NCBI GenBank assembly: GCA_021787535.1 | Contig: JAJYLR010000001.1 | Span: forward strand, 492,321 to 556,320 | Reading direction: 5' to 3' | Origin: a bacterium | Lineage (GTDB): Bacteria; Patescibacteriota; CPR2; UBA1875; JAJYID01 | DNA length: 64,000 nucleotides | Shown here: one piece after another, positions 1 to 64,000 of the stretch | Layout of the letters: every line of letters starts with the position of its first letter | Numbering within the stretch: the stretch's first letter is position 1 | Translations under genes and position numbers: made by a program | The notes under the pieces: generated by a model | Told to the model about the DNA's origin: nothing | Databases searched by the model: none | What the model saw: only the letters and a program-made list of their open reading frames with translations

Positions 1-251
1 GATTGCTCCGCTTATAGAAGTTGCTTTATACATATCCCGCAATTTTAATGCTTCCCTCAATTTCAACATCTTGTTTGTGCTCAAAAAGCCGAAATTTAGC
101 ATTAAAATCTTTTTCCTTTATAAAGCTAAAAATCATAAGTTTGAACGTAAACTGTGCTCATTTTTCCACATTTTGTTCTTGACAAAGCTTTTTCGCTCGT
201 TCAGGATAGCATTACGTGTAAAAAAACATTAGAGGAAAGGAGGTGATAGAT

Positions 252-407
252 ATGGCAGATGCAACAATGGGTTACTGTGTAAAATGCAAAGAAAAAAGAG
301 AAATGCAGGATGCACAAGAAGTTACTATGAAAAACGGCCGAAAAGCTATGAAAGGTAAATGCGGCGTTTGTGGTACTGGAATGTACAAGATTTTGGGTAA
401 AGCTTAG
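252..407 (+). CDS. small zinc-ribbon protein, DUF5679-like (51 aa)
   Basis: ATG preceded by AGGAAAGGAGGTG SD; MGYCVKCKEK...KGKCGVCGTGMYKI with two CxxC pairs, pattern typical of DUF5679 mini-proteins common in CPR genomes. Confidence 0.55.
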   Translation: MADATMGYCVKCKEKREMQDAQEVTMKNGRKAMKGKCGVCGTGMYKILGKA

Positions 408-570
408 GCTTAACTTTTTGAGAATTTAAGAGCCTGTTCAGAGTTCCATATTGAGTTAAAATTTCAATGTAAGCTGTGAACAGGCTCTTAGTCCGTTTAA
501 TAAACATATTCAGAACGGGTTCTCCACCTGCACAAAAGAAAATATACTATCTCTTGATGGCATATTTTCT

Positions 571-593
571 TGGTACCGCGTACGGGATTCGAA
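571..593 (-). other. 23-nt duplicate of tRNA-Glu 3' end (T-loop to CCA), adjacent to GCGGCTCAACCGC hairpin
   Basis: TGGTACCGCGTACGGGATTCGAA identical to 743..765; no D-arm/anticodon arm present. Confidence 0.6.
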
Positions 594-742
594 GCGGCTC
601 AACCGCTCTTTTTATATTCGATTCCAAAACAATAAAACAGTTGAAAAATTGAGACTTTTCGTTGCTTGATTTATGCGGCTTCAGACGAGTTCTCACCCAT
701 ACACACAGAAAACTGCCAAGAAAAGGATTCTTGCCAGTTTTC

Positions 743-819
743 TGGTACCGCGTACGGGATTCGAACCCGTGATCTCCTGGATGAGAACCAGGTATCCTAG
801 GCCACTAGACGAACGCGGC
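743..819 (-). tRNA. tRNA-Glu (anticodon CUC)
   Basis: cloverleaf readable on minus strand: acceptor GCCGCGU/ACGCGGU, anticodon stem CCUGG/CCAGG with loop UUCUCAU, T-loop UUCGAAU, encoded CCA; followed by hairpin CTGGCAAGAA/TTCTTGCCAG + T-run. Confidence 0.85.
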
Positions 820-1071
820 ATGACCTAGAAATTATAGCAAAAATTTGCCGATCCCTCAATGATCTGCTAAAATTCATATATGATAACAAAACGATTTTTT
901 AGCTTTTTCTTCTTTACCGGTCTTGCTTAGCGGAAGATAGTTTGAAAATTGTTCATAAAATCTTCCGCAAGGAAGATTTTTAGATTCCGGGGGTCAAACC
1001 CGGAATGACAGGGTAGAGGAAGATTTTTTTATTTGTCATGTACCATGACTAAAGTCTAGAAAGGAGATGCG

Positions 1072-1338
1072 ATGTCATCACCGGATGAACTCATTTCCAA
1101 GCTCGATCTTATGGTGATGAGGAATGAACCTATCGACAGAAAGCTTATTACTCCTATTAAAATGGAAAGGAATTTTTCTGACCTCGATATCCAGATGATG
1201 TTCGAAAAGGCGCTCGACGGAATGTGCTGGCATGCAGATCATGGCATGCCAACCGCGGTCCTCGAATACGCTCATCTAGTCGCGCACCTAAAAAATGAAA
1301 AGGAAAGAAGGGAAGCAAAAAGCATAACTCATGCGTAG
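1072..1338 (+). CDS. hypothetical small protein (88 aa)
   Basis: ORF with AAAGGAG SD 7 nt upstream; followed by intrinsic terminator; no recognisable family. Confidence 0.4.
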   Translation: MSSPDELISKLDLMVMRNEPIDRKLITPIKMERNFSDLDIQMMFEKALDGMCWHADHGMPTAVLEYAHLVAHLKNEKERREAKSITHA

Positions 1339-1360
1339 CTACCAGTGTCTTTCCCTAAGA

Positions 1361-1391
1361 AAGCCCCGAAAAAAAACGGGGCTTCTTTTTT
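1361..1391 (+). terminator. rho-independent terminator
   Basis: AAGCCCCG-A8-CGGGGCTT hairpin followed by CTTTTTT. Confidence 0.75.
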
Positions 1392-1407
1392 AGCAACCAA
1401 ATTCATT

Positions 1408-1436
1408 TTGACTAAAGCGCTTGTTTTATAGATAAT
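1408..1436 (+). promoter_or_regulatory. sigma70-like promoter TTGACT-N17-GATAAT, -10 ends 7 nt before ATG (leaderless)
   Basis: hexamers and spacing read directly; ATG of dac gene at 1444. Confidence 0.45.
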
Positions 1437-1443
1437 AGAACCC

Positions 1444-2388
1444 ATGAGAAAAAAGATTATTATAGGAGGATTGGTTCTGGCCGTCTTTTTTGTTTTGTCT
1501 CTTTCTTTCGGCAAGAAAGACAGTACTGCGAATCAGGCAAGCAATATCAATCCCAAGGTTGCAGCTCAGAAAGCAGCTTTAGAGAAAAAACAAATTGAGC
1601 AATACCGCCAAAAATACTCGCTGGACGAAGCCAACACTGCTTACAACGACTTTATGATTCAGGCCAAAGAAGGAATAGTGGTTGACGCGGAAAATGGCAA
1701 GGTTTTATACGAAAAAGACGCCCACGTGCCGCTTCCTCCGGCCTCAATTACTAAGATTTTAACCGGTACTATAGCCCTTGAAACATATGACATGAACCAG
1801 AAACTCACCGTCTCTAAGCACGCCGCCAATATGGAGGCCTATAATATGTCAACTCGGGCAGGTGAAAAACTCAAGGTCGAAGATATTATGCATGGACTCT
1901 TTATGATCTCGGCAAATGACGCGGCGGTGATTTTGGCCGAAGGAATCGACGGTAACGAAAAAACATTTATGGCTTTAATGAATGAGAAAATCAAGCTTTT
2001 GGATCTCAAAAATACAACATTTAAAAATCCTTCCGGCCTTGATGAACCAGGCCACGAGTCAAGCGCTTATGATATTTCAAAAATTACTTATTATGCCCTT
2101 AGATCACATCCGGAAATTTTAAAGTACATGGGTGATAAAGATCCTTACTCTATCGCTAAAACTGACGACAATGACGCTCACTACTGGCCCGGACATGTTT
2201 CACTGACTATGCGAACTTATCCTGAAATGCTGGGAGCAAAAACAGGGTTTACCGACAATGCTAGAAATACTTTTATTGGCGTAGCCCAAAAACAGGAACA
2301 TAAGTTTATTTTCGTCTTCATGGGTTCAGATCGCGGCAATGAAGATGCACATGCGCTCTTGAACTACGGCTTAACACATATTGAATAA
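1444..2388 (+). CDS. dacA: D-alanyl-D-alanine carboxypeptidase (peptidase S11, PBP5/6-like)
   Basis: signal/TM N-terminus; SxxK (ASITK), SxN (SAND) and KTG (KTGFT) active-site motifs. Confidence 0.85.
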   Translation: MRKKIIIGGLVLAVFFVLSLSFGKKDSTANQASNINPKVAAQKAALEKKQIEQYRQKYSLDEANTAYNDFMIQAKEGIVVDAENGKVLYEKDAHVPLPPASITKILTGTIALETYDMNQKLTVSKHAANMEAYNMSTRAGEKLKVEDIMHGLFMISANDAAVILAEGIDGNEKTFMALMNEKIKLLDLKNTTFKNPSGLDEPGHESSAYDISKITYYALRSHPEILKYMGDKDPYSIAKTDDNDAHYWPGHVSLTMRTYPEMLGAKTGFTDNARNTFIGVAQKQEHKFIFVFMGSDRGNEDAHALLNYGLTHIE

Positions 2389-2397
2389 GATTTTAGC

Positions 2398-2427
2398 TTG
2401 CCAAATCAAATATAAGTTCGTTATAAT
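2398..2427 (+). promoter_or_regulatory. putative promoter TTGCCA-N17/18-TATAAT
   Basis: read directly upstream of histidine kinase gene. Confidence 0.35.
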
Positions 2428-2455
2428 AACTTTAGTACTTATGTCTTAAATCCAA

Positions 2456-4159
2456 GTGAAGGAGGGTAATATAGAACTGGTAAGCTTGGGAGATTTAGAG
2501 GATCGGGATAAACTTGCTGATATAAGCAAATATTTTTTGTACTGCGTACTCGGACTAAATGTTATTGTTCTTCTAACTTTTTTAAGTTTAATTTTTTTGG
2601 CACGCAGCCAAGTTGGCGCAAATAATTTAGCAAAGATCACTCTAGGTATTGCCGTAACGGGAATCATCGTATTTTTCCCATCGCTGAAGGTGACTAAGAT
2701 GGAGCCAAAATATAATCTTTTGTTGCAATCATCTTTCATCTTGGCATATTTTGTAATTTTACTGGAGTTCACCGGCGGTACAGAGAGTTTATTTTATCCC
2801 CTAATTTTTCTTTTTATTATTTTGTCGGCTTTTTATTCACTGGTTGCCGGCATTTTAGTCGCAATCACTGCCTTTGCTTATTTTTTCTACCGCGAGCTAT
2901 ATTTAAATGGCCAAACATTAGCGCGCTTCTTTGTGCTAAATGGTTCCGGCCTTTTGACTCTTGCTTTAACTATAGTATTCTCTAGCTTGCTCGGCTTGAA
3001 ATATAGAAGAAGTACCTCAGAAAAATCAAGTCTTGAACAATATTCCAAAGATATCTCGGCTGATCAATCAAAAGATGAAGCAATTTTCGCTAATATCGGC
3101 GATGGCATATATGCAGTGAACACAAAAAGAGAGATGATACTTTTTAATCAAAGTGCAGAAAAGATCACTGGATGGAAATCAAAAGATACCCTTGGTCTTC
3201 CATGTAAAAAAATTATGAATTTAAAGGATGAGCAAAGCGTAAGCGTATGCGACAAGGACTGTCCGGCGCTTAGGGTTTGGAACACGGGAGAAAATATCAC
3301 GCGCGATGATCTCTGCTTTTTTGGAAATAGTAAAGAAGATTTAAGGATTGAGGGTACCTATGCTCCCATTAAGGATAAGGATGGAAAAGTCACCGGGGCA
3401 GTTTGTGTTTTTCGGGATGTGACTAAAAAGAAAGAAGTTGAGAGAATGCGCAGCGAATTTGTTTCAACAGCATCCCACGAGCTGCGTACGCCCATTACGG
3501 CAATATCCGGCTATATCGAACTGGTTTTGAATAATAAAGTCTGTACGGTTGACGACAAAGCAAAAGAATATTTAGGTAAAGCTTTTCAAACAGCCGCTTC
3601 AATGTCTAACTTAATTAAAAATCTGCTTGTCGTTACAAAAATCGAAGATAGAAAATTGCAATATAATGTCACTAATTTTTCTATGAAAGACTTGGTAGAA
3701 GAGGTAATAGAGGTTTTTCAAAATAAAGCTAGGGAGAAAAATATTGATCTCAAGTTTGAATCAAACCCGAACCTGACCGTAAAGGGTAAGGTGATTGATA
3801 GATCATTAAATGTCAAGGCCGACAAAGAACAAATCAGGGAAGTTTTGAATAACTTAATTGAAAATGCCATTAAATTTACTGCGAACGGAGGGGTGACAGT
3901 TTCGATCAGTTATGACAGCGACTTTGCAACCGTATGCGTTCGCGATAACGGAGTCGGCATACCTGAAACCGGGCAAAAGCATCTCTTTGAGAAGTTTTAC
4001 CAAGTTGATAATTCGGCCACAAGAGCAGTTGGCGGTACGGGTCTGGGACTCTATATCACAAGGGCAATTATAGAAGCGTTTGGCGGAAGAATATGGGTAA
4101 AAAGTATTGAAGGACAGGGCAGCAGTTTCTTCTTCACTGTACCCAGAGCACTTAGCTAA
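2456..4159 (+). CDS. sensor histidine kinase (multi-TM N-terminus, PAS, HisKA, HATPase_c)
   Basis: H-box STASHELRTPITAI; N/G boxes NLIENAIKFT...GTGLGLYI; several hydrophobic helices at N-terminus; GTG start as in ORF track. Confidence 0.85.
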   Translation: MKEGNIELVSLGDLEDRDKLADISKYFLYCVLGLNVIVLLTFLSLIFLARSQVGANNLAKITLGIAVTGIIVFFPSLKVTKMEPKYNLLLQSSFILAYFVILLEFTGGTESLFYPLIFLFIILSAFYSLVAGILVAITAFAYFFYRELYLNGQTLARFFVLNGSGLLTLALTIVFSSLLGLKYRRSTSEKSSLEQYSKDISADQSKDEAIFANIGDGIYAVNTKREMILFNQSAEKITGWKSKDTLGLPCKKIMNLKDEQSVSVCDKDCPALRVWNTGENITRDDLCFFGNSKEDLRIEGTYAPIKDKDGKVTGAVCVFRDVTKKKEVERMRSEFVSTASHELRTPITAISGYIELVLNNKVCTVDDKAKEYLGKAFQTAASMSNLIKNLLVVTKIEDRKLQYNVTNFSMKDLVEEVIEVFQNKAREKNIDLKFESNPNLTVKGKVIDRSLNVKADKEQIREVLNNLIENAIKFTANGGVTVSISYDSDFATVCVRDNGVGIPETGQKHLFEKFYQVDNSATRAVGGTGLGLYITRAIIEAFGGRIWVKSIEGQGSSFFFTVPRALS

Positions 4160-4210
4160 CTATTGCATTAGAAGTATTTTTTTTAGTAATATTATCTTTA
4201 GGAAATAAAT

Positions 4211-4597
4211 ATGGCAAAAGTATTACTAGTTGAAGATGATATCGCGCTCCGAGAAATTTACTCGGCCAGGTTTAGCGCAGAAAATTTCGAGGTCGTCACT
4301 GCTGACGATGGAGAACAAGCGCTTTCTCAAGCTATTAAAGAAAAGCCGGATATTATCATTCTTGATATTATGATGCCAAAAATCTCCGGTTTCGATGTTT
4401 TGGATATTTTAAGAAGCACCCCGGAAACGAAAAATACTAAAGTGATTGTTATGAGTGCTTTATCTCAAGAATCAGATATCCAGAAAGGCAGACAGCTTGG
4501 GGCAGATGCCTACCTTGTAAAATCTCAGACAACTTTATCTGACGTCATTGCTAAAACCAATGAGGTTCTTGGCGGTACCACAAACCAAGCCACTTAA
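4211..4597 (+). CDS. response regulator, stand-alone receiver (CheY-like)
   Basis: LLVEDD...D(52) IILDIMMP...KVIVMSA...GADAYLVK receiver signature; no output domain. Confidence 0.85.
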   Translation: MAKVLLVEDDIALREIYSARFSAENFEVVTADDGEQALSQAIKEKPDIIILDIMMPKISGFDVLDILRSTPETKNTKVIVMSALSQESDIQKGRQLGADAYLVKSQTTLSDVIAKTNEVLGGTTNQAT

Positions 4598-4636
4598 TCT
4601 AAATTAAATTAAGATGATTCCGAAGGGATTTTTTAT

Positions 4637-4665
4637 TTGGCTAAAAAGCTTACCACTGGTATAAT
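4637..4665 (+). promoter_or_regulatory. promoter TTGGCT-N17-TATAAT, leaderless (ATG 6 nt downstream)
   Basis: read directly. Confidence 0.45.
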
Positions 4666-4671
4666 TTGAGT

Positions 4672-5976
4672 ATGAAAAGAACACTGACCACTGATATAAA
4701 TAGACAAATTGGAAAAGAAATCACGCTTTATGGCTGGATTCACAAGCTTAGAAAACTTGGCGGCATCAGTTTTATTGTTTTGCGCGACCGTGCCGGACTG
4801 GCCCAAGCTGTTATTGATGGCGCGAGAGAAAATGATAAATTGAAAGAACTGACCACCGAAACGGTTGTGAAAATAACAGGAAAAGTTGTCAAAGAAGAGA
4901 GGGCTCCGTACGGCGCAGAACTTCATGACGCAAAGATTGAGGTGCTTTCACCGGTTAAAGAAGATATCCCGATTGCGATTAATAAAAAGGAAATAAATGT
5001 CAATCTTGATACCTTGCTTGACAACCGACCAATTACGCTAAGGAGTCCGAAACAAAGAGCGATTTTTAAAGTTCAAGCTGAAATAGTTGATGAATTCAGG
5101 AAATTTCTGACACAAGAAGGATTCACGGAGATTAACAGCCCAAGCATCGTTTCCTCCGGACTTGAAACCGGTGGAGCAGAAATGTTTGAAGTGAAATATT
5201 TCAAGCAAAAAGCATTCCTTTCCCAAAGCCCCCAGATGTACAAGCAAATTCTTGTTGGAGTTTACGAACGTGTTTTTGAAACTGCTTATATGTACCGTGC
5301 CGAAAAGCACTCTACTTCAAGACATCTCAATGAATATATGTCGCTTGACCTTGAGATGGGTTTCATAAATTCGTGGGAAGACATCATGGATCTGGAAGAA
5401 AAGTACTTAAATGTTCTCATAGAAAAATTAGGCAAAAATTGTACTGAACAGTTTGAAATGTTGGGAATCGATTTGCCGCAAATGTCAAAACGCATTCCGC
5501 GAATGAAGCTTATAGAAGCACAAGAAATATTAGAGAAAGAGTATAGGGAAAAGTGCCTTGGCGCGCCGGATCTTGATCCCAAACAGGAAAGGCAAATCTG
5601 CGAATATGCGGCAAAAAAGCACGGAAGCGAGTTTGTCTTCATTACGCATTACCCGAGCAAAAAAAGGCCTTTCTACACTTACGATGATCCGGATAATCCA
5701 AAAGAAACTTTGAGTTTTGACCTTCTTTTCCGAGGCCAGGAAGTGACAACCGGCGGACAGCGGCTGCATATTTATGAAGATTATATCAAGAAGATGAAAG
5801 ACAGGGGAATGGATCCGAAAAATTTTGAAGACTACCTGAGCGCCTTCAGGTATGGCATGCCTCCGCACGGCGGACTAGCCATAGGACTTGAACGCCTGAC
5901 GGCGCGTCTTTTGAATCTAGATAACATTCGCGAAGCTTCACTTTTCCCGCGCGACATTAACCGCCTGAGGCCATAA
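4672..5976 (+). CDS. aspS: class IIb aminoacyl-tRNA synthetase, archaeal-type aspartyl-tRNA synthetase (AspRS/AsnRS family)
   Basis: N-terminal OB anticodon-binding domain, class II motifs incl. FRGQEVTTGGQR and YGMPPHGGLAIGLERL; ~435 aa size typical of non-discriminating AspRS/AsnRS. Confidence 0.7.
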   Translation: MKRTLTTDINRQIGKEITLYGWIHKLRKLGGISFIVLRDRAGLAQAVIDGARENDKLKELTTETVVKITGKVVKEERAPYGAELHDAKIEVLSPVKEDIPIAINKKEINVNLDTLLDNRPITLRSPKQRAIFKVQAEIVDEFRKFLTQEGFTEINSPSIVSSGLETGGAEMFEVKYFKQKAFLSQSPQMYKQILVGVYERVFETAYMYRAEKHSTSRHLNEYMSLDLEMGFINSWEDIMDLEEKYLNVLIEKLGKNCTEQFEMLGIDLPQMSKRIPRMKLIEAQEILEKEYREKCLGAPDLDPKQERQICEYAAKKHGSEFVFITHYPSKKRPFYTYDDPDNPKETLSFDLLFRGQEVTTGGQRLHIYEDYIKKMKDRGMDPKNFEDYLSAFRYGMPPHGGLAIGLERLTARLLNLDNIREASLFPRDINRLRP

Positions 5977-6666
5977 ATGCTAACCGTGAGGGATAAAACA
6001 TTCGAAGGGCCGCTAGATCTTCTTTTGAATTTGATTGAGAAAGAAAAACTCGACATTTGCAAAATTTCTTTGGCAAAGATCACAAACTCCTATCTTAATG
6101 AGATTCAGAAGATTGACACATCAAATGAAAAACTAGCTGATTTTTTAATCGTAGCATCCAAGCTTTTGTATTTAAAGAGCCAAGCGGTTCTGCCGCTCCT
6201 CTCACCTAAGGAAGAAGAGGAAATTGATGATCTGGAAACGCAGCTCAAAGAATACAAAAAGTTCAAGGAACTTTCGCTAAAGTTTTCAGAAATTATCGAT
6301 CAAAACCAAAGATCTTTTGAACCGGGTGTCAGGAATTTTCAAACAGATTTGTTTCTGCCTCCGGTCGGCATAGACCTGGCATATCTAATGAATGTTTTAA
6401 ACGACGTTTTGAAGCGCATGCCAAAGAAAGAAAAGAAAGAGGAGAAAAAAATGGAAGTCAAAGTGACTCTCGAAGAAAAGCTAGAACAACTCTCTGCAAT
6501 AATCAAGAAAAATAAAAAATTTTCATTCCATCAGATTATCGAAAAATCAAAAAGCAGGGGAGAGGTGATCGTGACATTCCTCGCTCTTCTTGAAATGATT
6601 AAAAGAAAGGCTGTCAAAGTCAGCCAGACGAAAAATTTTGGCGACTTAACGGTACAAGGGATATGA
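5977..6666 (+). CDS. scpA: segregation and condensation protein A
   Basis: FEGPLDLLLNLIEKEKLDICKISLAKIT N-terminal ScpA signature. Confidence 0.85.
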   Translation: MLTVRDKTFEGPLDLLLNLIEKEKLDICKISLAKITNSYLNEIQKIDTSNEKLADFLIVASKLLYLKSQAVLPLLSPKEEEEIDDLETQLKEYKKFKELSLKFSEIIDQNQRSFEPGVRNFQTDLFLPPVGIDLAYLMNVLNDVLKRMPKKEKKEEKKMEVKVTLEEKLEQLSAIIKKNKKFSFHQIIEKSKSRGEVIVTFLALLEMIKRKAVKVSQTKNFGDLTVQGI

Positions 6667-6667
6667 G

Positions 6668-6946
6668 ATGGTTACTTTTGTCGGCCTTATAGCGTCAATC
6701 TTAACAGCAAGCGGGCTCGTACCGCAGGTGGTTAAAGGATTTATCAGAAAAAAAGTTGAAGATGTTTCCATGCTTTTTATTGTAATAGGCGGAGTCGGTA
6801 CGTTTCTGTGGTTTGTCTATGGTATATTAATTATGAACGGAGTAATCATCTTTGCAAACTCTATTAATGCCACCTGTTATGCTCTAATGTTTTTGCAAAA
6901 GGGAATTTATAAAGAAAGGGTGATGGAATGTCAAAAAACAACCTAA
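6668..6946 (+). CDS. SemiSWEET/PQ-loop family small membrane transporter (3 TM)
   Basis: 92 aa, three hydrophobic helices, GLVPQVVK PQ-motif in TM1; overlaps scpB start by 19 nt. Confidence 0.55.
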   Translation: MVTFVGLIASILTASGLVPQVVKGFIRKKVEDVSMLFIVIGGVGTFLWFVYGILIMNGVIIFANSINATCYALMFLQKGIYKERVMECQKTT

Positions 6947-7446
6947 AATCACAAATCGAAAGCCTGCTGCTTGCCTCCGGGAAGCCTATTTCTTTAAAGG
7001 AAATGGCGCATATCATTGGACAAAGCATGGCCGATATTCAAAAAGAGATTAATTCTTTGACTCAAGAATATAGGGAACGGGGGCTTCGCATTATCAAACA
7101 AGGCGAGAGTTACTTCATGACAACAGCCGGAGAAAACGCGGAAACAGTCGCCAAATTTTTAAATGAGGAGTTGCGCTATGAACTGTCGCCGGCGGCGCTT
7201 GAAGTTCTGGCAATCATAGTTTACAGGCAGCCGATTACCAGATCGGAAATAGAGAATATTCGCGGTGCCGACTCGTCCAAACCACTCAGAACTTTGATGA
7301 TAAGAGGGTTGATTTGTGAAACCGGGCGAAAAGACGCTCCCGGCCGGCCAATTCTATATGGCACAACGGTGAAAATGATGACATATCTGGGAATAGAAGA
7401 CGAGGGACAACTGCCAAAGCTAGAAGAAGTATTACCAGCAACCTAA
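6928..7446 (+). CDS. scpB: segregation and condensation protein B
   Basis: SLLLASGKPISLKEMAHIIG ... tandem winged-helix ScpB pattern. Confidence 0.85.
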   Translation: MSKNNLKSQIESLLLASGKPISLKEMAHIIGQSMADIQKEINSLTQEYRERGLRIIKQGESYFMTTAGENAETVAKFLNEELRYELSPAALEVLAIIVYRQPITRSEIENIRGADSSKPLRTLMIRGLICETGRKDAPGRPILYGTTVKMMTYLGIEDEGQLPKLEEVLPAT

Positions 7447-7460
7447 TTGCCACCCGGATT

Positions 7461-7483
7461 GTCATTCTGGCTTGGCCAGAATC
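7461..7483. repeat. short palindromic repeat GTCATTCTGGCTTGGCCAGAATC (family A)
   Basis: inverted repeat ATTCTGGC/GCCAGAAT; family recurs >=12x in window. Confidence 0.7.
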
Positions 7484-7660
7484 AATATTTTCATTTGCCT
7501 TCACTTGTCTAAACCGAGGTAGGGAAGTGAATCTACCACACTTAATTATGAAGGGGTGAGGAATGCTTTGTTGCGTAATACTACACTAATATGTATTAGT
7601 GTAGTGGTGGCCTCTCTTTTTATCATTCCCGCACACACGAAGATCTATTATAATCAACTT

Positions 7661-8422
7661 ATGCGTATCAATAAGTACATTGCTTCTTGCACTAACTTAT
7701 CCCGCCGAAAGGCCGAGGTGCTGGTTTTGACGGGCAGAATAAAAATAGATTCTTCGCCTGTCATTCCCGTCCGCCGAGAGTCGGGTAAACATCCGGCGGG
7801 AATCCAGTCAACTGCTGAGACCGTAACAAATTTAGCCACTGAAGTTAGTCCTTCTGACAAGGTATATTTAGATGACAAATTGATTACTCCCCAAAGATTT
7901 GTTTACTATGCGCTTAATAAACCGGTTGGGTACACAACAACGACTTCCGACCCACATGCCGAGAAATTGATTACCAACCTCGTCCCAAATGATCCGCCCG
8001 TTTTTCCGATCGGCCGGCTTGACAAAGACACCTCCGGACTTATATTTCTCACAAATGACGGCGACTTCGCCCAGAAAATGACTCACCCAAAATACGAGAA
8101 AGAAAAAGAGTATATCTTCCAAACTGACCGAAAATTATCTGAGGAATCACTTGAAAAATTGCGAAAAGGAATTGAACTTGATGACGGCATAACCGCACCC
8201 GCAAAAGTTAAATCCCTTGCCAAGGGATGGACCCTTGGCAGTCATTCTGGCCCTGACCAGAATCTATATTCCATCACCATTCACGAAGGCCGAAACCGCC
8301 AAATCCGCCGAATGATTGATGCCGCCTGCGCAAAGGTGATCACTTTAAAGAGAATTAGAGTAGGGGATTTTGAACTAGGGGATTTAAAAGAAGGAAAATA
8401 TCAAATCTTCAAGCCAAAATGA
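7661..8422 (+). CDS. rluB: pseudouridine synthase, RsuA/RluB family with N-terminal S4 domain (carries two in-frame palindromic-repeat insertions)
   Basis: MRINKYIASCTNLSRRKAEVLV S4 motif; FPIGRLDKDTSGLIFLTNDG catalytic Asp motif; EGRNRQIRRM; start moved to MRINKY (ORF track extension upstream unsupported). Confidence 0.8.
   Translation: MRINKYIASCTNLSRRKAEVLVLTGRIKIDSSPVIPVRRESGKHPAGIQSTAETVTNLATEVSPSDKVYLDDKLITPQRFVYYALNKPVGYTTTTSDPHAEKLITNLVPNDPPVFPIGRLDKDTSGLIFLTNDGDFAQKMTHPKYEKEKEYIFQTDRKLSEESLEKLRKGIELDDGITAPAKVKSLAKGWTLGSHSGPDQNLYSITIHEGRNRQIRRMIDAACAKVITLKRIRVGDFELGDLKEGKYQIFKPK
7760..7805. repeat. palindromic repeat GTCATTCCCG...CGGGAATC (family B) inserted in-frame in rluB S4 domain
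   Basis: GTCATTCCCGTCCGCCGAGAGTCGGGTAAACATCCGGCGGGAATC; near-identical copy (rc) at 9212..9256. Confidence 0.7.
8241..8265. repeat. palindromic repeat GTCATTCTGGCCCTGACCAGAATC in-frame in rluB
   Basis: family A copy; translated as GSHSGPDQNL inside catalytic domain. Confidence 0.7.
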
Positions 8423-8424
8423 TC

Positions 8425-8447
8425 GTCATTCTGGCTTGACCAGAATC
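8425..8447. repeat. palindromic repeat GTCATTCTGGCTTGACCAGAATC (family A)
   Basis: 3 nt after rluB stop. Confidence 0.7.
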
Positions 8448-8476
8448 TTCTTTATTTTCTCGAAAATTTTGCTATA

Positions 8477-9091
8477 ATGATTTCACTTGGAGGGAATGTA
8501 CCTTCTTTTTTAAATCTGCAAACCAACAAGGAAGGGAGCACCATGTACATGTCATTTTTAGACTTTGCTTATATCGTTGCTATGATGATAGTTATAGGCG
8601 TATCCGTAGCCATCATCATTGCGACAGCAAAGGGCAGGGGCGCGAGTGAGTTCTATTACTTCCTGCTCGGTTTAATCTCCTTCATCGGCGTATCCGGCAT
8701 CATTTTTAGAGCGCTCAGTATGGGAGGGGTTCTCGAAGGGCTGAGCAAAGAATTTACCTGGACTTTCTATATTGCCTTTCCGGCAATATCGTCTCTCGTG
8801 CTCCTTGCCGTTGTCTGTGTCCATGACGATTACGTCGATCTACAGAATGATAAAAGGGCGCTCGAAGACATCCAGAACAGTCTCGGCCATTACAAGCATG
8901 GTGATAAAGACCATAACCTTTTTGTTGCAATCAGCAACCTGCAAGGGCACGTGGCGAATCAGGAAGGGGTTATTAAGTCACAGGACGAGGAACTAGCAAA
9001 ATTAAGGAAAGATAACGATCTGCTTAGGCAAGAAATGGCAGATCTGATCGACTCTATAACCACGCCAACTGTTGAAGAAGTGCTTTCATAA
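8477..9091 (+). CDS. hypothetical membrane protein with C-terminal coiled coil
   Basis: 2-3 hydrophobic helices then heptad-like EELAKLRKDNDLLRQEMADL; start uncertain (alt. Met at 8543). Confidence 0.4.
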   Translation: MISLGGNVPSFLNLQTNKEGSTMYMSFLDFAYIVAMMIVIGVSVAIIIATAKGRGASEFYYFLLGLISFIGVSGIIFRALSMGGVLEGLSKEFTWTFYIAFPAISSLVLLAVVCVHDDYVDLQNDKRALEDIQNSLGHYKHGDKDHNLFVAISNLQGHVANQEGVIKSQDEELAKLRKDNDLLRQEMADLIDSITTPTVEEVLS

Positions 9092-9113
9092 CATCTCTCT
9101 ATTCAACAAAACC

Positions 9114-9146
9114 GAGGCCCGACTCGTTCGGGTCTCTTTCTTTTTC
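9114..9146 (+). terminator. rho-independent terminator
   Basis: GAGGCCCGAC-TCGT-TCGGGTCTC hairpin then TTTCTTTTTC. Confidence 0.7.
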
Positions 9147-9156
9147 TCGTTCTGCC

Positions 9157-9188
9157 AGTGGTACACTAGACTAGTCTAGTGTACCACT
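9157..9188. promoter_or_regulatory. perfect 32-bp palindrome AGTGGTACACTAGACTAGTCTAGTGTACCACT (candidate operator/structured element)
   Basis: sequence equals its reverse complement over 32 nt. Confidence 0.4.
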
Positions 9189-9211
9189 TCGTGGGATTTA
9201 TCCGCCAAATA

Positions 9212-9256
9212 GATTCCCACCGGATGTTTACCCGACCTTTGGCGGGCGGGAATGAC
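9212..9256. repeat. palindromic repeat family B copy (reverse orientation) plus partial GTCATTCTGAGTC copy at 9264..9276
   Basis: rc reads GTCATTCCCGCCCGCCAAAGGTCGGGTAAACATCCGGTGGGAATC, ~90% identical to 7760..7805. Confidence 0.65.
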
Positions 9257-9271
9257 AAAGGTGGACTCAGA

Positions 9272-10219
9272 ATGACATTGTTTTATAATGGTATTATGAA
9301 AACTTTGATAATAGTGGTTTTAATATTTTTAGATATCATTCCTCATGGCGTTCCATTTGTCTCTGATATCCAGAAAAGTCTTGAAAATAATGTTAAGGTG
9401 GAGACACATCAAGTAGCAGACAACACTAATGAACCACTCAACTTTTCACCTCTGCCGTACCAAAACAATAAATATTACACCCTGACCGCAAGCGCCAAAG
9501 CCTACATGGTGGTTGACATGGGCACGGGGGAGATATTGTTACACCATGCAGAGGACAGTCCTCTGCAAATCGCCAGCCTGACGAAACTAATGACTGCGCG
9601 ACTGCTTTTGAAAGATGGCGACTTATCCAAAACCATTACTGTTAGGGCAAGTGATTTAAATAAGGTCCCGGCAGAAGAAGCCAGGATGTGGCTGGCCGCG
9701 GGCGACAAAGTGACGTACAACACCCTGCTCCACGGGCTTTTAATCAACTCCGGGGCCGATGCTGCTGTAACCATTGCCGACAATCTGTACCCGGGCGGGT
9801 ATAACGAATTTATTAGCAAAATGAACGAAGAAGCGGCAAATCTCAACTTGAAAAACACCCATTTCGATAACCCCGTCGGTTGGGATAGCGCAAGCAACTA
9901 TTCCACCGCCCAAGACCTGCAAATCCTGGCAAGAACATTGCTTCAAAATGATACTTTTAAGAAAATCGTCGGCACAAAGAGCGAAACGGTCTACTCTGAG
10001 AATGGCAGACCGTACAATCTGCAAAATACCAACGAACTTCTAAACGGCACTACGGTTTTTGGCATCAAAACCGGCTTTACAAACGGTGCCGGGCAGTGCC
10101 TCATCGCTGCCGGAAAAGTCAAGGGTCAGAATGTTTTAACGGTTGTTTTGGGTACGGGAGATAGGTTTGGCCAGACAAAAAACCTTCTCGAATGGACTGA
10201 TTTAGTGTATAATTGGTAG
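9272..10219 (+). CDS. D-alanyl-D-alanine carboxypeptidase paralog (peptidase S11)
   Basis: signal-like N-terminus MTLFYNGIMKTLIIVVLIF; SxxK (ASLTK), SGAD (SxN-like), KTGFT; ORF-track N-terminal extension rejected (runs through repeats/palindrome). Confidence 0.8.
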   Translation: MTLFYNGIMKTLIIVVLIFLDIIPHGVPFVSDIQKSLENNVKVETHQVADNTNEPLNFSPLPYQNNKYYTLTASAKAYMVVDMGTGEILLHHAEDSPLQIASLTKLMTARLLLKDGDLSKTITVRASDLNKVPAEEARMWLAAGDKVTYNTLLHGLLINSGADAAVTIADNLYPGGYNEFISKMNEEAANLNLKNTHFDNPVGWDSASNYSTAQDLQILARTLLQNDTFKKIVGTKSETVYSENGRPYNLQNTNELLNGTTVFGIKTGFTNGAGQCLIAAGKVKGQNVLTVVLGTGDRFGQTKNLLEWTDLVYNW

Positions 10220-10224
10220 TCATT

Positions 10225-10249
10225 GTCATTCCGGACTTGATCCGGAATC
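10225..10249. repeat. palindromic repeat GTCATTCCGGACTTGATCCGGAATC
   Basis: family member; tandem with next. Confidence 0.65.
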
Positions 10250-10265
10250 CAGGTTTATTAGTATA

Positions 10266-10290
10266 GATCCTGAATCAAGTTCAGGATGAC
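10266..10290. repeat. palindromic repeat GATCCTGAATCAAGTTCAGGATGAC (family, reverse orientation)
   Basis: rc GTCATCCTGAACTTGATTCAGGATC. Confidence 0.6.
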
Positions 10291-10299
10291 AGAAGAATC

Positions 10300-11727
10300 A
10301 TGTACAAAGTAGCACTGATCGGAAAACCAAACGCCGGGAAAAGCACTCTTTTTAACACTTTGCTTAAAAAGAGACAAGCTATTACCACAAATATACCCGG
10401 CACAACCCGCGACTGGAACGAAGAAGCCGCTTCTTTTGATGGCTCCCAATTTATTCTAGCCGATACGGCCGGCATAGAGCTAAAAGTTCCGAAAGGCGAC
10501 GAACTGAAAGAAAAGGCCTATAAGAAAATCCGGCAAAACTTAAGCACAGCTGATCTTTTTATTTTTGTGGCAGATAGAGAAACCGGTATCACAGAAGAAG
10601 ACCGAAAAATTATTAAAGAAGTCAGAAAATATGGCAAAGACATCTTGCTTGTCGTAAATAAAATTGACAGCCCGAGGAATAAGCCATCTTTGGCAGAGTT
10701 TCATAAACTGGGACTCGGCGAACCGCTTGGGGTCTCAGCCGAGCATAAAAGGGGAATCGAAAATCTTTTGAATGAGATACAGAAACGAATTCCTTCTCCT
10801 GTCATCCCGAGCGAAGCCGAGGAATCCCTTATTAATCGAGAGAGAAATGGATTTCTCCATTCGTCACTCCTTGATGTCAGTCGAAATAACAAAGAGATCA
10901 AGGTGTCTATTCTTGGCCGGCCAAATGCCGGGAAATCATCGTTTCTAAATAAACTGATTAATGAAGAAAAGTTCATCGTCAGCGATATACCGGGTACTAC
11001 GAGAGACGTGAATTCAACTTATCTCGATCATGAAGGCCAGGTAATTAAATTTCTAGATACAGCAGGTCTCAGGCGCCGGGGCAAGATAGGCAAAATGCCC
11101 GGTAAAGGCAAGGAGGGTCTCATAGAAAAGTTCTCCGCTGACCGTGTCAGAAAAACCTTGGAAGAGTCCGACATCGCGCTTTTAGTTCTAGATCCGACCG
11201 AACCGATAACTTCACAGGATCTGCACGTGGCGGGCTATATCAAAGATGCGTATAAGGGAATCATAGTAGTTGTAAATAAATGGGATCTGGCAAAGGAAGA
11301 AAAGCTGGCTCACGGATATGATACGGTTGAGAAGTTTTCTCGCCTCGCTCAGCATAAACTCGACTTCCTGCCGTATGCGCCTATCATTTTTGTTTCTTCG
11401 CTGACCGGTAAAAACGTTTCCAAAGTTTTGGATCTTATTCTGGAAATCAAAAAAAGACGAGAACAAAAGATTCCTACCAGCGATTTAAATAGTTTATTAA
11501 ATGAGTCAATGGCTAGAAAGAAGCCGCAAAGCGTAGATAAACATCAGGTCAATATAAAATACGCCACGCAAACAGGCGTAAACCCTCCAGAGTTTATATT
11601 CTTTGCAAACTATCCTCAAAAAGTGCATTTTTCATACCGCCGATTTCTGGAAAACCGCATTCGGGAAAAGTGGGGCTTCACCGGTACCCCGATAAGAATT
11701 ATTTTCAAATCAAAAAGTAAGCCATAA
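10300..11727 (+). CDS. der: ribosome-biogenesis GTPase Der (EngA), tandem GTPase domains + KH-like domain
   Basis: two P-loops GKPNAGKST and GRPNAGKSS, DTAG motifs, NKxD (NKID/NKWD). Confidence 0.9.
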   Translation: MYKVALIGKPNAGKSTLFNTLLKKRQAITTNIPGTTRDWNEEAASFDGSQFILADTAGIELKVPKGDELKEKAYKKIRQNLSTADLFIFVADRETGITEEDRKIIKEVRKYGKDILLVVNKIDSPRNKPSLAEFHKLGLGEPLGVSAEHKRGIENLLNEIQKRIPSPVIPSEAEESLINRERNGFLHSSLLDVSRNNKEIKVSILGRPNAGKSSFLNKLINEEKFIVSDIPGTTRDVNSTYLDHEGQVIKFLDTAGLRRRGKIGKMPGKGKEGLIEKFSADRVRKTLEESDIALLVLDPTEPITSQDLHVAGYIKDAYKGIIVVVNKWDLAKEEKLAHGYDTVEKFSRLAQHKLDFLPYAPIIFVSSLTGKNVSKVLDLILEIKKRREQKIPTSDLNSLLNESMARKKPQSVDKHQVNIKYATQTGVNPPEFIFFANYPQKVHFSYRRFLENRIREKWGFTGTPIRIIFKSKSKP

Positions 11728-11732
11728 AAGTC

Positions 11733-11760
11733 TTGACAATCTCTTCACTTAGTGTATAAT
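11733..11760 (+). promoter_or_regulatory. consensus sigma70 promoter TTGACA-N16-TATAAT
   Basis: read directly. Confidence 0.5.
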
Positions 11761-11836
11761 ATAATGTCTGGTGAGAAAAGTATGGAAGCTTAACTCACCG
11801 GGCACGTACCTGAAAATCACTACCCAAGGAGGGGTC

Positions 11837-12097
11837 ATGAGTAAAACTGAAAGGTTTTGGGCAATCCTCGGTGCGGTCGGTCGAGGACTTTGGTGGTGTT
11901 TCAGACACCCAAAAGAGACGGCCGCCTCGCTCATAATATCCTTTTTCCTTTTAACTCTTTTCGTTAGCATCTTCTCTGAAAATTTAGCTAACGAAATCTT
12001 CGGTCGGGTATTATACACGATCGGAGTCCCTGTGATTATTAGCATTGCGCTATATATGATCATTGCAGGGAAGAAACCGGGGAAAAAGAAGGATTGA
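11837..12097 (+). CDS. hypothetical small membrane protein (86 aa)
   Basis: ATG with perfect AAGGAGG SD 6 nt upstream; two hydrophobic helices; lysine-rich C-terminus. Confidence 0.45.
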   Translation: MSKTERFWAILGAVGRGLWWCFRHPKETAASLIISFFLLTLFVSIFSENLANEIFGRVLYTIGVPVIISIALYMIIAGKKPGKKKD

Positions 12098-12191
12098 TGA
12101 ACCCAAAAACCAACCACAATCATGGACGGCAGAGATTTTATTGGTATCTTATACCTCTAATTCTCTCGCCGTCCTTTCTTTTGAAAAAGTA

Positions 12192-12220
12192 TTGACAAAT
12201 ATTTTTTATGATGTATAATG
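12192..12220 (+). promoter_or_regulatory. consensus sigma70 promoter TTGACA-N17-TATAAT
   Basis: read directly; drives GC-rich non-coding region. Confidence 0.55.
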
Positions 12221-12226
12221 GTAATC

Positions 12227-12587
12227 ATTGTTTGGTGTTTTACTGAGCCCATTGTCACGAAAAGAGAATCCCGAATTTCAAAAAAAGAACGTGAGTTTGA
12301 TAAGATGCCAAACATGACCTTTACACTTTCTCCTCAGTTCTCGGCGCCTCGCCGCCGCTTTGCGTTTATGCGTTCAGGGGGCGCAGGATGAAAAAAATAA
12401 GTCGAGAAGGAGAGGAGAAAGAAGCAGCGATTTTTCCGCGGAGAATCGCTGCGAGCAGTGGGAATTTTGGCAACATGAAGTCGACCGCCAATCTCACTGC
12501 ACCTCGCAAGGGATAGTTTATTTATCTGCACATGGCGGATAAATTGTTCTTGCGGGGCGAAAGGGGCGCATATGCGCCCCTTTTTTT
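12227..12587 (+). ncRNA. candidate structured non-coding RNA (~360 nt), unidentified class
   Basis: bounded by consensus promoter and strong terminator; locally GC-rich (>55%) in AT-rich genome; multiple complementary segments (CTTTCTCCTC/GAGGAGAAAG; GCAGCGATT/AATCGCTGC 9-bp stem); no convincing ORF. Confidence 0.35.
12563..12587 (+). terminator. rho-independent terminator
   Basis: 18-bp perfect palindrome GGGGCGCATATGCGCCCC followed by TTTTTTT. Confidence 0.8.
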
Positions 12588-12588
12588 A

Positions 12589-12617
12589 TTTACTTGGATT
12601 AGCCAAAACGATAAAAT
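12589..12617 (+). promoter_or_regulatory. putative promoter TTTACT-N17-TAAAAT, leaderless (ATG 7 nt downstream)
   Basis: read directly. Confidence 0.35.
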
Positions 12618-12624
12618 ATTAATT

Positions 12625-13245
12625 ATGAAAGTAAAAACGCTTATAGTAGGATTAGGAAATCCGGGTGAAAAATACGAAAAAACCCGACATAATGCAGGAT
12701 TTATGGTGCTGGACGTGCTCTGCAATAATTTTAAATTTGAAAAAAAATTTAATGCGGAAGTTTGCCGGCTCTCCTCCTGTCATTCCCGCGAAGACGGGAA
12801 TCTAGATTCTGAACAAGCCAGAATGACAAATGAAGGAGATATTATTTTGATGAAACCCCAAACCTTCATGAATTTATCAGGCGAGGCAGTCCAATCTTTT
12901 GCCGGTTATTACAAGATTCAACCAGGAAATATTTGGATAATCCACGATGATATAGATATTCCGTTTGGAGAAATTAGAGTGAAAAAAGGCGGTTCTTCGG
13001 CCGGACATAAAGGAGTTCAGTCGATAATTGAAAAAATGGGCACAGAAGATTTTTGGAGGTTTCGAGTTGGCGTTAAAAATAATGATTTAGCAAGAATAGA
13101 AACTGAGGATTTTGTACTGCAAAGATTTAACCCTGATGAAGCAGGAGTTTTGGATAAAATAATAAATTTAGCTGCAGATGAAATAAAACTGTTTTTAAAG
13201 GAGGGAACACTTGAGGCAAAAACTCTAAAATTGAATAAAAAATAA
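12625..13245 (+). CDS. pth: peptidyl-tRNA hydrolase (with in-frame palindromic-repeat insertion)
   Basis: MKVKTLIVGLGNPGEKYEKTRHNAGF ... KPQTFMNLSGEAV Pth signature; ~20-aa insert CRLSSCHSREDGNLDSEQARMT encoded by repeat 12779..12827. Confidence 0.85.
   Translation: MKVKTLIVGLGNPGEKYEKTRHNAGFMVLDVLCNNFKFEKKFNAEVCRLSSCHSREDGNLDSEQARMTNEGDIILMKPQTFMNLSGEAVQSFAGYYKIQPGNIWIIHDDIDIPFGEIRVKKGGSSAGHKGVQSIIEKMGTEDFWRFRVGVKNNDLARIETEDFVLQRFNPDEAGVLDKIINLAADEIKLFLKEGTLEAKTLKLNKK
12779..12827. repeat. compound palindromic repeat GTCATTCCCGCGAAGACGGGAATC + TAGATTCTGAACAAGCCAGAATGAC inside pth
   Basis: two family members fused; in frame. Confidence 0.7.
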
Positions 13246-13348
13246 GAAGAGAGCATAAAACTCTCTTCTTATTTTCAAAAAATCTCCCATTGATCAACAT
13301 CTGTCACGGAGACTTAGCCAAGTCACTGCCCATAGGCTGACTGGTGTG

Positions 13349-13436
13349 TTGTAGGGAGAAACCTACCAACAAGCAAGCAACTTAAAGGAGGGTGATTTAA
13401 GAAAGCTGAACTTGTTAGTAGGTTTCCGCCCTACAA
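13349..13436. repeat. long imperfect inverted repeat (25-bp arms, ~37-nt loop containing AAGGAGG)
   Basis: TTGTAGGGAGAAACCTACCAACAAG vs CTTGTTAGTAGGTTTCCGCCCTACAA. Confidence 0.45.
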
Positions 13437-13540
13437 AATCCCGCACCAAAAGGACTTTGAAATCCTTTCTTAGGTACGATAGAACATATTAACATATTAA
13501 AGTACTTATGTCAATACTTTTTTAATAAAACTCATGTTTT

Positions 13541-14641
13541 GTGCTTAAAATGAACGAAAAAAAGCTTAAAAAGAATAGAAAATATCTGCTGGCTCTGGAC
13601 ATCGCCTTGAACACTTTTGGATTTGAAAGATTGAAAAAAATAGAGAAAAGCGGTCTGAATTTTGAGGAAGTTTGGGAAATGCCCGCCGGACAGCTAAAGC
13701 AGAAATTGGGCAAATATAACTTTGTTGAAAAGTTGGCCAGCGAACGGGGGAAAATATACCCGGACACAGAGATTGAGAAACTGGAAAAACAAAAAATTGG
13801 CTTTATTACTATTTATGACGAAGAATATCCCAAAAATTTGAAGGAGATTTTCTCGCCTCCGGTTATTCTTTATTATAAGGGCGACTTAAACGTCTTAAAC
13901 GAAGTGTGTTTGGCAGTGGTGGGTTCGAGAAAATACACGACGTATGGGAAAAATGCTGCAGAAAAACTAGTTTACGGTTTATCTGAAAGCGGATTTACGA
14001 TCGTAAGCGGGATGGCCCTCGGGATAGACACATTTGCTCACACCTCTGCACTAAATGCCGAGGGTAAAACAGTAGCAGTGCTCGGATGCGGGCTTAACCA
14101 GCCATATCCTTCATCAAATACAAATCTTTTCCGGCAAATCATAAACTCCGACGGACTAGCACTTAGTGAATACATGCCGGGGAAACCGCCTCTCCCGCAG
14201 CATTTTCCAGCGAGAAACAGGATTATTTCCGGCCTTTCCAAAGGCATCCTAATAATAGAAGCGGGGATAAGGTCAGGGGCTCTTATAACCGCAAGAGATG
14301 GTCTGGAGCAAAACAAAGATATTTTTACCGTGCCCGGGCCGATATTCGGTGAATCTTCAAGCGGTACGAACCAGCTCTTGAAAATGGGAGCAAACCCGGT
14401 CACACAAGCAGAAGATATTATTGAATATTACGGCTATAAAACTAAGCCAAAGATAATATTAAAGCCGTCAAACAATACCGAAAAGGCTATTTTTGAAGCA
14501 CTGAATAAAGAAAAAATGCACGTTGATGACATTATTAAACACGCAAAACTTGAAAGCCAGCTGATTATTTCGACCTTGACACTTATGGAAATAAAAGGTA
14601 AGGTAAAAAACTTAGGAGGCATGGTTTATTGTTTAAATTAA
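13541..14641 (+). CDS. dprA: DNA processing protein DprA (Smf)
   Basis: VVGSRKYTTYGKNAAEKL...GMALGIDTFAHTSAL...VAVLGCGL Rossmann DprA core; C-terminal winged-helix extension. Confidence 0.85.
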   Translation: MLKMNEKKLKKNRKYLLALDIALNTFGFERLKKIEKSGLNFEEVWEMPAGQLKQKLGKYNFVEKLASERGKIYPDTEIEKLEKQKIGFITIYDEEYPKNLKEIFSPPVILYYKGDLNVLNEVCLAVVGSRKYTTYGKNAAEKLVYGLSESGFTIVSGMALGIDTFAHTSALNAEGKTVAVLGCGLNQPYPSSNTNLFRQIINSDGLALSEYMPGKPPLPQHFPARNRIISGLSKGILIIEAGIRSGALITARDGLEQNKDIFTVPGPIFGESSSGTNQLLKMGANPVTQAEDIIEYYGYKTKPKIILKPSNNTEKAIFEALNKEKMHVDDIIKHAKLESQLIISTLTLMEIKGKVKNLGGMVYCLN

Positions 14642-14653
14642 GTCCGCTCAATT

Positions 14654-14695
14654 GTCATTCAGACCGCTACCACTTTAGTGGAAAGTGGAGGAATC
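14654..14695. repeat. palindromic repeat GTCATTCAGACCGCTACCACTTTAGTGGAAAGTGGAGGAATC
   Basis: family termini with internal CCACTTT/AAAGTGG palindrome. Confidence 0.5.
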
Positions 14696-14772
14696 CCTCC
14701 CAAAAAAATAACCAATGACCAATTTCCAATATCCAACCAAATCCTAACTTTCAAATTATTGGAAACACAACT

Positions 14773-14796
14773 GTCATTCCCGCGAAGACGGTAATC
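14773..14796. repeat. palindromic repeat GTCATTCCCGCGAAGACGGTAATC
   Basis: one mismatch relative to copy in pth. Confidence 0.65.
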
Positions 14797-14856
14797 CAGA
14801 AAATGGCTTAGGCAATAAAAGATTCTCGTTTTTATGGCAATAACATAGTAGGAAAA

Positions 14857-15534
14857 ATGATTAACGAAACCGGAAGAAATATATATGATGAGCGGCCAGC
14901 CGATCTTGACTTAAAGGAGCATCAAGACCTAACCAATAGCCCACGTATTGAAATACTGAGAAAAGGATTTGAAGGCAGCACAAATGAACTGGAAGAGCTC
15001 CTAGAAAAGCATAATATTCCGCAAATGGTTAGTAATATAACCGGCCTGGATTGGAAAACTGCCTCTATTAAGCTAAGGCATACTGAGAGTCAGGCAGATT
15101 GGGAAGGAGATGATACTGTACTGGTAAACTTGGATCATGGGCCCTACTGCATAAGCGGCCTTTCCCATGAAATGGTTCATTTGCTTTTCCGCCAGAACAA
15201 CTGGCTTGAGTCCACTGAAATTTCTAAATTTATAGAAAATCATCCTGAAATGAGGGAATATTCTGCAGGAAAAGATGGCTATCCCATAGAACAAATGGTC
15301 GCATACCTCGTGCAGGATGAAATATGCAAGAAAATCGGTAAAAAAGAGGGTCTAAATATACTAGCCGAAACCGGCGGGCACGGAGATTTTGAAAAGATTT
15401 TAGATACAGAGTATGGTTCAGACATTAAAAAGAAGATAGGCAAAACAATGATGGAACGATGGACAAAGCTAGAAGATTATTCGGATGTGCTAAAATGGAT
15501 TGAATCATTGCTCAAGGAGATTGATAATGGCTAG
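14857..15534 (+). CDS. hypothetical protein with HEXXH motif (putative zinc metallopeptidase-like)
   Basis: SHEMVHLL HExxH; no other recognisable domain; stop overlaps topA start. Confidence 0.4.
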   Translation: MINETGRNIYDERPADLDLKEHQDLTNSPRIEILRKGFEGSTNELEELLEKHNIPQMVSNITGLDWKTASIKLRHTESQADWEGDDTVLVNLDHGPYCISGLSHEMVHLLFRQNNWLESTEISKFIENHPEMREYSAGKDGYPIEQMVAYLVQDEICKKIGKKEGLNILAETGGHGDFEKILDTEYGSDIKKKIGKTMMERWTKLEDYSDVLKWIESLLKEIDNG

Positions 15535-17512
15535 AAACCTAGTTATCGTCGAGTCGCCGGCAAAGTCGGCAACAATTGAAAAATACTTGGGGCCTGACTA
15601 CAAAGTTATGGCCAGCTATGGCCATGTCCGGGATTTGCCTAAAAGCCGGCTCGGCGTTGACGTAGAACATGACTTTGAACCGGAATATATCATTCCCATG
15701 AAGGCCAAGAAAAACCTGAACAATATTAAAAAGCAGGCAAAAGAAGCAAACATGGTGCTCCTGGCAACAGACCTTGACCGAGAAGGAGAGTCCATCGCCT
15801 GGCACATAGCCGAGTCCATCGATAACAAACATATAAAAAGAATCACTTTCTCGGAAATCACCAAGGACGCCATCCTGGAAGCCGTCAAAAATCCTGGCTC
15901 TCTAAATGAAGACCTCTTCAACGCGCAGCAAGCAAGACGTGTTCTGGACCGACTCGTCGGCTATTCTTTGAGCCCGCTGCTTTGGCAAAAAGTGCGAAGA
16001 GGACTGTCCGCCGGCCGAGTGCAATCCGTGGCTGTAAAGATAATTGTAGACCGGGAAAGAGAAATTCAAAACTTCAAACCGGAGGAATACTGGGAAATTT
16101 CTGTGGAACTGGATAAAAATCAGAGTAAATATCTCGCTCATTTAATTAAAATAGATGGAAAAAATGCAGAAATTAAAAACGAAAAGGAAGCCAAGAAAGT
16201 TGAATCAGATGTTCAAAACAAAACTTTCAAAGTCACAGATGTAACGAAGAAAGAAGTCAAAAGATCGCCGGCTCCGCCCTTTATAACCTCAACACTTCAG
16301 CAAGAGTCGGCAAGAAAACTGGGATTTTCAGCCAAGAAAACCATGATGCTCGCCCAACAGCTCTATGAAGGTATTAACGTAGGCAAAGGCAGCGAAGGCC
16401 TTATTACCTACATGAGAACAGACTCTCTAAATCTGTCGGCGCAGGCAAGAAGTCAAATTAAAGAATATCTTTTAAATAACTTCGGCAAAGATTACGTGAG
16501 CGAAAAGGCCAGAGTGTATAAAAAAAGCAAAGGCGCCCAGGAAGCGCACGAAGCTATCCGGCCGACGCACATCACCAACACTCCGGAAGCTATCAAAAGC
16601 TACCTAACGCCGGATCAGCTGAAACTTTATGCCCTGATATTTAACCGGACACTGGCTTCACAAATGTCGGATGCCAGATATATGCAAATCAGCGCCAAGA
16701 TCTCTGCCGGGAAATATCTTTTCAGGACAGGCGGAAGAGATCTGCTTTTCGACGGCTTCATGAAGGTTTACCTGGAAAAAGCAGAAGCCGAGGAAAAAGA
16801 CGCCAAGTTCTCAAATCTGAAAGAACTGGCCAAAGATGATATTTTGAAATATTTAAAGACGATTTCGGAGCAGAAGTTCACCTTAGCCCCTCCGAGGTTT
16901 ACCGAAGCGTCTTTAATTAAAGTGCTTGAAGAAAACGGCATCGGCCGGCCCTCGACTTACGCGCCGACTATTTCGACCATTATCGACCGCGGTTACGTAA
17001 AGCTGGAGGAACGGCGATTTCACCCTACCGAAATTGGTTTCATCGTTACGGATATGTTGAGTGAAAATTTCCCATTTGTCGTAAACGTAGACTTCACTGC
17101 GAACATCGAAAACGAACTTGATGAGATAGCGATCGGCAAAATGAAGTGGCAAAAAGCCATTGGCGAATTTTATCATCCTTTCAAGGAAGAGCTGGATAAA
17201 AAATCCGAGAAGATCGAGAGGGTGAAAATGCCGGAAAAGGAAACGGATGAGAAATGCGAGAAATGCGGCGGCCCGATGGTGATCAAGCTCGGAAGGTTCG
17301 GAGAGTTCATGGCCTGCAAAAATTTCCCCGAGTGTAAGTTCACCAAGGCAATCGTCAAAGGTACCGGTGTCAAATGTCCCGAGTGTGAAGAAGGAGACAT
17401 TATCGAACGAAAAACCCGGAAAGGCAGGACCTTCTGGGGCTGTTCCCGCTATCCGGACTGCAAATACGCTACCTGGCAAGACCCGCGAAAGAAAAAAGGA
17501 GCTTCAAGTTAA
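15527..17512 (+). CDS. topA: DNA topoisomerase I
   Basis: Toprim NLVIVESPAKSATIEKYLG, catalytic Tyr region GLITYMRTDS, C-terminal Cys4 zinc ribbons (CEKCGGPM, CPECEEGD). Confidence 0.9.
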   Translation: MARNLVIVESPAKSATIEKYLGPDYKVMASYGHVRDLPKSRLGVDVEHDFEPEYIIPMKAKKNLNNIKKQAKEANMVLLATDLDREGESIAWHIAESIDNKHIKRITFSEITKDAILEAVKNPGSLNEDLFNAQQARRVLDRLVGYSLSPLLWQKVRRGLSAGRVQSVAVKIIVDREREIQNFKPEEYWEISVELDKNQSKYLAHLIKIDGKNAEIKNEKEAKKVESDVQNKTFKVTDVTKKEVKRSPAPPFITSTLQQESARKLGFSAKKTMMLAQQLYEGINVGKGSEGLITYMRTDSLNLSAQARSQIKEYLLNNFGKDYVSEKARVYKKSKGAQEAHEAIRPTHITNTPEAIKSYLTPDQLKLYALIFNRTLASQMSDARYMQISAKISAGKYLFRTGGRDLLFDGFMKVYLEKAEAEEKDAKFSNLKELAKDDILKYLKTISEQKFTLAPPRFTEASLIKVLEENGIGRPSTYAPTISTIIDRGYVKLEERRFHPTEIGFIVTDMLSENFPFVVNVDFTANIENELDEIAIGKMKWQKAIGEFYHPFKEELDKKSEKIERVKMPEKETDEKCEKCGGPMVIKLGRFGEFMACKNFPECKFTKAIVKGTGVKCPECEEGDIIERKTRKGRTFWGCSRYPDCKYATWQDPRKKKGASS

Positions 17513-17542
17513 TGGCTATATCGTGCAAAATATGAGCATTTT

Positions 17543-17570
17543 GTCATTCTGAGCGCAGCCAAAGAATTAG
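17543..17570. repeat. palindromic repeat GTCATTCTGAGCGCAGCCAAAGAATTAG
   Basis: family termini. Confidence 0.5.
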
Positions 17571-17618
17571 AAAGGCGACGACACTGCTTTACTAAACTAC
17601 ATTAGTTTATTAAAAAAG

Positions 17619-17641
17619 TTCGAATCCGATAAGATCCACCA
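17619..17641 (+). other. orphan 23-nt tRNA 3'-end fragment (TTCGAATCCGATAAGATCCACCA)
   Basis: T-loop + T-stem 3' strand + acceptor 3' strand + CCA; no matching 5' half upstream; cognate tRNA not in window. Confidence 0.5.
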
Positions 17642-17772
17642 GATTTGTGTCTTGATATAATATCTTGCCTTAATAACTTTTTTCTTTAACATTATAATAT
17701 TGATAGGTTAGATTATAAGTGTTATAATACATTTTTACTGGTACCTTTTCCAATCTGACTAAGGAGATTCTT

Positions 17773-18363
17773 ATGTCAATCAATCAAATGGCTGAAACAA
17801 AGATTATCCAAGAAGCCAAGGAATATTTCCTTCTTACCTTAGAAGAAATGCCGAAACTCTTAGGAGATATCCTTTCAAAACATCTGCAAATCATGCCGAA
17901 ATGGACCGAAAAAATCCTCACGATGTATTCCGAAGCTGATCCGGAAATCGTGGGAATAGCAGCATGGTTCCATGATATTGGATATCTGGACTGCGAAAAT
18001 TTCTCCGAAGATGATCATGCGGTGTACTCTGAGAGAAGGGTGATAGATTTTCTGGTTGATCGCAGTTACCCGCAGGATAATCTCGAAAAAATAGCGCATT
18101 GCATCCGCGCCCATCGCTGTCGCGATATTCAACCTATTACTCTTGAAGCAAAGATTATCGCTGTAGCCGACTCCGCCAGTCATCTCACTGACTACGCTTA
18201 TATCAATCTCATTCAGTTGGAGAGTAGGGAATATGCTTTGCAGAAATTGAAACGAGATTATCGAGATCTCGGTCTTCTGCCTGAGGTAAAGGCAGAATTA
18301 AATCAACTTTATGCAGCATGGTTGCAGTTGATAGCATGTTTTCCTGAATGGAAAATAGCATAA
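17773..18363 (+). CDS. HD-domain phosphohydrolase-like protein
   Basis: AAWFHDIGY HD motif and upstream His; AAGGAG SD. Confidence 0.55.
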   Translation: MSINQMAETKIIQEAKEYFLLTLEEMPKLLGDILSKHLQIMPKWTEKILTMYSEADPEIVGIAAWFHDIGYLDCENFSEDDHAVYSERRVIDFLVDRSYPQDNLEKIAHCIRAHRCRDIQPITLEAKIIAVADSASHLTDYAYINLIQLESREYALQKLKRDYRDLGLLPEVKAELNQLYAAWLQLIACFPEWKIA

Positions 18364-18389
18364 GATCAAAACCAAGGTCTTTAAAACTC

Positions 18390-18413
18390 ACGCCCGGGTC
18401 AATGCCCGGGCGT
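18390..18413 (+). terminator. rho-independent terminator
   Basis: ACGCCCGGG-TCAAT-GCCCGGGCGT perfect hairpin then T-rich tract. Confidence 0.7.
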
Positions 18414-18447
18414 AGTTCATTTGATTTAAAATTTATCAAAAAAACAT

Positions 18448-18477
18448 TTGACATTTGAACTTGAGTTGTGCTATAAT
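18448..18477 (+). promoter_or_regulatory. consensus sigma70 promoter TTGACA-N17-(C)TATAAT
   Basis: read directly. Confidence 0.55.
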
Positions 18478-18494
18478 ATGGTTCAGATATTAGA

Positions 18495-18517
18495 AATCTG
18501 AATTCTGAATTCAGATT
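18495..18517. promoter_or_regulatory. 23-bp palindrome AATCTGAATTC-T-GAATTCAGATT in 5'UTR (candidate operator)
   Basis: 11-bp perfect arms around single central base, immediately downstream of promoter. Confidence 0.4.
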
Positions 18518-18536
18518 ATCGAAAAACAAGACAATT

Positions 18537-19607
18537 ATGGCAAAAATGCAAACAACATTGAAAAACAAAGATCTGGCAGGAGGAAAACAAGGAGATTTTA
18601 GCCAGATGGCTGCTTTAGTGTTGTCAAGAAATATCCTAAAAAAGGAACGGGATATCAATGTCCTTACAGAAAGATATGGCATAAAGGGCGAGAAACCCAA
18701 AACACTCGAGGCAATAGGAAAAAAACTGGGAGTCACTAGGGAAAGGGTGAGACAGATTGAAAAAGCAGCACTCACAAAAATCGAAAAACAAGCGTCGAAA
18801 ATAGAAAAAATTCAGAGCTTTCACCAAAAACTCGATAAAAAGATCGAGGATTTTGGCGGCCTTGTAAATGAAGAGAGGTTAATCTCCGCTTTTATTGAAA
18901 CAAAGAAACAAAATCCAGCGGAAGTTAATGCCTTTTTATTGCTTGTTCAGTTAGACACTAAGCTGATGCGCCACGGCGAGAGTAAAGAAACAAGAAACTA
19001 CTGGATTTTGAAAAAAGCTGATCAGAAAAAATTCCTCGAGCTTTCAAAAGAAATTAATAATCTCTTGGAGAGAAAGAAAAAAGTTATTAGCGCCGAAGAT
19101 ATAGCGAAAGAATTATCCGCTTCTCGGGTAACGATCGAGTCACTTTTGTGGATTAAGAAAAATACGCTTCAAACCGAGGAGAAAAAATGGGGGCTCATTA
19201 CTTGGCGCGAAGTAAACCCGAAAAGTATCAAAGACAAAACATATATCATTATGAAGAAGCATAAAAAACCGCTTCATTACAGTGAAATAACAAAGAAAAT
19301 CCTAGCACACAGACTTCAAAAAAGACCGGTTACTAAGCAAGCGGTACATAATGAACTGATAAGAGACGATAGATTTGTCCTGATAGGCCGAGGTATTTAT
19401 GCACTCAGTGAATGGGGCTATAAACCCGGGGTTGTCGAAGAGGTAATCGTTGAAATCCTGCGTGAAGCCGGCCACCCGATGCACAAAAATGAAATTATTG
19501 AACACGTTAAAAAACACAGAATTGTCAAAGAAACAACTGTTATCTTAAATCTGCAGAGGAATACTTTTAAAAGGGTAGCCAGAGCAACTTATACATTAGC
19601 AGACTAA
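18537..19607 (+). CDS. DNA-binding protein: N-terminal sigma-70 region-4-like HTH, C-terminal HARE-HTH (RNAP delta-like) domain
   Basis: ERYGIKGEKPKTLEAIGKKLGVTRERVRQIEKAALTKI = sigma r4 signature; C-terminus HYSEITKKIL...DDRFVLIGRGIYALSEWGY = HARE-HTH pattern. Confidence 0.5.
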   Translation: MAKMQTTLKNKDLAGGKQGDFSQMAALVLSRNILKKERDINVLTERYGIKGEKPKTLEAIGKKLGVTRERVRQIEKAALTKIEKQASKIEKIQSFHQKLDKKIEDFGGLVNEERLISAFIETKKQNPAEVNAFLLLVQLDTKLMRHGESKETRNYWILKKADQKKFLELSKEINNLLERKKKVISAEDIAKELSASRVTIESLLWIKKNTLQTEEKKWGLITWREVNPKSIKDKTYIIMKKHKKPLHYSEITKKILAHRLQKRPVTKQAVHNELIRDDRFVLIGRGIYALSEWGYKPGVVEEVIVEILREAGHPMHKNEIIEHVKKHRIVKETTVILNLQRNTFKRVARATYTLAD

Positions 19608-19692
19608 TTTAGGTTGGTGGGTGATTAGGTTAGTAGGTTAACAGAAAAAGACCCAATATACCAACACACCCATTAACCCATTAACCAAAACT

Positions 19693-22600
19693 ATGTTTGA
19701 AATCTTAATTTATATTTTAAAGGGAATTTTTCAGCTTTTAATGTGGACGTGGTGGATTATAGTGCCCATCATTGCCATCATCGCTTTTCAAAATCATAGA
19801 AAAACCAAATGGGTGGAGAAGCTTGAAAGTATTGTACTCTCAGTCAGAATACCTAAAAATAGCGAAAAAGGACCTACATCAGCTGAAATGATGTTTGCCA
19901 GCCTTCATGGTATTTTAAAACCGATTCAAGATCTCAAAAAAGAAGGCGCCATACAAGAACATATAAGCTTTGAAATGGTTGCGGACGCTAAGTCTATTAC
20001 ATTCTATGTATGGACTCCTAAACACTTGCAAAATTTTGTTGAGGGACAAATTTATGCGCAATACCCTACAGCTGAAATATCAGCAGTCGATGATTACTCA
20101 AAAAATATCGATGTGGACCATGACGGAATAGACGACTGCGTCGCAGGATGTGAACTGAAACTTGTGAGACCGGACTATTTTCCAATTAAAACTTTTGTGA
20201 ACTTTGAAGTAGATCCTCTGGCTGGGATAACCGGCGCATTATCTAAAATAGAGAATGCAGATGAAAAAATGTGGATTCAAATTCTTACAAGGCCTGTCTC
20301 AGATAGTTGGAGAGATAAAGGACTTGCATACGCTGAAAATTTAAAAAATGGAACCGGACCAAGCCTCTTCACAAAGGCAGGAATCACACATGGCCTGATA
20401 ACGCTTCCAATTACAATCCTGCATGGAATCTTCAATGTTATAATGCCAGCTGAAGATTCAAAAGGCGGAGGAGGAGACCAAAAACTGCCGCACAATGTGG
20501 AAACATCGCTCGCATGCCTGGAGGAAAAAGCGAACAAGCTTGGGTATCAGGTTAAAATCAGATTAGTGTATGTAGCAAAGTCTAGAGAATTGGCTCGCCA
20601 ACACTTAAGGATTACAGCCGGTGCCTTCAAGCAGTTTAATACGACAATAGGTAATGGGTTTGCGCCAACAAAGATTAAAACCGGAAGAGATGTTTTGGAG
20701 GAGTACCGTGCCCGGCTTTTTACAGATAAAGGATTTGTTTTAAATATTGAAGAAGTGGCCTCGCTTTACCATCTTCCTCATGCATCCGTAGAAACCCCAA
20801 ACATAGTCTGGACTTCATCTAAAAAGGGTGAACCGCCTGCGAATCTTCCTTATGAAGGAATGGTTGCGCCAGAAGACCTCACAGTTTTTGCTGAAACAAC
20901 TTTCAGGGGACAACCTAAAAGATTTGGAATAAAAAAAGACGATAGAAGAAGACATATGTATATTATCGGTAAAAGTGGTACCGGCAAATCAAAACTTTTA
21001 GAGATTCTGGCGGTAGATGATATCGAAAGAGGGCAGGGTGTCGGAATAGTCGATCCTCATGGAGAACTTGTCCATGATGTTTTAAAAAGAATACCTGCAC
21101 ACAGGGTTAATGATGTAGTTTATGTCAATCCAGCAGACAAAGATTTCCCGGTCGGTTTTAACCCATTGGAAACCACGCCAGAGTTTAGAGAAGAAACAAC
21201 ATCGGGTTTTGTCGTCGCTCTGGAACGGCTCTTCGGCTATAGCTGGGGTCCGCGTCTTGAGTATGTCCTGAGATATACTGTCTTAGCCCTTACTTATACC
21301 GAAGATGCTACCATGCTTTCAATCATCAGAATGCTGACTGACAAAGATTATAGAAAAAAGGTTCTGGAACGGGTAGAAGACCCTGTTGTAAAAACTTTCT
21401 GGCTTAAAGAATGGACTACATATAATGACCGATTTCAGGCAGAAGCAGTGGCTCCAATTTTAAATAAGGTCGGACAGTTCACTGCTTCGCCGATTATTCG
21501 AAATATTGTCGGACAAGCTAAGGGTACCATAGACTTCGCCGAAGCAATCAATAACCAAAAAATCTTGTTAGTCGACCTTTCGACTGGAAAAATAGGGGAG
21601 GATAACGCCGAACTTTTAGGTTCATTTATCATTACAAAACTTCAACTTGCCGCTATGGCCAGGTCAAAGATAAGACCGGAAGACAGAAAAGATTTTTATC
21701 TGTATGTTGATGAGTTTCAAAACTTTGCTACTAAATCTTTCGCCACAATCCTGTCTGAAGCCAGAAAATACAAGCTCAATCTAACATTGGCAAACCAGTA
21801 CATCGCTCAAATGGAAGAGACAGTCCGAGATGCTGTTTTTGGCAATGTCGGCTCGCTGATATCATTTAGGGTCGGGGCAACGGATGCTTCTTATTTAGAA
21901 AGAGAATTCAGTCCTGTCTTTGAGAAAAACGATCTCATTAATCTCGATAATCAGCATTTGTACCTTAATATGCTCATCGACGGTGTCACAACCATACCTT
22001 TCAGCGCTAAAACTATCAATGTGGCCGCTCCGGATCCGGCAAAAGATAATACTGAAAAAATTGTCCAAGCTTCAAGAGAGAGGTATAGTATCTCGAGACA
22101 GGAGATAGAAGATAAGATCACCAAATGGACCAATATTGATAAAATTGATATCGGCGCCAGAATGGATAAACAGGAAAAATCAAGATTTGAAAAAACTAAT
22201 GAAGAAATTGAACAAGAAGCGCGGATAAAAAAGAGCAGTCAATTTAAAAGAACCGATCCACAGAAAAGTACTAAACAAAATCCTGAAACGATCCAGGTTA
22301 AAAAGAGTGTTGATCCGGAAGAACTAAAGAAAATTATTCAGAAAGTAACCCGTCCCACCACTCAAAGCCAGAGCTTGGCAAAAGGAAGCAGCGACGAAAA
22401 TAAGCAAGAATCCCAAGACAATGTAAATCAAGTGAGGGGAGTTCAAAATGTCCAAAATGCACCTATACTTAAGAAAATTCAAGAGATCACTAATAAAGAA
22501 TCTGCACAGCCGTCAAACAAGATTCCAAACAAAGTAGAAGAAACAATTCGAGAAAAGCTTGCAAAACAAGCTTTAAGCGACAGCCCCAAAAACCGGGAAT

Positions 22601-23169
22601 CTATCGATCAAAAGACCGGCAAAGGCAGTCAAAACCAAGCATCTCAAGAGCAGCAGCCGAAAAAAACTCAGCCAGCGAGTATCGAAATTTCAAAAACATT
22701 CACGCCTGCAGCAAAATGGCAGGATAATAATATAAAAAGCAATATCGCAGCTCCAGCTCAAAAGCAGGACACGAAAAAGAACAAAGAACCGGAGGTCAAG
22801 ACGCAGCAAGACAATGAGATAAAAAAAGGCGGGCCTTCCGGCAATCAAGCTGAGCAAGAAAAGCCGCTTCAGAACAAGGTTAAGCCCTCAATTAAAATTA
22901 CAAGATTTACCGGCGCTGCTTCAGCGGAGAAGGCAGAATTTCCAAAGCAAGAACAAAAAACCCAGGAAGCGCCGCAAAAAAAGCTAAGCGACACCGATAA
23001 AGAACCCAATCAAGGCCAAGATAAAAGAGTAATTAATCCTGTAGGCATACCGGCTATCATGATGAAGAGGTTTATCCCGGATGATGAAAATATTAGAAAG
23101 TTGACTAGGGAAGAGTTCCTGAAACTTCAAGAGATACAGCCCAACGAGAAGATTATCATTATTGACTAG
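19693..23169 (+). CDS. membrane-anchored P-loop ATPase, TraD/VirD4 type IV coupling protein-like (also DUF87/HerA-like), with ~350-aa disordered K/Q/E-rich C-terminal tail
   Basis: N-terminal TM helices; Walker A IIGKSGTGKS, DPHGEL, Walker B FYLYVDEFQNF, ARKYKLNLTLANQYIAQ; residues ~800-1158 low complexity. Confidence 0.55.
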   Translation: MFEILIYILKGIFQLLMWTWWIIVPIIAIIAFQNHRKTKWVEKLESIVLSVRIPKNSEKGPTSAEMMFASLHGILKPIQDLKKEGAIQEHISFEMVADAKSITFYVWTPKHLQNFVEGQIYAQYPTAEISAVDDYSKNIDVDHDGIDDCVAGCELKLVRPDYFPIKTFVNFEVDPLAGITGALSKIENADEKMWIQILTRPVSDSWRDKGLAYAENLKNGTGPSLFTKAGITHGLITLPITILHGIFNVIMPAEDSKGGGGDQKLPHNVETSLACLEEKANKLGYQVKIRLVYVAKSRELARQHLRITAGAFKQFNTTIGNGFAPTKIKTGRDVLEEYRARLFTDKGFVLNIEEVASLYHLPHASVETPNIVWTSSKKGEPPANLPYEGMVAPEDLTVFAETTFRGQPKRFGIKKDDRRRHMYIIGKSGTGKSKLLEILAVDDIERGQGVGIVDPHGELVHDVLKRIPAHRVNDVVYVNPADKDFPVGFNPLETTPEFREETTSGFVVALERLFGYSWGPRLEYVLRYTVLALTYTEDATMLSIIRMLTDKDYRKKVLERVEDPVVKTFWLKEWTTYNDRFQAEAVAPILNKVGQFTASPIIRNIVGQAKGTIDFAEAINNQKILLVDLSTGKIGEDNAELLGSFIITKLQLAAMARSKIRPEDRKDFYLYVDEFQNFATKSFATILSEARKYKLNLTLANQYIAQMEETVRDAVFGNVGSLISFRVGATDASYLEREFSPVFEKNDLINLDNQHLYLNMLIDGVTTIPFSAKTINVAAPDPAKDNTEKIVQASRERYSISRQEIEDKITKWTNIDKIDIGARMDKQEKSRFEKTNEEIEQEARIKKSSQFKRTDPQKSTKQNPETIQVKKSVDPEELKKIIQKVTRPTTQSQSLAKGSSDENKQESQDNVNQVRGVQNVQNAPILKKIQEITNKESAQPSNKIPNKVEETIREKLAKQALSDSPKNRESIDQKTGKGSQNQASQEQQPKKTQPASIEISKTFTPAAKWQDNNIKSNIAAPAQKQDTKKNKEPEVKTQQDNEIKKGGPSGNQAEQEKPLQNKVKPSIKITRFTGAASAEKAEFPKQEQKTQEAPQKKLSDTDKEPNQGQDKRVINPVGIPAIMMKRFIPDDENIRKLTREEFLKLQEIQPNEKIIIID

Positions 23170-23554
23170 AGAGAAAACTCAATAAATGTAGGGAAGAGCA
23201 GGGTATTATTCACACTAATCGGTTAATATTTTATCAGCCGGACTCTTAATATTTCTATTCAAATCAAGTAATAAAAAAGTGGATTCTCTCCCCTTTTTCA
23301 AATGTAAAATTTTTAGCGCAAGCCAACTAAAGAAGCAAAGACGGCTGTAATATTTTAATTAAATAAAACAATAAACTCTTACCTCTATTCTAGAGCTGAG
23401 GGTCAAGAACTCAAAAGAAAAATATCAAAATTCACCCAAAACACTTGAAAATTCTAAGAAAGAAGGTAAGGTAACCCCGATGGACATAATGTCGTACAAT
23501 GTATCTTATGCGACATTTCGCTTACATATGCTGCGATACCTTATTTTGATCTTC

Positions 23555-24373
23555 TTACTTATAAAAAACCCTGTCTTTAATGCGCATATCCATATATGTA
23601 AGATGGTGGCCTTTAATCTCCGGGCTGTTGATAGCAGCTGCTAGATTTGCAAGTTCATGCGCCGGATCCCTTGTAGTATCAAAGGTAATATAAAAACCAA
23701 GCGTCGTTTGAACAACCGCCTCATTAAAATTATCATTAATTTCTATTTTCGTAATTTTAGCCCCCGTATCTTTAGTAAAGTTTTGGTTTAAATATTGAAT
23801 AAACCTAATAAACTCAGGAGTTACCATGCTCTTCCCTATTTCGACAGGCAGATTTTTTTTATCTTCGATTGTTACAAGATCGTTTCTCTTACCTGGTGCC
23901 ACTCCTACCACCTTGCCTTTTTCATCCACTAAATAATATTTCCCGCCGCTTAACCACTCAAGTTCCAAAACATATTCATCTAGATTAACGCTAATTCTGT
24001 CGGGATAATGTTTAGTAATTTTTAATGTTTTTAAAGCATACTTTTTCTTTAAATTTCTTTCCGCGCCATCCGTATCGAAAAAGAGAATATTGCCCTTAAA
24101 AAATTCTTTTTCCATACTAGCATTAATATCGGAGATAATTTGATCAGAAGAGAGTTCCCTTGTCCCTTTAACATCCACTGTCTTAACTCTAAAAACCCCG
24201 GAAAAAAGGATGAGATACAAAATGCCAGCCATTGATAAAAAGACAAGCGGGTAATATAAGCGAGTCATATCAAAACCGTCGGGTTCTTCTATTTCTGTAC
24301 GCTTATATACAAGTTTATTGCGGCTCTGCAATCTTTTTATTTTACCGGCCCTTCTCCCCTGCTGCCCTCTCAT
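23555..24373 (-). CDS. ftsQ: cell division protein FtsQ-like (POTRA)
   Basis: single N-terminal TM then POTRA-like region; last gene of dcw cluster. Confidence 0.7.
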   Translation of the reverse strand: MRGQQGRRAGKIKRLQSRNKLVYKRTEIEEPDGFDMTRLYYPLVFLSMAGILYLILFSGVFRVKTVDVKGTRELSSDQIISDINASMEKEFFKGNILFFDTDGAERNLKKKYALKTLKITKHYPDRISVNLDEYVLELEWLSGGKYYLVDEKGKVVGVAPGKRNDLVTIEDKKNLPVEIGKSMVTPEFIRFIQYLNQNFTKDTGAKITKIEINDNFNEAVVQTTLGFYITFDTTRDPAHELANLAAAINSPEIKGHHLTYMDMRIKDRVFYK

Positions 24374-25526
24374 CGCGAACCCTTTCTCTTTGTTCTCTCT
24401 TATAATAATTGATTAAATGTTCGGCAATGATTTTTGCCGCATCTTCTTTGTAAAAACTATGAATTTTTTCCGATAAATATCCCAGTTCATCCGGATCTTC
24501 TAGAAGCTTGTCTGCTTGTCTAAAAAGTTTTTCCGGCGTTAAATGACTCTGAAGCATCACATAAGCAGCGCCTTCTCTAGAATATGCCTTGGCGTTTGCT
24601 AGCTGATGATCGCCTGCCGATGACTCAAGAGGAATAATGATGGCCGGTTTTTTCATGGCAGCTATTTCAGTCAAGGCATTATTCCCAGCCCTTGATATAA
24701 TAAGGTCAGAGATACTGTAAGCGTCCTTGAGTTCATTAGTCAGAAAACTAAAAAGCCGGTATCTTTCAAGATGATTATATGTTCTGCTCTTATATTCCAG
24801 CCAATCGTAATCCAAATCTCCTGAGAGATGGATGACCTGATATTTTTCCAAATAATTTTCTAATTTCTGGGAAAAAACCTCATTAATCTTTCTCGCGCCC
24901 TGGCTGCCGCCTAAAATAAGAATGGTTTTTAGTTTTCTATCAAAATCAAATGTTTTATAGGCCTCTTTCTTATCACCCAAAAGCAAACCGCGTCTCAGAG
25001 GATTACCTGAATAGATCAGCCGTTCCCTATTCATCTCAGGGAAATTTTCTAATGGATATGAAACAAAAATCCTTCGAGCTTTCTTAGCCAGAATCCTATT
25101 AGAAAGACCTGAGATAATATCAGATTCATGGATAAAATATGGATACCTTTTTATACGGCAAGCCAGACCGATAGGAAGACTGACATATCCGCCTTTCAAA
25201 AAAACCATGTCAGGATCTTCTGCTTTTAAAATTTTAAAAGCATCAAAAATCCCTCGGATGAAATTTATAAAGTCGAAAAGGTTTTTAAGAAAAGTAGTAG
25301 GATTTAATATATTCAAAATCATACTTCGATAGTATCTTCTGAATTTCCCGCTATGGATAGATAGAGTCTTGATATCTGCTTGAGGAATCAGCTTCTCTTC
25401 AATACCCCCCTTGGAGCCGACATACGTTAAATTGATATCCTGTTTTCTCGCTCTCAGCTCTTCAGCAACTGCTAAAAGCGGTGCGACGTGCCCTCCTGAT
25501 CCTCCTCCTGCTATAATAACTTTCAT
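24342..25526 (-). CDS. murG: UDP-GlcNAc:lipid I N-acetylglucosaminyltransferase MurG
   Basis: MKVIIAGGGSGGHVAPLLAVAEEL G-loop; GT28 C-terminal domain; start placed at MKVII. Confidence 0.9.
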   Translation of the reverse strand: MKVIIAGGGSGGHVAPLLAVAEELRARKQDINLTYVGSKGGIEEKLIPQADIKTLSIHSGKFRRYYRSMILNILNPTTFLKNLFDFINFIRGIFDAFKILKAEDPDMVFLKGGYVSLPIGLACRIKRYPYFIHESDIISGLSNRILAKKARRIFVSYPLENFPEMNRERLIYSGNPLRRGLLLGDKKEAYKTFDFDRKLKTILILGGSQGARKINEVFSQKLENYLEKYQVIHLSGDLDYDWLEYKSRTYNHLERYRLFSFLTNELKDAYSISDLIISRAGNNALTEIAAMKKPAIIIPLESSAGDHQLANAKAYSREGAAYVMLQSHLTPEKLFRQADKLLEDPDELGYLSEKIHSFYKEDAAKIIAEHLINYYKREQRERVRDERAAGEKGR

Positions 25527-26653
25527 TTTCTGTCCTCTCCTAAAGTTTTTCTGGAAATATTTAATAAGATACCGCAAGACGCGATAACCATTGCCACAGA
25601 AGTGCCACCAAAACTTATAAACGGTAATGTCACCCCAGTTAAAGGCAGAAGCGATAAAGCAGCGGCAATATTTAAAATAGCTTGAAAAACAATCCAGCTT
25701 GTTATCCCTACGGCAAGCAAACGCGTATACATATCGCGCGCGTTTCCGGCAATTCTAAAGCCATAATAACCAAAGAGCGCAAAAAGGACGGTAATAACAG
25801 CTGTACCGATAAGACCTCCTTCCTCACCGATAATTGCAAAGATCGAGTCTGTAGCCGCTTCGGGCAAATATCTGTATTTTTGCAGTGATTGGCCGAAACC
25901 TTTACCTATTAATCCTCCTGATCCTATTGCAATCAACGCTTGTTTAGTCTGATAACCGGCCGCATGATTGGCATAAGCCCCAGGATTTAAAAATACTAAG
26001 AATCTCTGCATTCTATAAGGAGAAACTTTAATAAGCAAAAGAAGACCTGCCGCCCCGGCCGCCAAAAGCGAGAGAAGATGACTTATTTTTGCCCCGGAAA
26101 CAAAGTACATCACACCAGCAATCATGATAATCACAATCAGAGTACCCATATCCGGCTGCGCCATGATTAAAATGCCCATTAACCCCAGAAGAGCCAGAAA
26201 AGGCAAAAGTCCGCTCGTCAGATCTCTCACTTCGCGCCCCTTTTTCTCAAAGAGAGCGGCCAGATAAACAATAACTGAAAATTTTAGAAAATCAGACGGC
26301 TGAATCTGAATAGGACCGATGTCAATCCATCTGCGCGCGCCTCCATGTTCCACGCCTACATGTGGAATAAAAACAGCTATAAGAACGAGAATGCTGGCAA
26401 CGAGCATCGGAAATGCCAGTTTTTTCCAATATTCCACGTCAATTTTATAGAAAATGCCCATTAAAACAAAGCCGGTGATAATGCTAAAAACTTGCTTTAC
26501 AAACATATAACGTGAATCGCCGTACTGCTGGAAACTGATTACGCTTGAAGCTGATGAAAGAAAAATTATACCGGCGACAACAAGGAACATGATAACGATA
26601 AAGAGGCGGAAATCCGGAGAAGTTTTTCTAAGGCGGTGTCTAAAAGTACTCAT
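25523..26653 (-). CDS. ftsW: SEDS-family peptidoglycan glycosyltransferase FtsW
   Basis: 10-TM profile, position in dcw cluster between mraY and murG. Confidence 0.85.
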   Translation of the reverse strand: MSTFRHRLRKTSPDFRLFIVIMFLVVAGIIFLSSASSVISFQQYGDSRYMFVKQVFSIITGFVLMGIFYKIDVEYWKKLAFPMLVASILVLIAVFIPHVGVEHGGARRWIDIGPIQIQPSDFLKFSVIVYLAALFEKKGREVRDLTSGLLPFLALLGLMGILIMAQPDMGTLIVIIMIAGVMYFVSGAKISHLLSLLAAGAAGLLLLIKVSPYRMQRFLVFLNPGAYANHAAGYQTKQALIAIGSGGLIGKGFGQSLQKYRYLPEAATDSIFAIIGEEGGLIGTAVITVLFALFGYYGFRIAGNARDMYTRLLAVGITSWIVFQAILNIAAALSLLPLTGVTLPFISFGGTSVAMVIASCGILLNISRKTLGEDRK

Positions 26654-26654
26654 T

Positions 26655-27689
26655 CTAGCTGCCTCCGGATATAAATCTGAGTATCACCCCCAAAACTGCG
26701 GCGAAAGCGCCGATAATCCAAAACCTCATTGTTACCTTTGTCTCAGGCCATCCTTTAGCTTCAAAATGATGATGAATAGGAGCAACAATAAAGATCTTCT
26801 TCTTTTTCAGGGCCTTCCAAGAAATAATTTGCAGTAGAGAAGAACCGGCTTCAACGACAAATATTAACCCAATGATAGGCAGCACTAGGGCAGAATTCGT
26901 CAGCATAGCAATAACTCCAAGCGCAGCTCCTAAAGAAATCGCGCCTGTGTCTCCCATGAAAAATCGTGCCGGATAAATATTAAACCATGTGTAGGCCAAA
27001 ATCGCGCCAACCAAAGTTCCGCAGAAAGCCGCAATACCATAGTTGCCCTGAAAAAATGCAATGACAAGGTATGCAAAGAAAGATGTGGCAAGCAGCCCGC
27101 CTGATAGCCCATCCAAACCATCTGTAATATTAACTGCATTGGCGGTAGCAACAAAAACCAAAATAAAAAAGGGCACATATAGCCAGCCAACTTCTAGGTT
27201 GCCGTTAAAAGGAATGTTAATAGCATTGTGGCCAAGTTTTACATAAAACCAATACGCTCCCAAAAAGGCGATAAGAAGCAGCCAGCTCATTTTTACTTTT
27301 GCTTTCATGCCCGCTACTCCGCCTTCAGATCTCACATTGATAATGTCATCAAAAATTCCAAGAATACCTACAGAAACAAGTGCGAAAAGCGGAAGCCATG
27401 TTTGAGATCTGTCTAAATTAAAAAATAAAGTCAAAATAAGCACCGTACCCCAGATGAGCACACCGGCCATAGTCGGAATGTTTCGTTTGTGTTTCTCGCC
27501 ATGTAGTTTTTGAAAGATTTTAGCTTTTTCTCCATCCACTGTCTTAGTTCTGATTTTCTTCCACCACTCATGTTTATAGGCAAAATGGGTGTAAACCGGT
27601 GTCAAAACCATAGCTAATACAAATGCTCCCGCGCTTAAGAGCCCTATCTTTAATATTTGAGATATCATTTCAGGATTTGTTATATTCAT
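26655..27689 (-). CDS. mraY: phospho-N-acetylmuramoyl-pentapeptide transferase MraY
   Basis: polytopic membrane protein with DD/NxxD motifs (NITDGLDGL), cluster context. Confidence 0.9.
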   Translation of the reverse strand: MNITNPEMISQILKIGLLSAGAFVLAMVLTPVYTHFAYKHEWWKKIRTKTVDGEKAKIFQKLHGEKHKRNIPTMAGVLIWGTVLILTLFFNLDRSQTWLPLFALVSVGILGIFDDIINVRSEGGVAGMKAKVKMSWLLLIAFLGAYWFYVKLGHNAINIPFNGNLEVGWLYVPFFILVFVATANAVNITDGLDGLSGGLLATSFFAYLVIAFFQGNYGIAAFCGTLVGAILAYTWFNIYPARFFMGDTGAISLGAALGVIAMLTNSALVLPIIGLIFVVEAGSSLLQIISWKALKKKKIFIVAPIHHHFEAKGWPETKVTMRFWIIGAFAAVLGVILRFISGGS

Positions 27690-27756
27690 AAATAAAACCT
27701 TTAGTTAATGGGGACTTCAGTTAATGAGTTCATTAGGTTTTGCCTAGTTCCTTGAG

Positions 27757-29007
27757 CTATCTCCTCTCCCATTCTTTTCCTTGCCTGGGCAACCTTCGAA
27801 AGGCGCTTTCAGGACTTTTCATGACTATTTTAACTGCCTTTTCCATTCTTGACGCATTCTGGGAACCTTTAAAAAGCACTATATCTCCGCTTTGCAAAAT
27901 CTCCTTCACATACTTTCCCGCAATAGCTGAGCCATTAAAACTATAAACATTTTCTTCTGCTAAACCCGCGTCAATTGCAGACTTAGCTAAGTATTTTTTA
28001 CTTATATCTCCTACCGTTACTAGAATATCACATTTTCCAACTAAATATGAGCCGATTTTCTGATGGGCCTCTTTTGCTTGTCCGCCTAATTCGCCCATAG
28101 CGCCTAGAACAGCGATCTTTCTTTTGCCAGGAAATTTTTCTAAAACATCTAAAGCGTTTTTCATGGAAGCCGGACTTGCGTTATAAGAGTCGTCTAAAAT
28201 AACCGAGCCGCTTGCCCCTTCAATAATATTTATTCTACCTCTCACCGGCAGATATTTTCCCAATGCGGAAACTATAAGATTTGAGTCAATTTTCTCCGAG
28301 ACGCCAACAGCGATTGCTGCGGCAAACGAGTACAAAAGATGTTCCCCGACAGCATTTGATTTGATTTCCAAGACCTTATCATAAACTTTGAAACGGTTTA
28401 AAGAACTGTGACTGTCAAAACTTTGCCCTATAATTTTTATCTCATTTGATTTTCTTCCGAAGGTTATCTTTCGCACTCCTTGCGGAACGGCCATCTTAGC
28501 GGTAAATTCATTATCTGTGTTTATAATTGCAGCGCCGCCTTCTGCGAGCGCCGATAATATTTTTGCCTTCTCTTTTGCAACATTATTAACCGTGCCAAAC
28601 TTTTCCAGATGTACGCCGGAAACATTAGTGATAATGGCAATATCCGGTTTAACTAAGTTAGTCAAATATTTAATGTCGCCCGGCCTATCTGCACCCATTT
28701 CTAAGACTGCATAATCATAATTGCGCTTTTTAAGAGCTTCAAGCGGTAAAAGCAGCATTAAAATAAACCAGCCAAGTTTTGACCGGGGAATTTTTCTCTC
28801 CAAAAGTATAAGCGGCAAACCAAACTCGGTGTTGTAACCTTCCTCTACGAAAGAAAGAACCTTGTATTTTTCCTGTAATACTAAAGAAACGGCCTTCTTA
28901 GTTGAGGTCTTTCCTACACTGCCGGTAATCGCTATGATGCGATAATGATTTCTCGCAATCGCTGCCTTAGTAGCTGCGCCTAATATAGTTTTTGCAATTT
29001 TTTTCAT
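27757..29007 (-). CDS. murF: Mur ligase, UDP-MurNAc-tripeptide--D-Ala-D-Ala ligase MurF
   Basis: ITGSVGKTSTK P-loop of Mur ligases; position between ftsI and mraY. Confidence 0.8.
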   Translation of the reverse strand: MKKIAKTILGAATKAAIARNHYRIIAITGSVGKTSTKKAVSLVLQEKYKVLSFVEEGYNTEFGLPLILLERKIPRSKLGWFILMLLLPLEALKKRNYDYAVLEMGADRPGDIKYLTNLVKPDIAIITNVSGVHLEKFGTVNNVAKEKAKILSALAEGGAAIINTDNEFTAKMAVPQGVRKITFGRKSNEIKIIGQSFDSHSSLNRFKVYDKVLEIKSNAVGEHLLYSFAAAIAVGVSEKIDSNLIVSALGKYLPVRGRINIIEGASGSVILDDSYNASPASMKNALDVLEKFPGKRKIAVLGAMGELGGQAKEAHQKIGSYLVGKCDILVTVGDISKKYLAKSAIDAGLAEENVYSFNGSAIAGKYVKEILQSGDIVLFKGSQNASRMEKAVKIVMKSPESAFRRLPRQGKEWERR

Positions 29008-29010
29008 TTT

Positions 29011-30738
29011 CTACTTGCTCTCTGTCGGCGGAACCTGATAATAGTTGAGAAGCTTTTGCAGCATTTCCCCAACTGTTGGCGCAGCCGAAAGCTCTGCCCA
29101 ATCTACATTTTTGGGTTCGTCAATCTTTGCCATCACTACAAATCTCGGATTTTCAGCGGGTGCAAAGCCGATAAACGAACCAATTTCTCTATTAGCATAA
29201 TAACCTCCTTGAGGATCAGGTACTTGGGCCGTACCGGTCTTGCCGGCCACTTTGTATCCGGGTACTTTAGCTAAGTGACCCTCACCATGATCCACTGTAT
29301 CCACAAGCATTTGAGTGAGTTTTGCCGCTGCCTCTTCGGAAATAACTTGCTTGCCGGGTTTTTCATCACCGCCTCCAACATCTTGCCCATTGGCAACCTT
29401 GCCTTCTATAAGATAGGGCTCTATCATCTTACCATCATTTGCAATAGCTGAATATGCAGTAATCATTTGGAGAGGCGTCACAGCAATACTTTGTCCGAAA
29501 CTCATAGTTGCATAGGTATGATCATTTGAATCAGCCGGCTTGTTCAAGATACCGCCCGCTTCAGTACCCTGTGGCGCTTCGATACCCGTAGGCAAACCAA
29601 AGCCAAATTTTTTTAGATAATTATAAAATAAATCCTTGCCAAGCAACCTTTGGACATAAGTGGCGCCAGTATTCAAGGAATATTCCAAAACAAATGTCAT
29701 ATTAACATTCCCATATGCCTTTAAAAGGGCATTTTTGATAGTATATCCATCTAAAGTAATACTTCCAGTATCGGTAAAAGGAGTGTCTGGTTCTATTTTT
29801 CCTGTATCCAATCCCGCCGCCATGGTAATCGCTTTAAAGATTGATCCCGGCTCATAGACATTGCTAATGGCCGAGTTTTTAAACAGAGAATAATCTTTAA
29901 CATCATTATAGTTGTTTGGATCAAAAGAGGGATTATTTGCCATAGCCAAAATAGCGCCGTTTTTAGGATCCATGACAATAATTGATCCGGACTTCCCTCC
30001 ATACTTTTTAATCGCACTCGCAAGCGTTTCTTCGGCCATAGCTTGAACATCGCGATTAATTGTAAGGACAATATCTTGGCCATCTTTTGCCGGCACCGAG
30101 ACATCTCTGCCGGTAAGAATCTTATTTCCCAGAGAATCAGACTCTGCCTTATAAAGACCGGGCGTACCTTTCAGTTCATCATTAAAATATTGCTCAATAC
30201 CTCCAACACCGTTGTCATCTCCATTTACATATCCGAGAACCTGGCTGGCCAAGGTGTTCTCCGGGTAAACTCTCCATGGCTCTGGTTCCAAACCTATTGA
30301 TGGATCATTTAGATCTTTTATGCTTTGAGTTTCCTGATCACTGATTTTTCTTTTTATGGGAATATATCTTTTTGACTGAGAAGTGTTAAAAAGATTTAAG
30401 ATATCATCTTTTTTCATTTTTAAAATTTCAGCTAGATTTTCAGCTGTTTTATCTTGGTCTTTACTGTTTGCGAGATCCACAAAAACCTTATTCAGTGTTA
30501 TATTAGTTGCCAAAGGATATAGATTACCATCCATATCTTTAACATAGATATTGCCTCTTTTGGGCTGAATCTCGTACTCTGACCAATGCTGGCTATTAGC
30601 AGCTTGAGCATATGTCTGATGCTCTAGGACCTGTAGTTGGAATAGCCGAAATAAAATTGCCGCGCTCGCTAAAATAATGAAAAAGAACAAGTATTTTGTT
30701 CTTTTTCTTTGTAATTGTGTATCGGTATGACTAATCAT
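29011..30738 (-). CDS. ftsI: penicillin-binding protein 2/3 transpeptidase (FtsI)
   Basis: N-terminal TM, dimerisation domain, transpeptidase SxxK (SIFK), SxN, KTGT motifs. Confidence 0.85.
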   Translation of the reverse strand: MISHTDTQLQRKRTKYLFFFIILASAAILFRLFQLQVLEHQTYAQAANSQHWSEYEIQPKRGNIYVKDMDGNLYPLATNITLNKVFVDLANSKDQDKTAENLAEILKMKKDDILNLFNTSQSKRYIPIKRKISDQETQSIKDLNDPSIGLEPEPWRVYPENTLASQVLGYVNGDDNGVGGIEQYFNDELKGTPGLYKAESDSLGNKILTGRDVSVPAKDGQDIVLTINRDVQAMAEETLASAIKKYGGKSGSIIVMDPKNGAILAMANNPSFDPNNYNDVKDYSLFKNSAISNVYEPGSIFKAITMAAGLDTGKIEPDTPFTDTGSITLDGYTIKNALLKAYGNVNMTFVLEYSLNTGATYVQRLLGKDLFYNYLKKFGFGLPTGIEAPQGTEAGGILNKPADSNDHTYATMSFGQSIAVTPLQMITAYSAIANDGKMIEPYLIEGKVANGQDVGGGDEKPGKQVISEEAAAKLTQMLVDTVDHGEGHLAKVPGYKVAGKTGTAQVPDPQGGYYANREIGSFIGFAPAENPRFVVMAKIDEPKNVDWAELSAAPTVGEMLQKLLNYYQVPPTESK

Positions 30739-30771
30739 TTACATAAGTCCCGAGGTATGCCGGTTACAATG

Positions 30772-31110
30772 CTAGCGATTGACGGCAACACCCGTCGCAG
30801 AATTTACATAATCTACTTGCTTTGTCGGCACCATATCCGTTTTTGGCACATCTTTTTGAATTGACTCGACAGACTGTAATCTTGCTGCTTCAACTTGCAA
30901 TATCTGGTTTTCATCGGTCAACTCCTTCTTTTTCTGTTCCAGCTTCGCAATTTGGTCATTTGTCATAGTCATTTGGTTTCTCTGGGAAAGGAGAAAAATA
31001 AAAAGAGGAAGAATAACAAATACTGCCGTAAAGACAATAGTCATTTTACCCATCTTGAATTGCCTTTTATAACTTTTATTAAATTTTTTCTTTTTCTTTC
31101 TGTCTCTCAT
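30772..31110 (-). CDS. ftsL: FtsL-like cell division protein (single TM + coiled coil)
   Basis: basic N-terminus, TM helix, leucine-heptad periplasmic segment; between rsmH and ftsI. Confidence 0.5.
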   Translation of the reverse strand: MRDRKKKKKFNKSYKRQFKMGKMTIVFTAVFVILPLFIFLLSQRNQMTMTNDQIAKLEQKKKELTDENQILQVEAARLQSVESIQKDVPKTDMVPTKQVDYVNSATGVAVNR

Positions 31111-31236
31111 TTTAATCTCCTTTGTTTTTTGTTTTTAATCACCCTCCTTTAAGGTGTTTGTTTGTAAAATCGTTGTAATTGATGTATCGCTTCGCTTAAG
31201 GAAATGGCCTGTTTTCTTCCTTATAAACTTATTAAC

Positions 31237-32181
31237 TTACAACTTTATCACTACTCTCAGTTTTGCGCTTCGAGCACGCGGATTTTCTAGTATTTCCTCT
31301 GAACTTGCAACAATCGGTTTTCTTGTTACAATTTTTAATCTTTTTTTGTGGTTGCATTTGCAAGTCGGAAACTCCGGCGGACAAATACATCCTTTTGCCT
31401 CTTGCTGAAAAAAGTCTTTCACTATACGATCTTCGAGTGAATGAAATGTAATCACTGCCAATCTACCTTTTGTAACCAGCAAATCCACCGCCTGAGGCAA
31501 AAACTTCTCCAAATGCCCTAACTCGTCATTAACCTCTATCCGAAGTGCCTGAAATACTTTTGTAGCGGGATGGATTTTACCGATTTTAATGCTCTTTGCA
31601 TGGTAGATATCTCTAACTAGTTCAGCAAGCTGTACAGTTTCTTTGAAAGGATTTTTCTTTCGTCTCTGAACAATTTTTGCAGCTATGGTTTTCGATAATC
31701 TCTCCTCGCCATATCGGCTCAATATATCGGCTAATTGCTGTTCGCTATATCTCGCCAAAATATCTGCTGCTGTTACTTCCCTGCTCTGATCCATTCTCAT
31801 GTCAAGCGGTCCGGTATTTTTAAATGAAAATCCTCTCTCCGGTTCATCAAGTTGAATAGAAGAAACACCGATATCGGCCAAAATCCCATTTGCCTTCATA
31901 AATCCTTTTTCCTGAGCAATTTTTCCAACCTCGGAAAAATTTGCCTTTTCTAAGGTTAGATTTGAATACCTAGCTTGTAAATTGGCCCCCGACCAATTTA
32001 AAGCCCCAATATCTTGATCTAATCCCAAGAGTTTCCCATAAGGTCCGATTTTCTTTAAGATAGCTTCTGTATGACCGCCAAACCCCACCGTTGCGTCAAT
32101 GTAGACTTGCCCGGGTTTCGGGTCAAGCAAGCGGATAACTTCTTGTAAAAGTACGCTCTTATGTATTTTTTTCTTTTCCAT
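31237..32181 (-). CDS. rsmH: 16S rRNA (cytosine1402-N4)-methyltransferase RsmH (MraW)
   Basis: HKSVLLQEVIRLL...YIDATVGFGGHTEAIL SAM motif; ITFHSLEDRIVK. Confidence 0.9.
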   Translation of the reverse strand: MEKKKIHKSVLLQEVIRLLDPKPGQVYIDATVGFGGHTEAILKKIGPYGKLLGLDQDIGALNWSGANLQARYSNLTLEKANFSEVGKIAQEKGFMKANGILADIGVSSIQLDEPERGFSFKNTGPLDMRMDQSREVTAADILARYSEQQLADILSRYGEERLSKTIAAKIVQRRKKNPFKETVQLAELVRDIYHAKSIKIGKIHPATKVFQALRIEVNDELGHLEKFLPQAVDLLVTKGRLAVITFHSLEDRIVKDFFQQEAKGCICPPEFPTCKCNHKKRLKIVTRKPIVASSEEILENPRARSAKLRVVIKL

Positions 32182-32410
32182 AAGTACCCGGCAGCAACCA
32201 AATGTGTTAGAACTTTTTCAGTTCTTATTTTTATTTTTGTTTTTTAGAACAAAAAGCAGGATTTTATTGGGCTTAAATTTTTGAGAACAACCCGCCAGCG
32301 GGCGGATTAAATTTAAGAGATGGATGTTGTTTTATTAAAGCCTTAAACAGACTTCTTAGGTTCGTGATTACTACCGGATATCTACGGAAAATATTTAGTT
32401 TTCAATGTGC

Positions 32411-32842
32411 TTACATTCCAAAGGAATCAAGCTGTTCTGCAATCTGGCCGGAATCTTTTTCGATCCTCGACTGATACTCTTCCCATTCTTTTACATCCCA
32501 GATTTCAATTCTTGAATAAACTCCCACAACTACGGCATTAGTTTTGAGCCCGGCAAATTCTCTCAAGTTTTGCGGAATGTTTATTCTTCCCTGTCTGTCA
32601 AGATTACAATCATTTGCGCCTGCTAGAACCATTCGTGAGAATGCTCTGGCATTTCCTTTGGTATAAGGCATGTTGGCGATCTCAGATGCTATTTTCTCCC
32701 ATTCATCGCGCGTATAAATCACAAGCGCGTTTTCCAGACCTTTAGTGATCACTACTCCACTAGCAAGTTTCCCTCTAAACTTTGCCGGAAGAGCCAGTCT
32801 TCCTTTCTCATCTATTGAATGTTTGTATTCTCCGATAAACAT
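32411..32842 (-). CDS. mraZ: transcriptional regulator MraZ
   Basis: MFIGEYKHSIDEKGRLALPAKFR ... tandem SpoVT/AbrB-like halves; start placed at MFIGEY. Confidence 0.85.
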   Translation of the reverse strand: MFIGEYKHSIDEKGRLALPAKFRGKLASGVVITKGLENALVIYTRDEWEKIASEIANMPYTKGNARAFSRMVLAGANDCNLDRQGRINIPQNLREFAGLKTNAVVVGVYSRIEIWDVKEWEEYQSRIEKDSGQIAEQLDSFGM

Positions 32843-33010
32843 CTTTGTTCCCCACTTTTCACCACTTTCTCCCATTTTATACCACTTATGACCACTGTGT
32901 AAAGACTTTTTTGCTTATGCCCCCACTTTCTGTATCCTTTTAAAAGCGGTTTCAATGCACTGACTTTTTTTGCTTATACAGAGGTAAATATTAGACTTTA
33001 TTAAGCAAAT

Positions 33011-33044
33011 CAAAAAAGAACAGCTTTTAAAGCTGTTCTTTTGT
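33011..33044 (-). terminator. rho-independent terminator downstream of rplA
   Basis: AAGAACAGCTTT-TAA-AAGCTGTTCTT perfect hairpin flanked by A/T runs. Confidence 0.65.
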
Positions 33045-33096
33045 ATACTAGTTTTCCACAGGTATTATTGCATAGAATATTGAATTTTAAATAAAT

Positions 33097-33930
33097 TTAC
33101 ACTAAAACCTTAATCCCAGGTCCCATTGTTGTTGCTAAGGTAATAGACTGAATGTAAGTACCTTTGGCGCCAGATGGCTTGGCATGCTTTAATGCATCCA
33201 TGAATGTATTGTAATTTGTCTCCAGCTTCTTTTCATCAAAAGAAACCTTGCCTATTACTTGATGAACTATCGCATTTTTATCTAACTTGAACTCAACCCT
33301 GCCTGCTTTAAGCTCTTTGACGGCCTTTGTTACGTCAGGTGTAACCGTTCCCGCTTTCGGATTTGGCATCAAACCTTTGGTCCCGAGAATTTTACCCAGT
33401 TTACCAACTTTCGCCATCATATCCGGAGTGGCTACCAGCGTATCAAAGTCCAGTTTTCCTTTTTCAATTTCAGCTATAAGAGAGTCGCCGCCCACTTTAT
33501 CAGCTCCGGCTCCTTTTGCCTCTTTCTCTTTATTCGAATCACAAATTACTGCAACTCTCTTTGTCTTCCCGGTTCCCTCAGGAAGCACTACAGTTCCTCT
33601 GAGCTGCTGGTCTCCTTTTGAAGGGTCTAAACCTAATCTGACATGTATTTCAACCGAAGAATCAAACTTCGTCGTTGAAGTCTTCTGAATAAGACTCATG
33701 GCCTCTTCAACCGTGTAATATTTATCTATTTCTAAAAGCTCAGTAACTTTCCTATATTTTTTGGAATGCTTTCGCTCTTCTTTTGAAAGTTTATTTTTTT
33801 CTTCTTTGGCTTTAGCGGCTTTTGTAACCGGTTTCTCGGATTTTTTGGCAGTTACTTTCTTCCCTGTCTTAACTTTTACCTCTTTTAATTCTGGTGTTTC
33901 TTTAGTCTCGGTTTCTTTCTTCTTTGGCAT
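33097..33930 (-). CDS. rplA: 50S ribosomal protein L1 with lysine-rich N-terminal extension
   Basis: conserved L1 core from [22 protein letters not shown]...; start set at MPKKKETE with AAAGGAG SD; longer ORF-track start runs through a palindromic repeat. Confidence 0.8.
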
Positions 33931-34038
33931 TTTTTCTCCTTTACCCTTCCGTAGCTTTAGCGTAGGAGGGTCGTGGTCCAAACGGCTATCGCCTCCCACA
34001 TTAATTATAGTTCTCATTTTTAAGGGATTTCTCCGCTC

Positions 34039-34066
34039 GTCACTCCGTGAAGTCGGTCGGAATGAC
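34039..34066. repeat. palindromic repeat GTCACTCCGTGAAGTCGGTCGGAATGAC (family, reverse orientation)
   Basis: rc GTCATTCCGACCGACTTCACGGAGTGAC. Confidence 0.5.
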
Positions 34067-34115
34067 AAGCCTGAGATTATACTCAATACACAATACCGAA
34101 TACTCTATACTAACT

Positions 34116-34541
34116 TTATTTTTCTACCTCGACACCCATACTGCGGGCAGTGCCGGCAATGATCTTTTCTGCTTGCTCTATGGAGTTGGCATTTAAATCT
34201 TCCATTTTCGCTTCCGCAACACGGCGCACTTGTTCTTGAGTCATCTTCCCCACCTTCTCTTTCTTCGATGAACCAGAACCCTTTTTTAAATTGATTTCCT
34301 TTTTTATAAGCTCTGCTGCCGGCGGCTGTTTGGTTATAAAGTCAAACGTCCTATCTTCATAAACTGTTATCACAACAGGAAGCTTAGTGCCTGTCATTTC
34401 CCGAGTCTTTTCGTTAAAGGCGGTACAGAAATCCATAATATTTAAACCATGCTGGCCCAGTGCCGGACCAACCGGAGGCGCAGGATTTGCCTGACCTGCT
34501 ATAACTTGTAGTTTGATTTTTGTCTTAATTTTCTTTGCCAT
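34116..34541 (-). CDS. rplK: 50S ribosomal protein L11
   Basis: [36 protein letters not shown]. Confidence 0.93.
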
Positions 34542-34586
34542 TTCTTTTTCCTTATTACCTTACCAACTAATCTCTTATTAACTAAC

Positions 34587-35129
34587 CTATACTTTTTTAA
34601 CCTGCAACGAGTCGAGTTCAACCGGTGTTTCTCTGCCGAACATACTAACGAGAACTTTAATCTTGCCTTTTTCCTCATCCACCGAGTCAACTGTGGCATC
34701 AGAACCTTTAAACGGTCCGTCTGTCACATTAACAAGATCGCCTTTTCGAAGATCAATCTTGTATTTCGGTTCCTCGACACCCATTCTTTTCTGAATATTT
34801 TTAATCTCTTTCTCTGAAAGAGGGATCGGCGTAGTACCTGAACCGATAAAACCGGTCACTTGGGGAGTATTTCTGACAATATACCAGGAGTGATCAGTCA
34901 CAATCATTTCAACCAGAACATAACCCTGGAAGATTTTCTTTTCTACAACACGTCTTTTACCATTTCTAATCTCAATGGTTTTCTCTTTCGGGACAATTAC
35001 ATCAAAGATGAGATCCTGCATGCCTAAGCTTTCTGTCCTTTGGCGCAAGTTCTCCGCTACTTTCTCCTCATAACCTGAGTAAGTGTGAAGCGCATACCAG
35101 TTTTTACCTTCAGAATGTTGTTTTGCCAT
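34587..35129 (-). CDS. nusG: transcription antitermination factor NusG
   Basis: WYALHTYSGYEEKVAENL NGN domain; C-terminal KOW (GDLVNVTDGPFKG). Confidence 0.9.
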   Translation of the reverse strand: MAKQHSEGKNWYALHTYSGYEEKVAENLRQRTESLGMQDLIFDVIVPKEKTIEIRNGKRRVVEKKIFQGYVLVEMIVTDHSWYIVRNTPQVTGFIGSGTTPIPLSEKEIKNIQKRMGVEEPKYKIDLRKGDLVNVTDGPFKGSDATVDSVDEEKGKIKVLVSMFGRETPVELDSLQVKKV

Positions 35130-35174
35130 ATAATATTGCTCCTTTGTCCTTCCGTAACCCCTGGCGCAGGAGGA

Positions 35175-35456
35175 TTACTTTAGTATAAACGATAAACCTT
35201 TTAATAAGACGAAATCGACAGCACCCAGAAATATTGCAACGGCTCCTGAAATGATGATAACGGCAATAGTCATATTCAAAGTAGTTCTTCTATCCGGCCA
35301 TACAACCTTCAGAAGTTCGTTTTTCGATTCTATGAAGTATTTTAAACTTTGCTTTACCTTTTTCATTATTTCCAACTGCCTCTTTAGAACATGGACTTTG
35401 TTATCCTTGTCGGAATTGTTGAATCGCTTCGCTTGCGGGAATTGTTTGTTGCTCAT
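35175..35456 (-). CDS. secE: preprotein translocase subunit SecE
   Basis: 93 aa, single C-terminal TM, KVVWPDRRTT motif, position upstream of nusG. Confidence 0.8.
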   Translation of the reverse strand: MSNKQFPQAKRFNNSDKDNKVHVLKRQLEIMKKVKQSLKYFIESKNELLKVVWPDRRTTLNMTIAVIIISGAVAIFLGAVDFVLLKGLSFILK

Positions 35457-35539
35457 CCCCTCATTTCCTACAATTCCATCATTTCCAACATATTTCAGTA
35501 TTTTAAAAAAGCCTCTCGGCTTCTATGCTTAATATGGTA

Positions 35540-35872
35540 CTAAATTTCACTGGATTTGTCAAATGTTTTATGGGATGGGCTCGGGCGCTTTTGCGCCCGA
35601 GTTTTTGCACCTAGACTATTTTGCTTTTTTAATTCTTCTATCGAGAAGATATTATATGACCAGAAACAGCCCTGCACGAAACCTAACCATCGATGAGCTT
35701 TGTCTGTTTTACATATGTTTTGATATTCTCTTATCTTTTGGCACATCCAAAGCACATGACATATCCTCGCTTGATCAGTTCCAGCCAGGTTATTTTCTTC
35801 CAGAGAAAAACCTTTCGTCTCTAAAATCCTCTCATAATCTTGAATAATTTTTAGAAACTTCCTTTCATCCAT
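35540..35872 (-). CDS. hypothetical protein (110 aa)
   Basis: ORF only; no family recognised. Confidence 0.35.
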   Translation of the reverse strand: MDERKFLKIIQDYERILETKGFSLEENNLAGTDQARICHVLWMCQKIREYQNICKTDKAHRWLGFVQGCFWSYNIFSIEELKKQNSLGAKTRAQKRPSPSHKTFDKSSEI

Positions 35873-35874
35873 GC

Positions 35875-36072
35875 CTATCCCGCATCATAATAGCGAATAA
35901 ACTGTCCGCACTTACAGTAAATGTCGCCATCGTTAAAGAAAATATTGTAGTTTTTCACCTCCCAATCCTCTACTCCGGAGCCACACTTGGGACATTTGTC
36001 AATCTGCGAAGTGTTTATACCATGCATCATTCCGCTCACAAAAGTAGTTTTAGTTTCCTTTTCTTTAGCCAT
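35875..36072 (-). CDS. hypothetical zinc-ribbon protein
   Basis: CPKCGSG...CKCGQF two Cys pairs; start placed at MAKEKETK with SD-like AGGGGAAG. Confidence 0.4.
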   Translation of the reverse strand: MAKEKETKTTFVSGMMHGINTSQIDKCPKCGSGVEDWEVKNYNIFFNDGDIYCKCGQFIRYYDAG

Positions 36073-36180
36073 CTTCTTCCCCTTTCCTTTGTTTAGGTGC
36101 AAAATCATTTTCTTACCTATAACACCAAAGCAAAAGCAAGGAGTTCTGACTCAAAAATATTTGAGTAAATAACAGTATGC

Positions 36181-36837
36181 TTGGGGTATAATGGAGATAT
36201 GAATTGGATTCAGAAGGAAATTTTTAGAAAACTAGTTCTAAGTGATGAGCTTCGTTATACAGAACTAAAACCCGAAAGTGTCGAAGGCAATCTCTTCACT
36301 TATCATTTAAATCAATTAGTCTATGACGGCTATGTCACGAAAATAGATAAAAAATATACTTTATCGGAAACTGGGAAGTCTTACGTCAGTTCCATGAGTT
36401 TGGCAACCGGAGCTAAAAGAAAACAGCCTAAAATAGTTGTCATGATTGCCGGAAAAAATGAAAATGGCGAGTTTTTGCTTTTCAAATGGAAAAGGCAACC
36501 GTATAGAGAGCTAGTCAGTTTTCCATTTGGGAAAGTCCAGTATGGCAAACCAGTTCTCGATCTAACCAAAAAAGAACTCGACTGGAAAACAGGACTTAAA
36601 GGCGATTTAAGATACCAGGGAGATATTTATGTACAAACAACAAATGAACATTATCTCGCCCATATTTTTAAATTAAGCGCATTGAGCGGAAAAATTGGAT
36701 CAAATGGCATCCTAGGAAAACCTTTTTGGGGCAAAGTTGAAGAATTAAACGAAAATGAACTGATTCCCGGTTTCAAAGCAATCGTGGAGATCCTGGAAAC
36801 CAAAAAACCTCCATATTTGGAAGAAGTTATAACCTAG
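36181..36837 (+). CDS. putative regulator with N-terminal winged-helix domain and C-terminal Nudix-like fold
   Basis: IQKEIFRKLVLSDELRYTEL...YHLNQLVYDGYV wHTH pattern; C-terminal half degenerate Nudix-like. Confidence 0.35.
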   Translation: MGYNGDMNWIQKEIFRKLVLSDELRYTELKPESVEGNLFTYHLNQLVYDGYVTKIDKKYTLSETGKSYVSSMSLATGAKRKQPKIVVMIAGKNENGEFLLFKWKRQPYRELVSFPFGKVQYGKPVLDLTKKELDWKTGLKGDLRYQGDIYVQTTNEHYLAHIFKLSALSGKIGSNGILGKPFWGKVEELNENELIPGFKAIVEILETKKPPYLEEVIT

Positions 36838-36857
36838 ATTCTATAAATAATTAACTC

Positions 36858-37382
36858 TTATGTTTTTATTCCCTCTAAAGGTAACTGAAGTAAAGCTTTT
36901 CTTAAATTTAAAAACGGCAAGATTTCCTTTTTCCCCTCATAAATCTCAGCTTTTATTACACAACCATTCTGATCATAAATATTAGAAATTACCTTCTCTT
37001 TATCAAAGATCATTGTGTCGCCTGCTGGCAGTTGAATATCTCCGATTTTTTTGCAATCAATAAGATATATATTTTCACCAACCAAAGGGATATTTATATT
37101 TTTATAACACTCTATCTCCCACTTGATATAATCGCTTAGAGGATAATCTACCACATGAATCCTGATTTTCTTTACGTTCTCCTTACCCTCGGCCCATGGT
37201 TTGGCATTTTCTTTCATTATTCTGAGCGATTTTTCCCGATCACCAGCCAGCCAGCTGTCAAGCGACGGCCCGTTATCTTCGCCGTAAAACTGCAGAACTT
37301 CAACTTTAAAAAACTCTTCCTGCATTTCATTCCAAAAAGAGTTAAAAGTCTGGTCAAGATCTTTTTCATCGATGATTTTCAT
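36858..37382 (-). CDS. hypothetical protein (174 aa)
   Basis: ORF only, convergent with preceding gene. Confidence 0.35.
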   Translation of the reverse strand: MKIIDEKDLDQTFNSFWNEMQEEFFKVEVLQFYGEDNGPSLDSWLAGDREKSLRIMKENAKPWAEGKENVKKIRIHVVDYPLSDYIKWEIECYKNINIPLVGENIYLIDCKKIGDIQLPAGDTMIFDKEKVISNIYDQNGCVIKAEIYEGKKEILPFLNLRKALLQLPLEGIKT

Positions 37383-37390
37383 AAAAAATT

Positions 37391-37413
37391 TGGCAGGGGT
37401 GGCAGGCTTCGAA
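37391..37413 (-). other. 23-nt duplicate of tRNA-Trp 3' end, adjacent to GCGGCTCAGCCGC hairpin
   Basis: TGGCAGGGGTGGCAGGCTTCGAA identical to 37570..37592. Confidence 0.6.
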
Positions 37414-37569
37414 GCGGCTCAGCCGCCAGTTTGCAAATACCTTATACTTAATACATTTAGCTTATTTTAGCATAAAATCAATCAATTTTCGATTTTGGCG
37501 TCTTCATAACAGTTTCTCAGCTACCACCCTACAAAACAAGAACCCCATCAAAAGATGGGAACCTTGTCT

Positions 37570-37645
37570 TGGCAGGGGTGGCAGGCTTCGAACCCGCGAC
37601 CTTCGGTTTTGGAGACCGACGCTCTACCAACTGAGCTACACCCCT
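37570..37645 (-). tRNA. tRNA-Trp (anticodon CCA)
   Basis: AGGGGUG...CACCCCU acceptor, D-arm GCUCAGUUGGUAGAGC, anticodon loop CUCCAAA, T-loop UUCGAAG, encoded CCA; terminator hairpin CCCATC/GATGGG downstream. Confidence 0.85.
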
Positions 37646-37662
37646 AAAAAGTCCTTTTGGGA

Positions 37663-37827
37663 CTATTTTATCTCTTTATGAACGGTATGCTTTTTGTCTC
37701 TTTTACAGTATTTATTCAATTCCAACTTATCGGTAGTATTTCTATCGTTCTTCTTGGTTGTATAATTCCTCTCCTTGCATTCCTTACATTCAAGAGTAAT
37801 AATTTTCCGTGGTCCTTTCTTTGCCAT
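37663..37827 (-). CDS. rpmG: 50S ribosomal protein L33
   Basis: [27 protein letters not shown]... CxxC pairs; start at MAKKG (longer ORF runs into tRNA-Thr). Confidence 0.8.
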
Positions 37828-37853
37828 TTTATCCTTTCTATTAGTTATCTCTC

Positions 37854-37929
37854 TGGAGCCCACCACCGGGATTGAACCGGTGACCTCATCCTTACCATGG
37901 ATGCGCTCTACCAACTGAGCTAGGTGGGC
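37854..37929 (-). tRNA. tRNA-Thr (anticodon GGU)
   Basis: GCCCACC/GGUGGGC acceptor, anticodon stem CAUCC/GGAUG loop AUGGUAA, T-loop UUCAAAU, encoded CCA. Confidence 0.85.
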
Positions 37930-37949
37930 AAAATACTAGTAATATCTTT

Positions 37950-38210
37950 TTATCGCCATTCCCTAGATATTAGCTTCAATTTTTTTTCATGTGACCACTT
38001 CTTAGCCTGTATTTCCCTTTGTCTAGCCTCTGATTTACTGCCAAAAGGTTGCGACACATAAACTAGCTCAAATGGTCCTTGGTCTACTGCAAATTTAGCG
38101 CCATTACCAGAGTTGTGCTTTTTAATTCTCTCCACCAGATCAGTAGTCATGCCCACATATAACCTATTTGTCCTCGCTTTAGCTAAATAAATATACCATG
38201 GTTTCATCAC
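37950..38210 (-). CDS. GIY-YIG nuclease family small protein
   Basis: WYIYLAKARTNRLYVGMTTDLVERIKKHNSG GIY-YIG motif. Confidence 0.7.
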   Translation of the reverse strand: MMKPWYIYLAKARTNRLYVGMTTDLVERIKKHNSGNGAKFAVDQGPFELVYVSQPFGSKSEARQREIQAKKWSHEKKLKLISREWR

Positions 38211-38335
38211 AAATATTTCTTTATGGGCCTCTCGATAAACTCGAGGTCATTCGACTCTTCCAAACTCAAACCCTCCTAATTAATGATAATTCATCTAATA
38301 TCTTGGCTTGCCATGAGCGAACATAGTGAGTCGAA

Positions 38336-38421
38336 TGGTGGCGGGGGAGGGATTCGAACCCCCGAAGGCAAATGCCAGCAGATTTACAGTCTGCCCCGGT
38401 TGACCGCTTCGGTACCCCGCC
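38336..38421 (-). tRNA. tRNA-Tyr (anticodon GUA), long variable arm
   Basis: GGCGGGG/CCCCGCC acceptor, anticodon loop CUGUAAA, extended variable arm, T-loop UUCGAAU, CCA. Confidence 0.85.
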
Positions 38422-38503
38422 AGGTTTAATTAATAATTATTGATTAAAAATTCACAATTTTAGGAATATTTTAATTATGAATTTATTAATTTTTAATTGT
38501 CAC

Positions 38504-38578
38504 TGGAGCCGCCTGTCGGATTTGAACCGACGACCTACTGTTTACAAAACAGTTGCTCTACCACTGAGCTAAGGCGGC
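38504..38578 (-). tRNA. tRNA-Thr (anticodon UGU)
   Basis: GCCGCCU/AGGCGGC acceptor, anticodon stem ACUGU/ACAGU loop UUUGUAA, T-loop UUCAAAU, CCA. Confidence 0.85.
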
Positions 38579-38659
38579 AAAAATACTGAAATATTATACT
38601 CGTTTTTGCTTCCCTGGTCAATTATAATAGTAACATCAATTAATATAACTAGCCATCTT

Positions 38660-39913
38660 ATGCCAAAAATAAAGTCAGAATTCCCCAGCGGTTTTTTATG
38701 GGGTGCTAGTACATCAGCGCATCAGGTTGAAGGCGGCACGTATAATCAATGGGACCGTTGGGAAATGAAAAATGCCGAAAGATTGGCCGGTGAAGCTGAA
38801 CAGGCATTATCGCACTGGCTGCCTAACTGGAATCGTATTAAACCGCAAGCTCAAAATATTCAAAATTATATTAGCGGACGCACCTGTGATCATTGGAACC
38901 GTTACGAGGAAGATGTCCGCTTAGCTAAATCACTGGGCATGAACGCATATCGCTTCTCTATCGAATGGTCCCGTGTTGAACCTCAAGAAGGACAGTTTAG
39001 CCGAGAGGCAATCAAACACTACCAGCAAATGATTGATTCATTGAGAAAGCATGATATTCAACCATTTGTTACGTTGTGGCACTGGACAGTGCCTTTATGG
39101 TTCGAGGATGGGGGCGGCTGGAAAAATAGCAATGCTCCGGATCAGTTTGCAAGTTTCGTGTCATATGTTGGAAAAAACTTAAAGGGAGTGCAGTTTTGGA
39201 TTACCTTAAATGAACCTAATGTTTATATATACTTCTCACTTCTAAAAGCCGCCTGGCCCCCTCAAAATAGAAGCTTCCGGGCTGCACAGAAGGCTCGGCG
39301 CAATCTGGCTCGCGGACATCGTTTGGCTTATAAAATACTCAAATCATTCTCTGATGAATTTCAGGTGGGTTTATCGGAAAACCTTGCTTGGTTTGAGTTA
39401 GGTGATAACTCTCCAACTACCTATGTGAACAAACTGGTAAATGAACGCCTCAGCCATTACTTCTTTCGGCATAATATCTCAAAGATGGATTTTATCGGTT
39501 TAAACCATTATTTTCACAATCGTTTGAAGGGATGGAAACAAAATCAAAATGCAAATAAAAAACTATCTGATCTGGGCTGGGAACTATATCCTGAGGGGCT
39601 TTACCATGCTGCTCAGACTGCTTCAGCTTACAAAAAACCAATATATATTACAGAGCATGGCTTAGCAGACGCCGAAGATAAAAATCGCAAATGGTTTTTA
39701 ACTGAAAGCTTAAGAGAATTGTCAAGAGCGATCAGCGAAGGTGCGGATGTGCGCGGTTATATGCACTGGTCACTTTTGGACAATTTTGAATGGGCTTATG
39801 GATTCTGGCCTCGTTTCGGCCTCATTGAGGTTGATTATAAAACGTTAAAGCGTACAGTACGTCCGTCTGCGAAAGAGTATGCTCAGATAATTCAGCAGAA
39901 TGGAGTAAAGTAA
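38660..39913 (+). CDS. glycoside hydrolase family 1 (beta-glucosidase-like)
   Basis: FLWGASTSAHQVEGG, YRFSIEWSRVEP, acid/base TLNEP, nucleophile region YITEHG (variant of ITENG). Confidence 0.8.
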   Translation: MPKIKSEFPSGFLWGASTSAHQVEGGTYNQWDRWEMKNAERLAGEAEQALSHWLPNWNRIKPQAQNIQNYISGRTCDHWNRYEEDVRLAKSLGMNAYRFSIEWSRVEPQEGQFSREAIKHYQQMIDSLRKHDIQPFVTLWHWTVPLWFEDGGGWKNSNAPDQFASFVSYVGKNLKGVQFWITLNEPNVYIYFSLLKAAWPPQNRSFRAAQKARRNLARGHRLAYKILKSFSDEFQVGLSENLAWFELGDNSPTTYVNKLVNERLSHYFFRHNISKMDFIGLNHYFHNRLKGWKQNQNANKKLSDLGWELYPEGLYHAAQTASAYKKPIYITEHGLADAEDKNRKWFLTESLRELSRAISEGADVRGYMHWSLLDNFEWAYGFWPRFGLIEVDYKTLKRTVRPSAKEYAQIIQQNGVK

Positions 39914-39938
39914 GAAAAGAAATGATCGCGCATAAATT

Positions 39939-40694
39939 TCACTCCCGTCTGGCGAGCTGCCTTTTTACATCAGCATCTTCAGGGTCTATCTCTAAAATAT
40001 GAGTTAAGACGCGAGTGTATTTATCAGACTGCCCATTATCTTTATAAGCATCAGCCAGCATTTTGAGATGTTTAACATTTGGCTCCGCTTCAAGCGATGT
40101 CAAGCTCTCTAATGCTTTCACGGCCAATTTTTTATCCTTATTTTTTTTTGCAGCCAGAGCCAGGTTGATATAACGGCCGCTTGCATTAGGATTGATAGCA
40201 ACAGCTTTTTCGAATGCGGAGACAGCATTTTTATAATCTCTCATTTTTAAATAGCTAAGTCCCAGATTATTAAATGCTGTGTCGTTAACCGGATCATACT
40301 CCACTGTTTTTTGAAAAGCATTCACAGCATCCTCGAGATTATTTTCTTTAAAGAAGATATTTCCAAGCGCAAGATAAGCATGGTGGTTTTTTCTATCAGC
40401 TTTTATAGCATCGATCAGCAGTTTTTCAGCTTCTCGCAAATTACCTTGTTCAAGTTCGCTATGAGCATCAGAAATCAGCCGATCGGCGCCCTTCTCGTCA
40501 TTTGATTCTTCCTCCAGAAGCCCTTCTTCGATAAGTTCTTCTTTGTCAGCATCCGGCGACTCCTTTTTTTGTTTTTCTACAGGTTGAGCTTCTTTTTCTT
40601 GCACTAAAGTATCTTCCATATCACGGAAGTTGATTTTTCGAACTAGGTAATAAGATACGCCGGCAATAATTGCAAAAGTTATAATTTCCCACAT
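39939..40694 (-). CDS. TPR-repeat protein with N-terminal TM anchor
   Basis: repeated AxxxG/AYxxLG 34-residue motifs (HAYLALGNIFF, AFNNLGLSYL, ...). Confidence 0.7.
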   Translation of the reverse strand: MWEIITFAIIAGVSYYLVRKINFRDMEDTLVQEKEAQPVEKQKKESPDADKEELIEEGLLEEESNDEKGADRLISDAHSELEQGNLREAEKLLIDAIKADRKNHHAYLALGNIFFKENNLEDAVNAFQKTVEYDPVNDTAFNNLGLSYLKMRDYKNAVSAFEKAVAINPNASGRYINLALAAKKNKDKKLAVKALESLTSLEAEPNVKHLKMLADAYKDNGQSDKYTRVLTHILEIDPEDADVKRQLARRE

Positions 40695-41360
40695 TTACTT
40701 TTTCTCCTTTGCTGTTTTTCTATCTTTATGACCATTTTCATAAGCTAAGCAGCACATAAGTTTTCCGCAGATACCGGAAACTTTACTTGCATTTCTCGAC
40801 CCCTCAAACTGTTCTCTCACCATATCCATAGAGATATTATCGAGCTTGGTCAGAAAATTCTTACAGCATATCGGCCTTCCGCAAGGTCCGAAGCCGTCCA
40901 AAACTCTCGCTTCATCGCGCTGGCCCATCTGCCGAAATAAAACAGTTTTCTGAAGCTGCCTGGACATCTCTCTAACTAAATTTCGAAAGTCCACTCTGGA
41001 GTCAGCGGTAAAGTAGAAAGTCACTTTCTCGCCGTCCAGGGAAAACTCAAAGTCAACGAACTTCATGGGTAATCCATGCTCCTCCGTTTTTTTTCTAAAA
41101 ACTTCGATGTAGCCCTGGTGGTCTTCTTTTAATCTTTCAAGTCGCGCTACATCCTTTTCACTTAAAATTCTTTGAATTCCTTTCAGCGGTTCGTCTTTTG
41201 AGCTTTTCACCTGTTTATCCGTATACCTCACTTTGCCTGCTTCTTCCCCGTATGCGGTCTCGACGAGAACAAAATCTCCAATCCTCACATCTCCTTCGGG
41301 CGCGCGAAAATCATAAATTTTGATACCTGATCGAAACTGTACCCCTATAGCTTTTGACAT
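40695..41360 (-). CDS. ricT: PSP1/RicT (YaaT) family regulatory protein
   Basis: IGVQFRSGIKIYDFRAPEGDVRIGDFVLVETAYGEEAGKV; C-terminal Cys cluster GPCGRPICC...GICGKLMCC; adjacent to holB as in Bacillus. Confidence 0.8.
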   Translation of the reverse strand: MSKAIGVQFRSGIKIYDFRAPEGDVRIGDFVLVETAYGEEAGKVRYTDKQVKSSKDEPLKGIQRILSEKDVARLERLKEDHQGYIEVFRKKTEEHGLPMKFVDFEFSLDGEKVTFYFTADSRVDFRNLVREMSRQLQKTVLFRQMGQRDEARVLDGFGPCGRPICCKNFLTKLDNISMDMVREQFEGSRNASKVSGICGKLMCCLAYENGHKDRKTAKEKK

Positions 41361-42175
41361 TATAACTCCATATTTAAAACTAAATTTTCTAAGACAAACT
41401 TAGCCGAAACGTTTGCCCTAAGGTAACCTCGCGATTTCTGTACCAGTTCCAAAGCTTTTATAATATTGCGTTCATTATCTTTATTCTGAAGCAGCTCGTT
41501 TCTTAAATCCATTTCCAGACTATCCAAAAGGTCTTTTGCTAAATTCTTATCCTTTGCATACCTTTGAATGATGGCAAATTTTTCAAAAATTTTTTTACTT
41601 TTACTAAAAATAGTCTGAAGCTCTTGATTGTCTATTTTATCAAATCCCACCTCGGCTTTTGTGCCAAAGTTGATCATCTGGCTTCTGGATGTAATCGTTT
41701 CCGGCAAAAGAGTTTTATCCGGGACAGTCATGATAATAACACTGTTTTCCGGCGGCTCCTCCAATATTTTCAGCATAGCATTGGCGCTTTCTTCGGTTAA
41801 AAAATGAGAATCTTTGATGATTGCGACCTTATGCGCAGCTTGATATGGCTTCAGAAACAAATTCCTCTGTAGATCTCTAATCTCGGCGATTTTAATCGCG
41901 CCTTCTCCGCCCAATTTAATTAAATCGGGATGATTGCCTGCCTCTATCAGCTTGCAATTTCTGCAAGTTGAACAAGCTGTATCGCTTCCCTCTGCACATA
42001 GAACAGCTTTTGCAAAGTCGAGAGCCGCGCCAAGTTTCCCGGTTCCTTCCTGCCCGGCAAAAAGCATAAAATGAGTAAACTCTCTGCTCCTCAGCTGATT
42101 TTTTAAATATTTATCCTGCACTATTTTTGCCATAACTTGTGATAAATTATAGCAGTTTATAGTTAAAAAATCCAT
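41360..42175 (-). CDS. holB: DNA polymerase III delta' subunit
   Basis: HFMLFAGQEGTGKLGAALDFAKAVLC + CSTCRNCKLIEAGNHPDL zinc module; alternative start MAKIVQ at 42133. Confidence 0.75.
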   Translation of the reverse strand: MDFLTINCYNLSQVMAKIVQDKYLKNQLRSREFTHFMLFAGQEGTGKLGAALDFAKAVLCAEGSDTACSTCRNCKLIEAGNHPDLIKLGGEGAIKIAEIRDLQRNLFLKPYQAAHKVAIIKDSHFLTEESANAMLKILEEPPENSVIIMTVPDKTLLPETITSRSQMINFGTKAEVGFDKIDNQELQTIFSKSKKIFEKFAIIQRYAKDKNLAKDLLDSLEMDLRNELLQNKDNERNIIKALELVQKSRGYLRANVSAKFVLENLVLNMEL

Positions 42176-42187
42176 TGAACTATAGTT

Positions 42188-43045
42188 TTACAAAATTTTT
42201 TCCAAATCCTCAGGCAAATCTGATTTGAAATGGTATTTTTTACCAAATAATTCAAACGCCAGTTCATGAGCATGAAGAAACTGCCTTTTTAATAATCCCA
42301 AGGAATCGCCTTTTTTGCCATATGCTTTATCCCTCACAACCGGATAACCGATCCCGGCAAAGTGAACGCGAATCTGATGCGTCCTGCCGGTAATAATGCG
42401 AACCTTCAAATAACTCATATTAGCAATGTATTTTATTAGTTCATACTTTGTTAGCGCTTCCCGGCCGGATACGCTCGCTTCCATTTTTTTGCGGTCTTTT
42501 TCGCTGCGTTTAATAGGAATATCAATACTTCCCTTCTCCGGTTGAATTTTTCCCCAAACTAAAGTGAGATATGTCTTTTCAAATTTCCTGTCTTTAATCA
42601 GTTTTTTTAATTCTTGCTCTGACTTTGAATTTTTTGCGAAAACTATCAGTCCTGATGTATCTTTATCAAGCCGATGTACTACCCCCGGCCGTTCTTCATC
42701 TGAAACTTGCATCTTATCTTTGATAGCATCAAGCAAAGTACCGCTTTTATGGCTTTCATCGGGGTAAACAACAATACCAGGTTGTTTATTCAAGACAATA
42801 ATATTTTCATCTTCATAGATGATATCGATGGCCGGCTTTTCCGCCTCCTTTTGGGGTATTTCCTCTTTCACAATTATCTTGTCACCCTGGACAACTATTT
42901 TGTTCGGTTTCGCCTTTTGGCTATTAACTAAAACTAATGCTGTTTTAATCTTTTTCTGGGCTTGGCTTCTTGTAATACCTAAGAGACTTGATACTACCGC
43001 ATCAAGTCTCCCTCCCTCGCCTTTATAAATTATATGCTTCGTCAT
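42188..43045 (-). CDS. rluD: RluA-family pseudouridine synthase (RluD/RluC-like) with S4 domain
   Basis: HRLDKDTSGLIVFAKN catalytic motif; N-terminal S4-like segment. Confidence 0.8.
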   Translation of the reverse strand: MTKHIIYKGEGGRLDAVVSSLLGITRSQAQKKIKTALVLVNSQKAKPNKIVVQGDKIIVKEEIPQKEAEKPAIDIIYEDENIIVLNKQPGIVVYPDESHKSGTLLDAIKDKMQVSDEERPGVVHRLDKDTSGLIVFAKNSKSEQELKKLIKDRKFEKTYLTLVWGKIQPEKGSIDIPIKRSEKDRKKMEASVSGREALTKYELIKYIANMSYLKVRIITGRTHQIRVHFAGIGYPVVRDKAYGKKGDSLGLLKRQFLHAHELAFELFGKKYHFKSDLPEDLEKIL

Positions 43046-44062
43046 TTAGCTGACTTTGTCCGTTACTTTCTCTAGTTGTTGCCTATTGCCCATTAAAATT
43101 AATCTGTCATTTAGAGCTAAGATCTCATTGCCGGCCGGATTAATTGTACTAGTACCGTCAACTCTATTAATTGCCAAAATTGAAACGCAGTTTTCCACTT
43201 GATTTAAATAAAACGAAACTGGCCTGTTAATATACTCTGATCTTGGCCCGATTTGCAGTTCCTCGATCTGCAGCTCATCATGCTTGCCGTCAACAATTAC
43301 GTCAAGAAAATCTACAACAGCAGGCCGAAGTGCCATAGTCGCCATATGATATCCGGCTATTTGCGCAGGCATCGTCACTTTGTTCGCACCCGCTTTCTTC
43401 ATTTTGGCAATCCCTTCCTCTCTTTCAGCGCGAGCAATAATGAAAACATCCGGGTTTAAAGATCTGGCTGACAGTACTATATATAAGCTATCCACTTCTG
43501 AGCCGGGTACTACAATGACAGACTTCGCTTTTAGAATGCCTGCTTTAAGCAAAGTCTTTTCTTCTGTCGGATCTCCATTGACCGCTAAAAAGCCGCTGTC
43601 TTCAGCATTTTTAGCTTCTTTCGGATCCCTATCTACGATAACAAATTTCTTTTTTTCATCTGATAACTCCTCGGCGATTTGTTTTCCGACTCTGCCATAA
43701 CCGCAAATAATGAAGTGATCATGGCAGGCGTCTATTGTTTTTTTCATAACCCTCCTTTTTCTGTTTTCTTTAAAGGTCCCTTCAAAAAGATATTCTGCAG
43801 CAAACTTTATTACATATGCTACAATAATATAACTTCCTAAAATTAGGATAAGTATGAGAATTTGTACTGGGAAAGGTTCTAGTGTCTCATGATAGAAATG
43901 TTCCAGAAGAACGCTAATGGTCTGATAGAAAGCATTCCATGGAGAGAAATCCTTTAATATCATAAATCCAGCTGTCCCTATTGTCAAAAGAGCAACAATC
44001 ACCAGCGCTAAAACTTTCAGCACATCGTTTTGGGATTCTTCTTTGCCTATACCCTCCTTCAT
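43046..44062 (-). CDS. membrane protein with two TM helices and tandem RCK (TrkA-N/TrkA-C) domains; K+ channel-like
   Basis: HFIICGYGRVGKQIAEEL Rossmann GxGxxG; N-terminal helices; no canonical TVGYG filter. Confidence 0.55.
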   Translation of the reverse strand: MKEGIGKEESQNDVLKVLALVIVALLTIGTAGFMILKDFSPWNAFYQTISVLLEHFYHETLEPFPVQILILILILGSYIIVAYVIKFAAEYLFEGTFKENRKRRVMKKTIDACHDHFIICGYGRVGKQIAEELSDEKKKFVIVDRDPKEAKNAEDSGFLAVNGDPTEEKTLLKAGILKAKSVIVVPGSEVDSLYIVLSARSLNPDVFIIARAEREEGIAKMKKAGANKVTMPAQIAGYHMATMALRPAVVDFLDVIVDGKHDELQIEELQIGPRSEYINRPVSFYLNQVENCVSILAINRVDGTSTINPAGNEILALNDRLILMGNRQQLEKVTDKVS

Positions 44063-44134
44063 AGCTTTTATTATAGCGTTTTACACTATAAAGAACAATA
44101 TAATCAAGAAGCTAAAGTTTGATCATTTTCAATA

Positions 44135-44551
44135 CTAACGTTTTGAGAACTGAGGGGCCTTGCGAGCGCGCTTGAGCCCGTATTTTTTTCTCTCCTTTGC
44201 CCTTGGATCGCGAGTCAGAAAGCCCGATTTTCTAAGAGTAGTCTTATTGCTTTCATCATATATAACCAAAGCTCTCGATATGCCGTGGTTAATCGCATCA
44301 ATTTGTGCCCTCTTCCCTCCGCCGGCTACAATAGCTGAAATATCAAATTTATCTTTCAAACCCAGTGTTTCCAGCGGAACAAAAATAGAGTCCTGATCGA
44401 GAGGATTTGTAAAATATTCTTTATAATCTTTGCCGTTTATAATTACCTGGCCTTTACCTGAGTAAATCCTCACTCTGGCCACTGCCTCTTTTCTTCTGCC
44501 GACTGCGCAAAAGTATTTACCTTTGAAATCTACAATATTTTCATTAGCCAT
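44135..44551 (-). CDS. rpsI: 30S ribosomal protein S9
   Basis: C-terminal ...RKAPQFSKR. Confidence 0.93.
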   Translation of the reverse strand: MANENIVDFKGKYFCAVGRRKEAVARVRIYSGKGQVIINGKDYKEYFTNPLDQDSIFVPLETLGLKDKFDISAIVAGGGKRAQIDAINHGISRALVIYDESNKTTLRKSGFLTRDPRAKERKKYGLKRARKAPQFSKR

Positions 44552-44558
44552 TATTTTC

Positions 44559-45008
44559 TTAACCTCTTAACCTTCCTTTTTCAATCTTTAGTTCAACGGG
44601 CTTCTGCGCCTCATGGTCATGATCTTGGCCTCGATAAACCCTGAGTTTTTTCATAAACTCTTTCTGCAACCTGTTTTTTGGCAGCATTCCGCGAACTGCA
44701 TGTTCTATTACATACTCCGGCTTTTTTGCAATCATATCTTTAAATGCTGTTTCTTTGAGACCGCCCGGATACCAGCTATGAGAATAATATTTCTTATCCT
44801 GAAATTTATTGCCGCTCACTTTCACCTTAGCTGCATTAATAATTATTAAATGATCACCCATATCCATATGCGGCGAAAAACTCGGTTTGCCTTTGCCTCT
44901 TAAGATATCGCTGGCAAGCACCGCTAGTTTGCCTAAAGTCTGGCCTTCGGCGTCAATTAAAAGCCATCGCCTTTCTACATCGCCTTGTTTCGCTATATAT
45001 GTTTTCAT
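44559..45008 (-). CDS. rplM: 50S ribosomal protein L13
   Basis: MKTYIAKQGDVERRWLLIDAEGQTLGKLA. Confidence 0.93.
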   Translation of the reverse strand: MKTYIAKQGDVERRWLLIDAEGQTLGKLAVLASDILRGKGKPSFSPHMDMGDHLIIINAAKVKVSGNKFQDKKYYSHSWYPGGLKETAFKDMIAKKPEYVIEHAVRGMLPKNRLQKEFMKKLRVYRGQDHDHEAQKPVELKIEKGRLRG

Positions 45009-45466
45009 TTCTTTTTCTCCGTAACTTTTTTCTCAGCCGGTTTTTTTGCGGTTTTCTTATCTTTAGTATCTTTCGCTTGATTATCTTTATCTTTTTTCAC
45101 CAGTTGCTCGGTGTCTAAAAGTTCTATAAGAGCCATCTCAGCGTTATCCCCCACCCGCGGACCGATTTTTGTAATCCTGAGATAACCACCTTGTCTTTTT
45201 CCATACAAAGGCGCAAGCTCTTTGAGAAGTTTCTGGCTGGCATTCACATCAAGAAAATAAGAGTTAAGCTTTCGAATGGCTGCGAGATCCCCCTTCTTTG
45301 CCACTGTAATCATTTTCTCTAGTTGCGGACGGATTGCCTTTGCCTTCGGCAAGGTTGTTTTGACTTTTTCATGCAGAACAATAGAAGTTGCCAAGTTTCT
45401 AAGCATCAATTCTCTTGGTTGCTTTTCCCTTCCTAATTTTCTTGTGTTAATACCATGTCTATGCAT
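45005..45466 (-). CDS. rplQ: 50S ribosomal protein L17 (K-rich C-terminal extension)
   Basis: MHRHGINTRKLGREKQPRELMLRNLATSI. Confidence 0.9.
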   Translation of the reverse strand: MHRHGINTRKLGREKQPRELMLRNLATSIVLHEKVKTTLPKAKAIRPQLEKMITVAKKGDLAAIRKLNSYFLDVNASQKLLKELAPLYGKRQGGYLRITKIGPRVGDNAEMALIELLDTEQLVKKDKDNQAKDTKDKKTAKKPAEKKVTEKKK

Positions 45467-46424
45467 CTTGGCTATTGTCCTCTTCTTTCTTGTCTGTTAA
45501 AAGTCCGAGTTCATCAAGTTTTTCCAGTACTTCTTCATATGCTTTTGCTCCAAATCCTTTCAGATTCTTCAGTTCATCAAGACTTCTTTTTAAAATATCA
45601 TCAACAGTCTTGATATCATTATTAAGAAGAGCATTAGTAGTTCTTGGAGAAAGGTTGATTTCTTCTACCATAATGCCGGATGATTGATTATCACCATCTA
45701 TTTCCGCAACTTCCGGCTTTCTCACTGTAGCAGATTCTTTGCCGCTTAATACCAGAAAATGATCCACTAGAATCTCAGATGATTTCTGTACTGCCTCCTC
45801 AGGAGTCACCGTACCATCGGTTTCAATTTCTAAGATAAGCTTGTCAAGGTTAGTCATCTGTCCGACACGAGTACTTTCAACATTATATCTGACTCTTCTA
45901 ACCGGTGAATAAAGCGCGTCAAGAGCGATAAAACCGACCCCCGTCTTTTCTTTCTTTCTTTTTTCCGCTGTCACATATCCGCGGCCTCGATCAATGCAAA
46001 GCTCCACATCAAACTTTGCCTTTTTATTATCCAAAGTGGCAATATGCAGATCAGGATTTACAACTTCTACGTTTTGATTTGTTTTAATATCCGCCGCCGT
46101 CACTTTAGCCGGTCCCGTTTTCGAGAGTGTTATATACTGCGGTTCATCAAAGTCGGACACTGCTTTCACTCTCAGCTGCTTCAAGTTCATCATTATTTCT
46201 ACAACATCCTCTTTAATATTAGGTATAGTAGAAAACTCATGAAGCACACCTTCAATCTTAGCTGAAGTCACAGCCGCGCCATCCAAAGACGACAAAAGCA
46301 CTCTCCTTAAAGAATTACCTAAAGTCATGCCGTAACCCGGGTGCAGGGGTTCGATCGCAAAGACAGCAGTATTGCCCTTTGACTCTAGCTTTTTAATTTC
46401 CGGAAGTTGTATTTCGTATAACAC
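45459..46424 (-). CDS. rpoA: DNA-directed RNA polymerase subunit alpha
   Basis: N-terminal dimerisation domain + C-terminal alpha-CTD; position after rpsD. Confidence 0.92.
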   Translation of the reverse strand: MLYEIQLPEIKKLESKGNTAVFAIEPLHPGYGMTLGNSLRRVLLSSLDGAAVTSAKIEGVLHEFSTIPNIKEDVVEIMMNLKQLRVKAVSDFDEPQYITLSKTGPAKVTAADIKTNQNVEVVNPDLHIATLDNKKAKFDVELCIDRGRGYVTAEKRKKEKTGVGFIALDALYSPVRRVRYNVESTRVGQMTNLDKLILEIETDGTVTPEEAVQKSSEILVDHFLVLSGKESATVRKPEVAEIDGDNQSSGIMVEEINLSPRTTNALLNNDIKTVDDILKRSLDELKNLKGFGAKAYEEVLEKLDELGLLTDKKEEDNSQDA

Positions 46425-46465
46425 TTTTCTCCCTTCTGGCCCCGCATTTAGCGGTTCAAGCCATA

Positions 46466-47092
46466 TTATTTAGAATATAATTCAACAATTAGTTGTTCTT
46501 GAATATTTGGATCAAGGTCTTCCCTTGCCGGCACTGACTTTACTTCTCCTCTCAGCTTAGCTAGATCGACTATAAGCCAGCTTATTTCAATGGTATCTTT
46601 TTTATCTTTCATTCGAGAGAAGTAAGGGTTTTTCTGACTGGATTTTTTTACTTCCAGTTTGTCACCGGCTTTCAGTTCATATGAAGGAACATCGACCTTC
46701 TTACTATTAACCGTGAAGTGCCCATGCCCGACAATCTGCTTTGCGGTCCTTCTGGATGGTGCAAAACCCATTCTATAAACTACATTATCAAGACGCATTT
46801 CCAGAGTTTGCAGCAAAAGTTCACCAGTAAGGCCGCGTTTTCTCTCAGCTTTCTTATAGTAGTTTCTAAATTGTTTCTCTAAAACGCCATAAATCCTTTT
46901 AACCTTTTGCTTTTCTCGAAGTTGGATGCCGTAATCGCTCATCTTTCTCCTACCGGAAGCCAGGCCGTGTATGCCTGGAGCATATGACCTTCTGAAAACC
47001 GCGCATTTCTGGGAGGAGCATCTCTCTCCTTTTAAGAAGAGTTTTTCGCCTTCCCGGCGGCATTGTCTGCATTGTTCTTGAATCTTTGCCAT
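46466..47092 (-). CDS. rpsD: 30S ribosomal protein S4
   Basis: N-terminal Cys4 (CRQCRREGEKLFLKGERCSSQKC) and S4 domain. Confidence 0.93.
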   Translation of the reverse strand: MAKIQEQCRQCRREGEKLFLKGERCSSQKCAVFRRSYAPGIHGLASGRRKMSDYGIQLREKQKVKRIYGVLEKQFRNYYKKAERKRGLTGELLLQTLEMRLDNVVYRMGFAPSRRTAKQIVGHGHFTVNSKKVDVPSYELKAGDKLEVKKSSQKNPYFSRMKDKKDTIEISWLIVDLAKLRGEVKSVPAREDLDPNIQEQLIVELYSK

Positions 47093-47135
47093 TAAATTTT
47101 TACCCTAATAATTTTACTTTTGAATTTTGAATTAA

Positions 47136-47528
47136 TTAAACTCTCCTCGGTTTCTTAGCCCTGCAACCGTTATGAGGAAGTGGTGTAACATCTTTAATCG
47201 ATTTTACATATACGCCTAAAGCTTGAAGCGCTCTGACAGCCATATCTCTGCCGGAACCAACACCTTTCACATAAACATCAACTTCTGAGAGTCCATATGG
47301 CTTTGCTTTTGTGATCGCTGCTTCCATAGCAACCTGGGCGGCATATGGGGTGGACTTTCTTGAACCTTTAAACCCGGCTGCTCCTGCTGAACCGGAAGCG
47401 ATAACATTGCCACTTTCATCAGTAATAGAAATCACTGTATTATTAAATGTAGCCTTAATATGAACAGCGCCTTTTGTAACTGTTTTTTTAGTCTTATGTC
47501 TTTTTTTCGTTGTAACTTTCTTTGCCAT
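47136..47528 (-). CDS. rpsK: 30S ribosomal protein S11
   Basis: [28 protein letters not shown]. Confidence 0.93.
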
Positions 47529-47605
47529 ATGAATTGTTTTAACTGTTCAAAATGTTCTAACTGTTCTTTATCAATAATTTCAACATTCAAACATTTTTAA
47601 CATTA

Positions 47606-47992
47606 TTAAGTTTTTGCTGCCGGTTTTTTCCTTCCACTTCCTACAGTAACTCGCTTGCTTCTTTTAGTTCTGGAATTTGTTTTTGTCCTTTGTCCTCTCA
47701 CAGGCAAGCTAAGTTTATGTCTTAATCCTCTGTATGTGCCAACTGCTTTTAATCTCTGAATGTTTTGGCTGGTTGCTCTTCTAAGCTCACCTTCTATAGA
47801 ATAATTTTTAGTAATATAATCCCTGAGCTTTGTAATCTCCGTATCCGTCAGTTCTTTGGTGCGTTTATCGGGACTAATCCCGGTATTTACCAATATCTTT
47901 TGGCTGCGAGTCAGTCCAATGCCATAAATATACTGAAGCGATGCTTCAATTCTTTTTTCTTCCGGTATATTTACTCCTGCTATTCTTGCCAT
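47606..47992 (-). CDS. rpsM: 30S ribosomal protein S13
   Basis: MARIAGVNIPEEKRIEASLQYIYGIG. Confidence 0.93.
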   Translation of the reverse strand: MARIAGVNIPEEKRIEASLQYIYGIGLTRSQKILVNTGISPDKRTKELTDTEITKLRDYITKNYSIEGELRRATSQNIQRLKAVGTYRGLRHKLSLPVRGQRTKTNSRTKRSKRVTVGSGRKKPAAKT

Positions 47993-48084
47993 TTTAATTT
48001 GTTGAGATTATTATATCGCTTCGCTTGTGGGAATTGTTTTTTCGTCTCCAACGTCTCGAACAGTTCCAACAACTCTAGTATTAT

Positions 48085-48198
48085 TTATCCTTGCCTTTGT
48101 TTGTGTTTAGGATTTTCACAAATAACCCTAACCACACCTCTACGTCTGATGACCTTGCATTTTGAACAAATTTTTTTAACCCCTGCTCTAACTTTCAT
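48085..48198 (-). CDS. rpmJ: 50S ribosomal protein L36 (37 aa; below ORF-track threshold)
   Basis: own translation of minus strand: [37 protein letters not shown]. Confidence 0.9.
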
Positions 48199-48502
48199 CT
48201 TTTATCTCTTGTGTTGGATCCGACTGATCGTCAGAACCTCCCTTGTTTTCATTATTTTCTGTTTCTTCTTGCCTTTTCGGCTTTTCCTTGTGTCTATATG
48301 TAATCCTGCCCTTTGTCAGGTCATAAGGCGTCATCTCAACCGTCACCTTGTCACCCGGCAGAATTTTTATATAATGCATTCTCATCTTCCCGGAAATATG
48401 CGCCAAAATAATATGCCCGTTCTCTAGCTCTACTTTAAACATTGCATTCGGAAGAGTTTCGAGGACGGTTCCTTCTACTTCAATTACTTCCTTTGTACTC
48501 AT
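48188..48502 (-). CDS. infA: translation initiation factor IF-1 with ~30-aa acidic C-terminal tail
   Basis: [35 protein letters not shown]1-like core. Confidence 0.9.
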
Positions 48503-48587
48503 TGCCTAAAAATTTCCTTTATCTGATTTTCGTGCGCTAAACATTATTATACATGAAAGCGCATTAAATTACAACATTTTTTTAATA

Positions 48588-49898
48588 CTAAACAATTTCC
48601 TCATAGCTTCTGGTAATAATCTGGGCTTTCAGCTGGTTTGCTATCTCTATGGCTACTGCAACTACGATCAATATACCGGTACCGCCGATAGCTATATTCT
48701 GATCGGCAGCAAAAAATATTCTCATGACAAATGGAAAGACAGCAATAATACTAAGAAATATTGCCCCCCAAAGAGTCACTCTCATAATTAGGTAACTCAA
48801 ATATTTTTCTGTTTGTGTTCCCGGCCTGATTCCCGGAATAAAACCCCCTTGCTTTTGCAGATTTTCGGCTACATCTTTGGGTTTGAAGTATAGGAATGTC
48901 GAGAAAAAGGTAAAACCGAAGATCAAAACAAAATATAGTACTGCATAAGATATAGTCGTGGTTGCAAAGGTGGTTTTAATAAAGTCGGCAGCATTTTTAA
49001 CCCACATAGTCTTTGCGTTTGATAAAAATCCGATTACCTGAGGTATATTCATGAATGCCCCGGCAAAGATAATCGGAATCACTCCTGCCATATTAAGCCG
49101 AAGCGGCAGATGAGTATCTATACCGCCGTAGAGCTTTGTGCCGCGCATCCTTTTGGCATAGGAAATCGGTACCTTTCTTTTAGCTTCTGTAATAAAGACA
49201 ATAGCCGCCACCATCACAAGCGCCAGAACTGTTATCCCGCCATATTTCACGACAGATGCTGTATCAAAACTACCGCTCGAAAAAATATTTGATACGGCAT
49301 TTCCAACATATTGAGGAAGCCGTGCGATAATACCGGCAAAGATAATAATAGAAATACCATTTCCTAAACCTTTTTCCGTTACGAGTTCTCCTAACCACAT
49401 CAGAAAGAGCGTACCGGCGGTAATAGATAAGAGCATTATAAACCACCCGAAAATATTCACATGGGCAAGCAAGGTTTTATTGCTTACGTTATTAAGCAAG
49501 GTGATCATACCGAATCCTTCAATAAAACACAGCGGAACAGTCAGATATCGCATATACTGATTCAACTTTTTTCTATCCTCAGTGTCTTTGTTCATCTCCT
49601 CGAACTTTGGAAAGACAATTGTGAGAAGCTGTATCATAATTGAAGCGGTAATGTATGGGCCGAGCCCCATCAGTGCAACCGAAAATCTTGATGTTCCTCC
49701 TCCGGAGAACAAATCAAATAAAGGAAATAGGCTATTTTTGGAAGAAAATGCCTGATTAAAAAAGTTTTTTAGATCATCTGTTGACGGCCCGGGTATCGGG
49801 ATATGGGAAAAAACTCTAAAGATAACAAGTATAAAAAGAATAAATAAAATCTTTTTGATAAGATCTTTGTTTTTTAAGACTTTTATCCAGTAGTTCAT
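48588..49898 (-). CDS. secY: preprotein translocase subunit SecY
   Basis: 10-TM profile, position after rplO. Confidence 0.92.
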   Translation of the reverse strand: MNYWIKVLKNKDLIKKILFILFILVIFRVFSHIPIPGPSTDDLKNFFNQAFSSKNSLFPLFDLFSGGGTSRFSVALMGLGPYITASIMIQLLTIVFPKFEEMNKDTEDRKKLNQYMRYLTVPLCFIEGFGMITLLNNVSNKTLLAHVNIFGWFIMLLSITAGTLFLMWLGELVTEKGLGNGISIIIFAGIIARLPQYVGNAVSNIFSSGSFDTASVVKYGGITVLALVMVAAIVFITEAKRKVPISYAKRMRGTKLYGGIDTHLPLRLNMAGVIPIIFAGAFMNIPQVIGFLSNAKTMWVKNAADFIKTTFATTTISYAVLYFVLIFGFTFFSTFLYFKPKDVAENLQKQGGFIPGIRPGTQTEKYLSYLIMRVTLWGAIFLSIIAVFPFVMRIFFAADQNIAIGGTGILIVVAVAIEIANQLKAQIITRSYEEIV

Positions 49899-49952
49899 TT
49901 ATTGCCTATCAATTACTAATTAAAACAAATCCGCGAATTAATATACCAGATG

Positions 49953-50426
49953 TTATTCTGTTTTTTCGTTCTTTCGGTCTTTTGTTGATTGGCGCTTAGC
50001 CAATTTATTAACCTTGCCGCCTTTTTTCACAATCTCTTTTTCTGCCTTTTCCGAAATATGCTCAACTGATACTTCTACTGCTTTATCAAGCTTACCGTTT
50101 GCCAAAACTTTAACCGGTAACTTGGTATTCTCAATAATTCCTTTTTCGAGAAGTTTTTCTTTGGTGACTTTGCCGCTGAACTGGTTTAAATCAGACAGAT
50201 TGACAACTTGATTTTTGGGCCGGCGGGACTTGAATCCTTTAAGCTTGGGTACTCTCTGAATAAGCGGCATCTGGCCTCCTTCGAAACCAACTCTCACCTT
50301 GCCGCCGGATCTTGATTTCTGGCCCTTTGTACCTCGTCCGGAGGTTTTCCCCAAACCGCTTCCTATACCTCTGCCAACCCTTTTGCTTGTTTTGCTTTTA
50401 ATACTGGATAGTCCGTGTAGATTCAT
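49953..50426 (-). CDS. rplO: 50S ribosomal protein L15
   Basis: G/K-rich N-terminus [20 protein letters not shown]. Confidence 0.92.
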
Positions 50427-51010
50427 TTTTTACCTTTCGCTTTTTCCTTAGATTTAACGGTTTTTTTTGCCTTGCTTTCCGTTTCTTTTTTCGTTTTAAC
50501 TGCTTCCGGCTTTTGTTTTTTCTCTTTTTTTAATGCTTGCCCTTCTCTTTCTGATAAGCTTTTTAATGCCTCGAAAGTTGCATAAACGTTATTAATCTTG
50601 TTTGATGACCCGATCATCTTAGACAGGATGTCTGTAATACCGGACACCTCAACTACCGCCCTTACCGCGCCGCCGGCTATCACACCCGTACCGGGATGCG
50701 CCGGTTTCAAGAATACTTTAGCGCCGCAATATTCTTTCATAACCTCATGAGGAATACTAGTTTCGTGAATGTTGATAGTCACCAAGTTTTTCTTTGCCTG
50801 CGCCACAGCTTTTTGAATAGCCAAAACCACCTGAGAAGCTTTAGCGACTCCCACACCAACTCTGCCTTTTCTATCGCCGATAACAACAGTAGCTCGAAAT
50901 CTAAGCCGCCGGCCGCCTTTTACCACTCTCGTGACACGATCAATTTGGACAACCTTTTCTTCAAACTCCTTCGGTTCTCTTTCAAATGTTCTGCGTATAT
51001 TTTCTGCCAT
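50423..51010 (-). CDS. rpsE: 30S ribosomal protein S5 (K-rich C-terminal extension); no rpmD follows
   Basis: dsRBD + S5 C-domain ([15 protein letters not shown]...). Confidence 0.92.
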
Positions 51011-51034
51011 ATTATTTTTCCTAATTTTATGCTG

Positions 51035-51391
51035 CTAAAATTCTAATCCGCTTTCACGAGCGCCTTCTGCTATAGCTTTAACTCTTCCGTGATAAAGCTT
51101 GCCTCCGCGATCAAAGACGGCTTTTCTAATATTTTTCGCCTTGGCTCTCTGTCCTAATGTCTTTCCTATCTGCTTTGCAACTTCGGCTTTGGTCCCGGCG
51201 ATTTTCTTTGTCCCTTTCTCATAGTCACTAGCTGAAACAAGAGTTTTACCTGTGGTGTCATCAATAATCTGGGCAAAGATATGCTTGTTCGACGAAAAAA
51301 CAGAAATACGCGGACACTTGCTTGTGCCATATATTTTAAATCTGACTCTTCTTTTTCTGGATTGCCTGTTTTGGACTTTTTTGCTTTTCAT
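51035..51391 (-). CDS. rplR: 50S ribosomal protein L18
   Basis: order and conserved C-terminus [17 protein letters not shown]. Confidence 0.92.
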
Positions 51392-51438
51392 TTTTATTCC
51401 TTAGTAACTCACTAACTTCAAACTTATAAACTAATGTG

Positions 51439-51975
51439 CTATTTGCCTGCCGCTTTTCCGGCTTTTCTCTTTATTACTTCATCTGAATACCTTATACCCT
51501 TGCCTTTATAAGGTTCTGGTTTTCTGACTTTTCTAATATCAGCAGCAAACTGGCCGACACACTGTTTATCGCTTCCTGATATGGTGATAGTGTTTTTCTG
51601 GACCTTTGTTTCCAAACCTTCAGGAACAGCCATTTCCACAGGTTTGTTATAGCCCATATGCAAAACAAGTTTTCTTCCATCCACCGCAGCTCTATAACCC
51701 GTTCCTTTAAACTCTAATTTTTTATCAAAACCTTCACTCACACCTTGTACCATATTAGCGATTAATGTCCTGGTTAAACCCCACATGGCACCGGCTTCTT
51801 TAGTATCTTCTTTTTTGGAAACTAGAATTTGGTTTTCTGAAACTTTGACGTCTACTTTTTTGTTTTTAACAAAATTAAGCTCGCCTTTGGGGCCTTTGAC
51901 CGAAATTTGGCTGCCCGAAAGACTAACGCTCACCCCTTCTTTAATTTCTATTGGTAGTTTTCCTATTCTTGACAT
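51439..51975 (-). CDS. rplF: 50S ribosomal protein L6
   Basis: MSRIGKLPIEIKEGVSVSLSG. Confidence 0.93.
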   Translation of the reverse strand: MSRIGKLPIEIKEGVSVSLSGSQISVKGPKGELNFVKNKKVDVKVSENQILVSKKEDTKEAGAMWGLTRTLIANMVQGVSEGFDKKLEFKGTGYRAAVDGRKLVLHMGYNKPVEMAVPEGLETKVQKNTITISGSDKQCVGQFAADIRKVRKPEPYKGKGIRYSDEVIKRKAGKAAGK

Positions 51976-52006
51976 TTTAAATTTCCTAATCTCTCATTTA
52001 TCTCAC

Positions 52007-52393
52007 TTAATATATCGTACAAATTATTTCACCGCCAAGCCCTAGTTTTTTTGCCTCTGATCCTGCCATTACTCCTTTTGAGGTAGAAACAATAACCATC
52101 CCCATTCCCTGCAGAACAGTCGGAATATCACTCTTTTTCGTATAGACTCTGCATCCGGGTTTGGAAACTCTTTCAATCTTTTTCGGCTGTTTTTGGCCGG
52201 CTGAAAGCATCACTTCTATATAACCGGACTCTTCTTTAGACACGCTAAAATCTTGAATATATTCCTTCCTCTTCATCACGTTAAGAACATCTCTTTTAAG
52301 TCGAGAGTCAGGTACAAGAACGCTTTTCTTTTCAACCATATAAGCGTTTCTTATTCGTGTTAACATATCTGCTATTGGATCATTTACTGCCAT
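52007..52393 (-). CDS. rpsH: 30S ribosomal protein S8
   Basis: DPIADMLTRIRNA. Confidence 0.93.
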   Translation of the reverse strand: MAVNDPIADMLTRIRNAYMVEKKSVLVPDSRLKRDVLNVMKRKEYIQDFSVSKEESGYIEVMLSAGQKQPKKIERVSKPGCRVYTKKSDIPTVLQGMGMVIVSTSKGVMAGSEAKKLGLGGEIICTIY

Positions 52394-52405
52394 ATTTTTC
52401 TCCTT

Positions 52406-52591
52406 TTACCAACTTGATTTTGTTACGCCTGGTATTTCACCCTTATTTGCCATTTCTCTAAAACAAATACGGCAAAGCTCAAACTGCCTCATATATCCCC
52501 TGGGTCTTCCGCAAGCTTTACATCTGGCAACCTTTCGAGTTGAATGTTTAGGTTTTCTCTCTGATTTTACTACTAACGCTTTTTTTGCCAT
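52406..52591 (-). CDS. rpsN: 30S ribosomal protein S14 type Z (zinc-binding, 61 aa)
   Basis: [23 protein letters not shown]. Confidence 0.92.
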
Positions 52592-52599
52592 ATCTTCTC

Positions 52600-53139
52600 C
52601 TATTTTTTAAAAGGAAATCCCATATTGCTTAATAATTCTTTTGCTTCTTCATCCGTTTCAGCTGTAGTTTTAATATTAATCTGGATGCTAAAGGGATGCG
52701 GGAATTTATCATACGGTACCTCAGGGAAAATGCCGTGATCTTTGATCCCTAAACTGTAGTTTCCATGACCGTCAAATGCACCTGTTTTTAAACCTCTGAA
52801 GTCTCGAACACGCGGCAATGCGATGCTTATAAGGCGATCAAGAAAATCATACATCTTTTCGCCTCTTAAGGTCACTTTAGCGCCTATTTCCATCTCTTCT
52901 CGTATCTTAAACCCGGCAATTGACTTTTTAGCTTTAGTTTTGACCGGCGCCTGACCGGTAATAATTTTTAATCCTTCAATCACATCGTCCAATTCTTTTG
53001 AATCTTTAGCCCCCCGCCCGACTCCGGCATTAATAAAAACACAGTCGATTTTCGGAATCTGCATAACATTCTTATAACCAAACTGGCTTTTCAGTTTGTC
53101 TTTAATTTCTTTTTTATATAAATCTAATGTTTGTGACAT
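52600..53139 (-). CDS. rplE: 50S ribosomal protein L5
   Basis: order; conserved L5 core. Confidence 0.92.
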
Positions 53140-53152
53140 ATCTAAATCCCAA

Positions 53153-53473
53153 TTAACTTAATAACTCTTTGCCGCATTTTCTGCAGATTCTCTCTTTATT
53201 TCCGTTTTTTAAAACTTTAAAACCAACTTTGTTTGATTTGTTGCAACCCGGACAAATGACCTGAATGTTTGAAATATCAACCGGAGATGCCTTTTCAACA
53301 ATACCTCCCTGCGGGTTTGACGAATTGCCTTTGACTGCTTTTTTCATAACATTGATGCCTTCTACGATTGCCTTTTTTTCTTTTGGCATCACAGTTAAAA
53401 CTTTGCCGGATTTTCCTCGATCTTTCCCCGTCAAGATGTAAACTTTATCTCCTTTTTTGATTTTTACTTTCAT
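53153..53473 (-). CDS. rplX: 50S ribosomal protein L24 with C-terminal Cys4 zinc-ribbon extension
   Basis: KOW KIKKGDKVYILTGKDRGKSGKV; C-terminal CPGC...CRKC. Confidence 0.9.
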   Translation of the reverse strand: MKVKIKKGDKVYILTGKDRGKSGKVLTVMPKEKKAIVEGINVMKKAVKGNSSNPQGGIVEKASPVDISNIQVICPGCNKSNKVGFKVLKNGNKERICRKCGKELLS

Positions 53474-53508
53474 TTTTATTCCTAAATTCCTAATTACTTA
53501 ACTTCTAG

Positions 53509-53877
53509 CTAAAGCACTTCCGGAGCCAGAGAGACAATTTTCATATAGCCTTTTTCTCGCAGTTCTCTTGCTACCGGCCCGAAAATCCTGGTTCCTCGTG
53601 GCTGCCCGTCTTTATTGATGATAACTGCTGCATTATCGTCAAATCTGATAGTTGACCCATCTTTTCTTCTATAACCGCTTCTGGCTCTGACTACTACCGC
53701 CCGCACTACTTCCTTTTTCTTAACCGTGCCTTGCGGAATAGCGGTTTTTACACTGCAGGTAATGATATCGCCCACTCGAGCATATCTTCGCCTTGTGCCG
53801 CCAAGAACCTTGATGCACATTATCTCCTTTGCACCAGTGTTATCAGCCACTTTTAACTTTGTTTGCATCTGTATCAT
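53509..53877 (-). CDS. rplN: 50S ribosomal protein L14
   Basis: [27 protein letters not shown]. Confidence 0.94.
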
Positions 53878-54125
53878 TTCTTACTTCCTTTTTCTTCTAT
53901 AACTTTCCATCTTTTGTTTTTGCTCTCCGGCTTTGTTTCCTGAATTTCGACAATGTCTCCTTCTTTATGTCCCAGAGTGTCTGCCGCCATGAATTTAGTC
54001 GAAACCTTATATTGTTTACGATAAATAGGATGAGTTTTGACTCTGTCAACTCTAACAACTACGGTTTTATCTTGTTTTGCGGAAACAACTGTTCCTTTTA
54101 ATATTCTGGTCATTTTTTCTCTCAT
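53874..54125 (-). CDS. rpsQ: 30S ribosomal protein S17
   Basis: [27 protein letters not shown]. Confidence 0.93.
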
Positions 54126-54168
54126 TCTTTGAATAACTCCGACCGAAGCGTCGGAGCTTCATTATTAA

Positions 54169-54396
54169 TTATTTCTTAATTTCCTTATCTGCCTTGTTTT
54201 CTTCTGATACCAACTCTCTCTGCCTTTTGACTGTCAAAGCTTTTGCGATATCTTTCTTGATAGACCTAAGCTCACGAACTTTGTTCGATTCCTTGGTTCT
54301 TACGTCAAATGACAGTTTAAGCAATTTGCCTTTGGAATCGTTGATAAACTTATCCAGTTCCTTGTCTTTTTTCTCTGCTATTTCTTTAATCTTCAT
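54169..54396 (-). CDS. rpmC: 50S ribosomal protein L29
   Basis: position and helical K/E-rich 75-aa protein. Confidence 0.85.
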
Positions 54397-54817
54397 TTTT
54401 TACCTCTTGAATAGTCTTCATTACTACCTTTGTCTTCATAGGCAGCTTATGTGAAGCCAGTCGCAGAGCTTCCTTGGCCGCTTCTTCGCTGATACCATCC
54501 ATTTCGAAAATTATTCTTCCCGGCTTTACAGTATAAACGAAATGATCAGGTGAACCTTTGCCTTTTCCCATGCCAACTTCGTTTGGTTTTTTTGTAACCG
54601 GCTTATCGGGAAACACTCTAATCCAGATCTTGCCGCCGCGTTTGACTGATCTTGTCATTGCCCTCCTTGCTGCTTCAATCTGTCTTGAATTCAGCCAAGC
54701 AGGTTCAGTGGCCTTCAGCCCGTATCGGCCAAATGAAATTTCATTGCCTCTCGTGGATTTGCCGGTTTGAGGATTTTTTTGGCTTTTTCTAAATTTTGTC
54801 TTTTTCGGCATTAACAT
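54386..54817 (-). CDS. rplP: 50S ribosomal protein L16
   Basis: [11 protein letters not shown]...[12 protein letters not shown]. Confidence 0.93.
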
Positions 54818-55470
54818 TATTTTTTCTCTCCGGCTTTATTCCTAGTAACTGAACCGTCATAAATCCAAACTTTTATACCTATCACTCCATATGTTGTGTT
54901 TGCTTCAGCTGTGCCATAGGCAATGTCTGTGCGAATGGTTTGCAAGGGAATTTTTCCTTCTGAGGTAAACTCGCTTCTGGCAATTTCGGCTCCATTTAAT
55001 CTTCCCGAAACCATTACCTTCACTCCTTTAGCTCCGGCTTTAAGCGCTTTATCAACCGCCTGTTTTATAGCCCTTTTATAAGCCATTCTTCTCTCAAGCT
55101 GTGAGGCAATATTCTCAGCAACCAGCTTTGGATTAATCTCCGGATTTCTAATTTCTTCAATATTGATATCTTTTACTTGACCTTTAACTATTTTCTGAAG
55201 GTTTTTCTTGAGTTCCTGAGCTCCTGATCCTCCGCGACCAATCAAAACTCCGGGCCTTGAGGTATAAATATTTAGAGAAACCTGGTTTGCATTTCTTTCT
55301 ATTTCAACTCGAGCTACGCCTGCTTTTCGCCCCAGGTTTTTCATAATAAAGTTTCTAAGCTTAATATCCTCATGCAACTTTTGAGAATAATCTTTATCAG
55401 CATACCATTTGCTTGACCAGTCTTTGGATACTTGCAATCTAAAACTTATTGGACTAACTTTATGACCCAT
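54817..55470 (-). CDS. rpsC: 30S ribosomal protein S3
   Basis: [26 protein letters not shown] domain. Confidence 0.93.
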
Positions 55471-55904
55471 TACTTACCTTCCTCCACTTTTACTTTTGCC
55501 GTCTTTTTTACATTTTCTTTTTTATCATTAACACTATCTTTTTTGTTTTCCGCTGTTTTTTTAACCGGCTTTTCCTTACCTTCCAGAACGATAGTTACAT
55601 GAGAAGTCCTCTTTCTTATTGCGCTTGCCATACCTCTGGCACGGGGACGGTGGCGTTTCAATGTCGGCCCTTCGTCTATCATAATCGTTGAAATCAAAAG
55701 ATCTTTTTTATCCATGCCGTGATTATTTTCAGCATTGGCAACGGCTGACTTTAAAGTTTTTTCTATAAGTCTGGCCGCCTTTTTAGGAGTAAATTTCAAA
55801 ATATCAAAGGCACGGTTAGTGTTTTCCCCTCTAACCATATCAGCGACCAATCTTGTTTTTCTTGCTGAAATTCTATTGTATTTTGATACTGCTTTAACTT
55901 TCAT
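55470..55904 (-). CDS. rplV: 50S ribosomal protein L22 (C-terminal K-rich extension)
   Basis: [22 protein letters not shown]. Confidence 0.92.
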
Positions 55905-55951
55905 CTTCTTAATTTAATCCTTAGTAACTTACCAACTTATGAACTTATGAA

Positions 55952-56230
55952 CTACTTCCCCTTTGCTTGTTCTTTAGCCATTTTACCGCCATGCCCTCTA
56001 AACTTTCTAGTCGGCGCAAACTCGCCAAGCTTATGTCCTACCATATCTTCAGTCACAAAAACCTGCACATGAATTTTACCGTTATGGACTCCAAAAGTAT
56101 GTCCTACCATTTCAGGAGAAATACTGGATCTTCTGGCCCATGTTTTAATGATTTTTTTGTCTGCATTAGCAAGAACCTTCTTCAATAATTTTTCGTCCAC
56201 ATAAGGACCTTTTTTAAGCGATCTAGACAT
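55952..56230 (-). CDS. rpsS: 30S ribosomal protein S19
   Basis: [19 protein letters not shown] ... [10 protein letters not shown]. Confidence 0.94.
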
Positions 56231-56283
56231 TCTTCTTCTGCTCCTTTTTGGAAATTGTTAATTGGAAATCGATCATTTTCAAC

Positions 56284-57111
56284 CTACCTCTTCCTTCCTC
56301 TAACTATCATTTTTGATGACCGTGCTTTTCTGTTTCTGGTTTTAAATCCAAGCGCGGGCATCCCCCAAGGAGTCTTTGGATGAACCAAACCGATATCTGT
56401 TCCGCCTTCACCGCCTCCATGAGGGTGATCAACCGGATTCATAGCTTTACCGCGAACAGTCGGACGAATACCCATATGCCTTTTTCTTCCGGCTTTTCCG
56501 ACTTTGATATTTTTGTGTTCCGGATTTGAAACCTCGCCAACCTGTGCCAAACATTCTTTCAGAACAAGCCGTTGTTCACCTGAGGGAAGCTTCACTTGAA
56601 CATACTTGCCTTCTTTTGCCATAAGCTGAGCTCGCGCCCCAGCACTTCGAGCTAACTGCCCGCCTTTACCGGGGATAAGTTCGATATTATATATTACGGT
56701 ACCAACAGGAATGTCTTTTAGCGACATGCGATTGCCGCTTCTCACATCAGCTTTTTCACCGGCCATTATTTTTTTGCCGACACGAGCATTTTTCGGCGCT
56801 ATCATATAAAATTTCCCGCCGCCTGTTTTCTCTACAAGAGCAATACGGGCATTTCTGTTCGGGTCATACTCAATAGCCGTGATTTTTCCTTCGATATTGC
56901 CTGTCATCTTAAAGTCAATAATGCGATATTTCCTCTTTGCTCCTCCACCTCTGTGCCTTACTGTAATTTTACCTTGAGCGTTACGGCCGGCTTTTTTCTT
57001 TATCACAGTAACTAAAGATTTTTCCGGTTTCTTTTTGGTAATATCCAAAAAGTCGTCCATACTCATCTTTCTTCTTGCATTGGTTGTAGGTTTTACAAAC
57101 TTTACTGCCAT
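56284..57111 (-). CDS. rplB: 50S ribosomal protein L2
   Basis: conserved C-terminus HPHGGGEG... Confidence 0.94.
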
Positions 57112-57396
57112 TTAAATCCCCTTAAACTCCTCAATCTTATCGCCTTTCTTAACAGTCACATATGCTTTCTTAAAATCCGATCTTTTGCCAAACTTTCTTC
57201 CTACTCTTTTTACCTTACCTTTCATAACAACTGTTTGAATATTTACAACTGTGACTTTAAAAAGTTTCTCAATTGCCTTTGCTATTTCAATCTTATTCGC
57301 ACGGCTATCTACCACAAAAACATATTTTCCTTCCTCAGCTTTTGCAAAACTTTTCTCGCTTATAACCGGCCTTTTTAAAATTTTTGTTGTTTCCAT
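57112..57396 (-). CDS. rplW: 50S ribosomal protein L23
   Basis: ILKRPVISEKS. Confidence 0.92.
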   Translation of the reverse strand: METTKILKRPVISEKSFAKAEEGKYVFVVDSRANKIEIAKAIEKLFKVTVVNIQTVVMKGKVKRVGRKFGKRSDFKKAYVTVKKGDKIEEFKGI

Positions 57397-58013
57397 TATT
57401 TATCCCCCTTAACTGATCCTAAAGAATTGCCTAAAAATACAATCTTTTTAGCCCAAAGCACATCGTAAACATTCATATTTTTCTTTACGCAAACCTTTAC
57501 TCCGGTTTTTAAATTCCTTAAACTTTTAGTAATTTTTTCATCTGATTCTTCTGTTACAACTAATACATTTCTGTCTAACCCTATTTTTTTAAATAAATCA
57601 GCAAATACCTTTGTAGAAGGTTTTTCAAGCTTTATTGCCTTTATCGCCAGGATATCTTCGTTTTTCTTCGTTGCAAGGGCCGCGGCCAGTGCGGCCTGGG
57701 CTTTCTTCTTTGGCATTTTCAGTTTGAAGCTTTGCTCGCCGGTCGGGCCAAATGTCACTCCGCCTCCGCGCCAAATAGGTGATCGGTTTGATCCTGCTCT
57801 GGCTCTGCCTGTGCCTTTCTGCCTCCACGGCTTCTTGCCTCCGCCTGAAACTTCGGACCTGTCAAGCGTGTTGGCCGGAGCTTGTCTTTTATTGGATGAA
57901 ATAATATAAACTGCCTCGGTCACAAGAGCCGGGTTGACTTTCCCGTCAAAAAGTTTGGTATTTAAACTTTCTGCCGTCTTTTTCCCTGTTTTATCGTAAA
58001 CTGCTACTTTCAT
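57396..58013 (-). CDS. rplD: 50S ribosomal protein L4
   Basis: GGGKKPWRQKGTGRARAGS. Confidence 0.93.
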   Translation of the reverse strand: MKVAVYDKTGKKTAESLNTKLFDGKVNPALVTEAVYIISSNKRQAPANTLDRSEVSGGGKKPWRQKGTGRARAGSNRSPIWRGGGVTFGPTGEQSFKLKMPKKKAQAALAAALATKKNEDILAIKAIKLEKPSTKVFADLFKKIGLDRNVLVVTEESDEKITKSLRNLKTGVKVCVKKNMNVYDVLWAKKIVFLGNSLGSVKGDK

Positions 58014-58092
58014 CTTACAATGTTTGAATTGTTGGATCGCTTCGCTTGCAGAAATTGTTTGTTTTCACCTTCCAACATTTCTTTCAACTCCT

Positions 58093-58728
58093 TCAATTAC
58101 AACTTCTTATTAAAAGTAATGACTTTTTAGGCCCTGGTACGGCACCTCGAATAGCTAGAATGTTGTTTTCTTTATCTACTTTGCCAACTTTCAGGTTTTT
58201 CACTGTAACGCGAGAATGCCCCATCTGGCCCGGCATCTTCATTCCTTTGAAAACATGTTGGGGATACATAGCGCCGATCGAACCCGGTTTTCGCTGATTT
58301 CTGGAACCATGTGTCATGGGTCCGCGATGGAAACCATGTCTTTTGATGGTTCCGGCGAAACCCTTGCCCTTGCTTAATCCTGAAACGTTTATCTTCTCTC
58401 CTTCATCAAAAATATTGCAGGTTATTTCATCTCCGACTTTTATGTTTTCTGTGTTTATTTTAACTTCCTGCAAATATTTTGATTGTGATTTTGATGTTTT
58501 AAGATGCCCTTTTAAGGGTTTGGAAATCTTTTTAGCCAATCCAAAACCAATCTGTACGGCCTCATATCCATCTTTGTCCATAGACTTAATCTGGGTCACT
58601 GTGCAAGGTCCTGCTTCAACCAAAGTAATAGGAACTATTTCACCGCTTTCTGCGAAATAGTTTGTCATACCTATTTTCCTAGCCAATATCGCCTTCATTT
58701 TTCCAGACAAAAAAAACGTTTTCGACAC
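58093..58728 (-). CDS. rplC: 50S ribosomal protein L3
   Basis: ILARKIGMTNYF...KGKGFAGTIKRHGFHRGPMTHGS. Confidence 0.93.
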   Translation of the reverse strand: MSKTFFLSGKMKAILARKIGMTNYFAESGEIVPITLVEAGPCTVTQIKSMDKDGYEAVQIGFGLAKKISKPLKGHLKTSKSQSKYLQEVKINTENIKVGDEITCNIFDEGEKINVSGLSKGKGFAGTIKRHGFHRGPMTHGSRNQRKPGSIGAMYPQHVFKGMKMPGQMGHSRVTVKNLKVGKVDKENNILAIRGAVPGPKKSLLLIRSCN

Positions 58729-58843
58729 ATGGATAGTTTCCCTAAGGACTTTTCCATACCCCGACGGTTAAATATTCATTCCGTTATATTGCAATAACTT
58801 AAAAGATTATAAGGCTTCTCACACTAAAAGTCAACTCTAAAAC

Positions 58844-59386
58844 CTACTGTCTACGTTTTTTTTTAAAAATATTCAAAGGAATCAAAAGTATTTTCTTTGC
58901 TTCGGCCTTTACTGGAACATTCCAACCTATTTTTTCTTTAGCTTGAATCATCGAAAGCAGTTGAAAAGGATGAAGTTTAGTGAAATTGCCTTCAAAAGCG
59001 TGTTTTATCTTTTTTCTATCGTCTTTTGGCAACAATTTTTTGAGTTCATCTTTGATAGTCGAAGGAGTAAAAATATAAATATCAGTTATACCTTTTCGTT
59101 TAATAATATCATCCAGGATTTTATCCATTTCCTTCAAAAAACGGTGCCTGATTTCAACTTTGTTTGTCTCAAGAACAGACCCGGATTCTAAAACCCTGCC
59201 ATGCCCGGCAGTTTCAAAAAATCCTTCTTTATCTGAATAGTGTGGATATAGAAGCTTGAACTCTCCTATTTTTTCTATTCTGCCATTTTTAGCAATATAG
59301 AAATCAGCTTCGTGAAGGCCGGTAACGACAATTAAAGCTTTTTGATTTTGGAACTGTGGCAAATCTCTGGTTATCTTCATAATCAA
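58844..59386 (-). CDS. hypothetical protein (180 aa); speculative eRF1/Pelota-like fold
   Basis: ORF only; part of non-ribosomal block inserted between rplC and rpsJ. Confidence 0.4.
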   Translation of the reverse strand: MIMKITRDLPQFQNQKALIVVTGLHEADFYIAKNGRIEKIGEFKLLYPHYSDKEGFFETAGHGRVLESGSVLETNKVEIRHRFLKEMDKILDDIIKRKGITDIYIFTPSTIKDELKKLLPKDDRKKIKHAFEGNFTKLHPFQLLSMIQAKEKIGWNVPVKAEAKKILLIPLNIFKKKRRQ

Positions 59387-59434
59387 AAATATAACAAATA
59401 TTATACAAATTTTATTTGTTTAATTTTATAAATT

Positions 59435-59471
59435 AGACCCCCAGAGTGTGAACACCCTGAGGGTCTTTTTT
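59435..59471. terminator. hairpin + T-run (bidirectional terminator-like)
   Basis: AGACCCCCAGAGTGTG-AAC-ACCCTGAGGGTCT imperfect stem then TTTTTT. Confidence 0.5.
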
Positions 59472-59476
59472 AGAAA

Positions 59477-60184
59477 CTACTTGCGATGCCCAATAAATGA
59501 AAGGTTGGGTATCGACTCCTCGGCTTCCTCCACACCATCTATAACCAGATTCTCCTGTGTCCCTACTACAGCACCGCATTTTATGCAGAAACTGGTATAG
59601 ATGTGTTTATACCCTGAGGTTGCAGGAGGGGTAACCAAAGGACCTGCTTGCCCAACTGCCTCAAGCTGGCCTCCCACAAGACGCATTTTCCCGCGGCGTC
59701 TAGGCTGACAACTCTCAACCGTATAGATGGAACCGGTTTTCTCAACTTTCGAACGGCATGGTTTTCCGTCAATGTGTCCTCCACAGAGTGGTTTCATATT
59801 CTCGGGTTTGCCTTGCTGATAGCAAGCACCCCAGAGGTATGAAGGCCGAAATGCCTCGGCATAGGTCAGTATGTCTTGAGGCGGCCTACCCGCAATGCAT
59901 ACAACATTCTCAACTCCTCTACCATTGCCGAATGTGTGATCAGCCGGAAGACTAATCGAGATCTCAGGCAAATCAAACTCGATGTACATCCCTTGCGCTT
60001 TCACAAGTAGAGACTGCCTGAAAGTCTGTAATTGTACTGTCCCCCCCTTCCCGCTAGATAAACCAAAGAGTTTAAAAGATCTGAGATGCCGGCAAGCATG
60101 ACATGACCCAAGCAATGGATAAGGATTCCCTTCTCTGTCAGCGGATTTGTAATAACTTTCTGCTGTGACACTAGTATCGTCCAT
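59477..60184 (-). CDS. hypothetical Cys-containing protein (235 aa), moderately GC-elevated (~48%)
   Basis: only long ORF in any frame here; Cys pairs (CHAC, CIKCG); no family recognised. Confidence 0.35.
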   Translation of the reverse strand: MDDTSVTAESYYKSADREGNPYPLLGSCHACRHLRSFKLFGLSSGKGGTVQLQTFRQSLLVKAQGMYIEFDLPEISISLPADHTFGNGRGVENVVCIAGRPPQDILTYAEAFRPSYLWGACYQQGKPENMKPLCGGHIDGKPCRSKVEKTGSIYTVESCQPRRRGKMRLVGGQLEAVGQAGPLVTPPATSGYKHIYTSFCIKCGAVVGTQENLVIDGVEEAEESIPNLSFIGHRK

Positions 60185-60193
60185 GATATCTCC

Positions 60194-60556
60194 TTAATCT
60201 TCGGCTGTCAGTAAAAAATCGAGGTCAAGTGATACAGTTGCCAGCAAGGCGTCTTGATAATTTTTGACTCCCGAAAGACAAATAAAACCCGGATGGCTAA
60301 AATCAGGATCCTCGTCGTGATTGTTAAAATATATCACGCTTCCGGTCGACGTTTGGCAAAGGTAAACATCATGACGGTCTTTTAGCTTAAAAACTCTTCT
60401 TTCTCCCAAAAAAGTACAAAATCGACATCCGCTATCCGGACCTCCGCATTTGATTTTCTCTACAGGGAAAAAATCTTTTTTCAAAAGTCCCATCGTATCC
60501 CCTCTCTCAATCTTGAGTAGTTCATTTGAAAAGTTGCACATAAAAAAGGAGGCCAC
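60194..60556 (-). CDS. hypothetical Cys-containing protein (120 aa)
   Basis: GTG start with GGGAGG SD; CGGPDSGCRFC motif; no family recognised. Confidence 0.3.
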   Translation of the reverse strand: MASFFMCNFSNELLKIERGDTMGLLKKDFFPVEKIKCGGPDSGCRFCTFLGERRVFKLKDRHDVYLCQTSTGSVIYFNNHDEDPDFSHPGFICLSGVKNYQDALLATVSLDLDFLLTAED

Positions 60557-60684
60557 CCCTCCCTTTTATGAATTTATTTAAATCAAATTTACCACAAACT
60601 TTTTCAAGGTGTCAAATCTGTCCCATTGAAATATGGAATTTCGCTCAATTCGTCAGTTAAACTTGTCAAAACAAGATAAAATTT

Positions 60685-61164
60685 CTACTCTAAAATCGGG
60701 TGTTTTTTGACAAAGTTATGATTTTTCCACCACTTTTCGAGACCTAAATATTGTCCGGCGCCGACTGAAGCCAGGGTCAGTAAAACAAGGATGTAAATGA
60801 TGTGTTCGTCAATGAATGGATTAGTTTTGATTGGCATCACGCTAAGCCAGATTAGAAACATCAACACTGATCCCACGTAAGCAGACAGTTTCATATGAGT
60901 ACCAAGCAAAAACCCAATTCCCGCAAAAAGCAGTCCCAGTATGAAAAGCCAGTCAACCAAGGGATTGCCTGCCATACTATGAAATGTAGAAGCAAATGGT
61001 CCATGAACGCTCTTTAAATACCCGGCTGTAGGCGAAACCCCATCGATCCATGCCTTGCCGGCTTTGGTAGCATACCCCAAGCCAAATATTTTATCCAGCC
61101 CAGCCCAGAAAAGTATCCACCCTATTGCGATCCTTAAAAGTCCGAATAAATATTCTTTTTTCAT
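60685..61164 (-). CDS. DoxX-family integral membrane protein
   Basis: 4 TM helices, LLRIAIGWILFWAGLDKI DoxX signature. Confidence 0.7.
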   Translation of the reverse strand: MKKEYLFGLLRIAIGWILFWAGLDKIFGLGYATKAGKAWIDGVSPTAGYLKSVHGPFASTFHSMAGNPLVDWLFILGLLFAGIGFLLGTHMKLSAYVGSVLMFLIWLSVMPIKTNPFIDEHIIYILVLLTLASVGAGQYLGLEKWWKNHNFVKKHPILE

Positions 61165-61263
61165 TTTTTACTCCTTTAACCCTTATTTGTAAGGATTTTA
61201 ATAAATCTAAGCTTATAATAGCTTAACATAAACATATTACAATACTTTTTTTGGATTTGAAAA

Positions 61264-61289
61264 GGGCCGGCGCGCATGCGCGCCGGCCC
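61264..61289 (-). terminator. GC-rich rho-independent terminator (26-bp perfect palindrome)
   Basis: GGGCCGGCGCGCATGCGCGCCGGCCC followed on minus strand by TTTTCAAATCCAAAAAAAG. Confidence 0.65.
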
Positions 61290-61326
61290 TTAGGCGAGAA
61301 TATGTTACTTTCTCACCTTGTTACTT

Positions 61327-61932
61327 TCAGCGAGTGTTGAAATGCTCCGCCAGTTTCGCGGTATCGATTTCAACAGATTCCACAGAGATTTTCACCCCAA
61401 GAAGCCCCGGAATCTCCATTGCCTTGCATACCCCATCGGCCTCTTCGACAACCGGTTTCACGATGAAGACGTAGCCGTGAGAGTGAGAAATCTCCACGGA
61501 AGTTCCCGCTTTGATCACCTCGCCAGTCGAGGAGATCAAATAAATCGGAGTCGCCCCGACCATGACCCGGGCCATCATTGCACCGCCTCTGCCCTCATGG
61601 CAGATATCCTGGTCCATGATGGCCGTCTTCACACTCTTCCTCGGCTTTCTCTGCCAAGGCTTTGTGGACTGCACTCCGAGAAGCATACACAGATCTTCGG
61701 CAGAATTGACCACCGTTGAACCGCCCTTCTTCTGGCCGGCCTTCGGCTTGAACAGCTCCAGTCCGACTCCATTTCTGCCGTTCAGTCTTGCAACCACCCT
61801 GGTGTTTAACTGGATTGGAGCACCAGTGTGGTTATTGATGAACATTTTCCCGGTCTTGCTGTTGCCGATCGTGAGACCGTCCGTGGGTACTACAAACCCA
61901 CGGATCTTGACATGCTTCGGGTTGTTGCTCAT
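61327..61932 (-). CDS. hypothetical protein (201 aa) in a 52-55% GC compositional island
   Basis: long ORF, strong GC3 bias unlike neighbours; no family recognised. Confidence 0.4.
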   Translation of the reverse strand: MSNNPKHVKIRGFVVPTDGLTIGNSKTGKMFINNHTGAPIQLNTRVVARLNGRNGVGLELFKPKAGQKKGGSTVVNSAEDLCMLLGVQSTKPWQRKPRKSVKTAIMDQDICHEGRGGAMMARVMVGATPIYLISSTGEVIKAGTSVEISHSHGYVFIVKPVVEEADGVCKAMEIPGLLGVKISVESVEIDTAKLAEHFNTR

Positions 61933-62029
61933 GACAACCTCCTGATTGCACGGCTAACCTTTTGTAGCCGAATAGAAAAGTCTAACATAAAATCTTCATG
62001 TTGTCAATGTTTTTATGCTTCAATTTGCG

Positions 62030-62064
62030 TAAAAATCAAAGAAACCCGCAAATTGCGGATTTCT
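62030..62064 (-). terminator. hairpin terminator-like element directly after rpsJ
   Basis: GAAAcCCGC-AAATT-GCGGaTTTC stem, T-rich on both sides. Confidence 0.4.
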
Positions 62065-62094
62065 TTTTCAGTCTCTAACCAAAGTTAGAATAAA

Positions 62095-62418
62095 TTACAT
62101 TTTAATTTCGATATTCACACATGATGGCAGAGAAAGTTCCATAAGAGTATCGATCGTCTTTGCTGTCGGTTCTGTGATGTCGATTAATCTCTTGTGAGTT
62201 CGCATTTCAAACTGCTCCCGAGAGTTTTTATCAATATTTGAAGCACGGTTCACCGTCATTGATTTTCTCTCGGTCGGAAGCGGGATAGGTCCATGAACTT
62301 GTGCTCCGCTTCTTTCCGCCGTCTCGATGATCTGTTTGGCTGACTGATCTATCAGCTTATGATCATAAGACTTTAGTTTGATGCGTATTCTTTGCTTTTC
62401 TTTTGTCTCTGTTGCCAT
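62095..62418 (-). CDS. rpsJ: 30S ribosomal protein S10
   Basis: [41 protein letters not shown]. Confidence 0.94.
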
Positions 62419-62442
62419 TTGTTAATGTGCTTAATATCTTTC

Positions 62443-63624
62443 TTATTTTGTAATCTTTGATACGACACCTGCTCCAACTGTTCGGCCGCCTTCACGGATA
62501 GCAAATCTAAGTCCTTCTTCGATAGCAACCGGCTGGATAAGTTTAACATTCATAGTGATCTCATCGCCGGGCATAACCATCTCTACCTTTTCAGGCAAGA
62601 TTACTTCACCAGTAACATCAGTGGTTCTGATGTAGAACTGCGGTTTGTAACCTTTGAAAAATGGAGTATGCCGTCCGCCTTCTTCTTTGGTCAAGATATA
62701 TGCTGATGCTTCAAACTCTGTGTGAGGTGTAATAGTACCCGGCTTTGCCAGAACTTGTCCTCTTTCAATACCGGTTTTCTCAACGCCTCGGAGAAGAACA
62801 CCTGCATTATCTCCGGCTTGGCCTGAATCAAGTGATTTCTTAAACATTTCAATACCGGTTACAGTTGTTTTTTTGGTCGGCTTTAGTCCAACCATTTCAA
62901 CTTCATCACCAACTTTGACCTGGCCTCTCTCGATTCTTCCTGTCGCAACAGTACCTCTTCCTTTGATAGAGAAAACATCTTCTACCGGCATAAGGAATGG
63001 CTTATCTATATCTCTTTTCGGTTCAGGAATATATGAGTCAAGAGCGTCCATCAGATCCATAATTGCTTTCTCTTGTGTCTCGTCGCCTTCAAGAGCTTTG
63101 AGAGCGCTTCCTCGAACAATAGGAATATCTTTTCCGGGGAATTCATATTTAGTCAAAAGCTCTCGGATTTCTTCCTCAACAAGATCAAGCATTTCAGGGT
63201 CATCAACCTGATCAACTTTGTTCATGAAAACTACAATGTAAGGCACACCAACTTGGCGGGCAAGCAGGATGTGCTCTCTGGTCTGAGGCATCGGTCCGTC
63301 AGCGGCTGAAACCACTAGGATAGCTCCGTCCATCTGAGCTGCGCCGGTAATCATGTTTTTCACATAGTCAGCATGTCCCGGACAGTCAACGTGAGCATAG
63401 TGCCTTTTATCTGTTTCATATTCAACATGAGCGGTAGCAATGGTAATACCACGTTCCCGCTCTTCCGGAGCATTGTCAATCTGGTCGAATTTCTTAACCT
63501 CAGCTTTTCCTTGCTTTCCAAGCACTGCCAAAATAGCCGCTGTCAAAGTAGTCTTGCCATGATCGACATGTCCGATAGTACCGACATTAATATGCGGTTT
63601 GGTTCTTTCAAATTTTTCTGCCAT
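62443..63624 (-). CDS. tuf: elongation factor Tu
   Basis: [27 protein letters not shown]-motifs. Confidence 0.96.
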
Positions 63625-63746
63625 ATCGCGTCTCCTTTTTCCCTGCCGAGATTATCGAAAGCAGGTTTCCTTTATTTGTTATTTAATTTTTTATATAAGC
63701 TACCGGTATATTTTACTCTAGTTTTTTATTTTTTGCAAGCGGGTTT

Positions 63747-64000
63747 TTATTCTGTACTCCCTTTGCCTCGTTTTGATTTAATTTCCTCTGCAACATTACC
63801 CGGAACTTCTTCATAATGGTCGAATTCCATGGAATATGCCGCTCTGCCTTGAGACATAGACCTAAGTGTTGTTGCATAACCAAACATTTCCGCTAGCGGC
63901 ACATGCGCATCAATAATTTTAGAGCCCAGCCGATCTTCCATTTTCTGGATTCTGCCGCGTTTTGAGTTTATATCGCCCATGACATCTCCCATAAATTCTT
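63747..64000 (-). CDS. fusA: elongation factor G, C-terminal part (gene continues beyond window end)
   Basis: [36 protein letters not shown]-terminus; str-operon order fusA-tuf. Confidence 0.85.

Follow-up and report, generated by a model that had tools for sequence, protein, structure and literature searches.

A pair of CGTC/TGTC-tagged hairpin repeats carried in frame by the peptidyl-tRNA hydrolase gene of a CPR bacterium

Background

The essential peptidyl-tRNA hydrolase gene (pth) of the ultra-small CPR bacterium studied here carries an in-frame insert that we regard, with a probability of about 0.8, as a heterodimer of CGTC/TGTC-tagged, REP-class DNA hairpins (the class of dRS3/NTS and of RPE-4 and RPE-6), joined with their tags outward, which has been spread or copied and whose encoded peptide is a by-product. 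The two units in pth are a new member of a known repeat class, in a new host lineage (CPR); a search of the literature on CPR/Patescibacteria found no paper describing such palindromic or miniature inverted repeats. Under this explanation, the units would spread through the genome or be copied to new places in it, one at a time or in dimers, and a copy landing in a coding region would survive only in a tolerant surface loop or linker, in frame and free of stop codons. The translation product of the pair in pth would then be a disordered loop of some 20 residues that leaves the catalytic fold intact. The likeness of the hairpin DNA among copies and among genomes may be maintained through continuing copying or gene conversion, or else through recognition by a sequence-specific factor.

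The insert in pth and its place in the Pth fold

In the window (the whole 64-kb stretch of DNA that was analysed), pth including its insert occupies 12625..13245 on the plus strand. Starting from the ATG at 12625, the open reading frame yields a 206-aa product, identified by its profile matches (Pfam PF01195, E=1.6e-60; TIGR00447, E=1.6e-59) and by an AF2 model. An earlier note, made from the letters alone, had claimed that a compound repeat lies inside this gene in frame and adds about 20 residues, and had proposed an alignment with orthologues and a structural mapping as checks. The reading frame does run through the repeat, and alignments of proteins and codons delimit the extra segment as residues R48-T68 (RLSSCHSREDGNLDSEQARMT), encoded at 12766..12828 (plus strand), that is, 63 nt or 21 aa with the frame kept. 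Residues at this position are absent in 17 of the 24 closest Pth orthologues (about 185 aa each), and related units occupy the same site in 7 of the 24. In the peptide quoted in the note, the C at its head is the native, nearly invariant C47, which puts the gain at 20-21 aa.

The orthologue alignment also bears out the position that had been proposed, between the GLGNPG...RHNAGF and KPQTFMNLSG blocks, which are separated by 6 residues in insert-free orthologues. The remark in the note that Pth has only a short loop here is best referred to the insert-free orthologues of the clade, because other bacterial Pth (M. tuberculosis) have a native hairpin at this place that is longer than that of the clade. 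In the AF2 model, residues 52-70, which lie in the stretch separating strand 44-48 from strand 73-78, have a pLDDT under 50, and the core superimposes on PDB structures of Pth with TM up to 0.88. The insert is accordingly predicted by the model to form a disordered surface loop at the turn that tips the beta2-beta3 hairpin, with the catalytic Pth fold kept.

The repeat is compound, as the note had it: at the core of the insert stand two units in inverted orientation with their tags outward (12778-12802, plus strand; 12804-12828, minus strand). Unit A (TGTCATTCCCGCGAAGACGGGAATCTAG; 12778..12805, plus strand) consists of the tag TGTC, the stem ATTCCCG/CGGGAAT, the loop CGAAGA and the tail CTA, and is NTS-like and read as CHSREDGNL; its stem in pth has only 7 bp because of a G-to-A change. 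Unit B (12803..12828, minus strand) runs from the tag TGTC through ATTCTGG, CTTGT and TCAGAAT to the tail CTA, and its plus-strand reading is DSEQARMT. Viewed as a whole, the insert has inverted-repeat arms, TGTCATTC (12778-12785) and GAATGACA (12821-12828), that enclose two hairpins, ATTCCCG/CGGGAAT (12782-12801) and ATTCTG/CAGAAT. This is no chance palindrome, since the 25-mer of unit A (12778-12802) recurs at 14772 with one mismatch (expected 0.00), the family pattern is matched far above shuffled sequences (9 strict matches in the window versus 0.32 in shuffles), and the folding z-scores are -2.65 for unit A, -3.0 for unit B and -2.9 for the pair. A longer outer palindrome around the insert (CTCTCCT...AGGAGA) was considered and rejected, as its right arm belongs to the native loop (NEGD, homologous to xDNEx in relatives); this pairing is probably a coincidence. 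No target-site duplications were detected at the pth insert.

A family of repeats in the window

At least 14 copies of the family lie within the first 17.6 kb of the window, as against 0.3 expected; the census covers the 64 kb of the window, out of a genome that measures no less than 636 kb. A negative control of 482 kb of distant Pth loci (at most 46% identity) gave three loose matches to the family pattern. The copies share tag, stem base and tail. Each unit on the strict list opens with GTCAT, and the base before it is in most cases T or C (at 8240 it is A); a looser census, which includes chance hairpins, gave the tags TGTC (34), CGTC (12), GGTC (7) and AGTC (6). Stems are of 7-9 bp and all begin with AT (for example, ATTCCCGC/GCGGGAAT and ATTCCGGA/TCCGGAAT), loops are of 3-7 nt in most units, most commonly 4 or 5, and tails are CTA (18) or CCA (9). 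A subfamily has interiors of 23-28 nt (at 7759 and 9210 in the window and, among the loci of relatives, which we designate by L numbers, at 1949 in L081 and at 5134, 6748, 9908 and 10155 in L089), and unit B of L083 has a 26-nt interior following a nested addition of 21 nt.

Most copies are located just downstream of genes, and the genes that units adjoin are dacC-like, scpB, rluB, dacB, der, pth, dprA, topA and hypothetical ORFs lacking a Pfam match. Intergenic units on the plus strand lie right after scpB (7460..7485), 2 nt past the stop codon of rluB (8424..8449), right after the stop codon of dprA (14653..14698, with a long interior) and at 14772..14799 (the unit A copy that holds the recurring 25-mer), and one on the minus strand lies at 981..1010. 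A degenerate unit follows topA (17542..17570, plus strand), and a unit of the 45-nt type lies upstream of the dacB-like gene (9210..9257, minus strand). Besides the pair in pth (12778-12828), the window has one inverted dimer, an intergenic heterodimer between dacB and der (10224..10291) whose units (10224-10251, plus; 10264-10291, minus) are set apart by a 12-nt spacer. Three further inserts are intragenic, all on the plus strand: a unit of the 45-nt type in frame in rluB (7759..7806, VIPVRRESGKHPAGIQ), a second in-frame unit in rluB (8240..8266, SHSGPDQNL), and a two-unit insert in the GD1-GD2 linker of der (10797..10893, PVIPSEAEES...GFLHSSLLDVSRNN). Past 17.6 kb there is just one clear copy, which stands by itself, is of the FLDSSLREVARND type and separates rplK from the core of rplA (34030..34068, minus strand). 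This confinement of the copies to the first 17.6 kb is not predicted by simple random transposition and counts against the preferred explanation.

Within the 64-kb window no dedicated transposase gene is flanked by units, and no mobilising or recognising enzyme for them was identified; the latter result, together with the absence of detected target-site duplications, also counts against that explanation. By analogy, such an enzyme could be a transposase that has been borrowed or a GIY-YIG nuclease of the Ssn type, acting on ssDNA. Several other kinds of element were set aside. A reading as DNA-uptake sequences was dropped in view of the variable cores and of the restriction of the copies to 17.6 kb of the 64-kb window; anatomy alone told against CRISPRs, integron attC sites, introns and inteins (irregular spacing, the wrong boxes conserved, elements too short); and Coxiella QMITE1 and QMITE2 are MITEs of 190-400 bp that belong to a different family.

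Distribution among relatives

The gene order der-pth-dprA-topA is kept in all relatives. Unit B stands at the same position of pth in L081, L083, L084 and L086, and five different sets of units are found at this one site among relatives. The earlier note had reasoned that an equally long segment of unrelated origin in repeat-free relatives would speak against an insertion; the repeat-free relative (L091/L092) has an uninterrupted pth without any segment there, and zero copies of the family in 39 kb. Orthologous pth inserts are present in independent assemblies of one species (L081, from JGI; L082, from Logan; and L097) and in two ENA assemblies of another (L084/L085).

Other genes give a similarly variable picture, and relatives carry units at other sites of the same genes. 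In rluB, units occupy three sites in differing combinations across five genomes: at the site of 7759..7806, L086 has a 24-nt unit and L087, L089 and L091 have none, and at the site of 8240..8266 a different insert is found in L089. In der, one insert is private to L083, and that of the window (10797..10893) is shared with L082 and missing from L083, L086, L087, L089 and L091. An unrelated ORF that resembles a membrane protein (L096) contains the junction of units A and B in frame as well, which, like the recurrence of the dimer of 10224-10291 with its spacer at a non-orthologous site in L086, speaks for mobility. In the Pth tree, insert-free orthologues are interleaved with carriers; the resolution of the tree is too low to tell a single ancient insertion, followed by losses and a turnover of units, from recurrent insertion at one hot spot.

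Conservation of the DNA and of the peptide

All intragenic copies seen (in pth, rluB, der and the scpA of L089, among five genes and seven genomes) are in frame: their lengths are divisible by three and they contain no stop codon, and this holds for the nested 21-nt addition in L083 too. Inside shared inserts, identity at third codon positions is 0.82-0.89, as against 0.41-0.55 in the rest of pth; these third positions are as conserved as the first and second, and from genome to genome the DNA of the insert varies less than do the synonymous sites of pth. Units of type 1 spell CHSRE(G/D)GN in pth, but in der and rluB the reading is VIPAKAGI or VIPEKSGI, and the peptides at the pth site are unrelated between lineages (CHSREGGNLDSGQARMT, FLDSSLREVARND, DSRRMFARPLAGEND). 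Because the insert DNA is conserved above synonymous sites and one unit is read in different frames, the conserved entity is the hairpin DNA and not the peptide, which would be a by-product. The pth insert is presumably translated, as the conservation of frame suggests, and we infer that it is functionally neutral.

Comparison with known repeat classes

The CGTC-tagged REP superfamily (Di Nocera, De Gregorio and Rocco 2013, PMC3733652) includes Neisseria dRS3 (CGTC-1) and, from R. conorii, RPE-6 (CGTC-1) and RPE-4 (CGTC-4). Its members are defined by an unpaired 5' tag CGTC, often TGTC (also CCTC), a stem of 8-9 bp that begins with A-T and then T-A, a loop of 4-5 nt, an unpaired 3' tail close to CCA and the lack of an adjacent transposase; copies are many and dispersed, inverted dimers are frequent, and intragenic dimers encode 20-30 aa (PMC3733652). 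The units of the window share with them the TGTC/CGTC tag, an AT-first stem (here 7-9 bp), the CTA/CCA tail, inverted dimers that are often heterodimers, a location mostly just 3' of genes, the lack of an adjacent transposase, and intragenic copies, mostly dimers, that code for 20-30 aa; pseudouridine synthase genes, here rluB, are repeatedly struck in both. The likeness to Rickettsia palindromic elements drawn in the earlier note is therefore supported, in that the architecture of the units is that of a superfamily which takes in RPE-4 and RPE-6. The differences are that the host is a CPR/Patescibacteria (WS5-like) lineage, outside the five phyla listed in PMC3733652, that some units have interiors of 23-28 nt in place of loops of 4-5 nt, that the stems are often AT-richer (ATTCTGG), that the 5' flank is pyrimidine-rich, and that the copies are strongly clustered.

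Two other classes were compared as well. Elements of the RPE-1 type (Ogata et al. 2000, 2002) are, according to PMC10969869, about 100-150 bp long, each with a conserved peptide family, and confined to Rickettsia. Like them, the units are palindromic, selfish-type DNA found in frame in conserved and often essential genes, adding a surface segment compatible with the fold and polymorphic among relatives; unlike them, they are modules of 24-46 nt (the whole pth insert being 63 nt) that are variously combined and read in several frames. In an NCBIfam search at E<=0.1, only the pth model was matched, and no RPE-domain model. REPINs (Bertels and Rainey 2011, PMC3116915) have a GTAG tag and RAYT transposases, and are almost exclusively extragenic. 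As in REPINs, the apparent moving unit is an inverted doublet with its spacer (that of window 10224-10291 recurs at a non-orthologous site in L086, 2256-2325) and the sequences persist within lineages, but the tag is TGTC/CGTC and not GTAG; no Y1_Tnp/RAYT match was obtained among the window ORFs scanned, and a Y1_Tnp gene was seen only at the distant locus L094.

Alternative explanations

A different role for the units is suggested by the Neisseria Transformation Sequence (NTS), or Ssn-related motifs (SRM), which are the target of SsnA, a nuclease of the GIY-YIG type that acts on ssDNA (Nat Commun 2025, PMC11893778); the Ssn family, cd10448, comprises single-domain proteins of about 94 aa whose genes are usually SRM-flanked. 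The units may be cis-elements seen in single-stranded form by such a nuclease, controlling the extent to which incoming DNA recombines in natural transformation, so that the pth copy would be functional; we consider this possible but unlikely. Unit A differs at 2 positions from the 28-mer NTS consensus of Neisseria (CGTCATTCCCGCGMAVGCGGGAATCYRG) and fits the SRM motif HGTCWYN(0-2)YYVSBRHN(0-5)WNVSBRGN(0-2)RNCYNB (expected 0.07 per shuffle), and the units resemble NTS in being oriented hairpins with the SsnA-critical GTC 5' and C 3' of the palindrome conserved and in clustering non-randomly in the genome. Conservation of DNA above synonymous sites and the presence of dprA within the cluster also agree with it, as does an 817-nt alignment with L089 (window 6935-7740, 87% identity) whose end falls about 20 nt short of the unit that lies at 7759 in rluB, although this coincidence with a recombination tract is a single case. 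Against it, most unit types fail the SRM regex (in the window, types other than unit A gave no match), Patescibacteria go unmentioned in PMC11893778, and no cd10448 gene was found in the 64-kb window. A further difference is that a term search of that paper gave no in-frame intragenic copies, such as are present here. The window's only GIY-YIG ORF (37950-38210, minus strand, 85 aa, PF01541 at 5e-16) was rejected as the cognate nuclease, being UPF0213-like (1zg2, E=1e-13) with no canonical units adjoining, and in the two homologue loci examined there is no association of GIY-YIG genes with units (L093 has none; L094 has two, neither beside the gene). A bolder extension, which we would put forward only as a long shot, is that CPR genomes run an NTS/Ssn-like system in which the hairpins, those in pth, der and rluB included, would be recognition sites of a nuclease specific for single strands that sets the limits of recombination tracts in natural transformation, different lineages would re-use the same loops by the recruitment of units beside existing ones, and the end of the 87%-identity alignment would be a footprint.

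The remaining explanations concern the pth insert itself. Seven related lineages keep an insert at exactly the same loop, and this within a gene that is essential and in a genome that is very small, as might be expected of an adaptive addition to Pth, such as a new interaction loop, kept for the function of its peptide. That is very improbable and largely refuted: the peptides differ between lineages as dictated by the palindromic DNA and the frame read, carriers are interspersed in the tree among the 17 insert-free close orthologues, disorder is predicted for the region, and the equal conservation of third codon positions is the opposite of peptide-level selection. The RNA of the segment has a stable structure (-15.1 kcal/mol), which would suit a stretch that is cut from the mRNA or bypassed by the ribosome to leave a mature Pth of the canonical 185 aa; we give this scarcely any weight, as the multiple-of-three, stop-free lengths of the intragenic copies are expected only if these are translated, and Rfam at gathering thresholds returned five tRNAs only, with no match at the repeats. 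Elements of this kind are not known to carry signals of introns or of ribosomal bypass. In metagenome-assembled genomes, misassemblies can start from short repeats, and an assembly or binning artefact could have arisen from the collapse of a repeat into pth or from a chimeric join at a repeat; this is hardly credible, because orthologous inserts recur in independent assemblies from different samples and pipelines, and the flanks are collinear with intact pth, the frame is kept and the synteny around pth holds in all relatives. The preferred explanation remains that of a heterodimer of CGTC/TGTC-tagged REP-class hairpins.

Implications

Tagged hairpin repeats of the class of dRS3, NTS and RPE-4/-6 have entered and spread in a CPR lineage (Patescibacteria, WS5-like) whose genome is very small, and in which units are tolerated inside essential genes of translation and ribosome assembly. 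Such inserts inflate and diversify proteins in metagenome-assembled genomes, give rise to false 'hypothetical' ORFs and to N-terminal extensions that are equally spurious, examples being the ORFs of rluB, dacB and rplA in the window, and can mislead marker-gene alignments and phylogenies. The occurrence of a near-NTS unit in CPR raises the question of whether Ssn-type nucleases, or some other shared enzyme, lie behind these repeats across distant phyla. Finally, the alleles of pth at one loop (with no unit, one unit, two units or nested units) constitute a natural series for the growth and decay of repeats inside a protein.

An in-frame hairpin dimer in pth

The pth-containing ORF spans 12532-13245 (+); ATG 12625 (MKVKTLIVGLGNPG...) was taken as the biologically sensible start, giving a protein of 206 aa that matches Pfam PF01195 (E=1.6e-60) and TIGR00447 (1.6e-59). 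The earlier note had described a palindromic repeat through which this gene reads in frame, gaining about 20 aa, and the compound palindrome is present as described: within 12778-12828, two inner hairpins (ATTCCCG-CGAAGA-CGGGAAT and ATTCTG-AACAAGC-CAGAAT) lie between the outer arms TGTCATTC and GAATGACA. Read as modules, it consists of two units of the same kind (tag, stem, loop and tail), placed tail to tail with the tags outward: unit A (12778-12802, plus strand, TGTC-ATTCCCG-CGAAGA-CGGGAAT-CTA) and unit B (12804-12828, minus strand, TGTC-ATTCTGG-CTTGT-TCAGAAT-CTA). RNA folding energies are -9.2 for unit A, -4.8 for unit B and -15.1 kcal/mol for the pair, with z-scores against dinucleotide shuffles of -2.65, -3.0 and -2.9, respectively.

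A search over 5.8 billion proteins, from which the best 24 were aligned, found the closest Pth relatives in metagenome-assembled genomes of Patescibacteria and 'candidate division WS5', at 57-66% BLASTP identity (63-71% over aligned columns of that alignment). Seventeen of these 24 best orthologues are about 185 aa long; in them the nearly invariant C47 is separated from the [VI]LMKPQTF strand by no more than six residues, as against 26 in the window's Pth, the extra segment being R48-T68 (21 aa, 63 nt, 12766-12828). Since the repeat-free orthologues have just these six residues, they are empty at the position where, had the insertion reading been wrong, an equally long segment of other origin was expected. 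In an AlphaFold2 model built on the same alignment (mean pLDDT 82.5, pTM 0.83), residues 52-70 are the sole long stretch with pLDDT <50 and lie between strands 44-48 and 73-78, so that in the model the insert lengthens a beta-hairpin turn by a disordered segment; against solved Pth structures (e.g. 2z2i, 8x5u) the remainder of the model reaches a TM of up to 0.88.

The repeat family across the window

Pattern scans put the family at 14 or more units in the window, where a shuffled window gives 0.32. A copy of the unit A 25-mer with a single mismatch lies at 14772 (0.00 expected), and 13 of 15 GTCATTC/GAATGAC heptamers fall below 17.6 kb. Intergenic units mostly lie directly past stop codons. 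Those on the plus strand follow scpB (7460-7485), rluB (8424-8449, 2 nt past its stop codon), dprA (14653-14698 and 14772-14799) and topA (17542-17570); others are on the minus strand (981-1010, 9210-9257 and, counted as intergenic, 34030-34068), and a heterodimer with spacer follows dacB (10224-10291). Besides pth, intragenic in-frame copies occur in rluB (7759-7806, VIPVRRESGKHPAGIQ; 8240-8266, SHSGPDQNL) and der (about 10797-10893, PVIPSEAEES...GFLHSSLLDVSRNN).

In the window, cumulative GC skew climbs until about 22 kb and declines steadily thereafter, and gene orientation flips from plus to minus at that point (about 22-24 kb), the pattern of converging replication forks in a terminus-like region; nearly all units lie on the plus-skew side, most in plus orientation. 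In the window and in loci L081-L089 of other genomes, the 8-10 nt 5' of the TGTC tag are strongly pyrimidine-rich (CTCCTCCT, TTCTTCCTCC, CCTTCTT, TTCCCTCCTT), and in reversed copies upstream of genes this flank reads as a Shine-Dalgarno-like AAGGAGG (e.g. before dprA in L081); it may belong to the element itself or reflect a preference for certain targets. Some units have long interiors (L083 4771-4817; L089 5134-5184 and 9908-9957; L081 1949-1998), with a further hairpin nested inside the loop in some and 23-28 nt with a common ...ATAAAC(A/T)YCC in others, which suggests that units grow by inserting into their own loops; scpA of L089 (253 aa vs 228-229 in relatives) appears to hold a long-interior unit in frame. 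The ribosomal protein L1 ORF (33097-34086, -, 328 aa), whose Pfam L1 domain begins only at residue 133, has an apparent N-terminal extension (or long rplK-rplA spacer) that holds unit 34030-34068 and is probably an over-extended ORF call from a stop-free repeat; similar artefactual extensions affect the ORFs of rluB (7556 vs true start 7661) and dacB (9179). Another motif of about 25-53 nt (...GTTGnAATTGTTGnATCGCTTCGCTTGCGGGAATTGTTTGTT, plus strand) has five copies in the half of the window with minus-strand genes (31161-31213, 35398-35450, 41967-41991, 47990-48042, 58011-58063); as the copy at 58011 adjoins the ATG of gene 57396-58013, the motif may serve as a common promoter or 5' leader.

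Insertion polymorphism among relatives

Syntenic loci of relatives were recovered by exact-protein look-ups, and the order HK-RR-asnS-scpA-scpB-rluB-dacB-der-pth-dprA-topA is conserved. The pth site holds A and B in the window and L081, the same pair with a 21-nt hairpin nested in the B loop (frame kept) in L083, B only, beside degenerate sequence, in L084 and L086, a single unit of another type (FLDSSLHEVARND) in L087, that type together with a 45-nt-type unit in L089, and no unit in L091; every filled site ends ...GAATGACA at the identical codon position. Each insert-bearing relative holds several family copies, and there are none in L091 and L092 (39 kb). In rluB, differing units occupy site 1 in the window and L086, differing inserts occupy site 3 in the window and L089, site 2 is filled in L089 alone, and L087 and L091 have no units; in der, L083 has a private GD1 insert (VPTVIPAKAGIHTKSK), a linker insert is common to the window and L082, and four other genomes have neither. 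Such presence and absence at three genes is insertion polymorphism, which shows, at the level of genome comparison, that the hairpin elements move or are copied. Mobility is further supported by the heterodimer 10224-10291, which recurs as the same element, spacer included, at L086 2256-2325, there between different genes, and by a metagenome scan in which an unrelated membrane-protein-like ORF (L096) reads through the A/B junction in frame; the scan also found the junction in L097, an L081-type pth from a different sample.

A neighbour-joining tree of Pth computed without the insert is poorly resolved and mixes carriers with non-carriers (the insert-free protein P0012 is sister to carriers P0005/P0007/P0011 with 93% support), so that several gains or losses at the single loop are required. 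Window 6935-7740 and L089 5857-6672 form an 817-nt alignment with 87% DNA identity across scpB, the scpB-rluB spacer (with unit 7460-7485) and the 5' end of rluB; other genes of the two are about 65-70% identical (measured for pth). The segment resembles a tract of recent recombination or transfer; on its right side it stops ~20 nt short of unit 7759 in rluB, a unit absent from L089.

Conservation of DNA rather than peptide

The reading frame of a given unit type changes from gene to gene. Type 1 appears as CHSRE(G/D)GN in pth and, in L089 rluB, as CHSLEGGN, whereas the product is VIPAKAGI in der of L083 and VIPEKSGI in rluB of L086. The 45-nt type encodes VIPxRxxSGKHPAGIQ in its forward orientation (rluB) and DSRRMFARPLAGEND in the reverse one (L089 pth). 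In the pth core, genomes agree at 41-55% of third-codon positions, which is near saturation; in shared inserts they agree at 82-89% (window vs L081: 0.41 in the core, 0.89 in the insert). What is conserved is thus the nucleotide sequence, and peptide-level selection does not account for this; the sequence is kept either through copying or conversion between copies, recent or still under way, or through recognition of the DNA.

Relation to known repeats and search for an enzyme

The REP superfamily defined by Di Nocera, De Gregorio and Rocco (BMC Genomics 2013, PMC3733652) has 4-5 nt loops, 3-nt tails fitting CCA, frequent dimers and no dedicated transposase; it places Neisseria dRS3 and R. conorii RPE-6 in CGTC-1 and RPE-4 in CGTC-4, and pseudouridine synthase genes are hit repeatedly by CGTC REPs. 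The units described here agree with CGTC REPs in tag, stem, tail, dimers, location and the absence of an adjacent transposase; most have loops of 3-7 nt, 4 or 5 nt being commonest, and one subfamily has interiors of 23-28 nt. About half of the dRS3 copies have since been redefined (2025, PMC11893778) as the 28-nt Neisseria Transformation Sequence (NTS), CGTCATTCCCGCGMAVGCGGGAATCYRG, which as ssDNA is bound and cut by SsnA, a 94-aa GIY-YIG nuclease (cd10448) whose gene is typically flanked by NTS-type motifs. Unit A of pth is two positions off this consensus and fits the degenerate search motif for Ssn-related motifs (SRM) of PMC11893778, which the other unit types do not fit. Similar tagged hairpins in a deltaproteobacterial genome and another Patescibacteria genome (L042 625-653 and 5888-5916; L031 5364-5388; GTCATTCCCGCAGGCTTCTGGCGGGAATCCAT, GTCATGCCCGAATGCCTTTGTCGGGCATCCAG, GTCATGCTGAACTTGTTTCAGCATC) fit the broad phyletic distribution that has been reported for the class.

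The sole small GIY-YIG ORF in the window (37950-38210, -, 85 aa, single-domain, PF01541 E=5e-16) has as best solved relatives the UPF0213 proteins 1zg2 (1e-13) and 1ywl (2e-6), a family that we take to be distinct in CDD from that of SsnA. It lies between tRNA genes with no canonical units beside it; upstream, an atypical GTC-tagged 9-bp inverted repeat (ATTCGACTC...GAGTCGAAT, 68-nt interior) begins immediately behind the 3' end of a tRNA. A large protein collection yielded only 8 homologues; of two homologue loci, L093 has no units and L094 two TGTC-tagged units (1323, 2235), neither adjoining the GIY-YIG gene. The L094 contig, which is distantly related, also encodes an IS200-type Y1_Tnp (PF01797, 127 aa, 11183-11566) 0.9 kb from the homologue. 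No transposase domain was found among unit-adjacent ORFs and ten further window ORFs, in agreement with the published absence of a dedicated transposase in CGTC REPs (PMC3733652), and no mobilising or recognising enzyme was found among the scanned window ORFs.

Discussion

The pth insert is best read as two NTS-like, CGTC/TGTC-tagged REP hairpins that form a dimer, became fixed where a beta-turn of Pth tolerates them, and are translated as what is predicted to be a disordered loop; the RPE-like behaviour proposed earlier is thereby supported, and the repeat itself confirmed. It is improbable that an Ssn-like system is active in CPR and makes use even of intragenic units, although motif identity and one suggestive recombination-tract boundary point towards it. 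Intragenic dimers of this repeat class have been described since 2000-2013. What is new is the host lineage, CPR/Patescibacteria, for which literature searches found no description of such repeats, together with a CPR unit nearly identical to the Neisseria NTS, the re-use of a single Pth loop with different unit sets in seven lineages, and a DNA-level conservation of the insert that exceeds that of synonymous sites.

Follow-up and report, generated by a model that had tools for sequence, protein, structure and literature searches.

We describe a 356-residue protein, encoded from an ATG start at 18537..19607 on the forward strand of the 64,000-nucleotide stretch of DNA analysed here (the window), which belongs to a family specific to the ultrasmall Patescibacteria (CPR) and is predicted to be a basic nucleic-acid-binding protein of five domains: a sigma region 4 (sigma4), two variable winged helices, and a conserved HARE-type winged-helix pair. 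It is not a sigma factor, being without the core-binding and -10-reading regions. Judging from its sequence and from the promoters of its relatives, we tentatively favor the view that it may recognize -35 boxes as a general transcription factor specific to this lineage, and act at its own promoter. The sequence-only reading that preceded this analysis had proposed a -35-binding or RNAP-associated regulator, which is the class of explanation best supported by the identity of sigma4 and its invariant base-reading residues. The two peptides quoted in that reading are both located in the translation of the open reading frame, TLEAIGKKLGVTRERVRQIEKAALTKI at residues 56-82 and FVLIGRGIYALSEWGY at residues 280-295. 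In a public database the identical protein (P0001) is recorded as 333 aa, starting at M24; because homologs keep an N-terminal MxKxxTxLKxK peptide and do not keep M24, the 356-residue reading is preferred. The protein has a pI of 9.9 and a net charge of +29, with every domain at a pI of 9.0 or above, and the family median pI is 9.6, values that fit nucleic-acid binding.

Pfam places Sigma70_r4 (PF04545) at residues 37-82 (E 9.7e-13, 47.9 bits, cut-off 24.1) and HARE-HTH (PF05066) at residues 230-293 (E 2.8e-11, 44.1 bits, cut-off 25.9), with no match to sigma regions 2 or 3 or to ECF models at E<=1. NCBIfam sigma models align through their last ~60 positions only, at ~50 bits against cut-offs of 354-800 (MzaA 50 bits, cut-off 800; RpoD 49, cut-off 555; sigma70-ECF 24, cut-off 42.9), and no whole-protein score exceeds the curated cut-off of any sigma model. 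The AF2 model (pLDDT 89.6, pTM 0.72) comprises sigma4 and, C-terminal to it, four winged helices in tandem; in Foldseek searches the N-terminal domain matches sigma-A region 4, including the DNA-bound structures 1ku7 and 3n97, and the remainder of the protein matches tandem winged-helix arrays. Pfam, NCBIfam and the structure model thereby uphold the earlier description of a fusion of sigma region 4 to HARE-HTH without sigma regions 2 and 3, and rule out an ordinary or ECF sigma factor. Automatic annotations of family members point the other way, as RpoS (PROKKA, for the Southlakia ortholog SEML1_0294), 'specialized sigma subunit', and 'sigma factor-like helix-turn-helix DNA-binding protein' (NCBI), and would suit a sigma whose regions 2 and 3 have diverged or a protein that provides region 4 in trans for a primary sigma lacking it. 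We hold both versions to be extremely improbable, given the profile scores above and the four winged helices that come after sigma4 in the model, and regard 'RpoS', 'delta subunit' and 'specialized sigma' as misleading annotations of the family. In the B. subtilis SigO-RsoA pair and in the phage T4 gp55/gp33 and AsiA/MotA systems, region-4 function lies on, or is taken by, a separate polypeptide, and the partner sigma is without region 4 or has its region 4 remodelled. In Southlakia at least, the primary sigma by contrast retains region 4 in full: RpoD (SEML1_0063) is essential there and carries PF00140, PF04542, PF04539 and PF04545, corresponding to regions 1.2, 2, 3 and 4 (PMC10633639). A split sigma feeding a truncated RpoD is therefore ruled out for Saccharibacteria.

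The sigma4 domain (residues 20-88, 18594..18800), delimited by Sigma70_r4, fold and RpoD alignment, shares 37-49% identity with primary-sigma region 4 domains of known structure (1ku7, 3n97, 4g6d; TMt 0.7-0.9), and its best PDB sequence matches are primary sigmas throughout. Regions 4.1-4.2 of E. coli sigma70 and of T. aquaticus, S. aureus and B. subtilis SigA align gap-free through the recognition helix (TRERVRQIE, residues 67-75, 18735-18761), and in the alignment of E. coli RpoD 553-610 with residues 37-95 the sole gap, of one residue, lies beyond the -35-reading residues. In this alignment T67, R68, E69, R70, R72 and Q73 correspond to sigma70 T583, R584, E585, R586, R588 and Q589. All six are invariant in an alignment of 40 homologs at 42-77% identity, as are R38, R46, T56, L57, G61 and I74. 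Genetic and structural work has defined R584, E585 and R588 of sigma70 as readers of the -35 bases (PMC2613000). The setting of the domain differs from that in primary sigmas: it is no longer joined to regions 1.2, 2 and 3, is N-terminal rather than C-terminal, and is fused to four winged helices, with the sigma70 C-terminal tail replaced by a helix. In a viral structure library the matches were limited to phage sigmas and small sigma4-only proteins, with no analogue over the full length. Under the reading we favor, the free-standing sigma4 would need no other part of sigma to bind TTGACA boxes of the -35 type. As a general transcription factor of this lineage, the protein would occupy, or compete for, promoter -35 elements, and its conserved winged-helix pair at the C-terminus would give a second contact, to flanking DNA or to RNA polymerase. 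The architecture of the protein, its residue conservation, its distribution and the promoter association are observed, as is the essentiality of the Southlakia ortholog, and we infer its DNA specificity, its competition with sigma-A and its autoregulation.

Conservation is distributed unevenly over the winged helices. WH1 and WH2 (residues 89-160 and 161-224, 18801..19208) are defined by secondary structure at pLDDT >90 and are poorly conserved, with no domain match for WH1 in profile searches and a weak HTH_11 match for WH2; they are probably spacer or architectural modules. WH3 (residues 225-297, 19209..19427) is the HARE-HTH domain and the best-conserved part of the protein, scoring 33.5 bits against PF05066 on its own (cut-off 25.9) and folding as a winged helix at pLDDT ~90. 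WH4 (residues 298-356, 19428..19604) is a second, degenerate HARE-type winged helix recognized by its fold; it is highly conserved, scores 22.8 bits against PF05066, below the same cut-off, and has weak Rok-WH and Penicillinase_R matches. Invariant columns number 12/69 in sigma4, 0/72 in WH1, 3/64 in WH2, 27/73 in WH3 and 17/59 in WH4. That the C-terminal HARE pair out-conserves sigma4 suggests that the key partner is possibly a conserved protein such as RNA polymerase.

Such a partner is central to the main rival of our reading, which we hold possible though doubtful: by analogy with delta, the protein may be an RNAP-bound accessory subunit, the CPR counterpart of that factor. The HARE pair would dock on RNAP in the way that delta binds beta-prime through its N-terminal HARE-HTH domain, and sigma4 would either read a second, upstream -35-like box or take the beta-flap tip from sigma-A region 4; in the flap-tip version the protein would modulate promoter escape or sigma release. 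The HARE-HTH match above the Pfam cut-off speaks for it, as does the nearest named NCBIfam model, RNAP delta (TIGR04567), although that match, at 39.6 bits, stays below its cut-off of 42. So do the fold matches to S. aureus delta as it sits in an RNAP open complex (8x6g_E, TMt 0.64) and to the RpoE-RpoC model 9a6y, and the conservation of WH3 and WH4, which at 44/132 invariant columns across CPR classes resembles that of core machinery. The delta fold matches must be tempered by their significance, at E>1e-3 no better than matches to the winged helices of Rok, SelB and Z-alpha; indeed, structural searches with the C-terminal pair gave fold-level winged-helix matches only, all at E>1e-3. Searches of the C-terminal half against the PDB, by single sequence and by profile, gave spurious or insignificant matches only, and the profile search reached delta at no better than E 1.1. 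Delta (RpoE) is a protein of Bacillota with a long, acidic, disordered C-terminal tail. Compared with it, the window protein shares the HARE-HTH domain (PF05066, as WH3) and a fold-level similarity, and is otherwise about twice as long, with tandem HARE-type domains, a sigma4 and a C-terminus that is a folded winged helix, in a family whose best-matching genome records are nearly all labelled Patescibacteria. The earlier likening of the C-terminus to the HARE-HTH of delta thus holds for the fold and stops there, the protein being strongly basic and without an acidic tail, which also counts against the accessory subunit. The C-terminal tail of sigma70 contributes to flap binding, and in the window protein the part of this tail beyond sigma70 residue 598 is replaced by a long helix into WH1, which tells against the rival as well. 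The rival can draw, on the other hand, on the role of sigma4 as the beta-flap-binding domain of the holoenzyme (PMC2613000).

Relatives of the protein at E<=1e-30 form 805 clusters at 50% identity, and at least 585 species genomes carry a relative. The best 150 of the 805 clusters are 326-412 aa long with full-length matches, with one exception (P0189, 659 aa), rejected as an informative fusion because its joining to SecF is probably a gene-calling artefact. All of the top 120 homologs carry PF04545 and PF05066, nearly all at 333-377 aa and with 88-100% coverage, and the best 80 matching records are nearly all labelled Patescibacteria. Full-text literature searches yielded no functional study of the family beyond supplementary-table data, and the supplement of a TM7x paper contains no expression data for a family member. 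The Southlakia ortholog, SEML1_0294 (349 aa against 356), has PF04545 at its N-terminus and PF05066 near residues 225-285. It shares domain order, similar length and synteny with the window protein; nothing architectural differs, and what sets the window copy apart is a promoter spacer of 18 nt together with a palindromic, lineage-specific insertion in the 5'UTR. SEML1_0294 belongs to a core, Patescibacteria-enriched family and is essential at all three Tn-seq time points, with 24 insertions in the input DNA and 1-2 after growth (PMC10633639 Tables S1/S2). Polarity does not explain this, because the downstream neighbor SEML1_0293, a T4SS-coupling-like ATPase orthologous to the one described below, is non-essential, as is dprA (PMC10633639). 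Essentiality of the ortholog would also be expected of an RNAP-bound accessory subunit.

A large part of bacterial diversity belongs to the Patescibacteria, and how they regulate their genes is hardly studied. The family presents a rare combination of features: it is almost entirely lineage-restricted, uniform, essential in the sole species tested, and driven by a perfect promoter across dozens of species. It also employs a segment of the housekeeping sigma that, as a rule, never stands by itself. Essential lineage-specific general factors at sigma-A promoters have precedents in CarD and RbpA of Actinobacteria, whose contacts are with DNA near the -10 box and with the beta lobe or sigma region 2. 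We know of no sequence or fold relationship between these proteins and the window family, so that the likeness is an analogy of function only, that of an essential protein confined to one lineage and predicted to serve most housekeeping promoters and not a small regulon, and the window protein differs in carrying a reader of the -35 box. If it does read -35 boxes, alone or as an extra RNAP subunit, it would represent a general transcription factor of a new type and offer a handle on transcription control in ~0.6-1 Mb genomes with few regulators. Saccharibacteria are now transformable, and the question is therefore directly testable.

The genes around the family are DNA-metabolism genes (dprA, topA, a TrwB-like ATPase and, in another clade, ruvA), not transcription genes, which weighs against our reading. 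No RNAP gene lies nearby, a further point against the accessory subunit, and rpoD is absent from the window and the orthologous loci. Upstream of the 356-residue gene lies a gene with a Pfam HD domain (17773-18363), and downstream, on the forward strand at 19693..23169, is a gene for an 1158-residue membrane-anchored TrwB/TraD/HerA-like P-loop ATPase of the DUF8128 family (Pfam), whose relatives carry DUF8128 and TrwB_AAD_bind. No terminator-like site is present in the 85-nt gap before the ATPase gene, which is adjacent on the same strand in 61/85 loci and probably co-transcribed. The order dprA-topA-x-gene-ATPase, followed by ftsQ-murG-ftsW on the opposite strand, is found in the window, in those 61 loci and in Southlakia (SEML1_0298 to 0293). 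This synteny, together with ruvA downstream of the gene in Peribacteria-type loci, would suit an abundant nucleoid-associated or DNA-handling protein, a basic coat or bridge of five HTH modules with some preference for TTGACA. Such a protein would serve chromosome organization, or work with the neighboring DNA-processing genes and the TrwB-like translocase, instead of controlling transcription. The basic charge and the five HTH or winged-helix modules agree with this, as do a promoter of maximal strength, which suggests high copy number, and the weak resemblance of WH3 and WH4 to the DNA-binding domain of the nucleoid protein Rok and to linker histone. Nonetheless we consider it unlikely: in Southlakia dprA and the ATPase gene are non-essential and this gene is essential; the ATPase synteny is lost in Gracilibacteria, Peregrinibacteria and Peribacteria, where the protein is retained; and the invariant base readers of sigma4 argue for a specific site and not for general coating.

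Transcription of the gene is predicted to start near 18484 from a sigma-A-type promoter (18448..18477, forward strand) that matches consensus at 12/12 positions, with a perfect -35 TTGACA (18448-18453), a perfect -10 TATAAT (18472-18477) and the TG of an extended -10 (TGc, 18469-18471). The sequence-only reading had both hexamers right and the spacer, which is 18 nt, wrong by one (N17). To our knowledge, promoters that match consensus perfectly hardly ever occur in nature; the window has three, against ~0.1 expected by chance from its base composition. Across orthologous loci the match is 12/12 at 39 of 76 and 11/12 at 15 more, and in Saccharimonadia the gene is putatively leaderless. Over both strands of 833 kb from 80 such loci, 42 perfect TTGACA-N16-18-TATAAT promoters occur, against ~1 expected from base composition, and 40 of them sit within 300 nt upstream of the sigma4-winged-helix gene. 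The conserved promoter is a ready-made strong promoter for CPR genetics.

In the mechanism that we tentatively prefer, this promoter would drive very strong synthesis and would itself be the first target of -35 occupancy by the protein, giving negative autoregulation at the promoter and not at the palindrome in the 5'UTR. Autoregulation, which the sequence-only reading had based on that palindrome, accordingly loses its original basis and is plausible on another, because the perfect -35 and -10 are conserved and because a distant clade has two inverted -35-like half-sites. Since both hexamers and the spacing are perfect, selection for maximal RNAP binding, meaning very high expression, is at least as much indicated as binding by the protein; for an accessory subunit, the perfect promoter would reflect a need for near-stoichiometric abundance. 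A logo of 57 anchored promoters contains no conserved operator besides the promoter itself. Extra upstream copies of TTGAC/GTCAA are only slightly enriched overall, and the promoter of the window gene has no second TTGACA box. In the window TTGACA occurs 48 times, where 34.6 +/- 6.2 copies are expected, and shows no depletion or other sign of genome-wide avoidance. This and the lack of a second box weigh against our reading.

The distant clade comprises Peribacteria/Gracilibacteria-type loci, in which the -35 is the right half of a TGTCAA-N4-TTGAC palindrome. Found upstream of the gene at only five loci, all of this one clade, the motif has conserved half-sites and a variable N4, and 5 of its 6 occurrences in 870 kb lie upstream of the sigma4-winged-helix gene. 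Divergent back-to-back promoters were rejected as its explanation, since inspection by eye found no suitably spaced -10-like hexamer on the opposite strand. The motif is what an operator of two -35-like sites would look like. It suits the accessory subunit as well: the two -35-like sites are 10 bp apart on one face of the DNA, a geometry that fits the sigma4 of sigma-A and a second sigma4 side by side. A more elaborate proposal, improbable in our estimation, is a bipartite recognition of CPR promoters, in which the protein, docked on RNAP through its delta-like HARE pair, would be an essential second -35 reader besides sigma-A. Its sigma4 would read an adjacent -35-like box or replace region 4 of sigma-A at the -35 and the beta-flap. 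Were this so, the CPR holoenzyme would have a subunit composition and a promoter grammar unlike those of any characterized bacterium, and the gene of the factor, placed behind the strongest promoter attainable, would work as a homeostat.

The ~52-nt 5'UTR of the window gene contains a perfect 23-bp palindrome (18495..18517, forward strand; AATCTGAATTC-T-GAATTCAGATT, 11+1+11) at about +11 to +33, flanked by additional TTCAGA/TCTGAA repeats. The sequence-only reading had noted it, and it indeed occurs just once in the window and greatly exceeds what chance would give (0/100 shuffles gave a match). It has no Rfam family match, is not a repeated element within the window, and as RNA would form a modest hairpin (-8.9 kcal/mol, z -1.9; 12/200 shuffles fold equally well) with no U-run after it, which rules out a terminator or attenuator. 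Its perfection, its extra flanking copies and its place in the classical position of a roadblock would suit an operator at which the protein, or some other dimeric repressor, binds and autoregulates. We nevertheless judge this very unlikely, because the palindrome contains no TTGACA-like half-site for sigma4 and is not kept among relatives. The closest relative (L081/L082, 77% aa identity) has a near-identical promoter and a ~23-nt 5'UTR without it; L001 and L084/L085 also lack it; and L002 and L083 have an unrelated GC hairpin in its position. The best upstream palindromes over 76 loci have mostly 4-6-nt arms (the longest 9) and no common sequence, which, with its absence from the closest relative, excludes a conserved operator and removes the basis that the palindrome had seemed to offer for autoregulation. 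It is lineage-specific and may act as an RNA 5' hairpin or as an operator for some other factor.

A second hairpin (18390..18413, forward strand; 10-bp stem with 8 GC pairs, loop of 4, T-rich tail AGTTCATTTG) had been assigned to the same 5'UTR. It lies upstream of the -35 box and 27 nt past the stop codon of the HD-domain gene, and is therefore that gene's terminator, marking the 5' boundary of the transcription unit.

The gene at 18537..19607 on the forward strand encodes a 356-residue protein, here called sigma4-WH, in which Pfam recognises two domains, Sigma70_r4 (residues 37-82; 47.9 bits, cut-off 24.1) and HARE-HTH (residues 230-293; 44.1 bits, cut-off 25.9), but neither sigma region 2 nor region 3. 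The NCBIfam models of sigma factors, among them RpoD, RpoS and MzaA, score ~50 bits where their cut-offs run to several hundred, with the match confined to their C-terminal ~60 positions, and the delta-subunit model TIGR04567 falls below its cut-off (39.6 against 42). These Pfam and NCBIfam results bear out the fusion of sigma region 4 and HARE-HTH, lacking regions 2 and 3, that a sequence-only reading had proposed; without those regions the protein is ruled out as a sigma factor. The identical protein in the public record (P0001) is 333 aa long and starts at M24 (18606 rather than 18537). We prefer the 356-residue reading because homologs conserve the segment before M24 and not M24 itself; judged by this comparison, the M24 start removes a conserved N-terminal segment.

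An AlphaFold2 model built from a 40-sequence alignment is confident (pLDDT 89.6, pTM 0.72), with disorder limited to residues 1-18, and contains five domains: sigma4 (residues 20-88), then the winged helices WH1 (89-160), WH2 (161-224), WH3, which is the HARE-HTH (225-297), and WH4 (298-356), a second HARE-type domain at a sub-threshold 22.8 bits. This architecture, again with no sigma region 2 or 3, agrees with the proposed fusion. In a Foldseek search of the PDB the N-terminal domain resembles sigma-A region 4 (37-49% identity, TMt 0.7-0.9), with the DNA-bound 1ku7 and 3n97 among the hits, and the remainder resembles tandem winged-helix arrays such as SelB, UFL1/DDRGK1, ESCRT-II and RPC62. 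Modelled separately (pLDDT 89.3), WH3-WH4 has fold-level matches only, all at E>1e-3, to the Rok DNA-binding domain, SelB and Z-alpha, and likewise to S. aureus delta (8x6g_E, TMt 0.64); a PDB profile search with the C-terminal half of the protein returned nothing significant. With a pI of 9.9 and a net charge of +29 the protein is strongly basic (family median pI 9.6), whereas RNA polymerase delta is acidic.

A phmmer search of PDB sequences returned sigma factors only, headed by the primary sigmas S. aureus SigA (3.7e-10), HrdB, B. subtilis SigA and Taq SigA. Residues 37-95 align with E. coli RpoD 553-610, and therefore residue n corresponds to E. coli n+516. By this numbering T67, R68, E69, R70, R72 and Q73, all invariant in the 40-sequence alignment, are E. 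coli T583, R584, E585, R586, R588 and Q589, and R38 (R554), R46 (R562) and L57 (L573) are invariant as well. The last three E. coli residues reportedly also contact DNA, in 2002 work by Campbell and colleagues. Genetics and structure show that R584, E585 and R588 read -35 element positions -31 and -33 (Hook-Barnard & Hinton 2007, PMC2613000).

An exhaustive profile search at E<=1e-30 yields 805 clusters of relatives (50% identity), the best 150 of which are full-length matches of 326-412 aa apart from one SecF fusion, probably an artefact; two strict peptide patterns alone find relatives encoded in at least 585 species genomes. Both Pfam domains are present in all of the best 120 homologs, and a length of 333-377 aa is shared by nearly all. 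In NCBI they appear as Patescibacteria "sigma factor-like helix-turn-helix DNA-binding protein", in JGI frequently as "RNA polymerase delta subunit"; as labels for family members RpoS, delta subunit, EcfA2 and 'membrane protein' are wrong or misleading. The best 80 records carry the labels Saccharibacteria/Saccharimonadia, Gracilibacteria, Peregrinibacteria/Peribacteria, Howlettbacteria, Parcubacteria or Altimarinota, except for unlabelled MAGs and one "Nanoarchaeia" record. A locus titled 'Candidatus Nanoarchaeia archaeon' (L018, DATIHE010000070.1) holds a bacterial CPR gene of this family with a perfect bacterial promoter and the usual DUF8128-ftsQ-murG-ftsW neighbourhood, and its MAG is probably mis-binned or mislabelled. 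MAG CAYZIN01 has two copies (L052 and L079), one with an 11/12 promoter and the other with just 8/12, which could be a paralog pair or reflect a mixed bin.

Conservation along the protein is bimodal: WH3 and WH4 are conserved best (27/73 and 17/59 invariant columns), sigma4 less so (12/69), and WH1 and WH2 hardly at all (0/72 and 3/64). Such conservation of the HARE winged-helix pair, at the level of core machinery, is a point in favour of the main rival to the reading we prefer, namely a delta-like RNA polymerase accessory subunit, as is a promoter perfect in both hexamers and not in the -35 alone, which argues for very high expression. The charge of sigma4-WH is the opposite of delta's, and we regard this rival as possible though rather unlikely.

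On the forward strand, that promoter has TTGACA at 18448 and, after 18 nt of spacer that include the TG of an extended -10, TATAAT up to 18477; the TTGACA-TATAAT promoter first read from the sequence is thus present at 12/12, its spacer being 18 nt and not the 17 then given. Upstream sequence is long enough in 76 of the orthologous loci: a 12/12 TTGACA-N16-18-TATAAT lies within 160 nt of the start in 39 of these, with 17-nt spacers in all but three, and 15 more reach 11/12. Searched on both strands, the full set of 80 species-representative loci (833 kb) contains 42 perfect promoters, against a chance expectation of ~1 estimated from base composition, and 40 of them lie within 300 nt upstream of the sigma4-WH gene. 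Of 534 ATG-ORFs (>=150 aa), 35 have a 12/12 promoter upstream, and the figure of 40 in 42 implies that nearly all of these are the sigma4-WH gene. In many Saccharimonadia (e.g., L010, L011, L022, L024-L026, L031-L033, L041, L045, L048) the first ATG follows the beginning of the promoter by 36-40 nt, which puts the predicted transcription start no more than a few nt from the start codon and implies a leaderless or nearly leaderless mRNA.

Because the -35-reading residues are invariant, the charge is basic and a perfect -35/-10 promoter is uniquely tied to the gene, we tentatively favour a role as a DNA-binding general transcription factor that would read TTGACA boxes and most likely feed back on its own promoter, at somewhat less than even confidence. 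We infer its DNA specificity, RNA polymerase contact and autoregulation alike. Promoter features (gTTGACAc ... TGcTATAAT or aTaTttTATAATT) are all that a -35-anchored logo of 57 promoters shows; it has no operator apart from them.

The palindrome AATCTGAATTC-T-GAATTCAGATT at 18495-18517, from which autoregulation had been argued, is real, perfect and unique in the window. It is absent from the closest relative (P0002, 77% identical; L081/L082), despite a near-identical promoter there with a 5'UTR of only ~23 nt; L001, L084 and L085 have no hairpin at its place and L002 and L083 an unrelated GC hairpin, so by this comparison it is a lineage-specific insertion of ~30 nt. As RNA it forms a modest hairpin (-8.9 kcal/mol, z -1.9) with no Rfam match. 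The second hairpin that had been pointed out, GC-rich with a T-rich tail (18390-18413), lies upstream of the -35 just past the stop codon of the HD-domain gene, and is therefore that gene's terminator and no part of the 5'UTR. An RNA polymerase-associated or -35-binding regulator was a reasonable general idea, and its regulatory argument picked the wrong element: the conserved regulatory feature is the promoter, not the palindrome, and the palindrome as operator is very improbable. The palindrome sits among repeats of the hexamer TTCAGA/TCTGAA (18482-18524; direct repeat TTCAGATATTAGAAA / TTCAGATTATCGAAA), and two EcoRI sites lie inside it (GAATTC-T-GAATTC); compared with L081, it has the look of a short insertion that arose by duplication.

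Loci of Peribacteria/Gracilibacteria/Altimarinota type have imperfect promoters whose -35 hexamer forms the right-hand side of TGTCAA-N4-TTGAC(G/C), with conserved half-sites and a variable N4; five of the six occurrences of GTCAA-N4-TTGAC in 870 kb are upstream of the sigma4-WH gene, and by eye no -10 of a divergent promoter accompanies it. A pair of -35-like hexamers in inverted orientation, 10 bp from centre to centre, resembles an operator for two sigma4 domains, a suggestive hint of self-recognition and no more. In L039, L040, L053, L058 and L062 the distance from this element to the start of the tblastn match downstream is ~130-250 nt, and TTGCCA often comes before the element. Peregrinibacteria-type loci (L065, L069, L072, L076; 300 nt upstream of the match) have two TTGAC boxes ~80 nt apart, separated by a conserved leader (...TAGAAGAAAC.ATAA..TTGCA...TTTCTTGCTTGACGCGATA...AATGAATAA); tandem promoters could account for this, as could a leader RNA under conservation.

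In the Tn-seq data of Wang et al. 2023 (Cell; PMC10633639, Tables S1, S2) the Southlakia epibionticum ortholog, SEML1_0294 (349 aa, PF04545 at 27-72, PF05066 at 225-283; PROKKA name "RpoS"), falls from 24 insertions in the input DNA to 1-2 once the cells have grown and is called essential at 3/3 time points; the same tables mark it as a core family and as Patescibacteria-enriched. Polarity cannot explain this, because its downstream neighbour SEML1_0293 (a T4SS-coupling-like ATPase) and dprA are non-essential (PMC10633639). Southlakia RpoD (SEML1_0063) is itself essential and has regions 1.2, 2, 3 and 4 (PMC10633639), so we dropped the idea that sigma4-WH supplies a missing region 4. The family is already catalogued and its essentiality known from a supplementary table, although SEML1_0294 is absent from the main-text discussion (PMC10633639). 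The literature searched yielded no functional study of the family, whose function is uncharacterised and whose architecture and link to a perfect promoter are without a characterised parallel.

Close relatives keep the order der-pth-dprA-topA-(variable gene)-sigma4-WH gene-DUF8128/TrwB-like ATPase, followed on the opposite strand by ftsQ-murG-ftsW. The ATPase gene (19693-23169, forward strand in the window) and its orthologs encode membrane proteins of 1100-1160 aa that combine a TrwB/TraD/HerA-like P-loop ATPase with a long C-terminus of low complexity, rich in lysine and glutamine; the gene adjoins the ftsQ-murG-ftsW cluster, and no terminator-like site separates it from the sigma4-WH gene in the window. 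The survey of distribution and neighbourhoods suggested by the sequence-only reading gives a CPR-wide spread and this conserved partner in 61/85 loci, the pair being missing in Gracilibacteria, Peregrinibacteria and Peribacteria, some with ruvA-purA downstream. A nucleoid or DNA-handling role fits these neighbours and would be unlikely beside the preferred TTGACA-reading factor; no RNA polymerase or sigma genes are linked. In Peribacteria-type L040, L053 and L058, N-terminal motifs identify by eye ruvA-like and purA-like ORFs downstream; an M50-type peptidase-like ORF precedes the gene and the DUF8128 ATPase is not there.

The window has two other perfect promoters, both TTGACA-N16-TATAAT on the forward strand. 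The one at 12192 precedes ~367 nt closed by a strong terminator, GGGGCGCATATGCGCCCC and a run of T (region 12192-12592), whose RNA folds at -149.3 kcal/mol against -105.7 +/- 5.8 in shuffles (z -7.5, 0/100 as good) and matches no Rfam family at threshold; we take it as a candidate for a new structured ncRNA ahead of pth, whose listed ORF start is probably too early. The other, at 11733 (region 11733-12097), is followed by a small ORF (ATG 11838) for a hydrophobic product of ~86 aa, with a strong AAGGAGG ribosome-binding site.

What the first reader, a model, noticed from the sequence alone, without database searches (positions are those of the whole stretch)
19693..23169. 1158-aa membrane-anchored VirD4/TraD-like ATPase with a ~350-residue disordered tail, without other T4SS genes nearby
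Seen: Walker A IIGKSGTGKS, DPHGEL, Walker B LYVDEFQNF and RKYKLNLTLANQ match coupling-protein/HerA-like ATPases. The N-terminus has TM helices plus a ~350-aa domain of unknown type. The last third is K/Q/E-rich low complexity. No VirB4/VirB6 or relaxase is in the window.
Basis: partly seen in the sequence, partly recalled or inferred. Interest (0 to 1): 0.55.

Follow-up and report, generated by a model that had tools for sequence, protein, structure and literature searches.

The report
Orphan type IV coupling ATPase, Patescibacteria
This gene encodes a membrane-anchored motor protein of the kind that feeds DNA or proteins into bacterial type IV secretion machines; the family is present in almost all ultra-small Patescibacteria (CPR) bacteria, has already been catalogued but never characterised, and here sits among housekeeping genes and carries a long floppy tail.

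Summary
The ORF (19693-23169, +, 1158 aa) and all quoted motifs are real. There is one N-terminal TM helix, not several. The ATPase half (aa 396-812) is a TrwB/VirD4-type coupling-protein (T4CP) domain: hhalign to R388 TrwB gives 97%, against 21% for FtsK and 4% for VirB4. The "unknown" 350-aa N-domain is Pfam DUF8128, and its predicted fold matches only the N-terminal domain of VirB4. The last 30% is a non-conserved, disordered K/Q/E-rich tail that ends in a 28-aa beta-alpha-beta motif conserved in close relatives.

The family occurs in every CPR class sampled. It is split into two adjacent in-frame genes at the domain boundary in 20 Parcubacteria loci. It usually follows a sigma70-region4/HARE-HTH gene and lies next to the dcw cluster.

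The same TM-DUF8128-ATPase architecture is found on actinobacterial, Bacillus-group and haloarchaeal plasmids, beside VirB4, VirB3, VirB6-like and Replic_Relax genes. This makes it the coupling protein of monoderm conjugative T4SSs, orphaned on the CPR chromosome.

Published work already reports these CPR T4CP homologues (5,713 in 2,918 genomes). The Southlakia orthologue is non-essential by Tn-seq.

The parts
18448..18477 (+). Perfect sigma-70-type promoter match (TTGACA-18-TATAAT with TG), the likely promoter of a two-gene operon (sigma-r4/HARE-HTH gene plus target)
   Evidence: 12 of 12 hexamer matches, preceded by a terminator-like hairpin at 18390-18413. No promoter or terminator match lies in the 85-nt gap before 19693. 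This is a consensus match only.
18537..19607 (+). Upstream partner gene: 356-aa DNA-binding protein with Sigma70 region 4 (aa 37-82) and HARE-HTH (aa 230-293)
   Evidence: Pfam. It lies directly upstream of the target in 44 of 75 CPR loci with enough flank. The Southlakia orthologue SEML1_0294 ('RpoS') is essential by Tn-seq (PMC10633639 Table S1).
19693..23169 (+). Whole ORF: 1158-aa membrane-anchored DUF8128-T4CP ATPase with disordered tail
19705..19791 (+). Single N-terminal TM helix (aa ~5-33) followed by basic residues (R36, K37, K39), giving N-out/C-in topology
   Evidence: Kyte-Doolittle analysis. AF2 predicts one long helix at aa 2-43.
19822..20877 (+). DUF8128 N-domain (aa 44-395), cytoplasmic alpha+beta domain with a VirB4-N-terminal-domain-like fold
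   Evidence: PF26449 is precomputed on all 120 listed homologues. AF2 N-domain model has pLDDT 81 and pTM 0.77. In Foldseek against PDB the top 12 hits are all TrwK/VirB4 (E 9e-7 to 2.5e-5), and the next hit is noise. The domain is a separate gene in 20 Parcubacteria loci.
20878..22128 (+). T4CP-type ATPase domain (aa 396-812)
20962..20991 (+). Walker A, IIGKSGTGKS (aa 424-433)
   Evidence: Read from the sequence. G426, G429, G431 and K432 are invariant.
21178..21510 (+). All-alpha insertion (aa ~496-606) between Walker A and Walker B, corresponding to the T4CP all-alpha domain
   Evidence: AF2 helices 496-606. The Pfam TrwB_AAD_bind match spans aa 413-710. hhalign to TrwB is collinear through this region.
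21700..21726 (+). Walker B, LYVDEFQNF (aa 670-678)
   Evidence: D673, E674, F675 and Q676 are invariant.
21763..21798 (+). RKYKLNLTLANQ (aa 691-702), which aligns with TrwB RKAGLRVVAGLQ
22129..23082 (+). Disordered K/Q/E-rich tail (aa 813-1130), net charge about +14, not conserved
   Evidence: pLDDT is below 50 over 886-1131. Column conservation is 0.03-0.29. Tail length in homologues ranges from 61 to 443 aa.
23083..23166 (+). C-terminal 28-aa beta-alpha-beta motif (…IRKLTREEFLKLQEIQPNEKIIIID), conserved in the WS5/CPR2/Howlettbacteria-like clade
   Evidence: pLDDT is 81-88, with strands at 1134-1138 and 1153-1157 and a helix at 1139-1144. Conservation is shown. No Pfam match.

Best explanation
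What it is. This is the long-tailed paralogue of a Patescibacteria-wide, chromosomally encoded type IV coupling protein (T4CP). It descends from the coupling protein of monoderm or archaeal conjugative T4SSs, which share the same TM-DUF8128-ATPase architecture.

Proposed mechanism (inferred, not shown). Six subunits are anchored by their single N-terminal helices. The VirB4-N-domain-like DUF8128 domains form a membrane-proximal collar, and the TrwB-like ATPase ring with its all-alpha domains faces the cytoplasm. ATP hydrolysis is used to receive a substrate and push or pull it at the membrane. The motor most likely works with the phylum's VirB4-based T4SS, which is encoded elsewhere and lacks a coupling protein in its own cluster. 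The 320-aa disordered, mildly basic tail with its terminal docking motif acts as a flexible arm that recruits a partner or substrate, as the C-terminal extensions of F TraD and Legionella DotL do (established knowledge).

How essential it is. Because the Southlakia orthologue is dispensable in co-culture, it probably serves an accessory substrate class rather than the essential T4SS function.
For: Family identity:
- Pfam TrwB_AAD_bind and TraG-D_C score above their cut-offs, and 36 of 36 diverse members match TrwB_AAD_bind.
- hhalign to TrwB gives 97%.
- Profile searches of PDB sequences find only TrwB and DotL.
- Foldseek aligns the ATPase half to TrwB at TM 0.64.
- The catalytic residues are invariant.

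Homologues in T4SS clusters. tblastn finds full-length (two-domain) homologues on 69 plasmid records.
- Embleya plasmid: VirB6-like, PrgI/VirB3, VirB4, homologue, Replic_Relax, NlpC/P60.
- Peribacillus plasmid: homologue, Replic_Relax, TcpC, TcpE.
- Haladaptatus plasmid: VirB4-like, N-domain gene, ATPase gene.
- N-domain homology is confirmed at E 4e-18 to 8e-22.

Published context:
- The CPR T4SS is nested in the monoderm MPF-FATA clade. VirD4-type T4CP homologues occur in 2,918 of 3,035 CPR genomes, and only 148 lie near virB4 (PMC12102498).
- The Southlakia T4SS cluster lacks a recognisable coupling protein (PMC10633639).

Other support:
- The DUF8128 fold matches only the VirB4 N-domain.
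- Fission into a TM-DUF8128 gene and an ATPase gene in 20 loci shows two interacting modules.
Against: - No T4SS gene lies in the window or within ±10 kb of any of the 83 CPR loci examined.
- The Southlakia orthologue SEML1_0293 is called non-essential, whereas the T4SS is essential. Its reads do fall about 4-fold from T0 to T2.
- CPR genomes almost entirely lack relaxases, so the classical DNA substrate is missing.
- The conserved neighbours are housekeeping genes (topA, a sigma-like HTH gene, dcw, secDF), which would also fit an exapted role.
- There is a single TM helix rather than the canonical two-helix T4CP anchor.
- Hexamer formation, the role of the tail and any contact with the T4SS are inferred, not shown.
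- The VirB4-N-domain similarity rests on one solved protein at TM ~0.4, with no sequence signal.
Confidence: 0.5

Rival explanations
1. Exapted, T4SS-independent nucleic-acid translocase. The motor works on its own or with ComEC/ComFC/DprA, for example as the cytoplasmic pulling motor for DNA uptake. CPR have ComEC, ComFC and DprA, but no ComFA is reported. The basic tail and lineage-specific zinc fingers would bind nucleic acid.
For: - It is non-essential in Southlakia, like comEC, comF and dprA.
- It lies in a conserved block with dprA and topA.
- No ComFA or ComEA turned up in the Southlakia tables.
- 71% of tails are net positive, Saccharibacteria tails carry poly-R/K runs, and Parcubacteria tails carry a treble-clef zinc finger, PF23477.
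- PMC12102498 itself says exaptation cannot be ruled out.
Against: - dprA-topA linkage is, from general knowledge, common in bacteria, and this was not tested here. It is therefore not specific evidence.
- The nearest non-CPR relatives are T4SS coupling proteins.
- No coupling protein is known to power ComEC-type uptake.
- There is no direct evidence of nucleic-acid binding.
Confidence: 0.27
2. Division-linked chromosome translocase: an FtsK analogue acting at the septum.
For: - The gene is convergent with ftsQ at the end of the dcw cluster in the query clade and in Saccharibacteria. In some Parcubacteria it sits directly upstream of ftsI or near mraY and ftsW.
- It belongs to the same ATPase superfamily as FtsK.
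Against: - Southlakia has a canonical, essential FtsK (SEML1_0096, with 4TM, alpha, motor and gamma domains), while the orthologue of this gene is non-essential.
- hhalign to the FtsK motor gives only 21% over 58 columns.
- There is no gamma domain.
Confidence: 0.04
3. HerA-like repair or defence ATPase.
For: - Pfam DUF87 matches 35 of 36 family members.
- Foldseek hits HerA 4d2i at E 3e-12.
Against: - For the query, DUF87 scores 23.0 bits, below the 23.2 cut-off.
- The structural match is weaker than to TrwB (TMt 0.52 against 0.64).
- The N-domain is a 350-aa alpha+beta domain, not a HAS barrel.
- No NurA or Sir2 partner gene was seen in the neighbouring genes examined in any locus.
- The protein is membrane-anchored.
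Confidence: 0.04
4. Remnant of an integrated conjugative element or other mobile element in this genome.
For: - ATPase-only relatives occur on IMG/VR contigs next to an integrase, and full-length relatives occur on plasmids and Bacillus phages.
Against: - The same syntenic position is kept in CPR2, Saccharibacteria and related lineages.
- Identity is 35-52% across CPR classes, with dozens of invariant residues.
- GC content is the same as the flanks.
- No integrase, relaxase or repeats lie nearby.
- The family is classed as core and Patescibacteria-enriched.
Confidence: 0.02

Closest known systems
TrwB (R388), VirD4 and TraD type IV coupling proteins
   Same: FtsK/HerA-superfamily P-loop domain with an inserted all-alpha domain. 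hhalign gives 97% and Foldseek TM 0.64. Both have an N-terminal membrane anchor. Both have a C-terminal extension, which in TraD and DotL recruits partners.
   Different: One TM helix instead of two. A 350-aa DUF8128 domain sits between the anchor and the ATPase. The disordered tail is much longer. No T4SS or relaxase genes are nearby. NCBIfam TraD models score far below their cut-offs (34.5 bits against 366).
Coupling proteins of monoderm/archaeal conjugative T4SS clusters (e.g. Embleya plasmid NZ_CP108778 WP_331738717, Peribacillus plasmid WP_051387410, and the Haladaptatus split pair)
   Same: Same TM-DUF8128-ATPase architecture, with Walker A at about residue 421-426. Identity is 24-31% over both domains. 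The split into an N-domain gene and an ATPase gene recurs in haloarchaea, as in Parcubacteria.
   Different: Those genes lie next to VirB4, VirB3, VirB6-like and Replic_Relax genes on plasmids. The CPR gene is chromosomal, among core genes, duplicated in some genomes, and carries a long tail.
Patescibacteria T4CP homologues of Quinonero-Coronel et al. 2025 (PMC12102498); Southlakia SEML1_0293 and SEML1_0142
   Same: This is the same family. SEML1_0293 has the same domain positions and the same upstream sigma-like gene and topA.
   Different: This member has one of the longer tails, and the beta-alpha-beta end motif is specific to its clade. The paper did not describe the N-domain, the gene fission, the synteny or the tail.
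VirB4 (TrwK of R388)
   Same: Two-domain layout with Walker A about 430-450 residues in. The DUF8128 model matches only the VirB4 N-domain in the PDB. The fused TM helix is reminiscent of VirB3-VirB4 fusions.
   Different: There is no sequence similarity beyond Walker A (hhalign 4%) and no PF03135 match. The ATPase domain is TrwB-like, not VirB4-like.

Membership tests
Type IV coupling protein (VirD4/TrwB/TraD) | FtsK/HerA-superfamily P-loop NTPase with intact Walker A and B | tested here: met
   GKSGTGKS and DEFQ are present and invariant in 120 homologues.
Type IV coupling protein (VirD4/TrwB/TraD) | Sequence-profile membership (PF10412, PF12696, PF02534; similarity to TrwB) | tested here: met
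   PF10412 scores 28.2 bits against a cut-off of 20.5, and PF12696 scores 22.8 against 22. 36 of 36 members match PF10412, best E 1e-14. hhalign to TrwB gives 97.2%. The NCBIfam TraD equivalog and subfamily models are not reached.
Type IV coupling protein (VirD4/TrwB/TraD) | All-alpha domain inserted in the nucleotide-binding domain | tested here: met
   AF2 helices at 496-606. The alignment to TrwB is collinear through this region. Foldseek to TrwB gives TMt 0.64.
Type IV coupling protein (VirD4/TrwB/TraD) | N-terminal membrane anchor (canonically two TM helices with a periplasmic loop) | tested here: inconclusive
   An anchor is present, but it is a single helix and is followed by a 350-aa extra domain.
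Type IV coupling protein (VirD4/TrwB/TraD) | Encoded with, or functionally tied to, a T4SS (VirB4) and/or a relaxase | tested here: not met
   None in the window or in 83 CPR loci. The feature is met for non-CPR homologues. Whether a T4SS exists elsewhere in this genome could not be checked.
Type IV coupling protein (VirD4/TrwB/TraD) | Hexameric ATPase that recruits secretion substrates | not testable with these tools
   Needs biochemistry or genetics.
VirB4 | VirB4-type N-terminal domain | tested here: inconclusive
VirB4 | VirB4-type ATPase domain by sequence | tested here: not met
   hhalign to TrwK gives 3.6-7.6%, Walker A only. TrwK phmmer finds no family member. No CagE_TrbE_VirB match was listed. 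hhalign to pSK41 TrsE gives 85%, but only over the stretch from Walker B to the C-terminus.
FtsK/SpoIIIE | FtsK motor (alpha-beta) domain, gamma domain, 4-TM anchor | tested here: not met
   hhalign gives 21% over 58 columns. The best Pfam FtsK_SpoIIIE E-value among 36 members is 0.0027. FtsK phmmer finds nothing. A genuine FtsK exists in Southlakia.
HerA | HAS-barrel N-domain, DUF87 core, NurA-type partner | tested here: not met
   DUF87 scores 23.0 bits against a cut-off of 23.2. The N-domain is a 350-aa alpha+beta domain. No nuclease partner gene was found among the neighbours examined.
DUF8128 (PF26449) | Match to the Pfam model | tested here: met
   PF26449 is precomputed on the identical protein P0001 and on all 120 best homologues. 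The local Pfam copy lacks the model. A search with the domain alone finds 2,370 50%-identity clusters.

The most novel reading that the evidence does not exclude
The CPR T4CP paralogues are not export receptors. Instead they are inward-pulling motors that import host nucleic acid (DNA or RNA) through the pilus-bearing T4SS or through the ComEC route. The basic disordered tails and zinc fingers would capture the incoming polymer. This would connect an unexplained, phylum-wide core gene to the open question of how these nucleotide-auxotrophic epibionts feed. A 2026 preprint (10.64898/2026.06.21.733656) reports uptake of host RNA by a CPR bacterium by an unresolved route. The evidence here does not exclude this reading, but nothing here directly supports it.
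Probability: 0.1. Interest if true: 0.85.

Novelty: new member of a known kind. Interest (0 to 1): 0.4.

Why it matters
Patescibacteria make up a large share of bacterial diversity, and their T4SS is essential for epibiotic growth, yet its substrate and energising components are unknown. This gene family is present in about 96% of their genomes and is classed as core and Patescibacteria-enriched, but no function has been assigned. Four findings make it a concrete, genetically testable candidate for the missing coupling component or for an exapted translocase:
- It shares its full architecture with coupling proteins that sit beside VirB4 on monoderm and archaeal plasmids.
- Its N-domain looks like the VirB4 N-domain.
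- Its two halves can be separate genes.
- It has two paralogues with opposite essentiality in Southlakia, the second assigned only provisionally.
For the scan itself, the puzzle of a coupling protein without a T4SS is explained and is not an anomaly.

Tried and rejected
- FtsK replacement. Rejected because a real, essential FtsK exists in Southlakia and profile similarity is weak.
- Fusion of the sigma-like gene with the target in L007. This is an artefact of an N-run.
- Programmed read-through at the Parcubacteria split. All 20 gene pairs are in the same frame, but the stops are mostly TAA and five loci have additional in-frame stops. This is therefore a true fission of an ancestral single ORF.
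- The C-terminal motif as an AbrB/SpoVT-like or other known domain. No Pfam match.
- Correlation between the C-terminal motif and an upstream sigma-like gene. None found: the long motif is clade-specific, and the short terminal PGExVxF strand occurs with and without that neighbour.
- The sigma-r4/HARE-HTH protein as a diverged Replic_Relax relaxase-like protein. hhalign gives 0.1%.
- Sequence-level homology of DUF8128 to the TrwK N-domain or to pSK41 TrsD. None found.
- A second copy in the window. None found.
- A recent nonsense truncation at the C-terminus. The closest relative, P0002, ends at the same residue.
Full report
**Observation**

The ORF at 19693..23169 (+) encodes 1158 aa. In an alignment with 119 homologues, the catalytic residues G426, G429, G431, K432, D673, E674, R691, K692 and Q702 are invariant.

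Only one hydrophobic segment is a conserved membrane helix (aa ~5-33). It is followed by R36, K37 and K39, which implies N-out/C-in topology. A second hydrophobic stretch at 234-253 is conserved in neither sequence nor hydrophobicity.

The ATG at 19693 is supported by homologue N-termini, with W20 nearly invariant. The database gene call for the identical protein (P0001, 1135 aa) starts 23 residues later. The TAG stop is genuine, and the closest relative ends at the same residue.

**Anatomy**

AlphaFold2 on the 120-sequence alignment gives pLDDT mostly above 90 for residues 1-810 and below 50 for about 828-1131. The last 28 residues return to 81-88 and form strand-helix-strand. The parts are:
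- one long N-terminal helix;
- an alpha+beta domain (44-395);
- a P-loop domain (396-812) with an all-helical insertion (496-606) between Walker A and Walker B;
- a tail that is 16% K, 13% Q and 10% E, lacks Y, H and C, and has net charge about +14.

In homologues, the tail after residue 806 ranges from 61 to 443 aa (median 215) and is not alignable beyond close relatives.
- Relatives of the query (WS5, CPR2 and Howlettbacteria-like) keep a terminal motif...ITxEEFxxLKEIxP(N/H)EKIxI..., often followed by ...KPGETVxF.
- Saccharibacteria tails carry poly-R/K runs.
- Several Parcubacteria tails carry a treble-clef zinc finger, PF23477, with E down to 1e-14.

**What the ATPase is**
- Pfam: TrwB_AAD_bind (28.2 bits, cut-off 20.5) and TraG-D_C (22.8, cut-off 22) pass. 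DUF87 is just below its cut-off. NCBIfam TraD models are touched only at Walker A.
- Across 36 diverse members, 36 match TrwB_AAD_bind (best E 1e-14), 35 match DUF87, 35 match TraG-D_C and 18 match T4SS-DNA_transf. FtsK_SpoIIIE never scores better than E 0.0027.
- Profile searches of PDB sequences find only TrwB and DotL.
- hhalign of the family profile gives 97.2% to R388 TrwB (E 3e-11, 283 columns including the all-alpha region), 21% to the E. coli FtsK motor and 3.6% to R388 TrwK/VirB4.
- Foldseek aligns the ATPase half to TrwB with TMt 0.64 and rmsd 4.8.

**What the N-domain is**

All 120 listed homologues carry PF26449 (DUF8128) in the precomputed annotation. The local Pfam copy lacks this model. 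A search with the domain alone finds 2,370 50%-identity clusters, in both fused (800-1100 aa) and stand-alone (about 420-520 aa) forms.

With the full model, the best PDB matches are TrwK/VirB4 over about 900 columns (E 9e-15), ahead of TrwB. With a separate N-domain model (pLDDT 81, pTM 0.77), the top 12 PDB hits are all TrwK/VirB4 (E 9e-7 to 2.5e-5, TMq 0.39-0.41). The next hits are chlorite dismutases at TM 0.16. TrwB, HerA and FtsK are absent from that list, so the match is to the VirB4-specific N-terminal domain.

**Distribution and context in CPR**

The best 80 cover Saccharibacteria, Nomura-, Peregrini-, Gracili-, Dojka-, Moran-, Magasanik-, Uhr-, Davies-, Shapiro-, Wildermuth-, Doudna-, Falkow- and Abawacabacteria, at 35-52% identity over residues 1 to about 815.

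The window is chromosomal core. The larger ORFs scanned with Pfam give only housekeeping functions (listed here in no particular order): D-Ala-D-Ala carboxypeptidases, a two-component system, scpAB, der, pth, dprA, topA, an HD protein, a Sigma70_r4/HARE-HTH protein, the target, then convergently ftsQ-murG-ftsW-mraY, and further along ribosomal protein, nusG, secY, rpoA and tuf genes.

The order topA, sigma-like gene, target, then convergent dcw recurs in CPR2, in a 1.19-Mb contig of an unnamed relative and in Saccharibacteria. The sigma-like gene is directly upstream in 44 of 75 loci with enough flank, including Parcubacteria whose other neighbours differ. Elsewhere the upstream gene is secF, a LytR_C gene or ruvX.

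In the window, a perfect -35/-10 match precedes the sigma-like gene, and nothing promoter- or terminator-like lies in the 85-nt gap, so an operon is likely. No VirB4-like or other FtsK/HerA-type ATPase lies within ±10 kb in any of the 83 loci.

**Gene fission and paralogy**

In 20 Parcubacteria-type loci the gene is two adjacent ORFs, broken at query residues ~388-395. One is a TM-DUF8128 protein (424-493 aa) and the other is the ATPase (500-987 aa). All 20 pairs are in the same reading frame, with gaps of 0-27 nt that are all multiples of three. The stops are TAA in 14 loci, TAG in 5 and TGA in 1, and five loci have extra in-frame stops. This points to fission of an ancestral single ORF rather than read-through, and it shows that the two halves are interacting modules.

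Five loci also hold a second full-length paralogue (790-856 aa, about 36% identity, no tail). In one locus it immediately abuts the long form. There is no second copy in the window.

**Relatives outside CPR**

This was the most informative step. tblastn of residues 1-812 finds 727 plasmid records, 69 of which cover at least 80% of the query. They come from Streptomyces and Embleya, Bacillus-group genera, haloarchaea and others. It also finds 46 phage records, 15 of which cover at least 80%, including Bacillus phage G gp156 and Herelleviridae such as CP-51 gp91.
- On an Embleya plasmid the homologue is 812 aa, with a TM helix at ~34-60 and Walker A at ~421. The gene order is TrbL_4 (VirB6-like), PrgI (VirB3), XF1762, VirB4 (P-loop_TraG/AAA_10/TraC_F_IV), homologue, Replic_Relax, NlpC/P60.
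- On a Peribacillus plasmid the order is primase, homologue, Replic_Relax, TcpC, TcpE.
- On a Haladaptatus plasmid a VirB4-like gene is followed by a 350-aa N-domain gene and an 895-aa ATPase gene.

N-domain homology is confirmed by blastp (E 8e-22, 4e-18, 6e-13 and 5e-6) and by profile search. TM-DUF8128-ATPase is therefore the coupling protein of a class of monoderm and archaeal conjugative T4SSs. The CPR gene is its chromosomal, unlinked descendant.

**Literature**
- Quinonero-Coronel et al. 2025 (PMC12102498) found 5,713 VirD4-type T4CP homologues in 2,918 of 3,035 CPR genomes, only 148 of them near virB4. VirB4 was found in 2,417 genomes, and there were almost no relaxases. The authors note that exaptation cannot be ruled out.
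- Wang et al. 2023 (PMC10633639) state that the essential Southlakia T4SS cluster lacks a recognisable coupling protein.
- Their Table S1 lists SEML1_0293 (921 aa, PF10412 at 402-719), which lies downstream of 'RpoS' SEML1_0294 and topA SEML1_0296. It is classed as core, Patescibacteria-enriched and non-essential. Its normalised reads fall from 5817 to 2940 to 1372, while two neighbours (SEML1_0291 and SEML1_0292) stay flat.
- In the same table, the sigma-like SEML1_0294 is essential. A second T4CP-like protein, SEML1_0142 (1019 aa, P-loop at 381-800), is also essential. I assign it to the short paralogue only provisionally, because I could not obtain its sequence.
- A canonical FtsK, SEML1_0096, is essential. 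comEC and dprA are non-essential, and no ComFA or ComEA was found.

**Interpretation**

Identity as a T4CP-family motor is well supported. The mechanism is inferred: a membrane-anchored hexamer with a DUF8128 collar, a TrwB-like ring, and six long flexible tails that recruit a partner or substrate. The most economical function is as a coupling ATPase for the dispersed CPR T4SS. It would probably serve an accessory substrate, because the orthologue is dispensable while the T4SS and the other paralogue are not.

The main rival is an exapted, T4SS-independent nucleic-acid translocase, for example for competence. That reading fits the non-essentiality, the dprA-topA block and the basic or zinc-finger tails. 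FtsK-like, HerA-like and mobile-element-remnant readings are poorly supported.

**Novelty and score**

The family and its orphan status are already published, so this is a new member of a known kind. The additions made here are:
- the VirB4-N-domain-like fold of DUF8128;
- the shared architecture with plasmid coupling proteins;
- the in-frame fission;
- the conserved sigma-like neighbour;
- the modular tail.

These are modest but useful leads. Interest is 0.4.

Noticed in passing
window 58844-61932: The S10 ribosomal operon is interrupted. Between rpsJ (62095-62418, -) and rplC (58093-58728, -), which are normally adjacent, lies a ~3.4-kb block of five ORFs without annotation (three were scanned against Pfam without a hit). 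They are 201 aa, a 159-aa multi-TM protein, two Cys-rich proteins of 120 and 235 aa, and 180 aa. GC content is raised (0.443 against about 0.40).
   Followed up: no
window 18537-19607 (and upstream of the target in L001-L083): A Sigma70-region-4 plus HARE-HTH protein of about 350 aa is conserved directly upstream of the ATPase gene in many CPR classes. Its Southlakia orthologue ('RpoS', SEML1_0294) is essential and Patescibacteria-enriched. It has no region 2 or 3, so it is not an ordinary sigma factor.
   Followed up: partly
L048, L051, L053-L060, L063, L066, L069, L070, L073, L077-L079, L081, L082 (about 9.8-13 kb in most): In Parcubacteria-type genomes the gene is split at the domain boundary into two ORFs. 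They are always in the same reading frame (gaps of 0-27 nt, all multiples of 3), and some loci have two or three consecutive in-frame stops.
   Followed up: yes
L048:11417-12997, L051:3167-5263, L063:11306-12913, L077:11285-14248, L081:764-2626: The tails of Parcubacteria homologues contain a treble-clef zinc finger (PF23477 zf_Tbcl_2, CxxC...RPxxCxxC) embedded in disorder. L077 also has DDRP/RDDRPRE-type repeats.
   Followed up: partly
L015:4912-7458, L040:1128-3587, L052:5773-8145, L057:1518-4088, L083:2687-5248: A tail-less full-length paralogue (about 36% identity) lies near the long-tailed copy. In L015, L052 and L083 the order is paralogue, small 170-187-aa gene, sigma-like gene, long-tailed copy. 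In L040 the two paralogues abut.
   Followed up: partly
L084-L089 (IMG/VR contigs); phage records JN638751 (phage G gp156) and KF554508 (CP-51 gp91, L097:5782-8517): Relatives occur on viral contigs and in large Bacillus phages. ATPase-only versions sit next to an M23 peptidase and a PLD nuclease (L084) or next to an integrase and AlpA (L089). Full two-domain versions of unknown function occur in Herelleviridae and phage G.
   Followed up: partly
window 36181-37382: Two adjacent genes of unknown function sit between the nusG-rplK-rplA block and a GH1 glycosidase. One carries a DUF7347 HTH-like domain (218 aa, +) and the other DUF6879 (174 aa, -).
   Followed up: no
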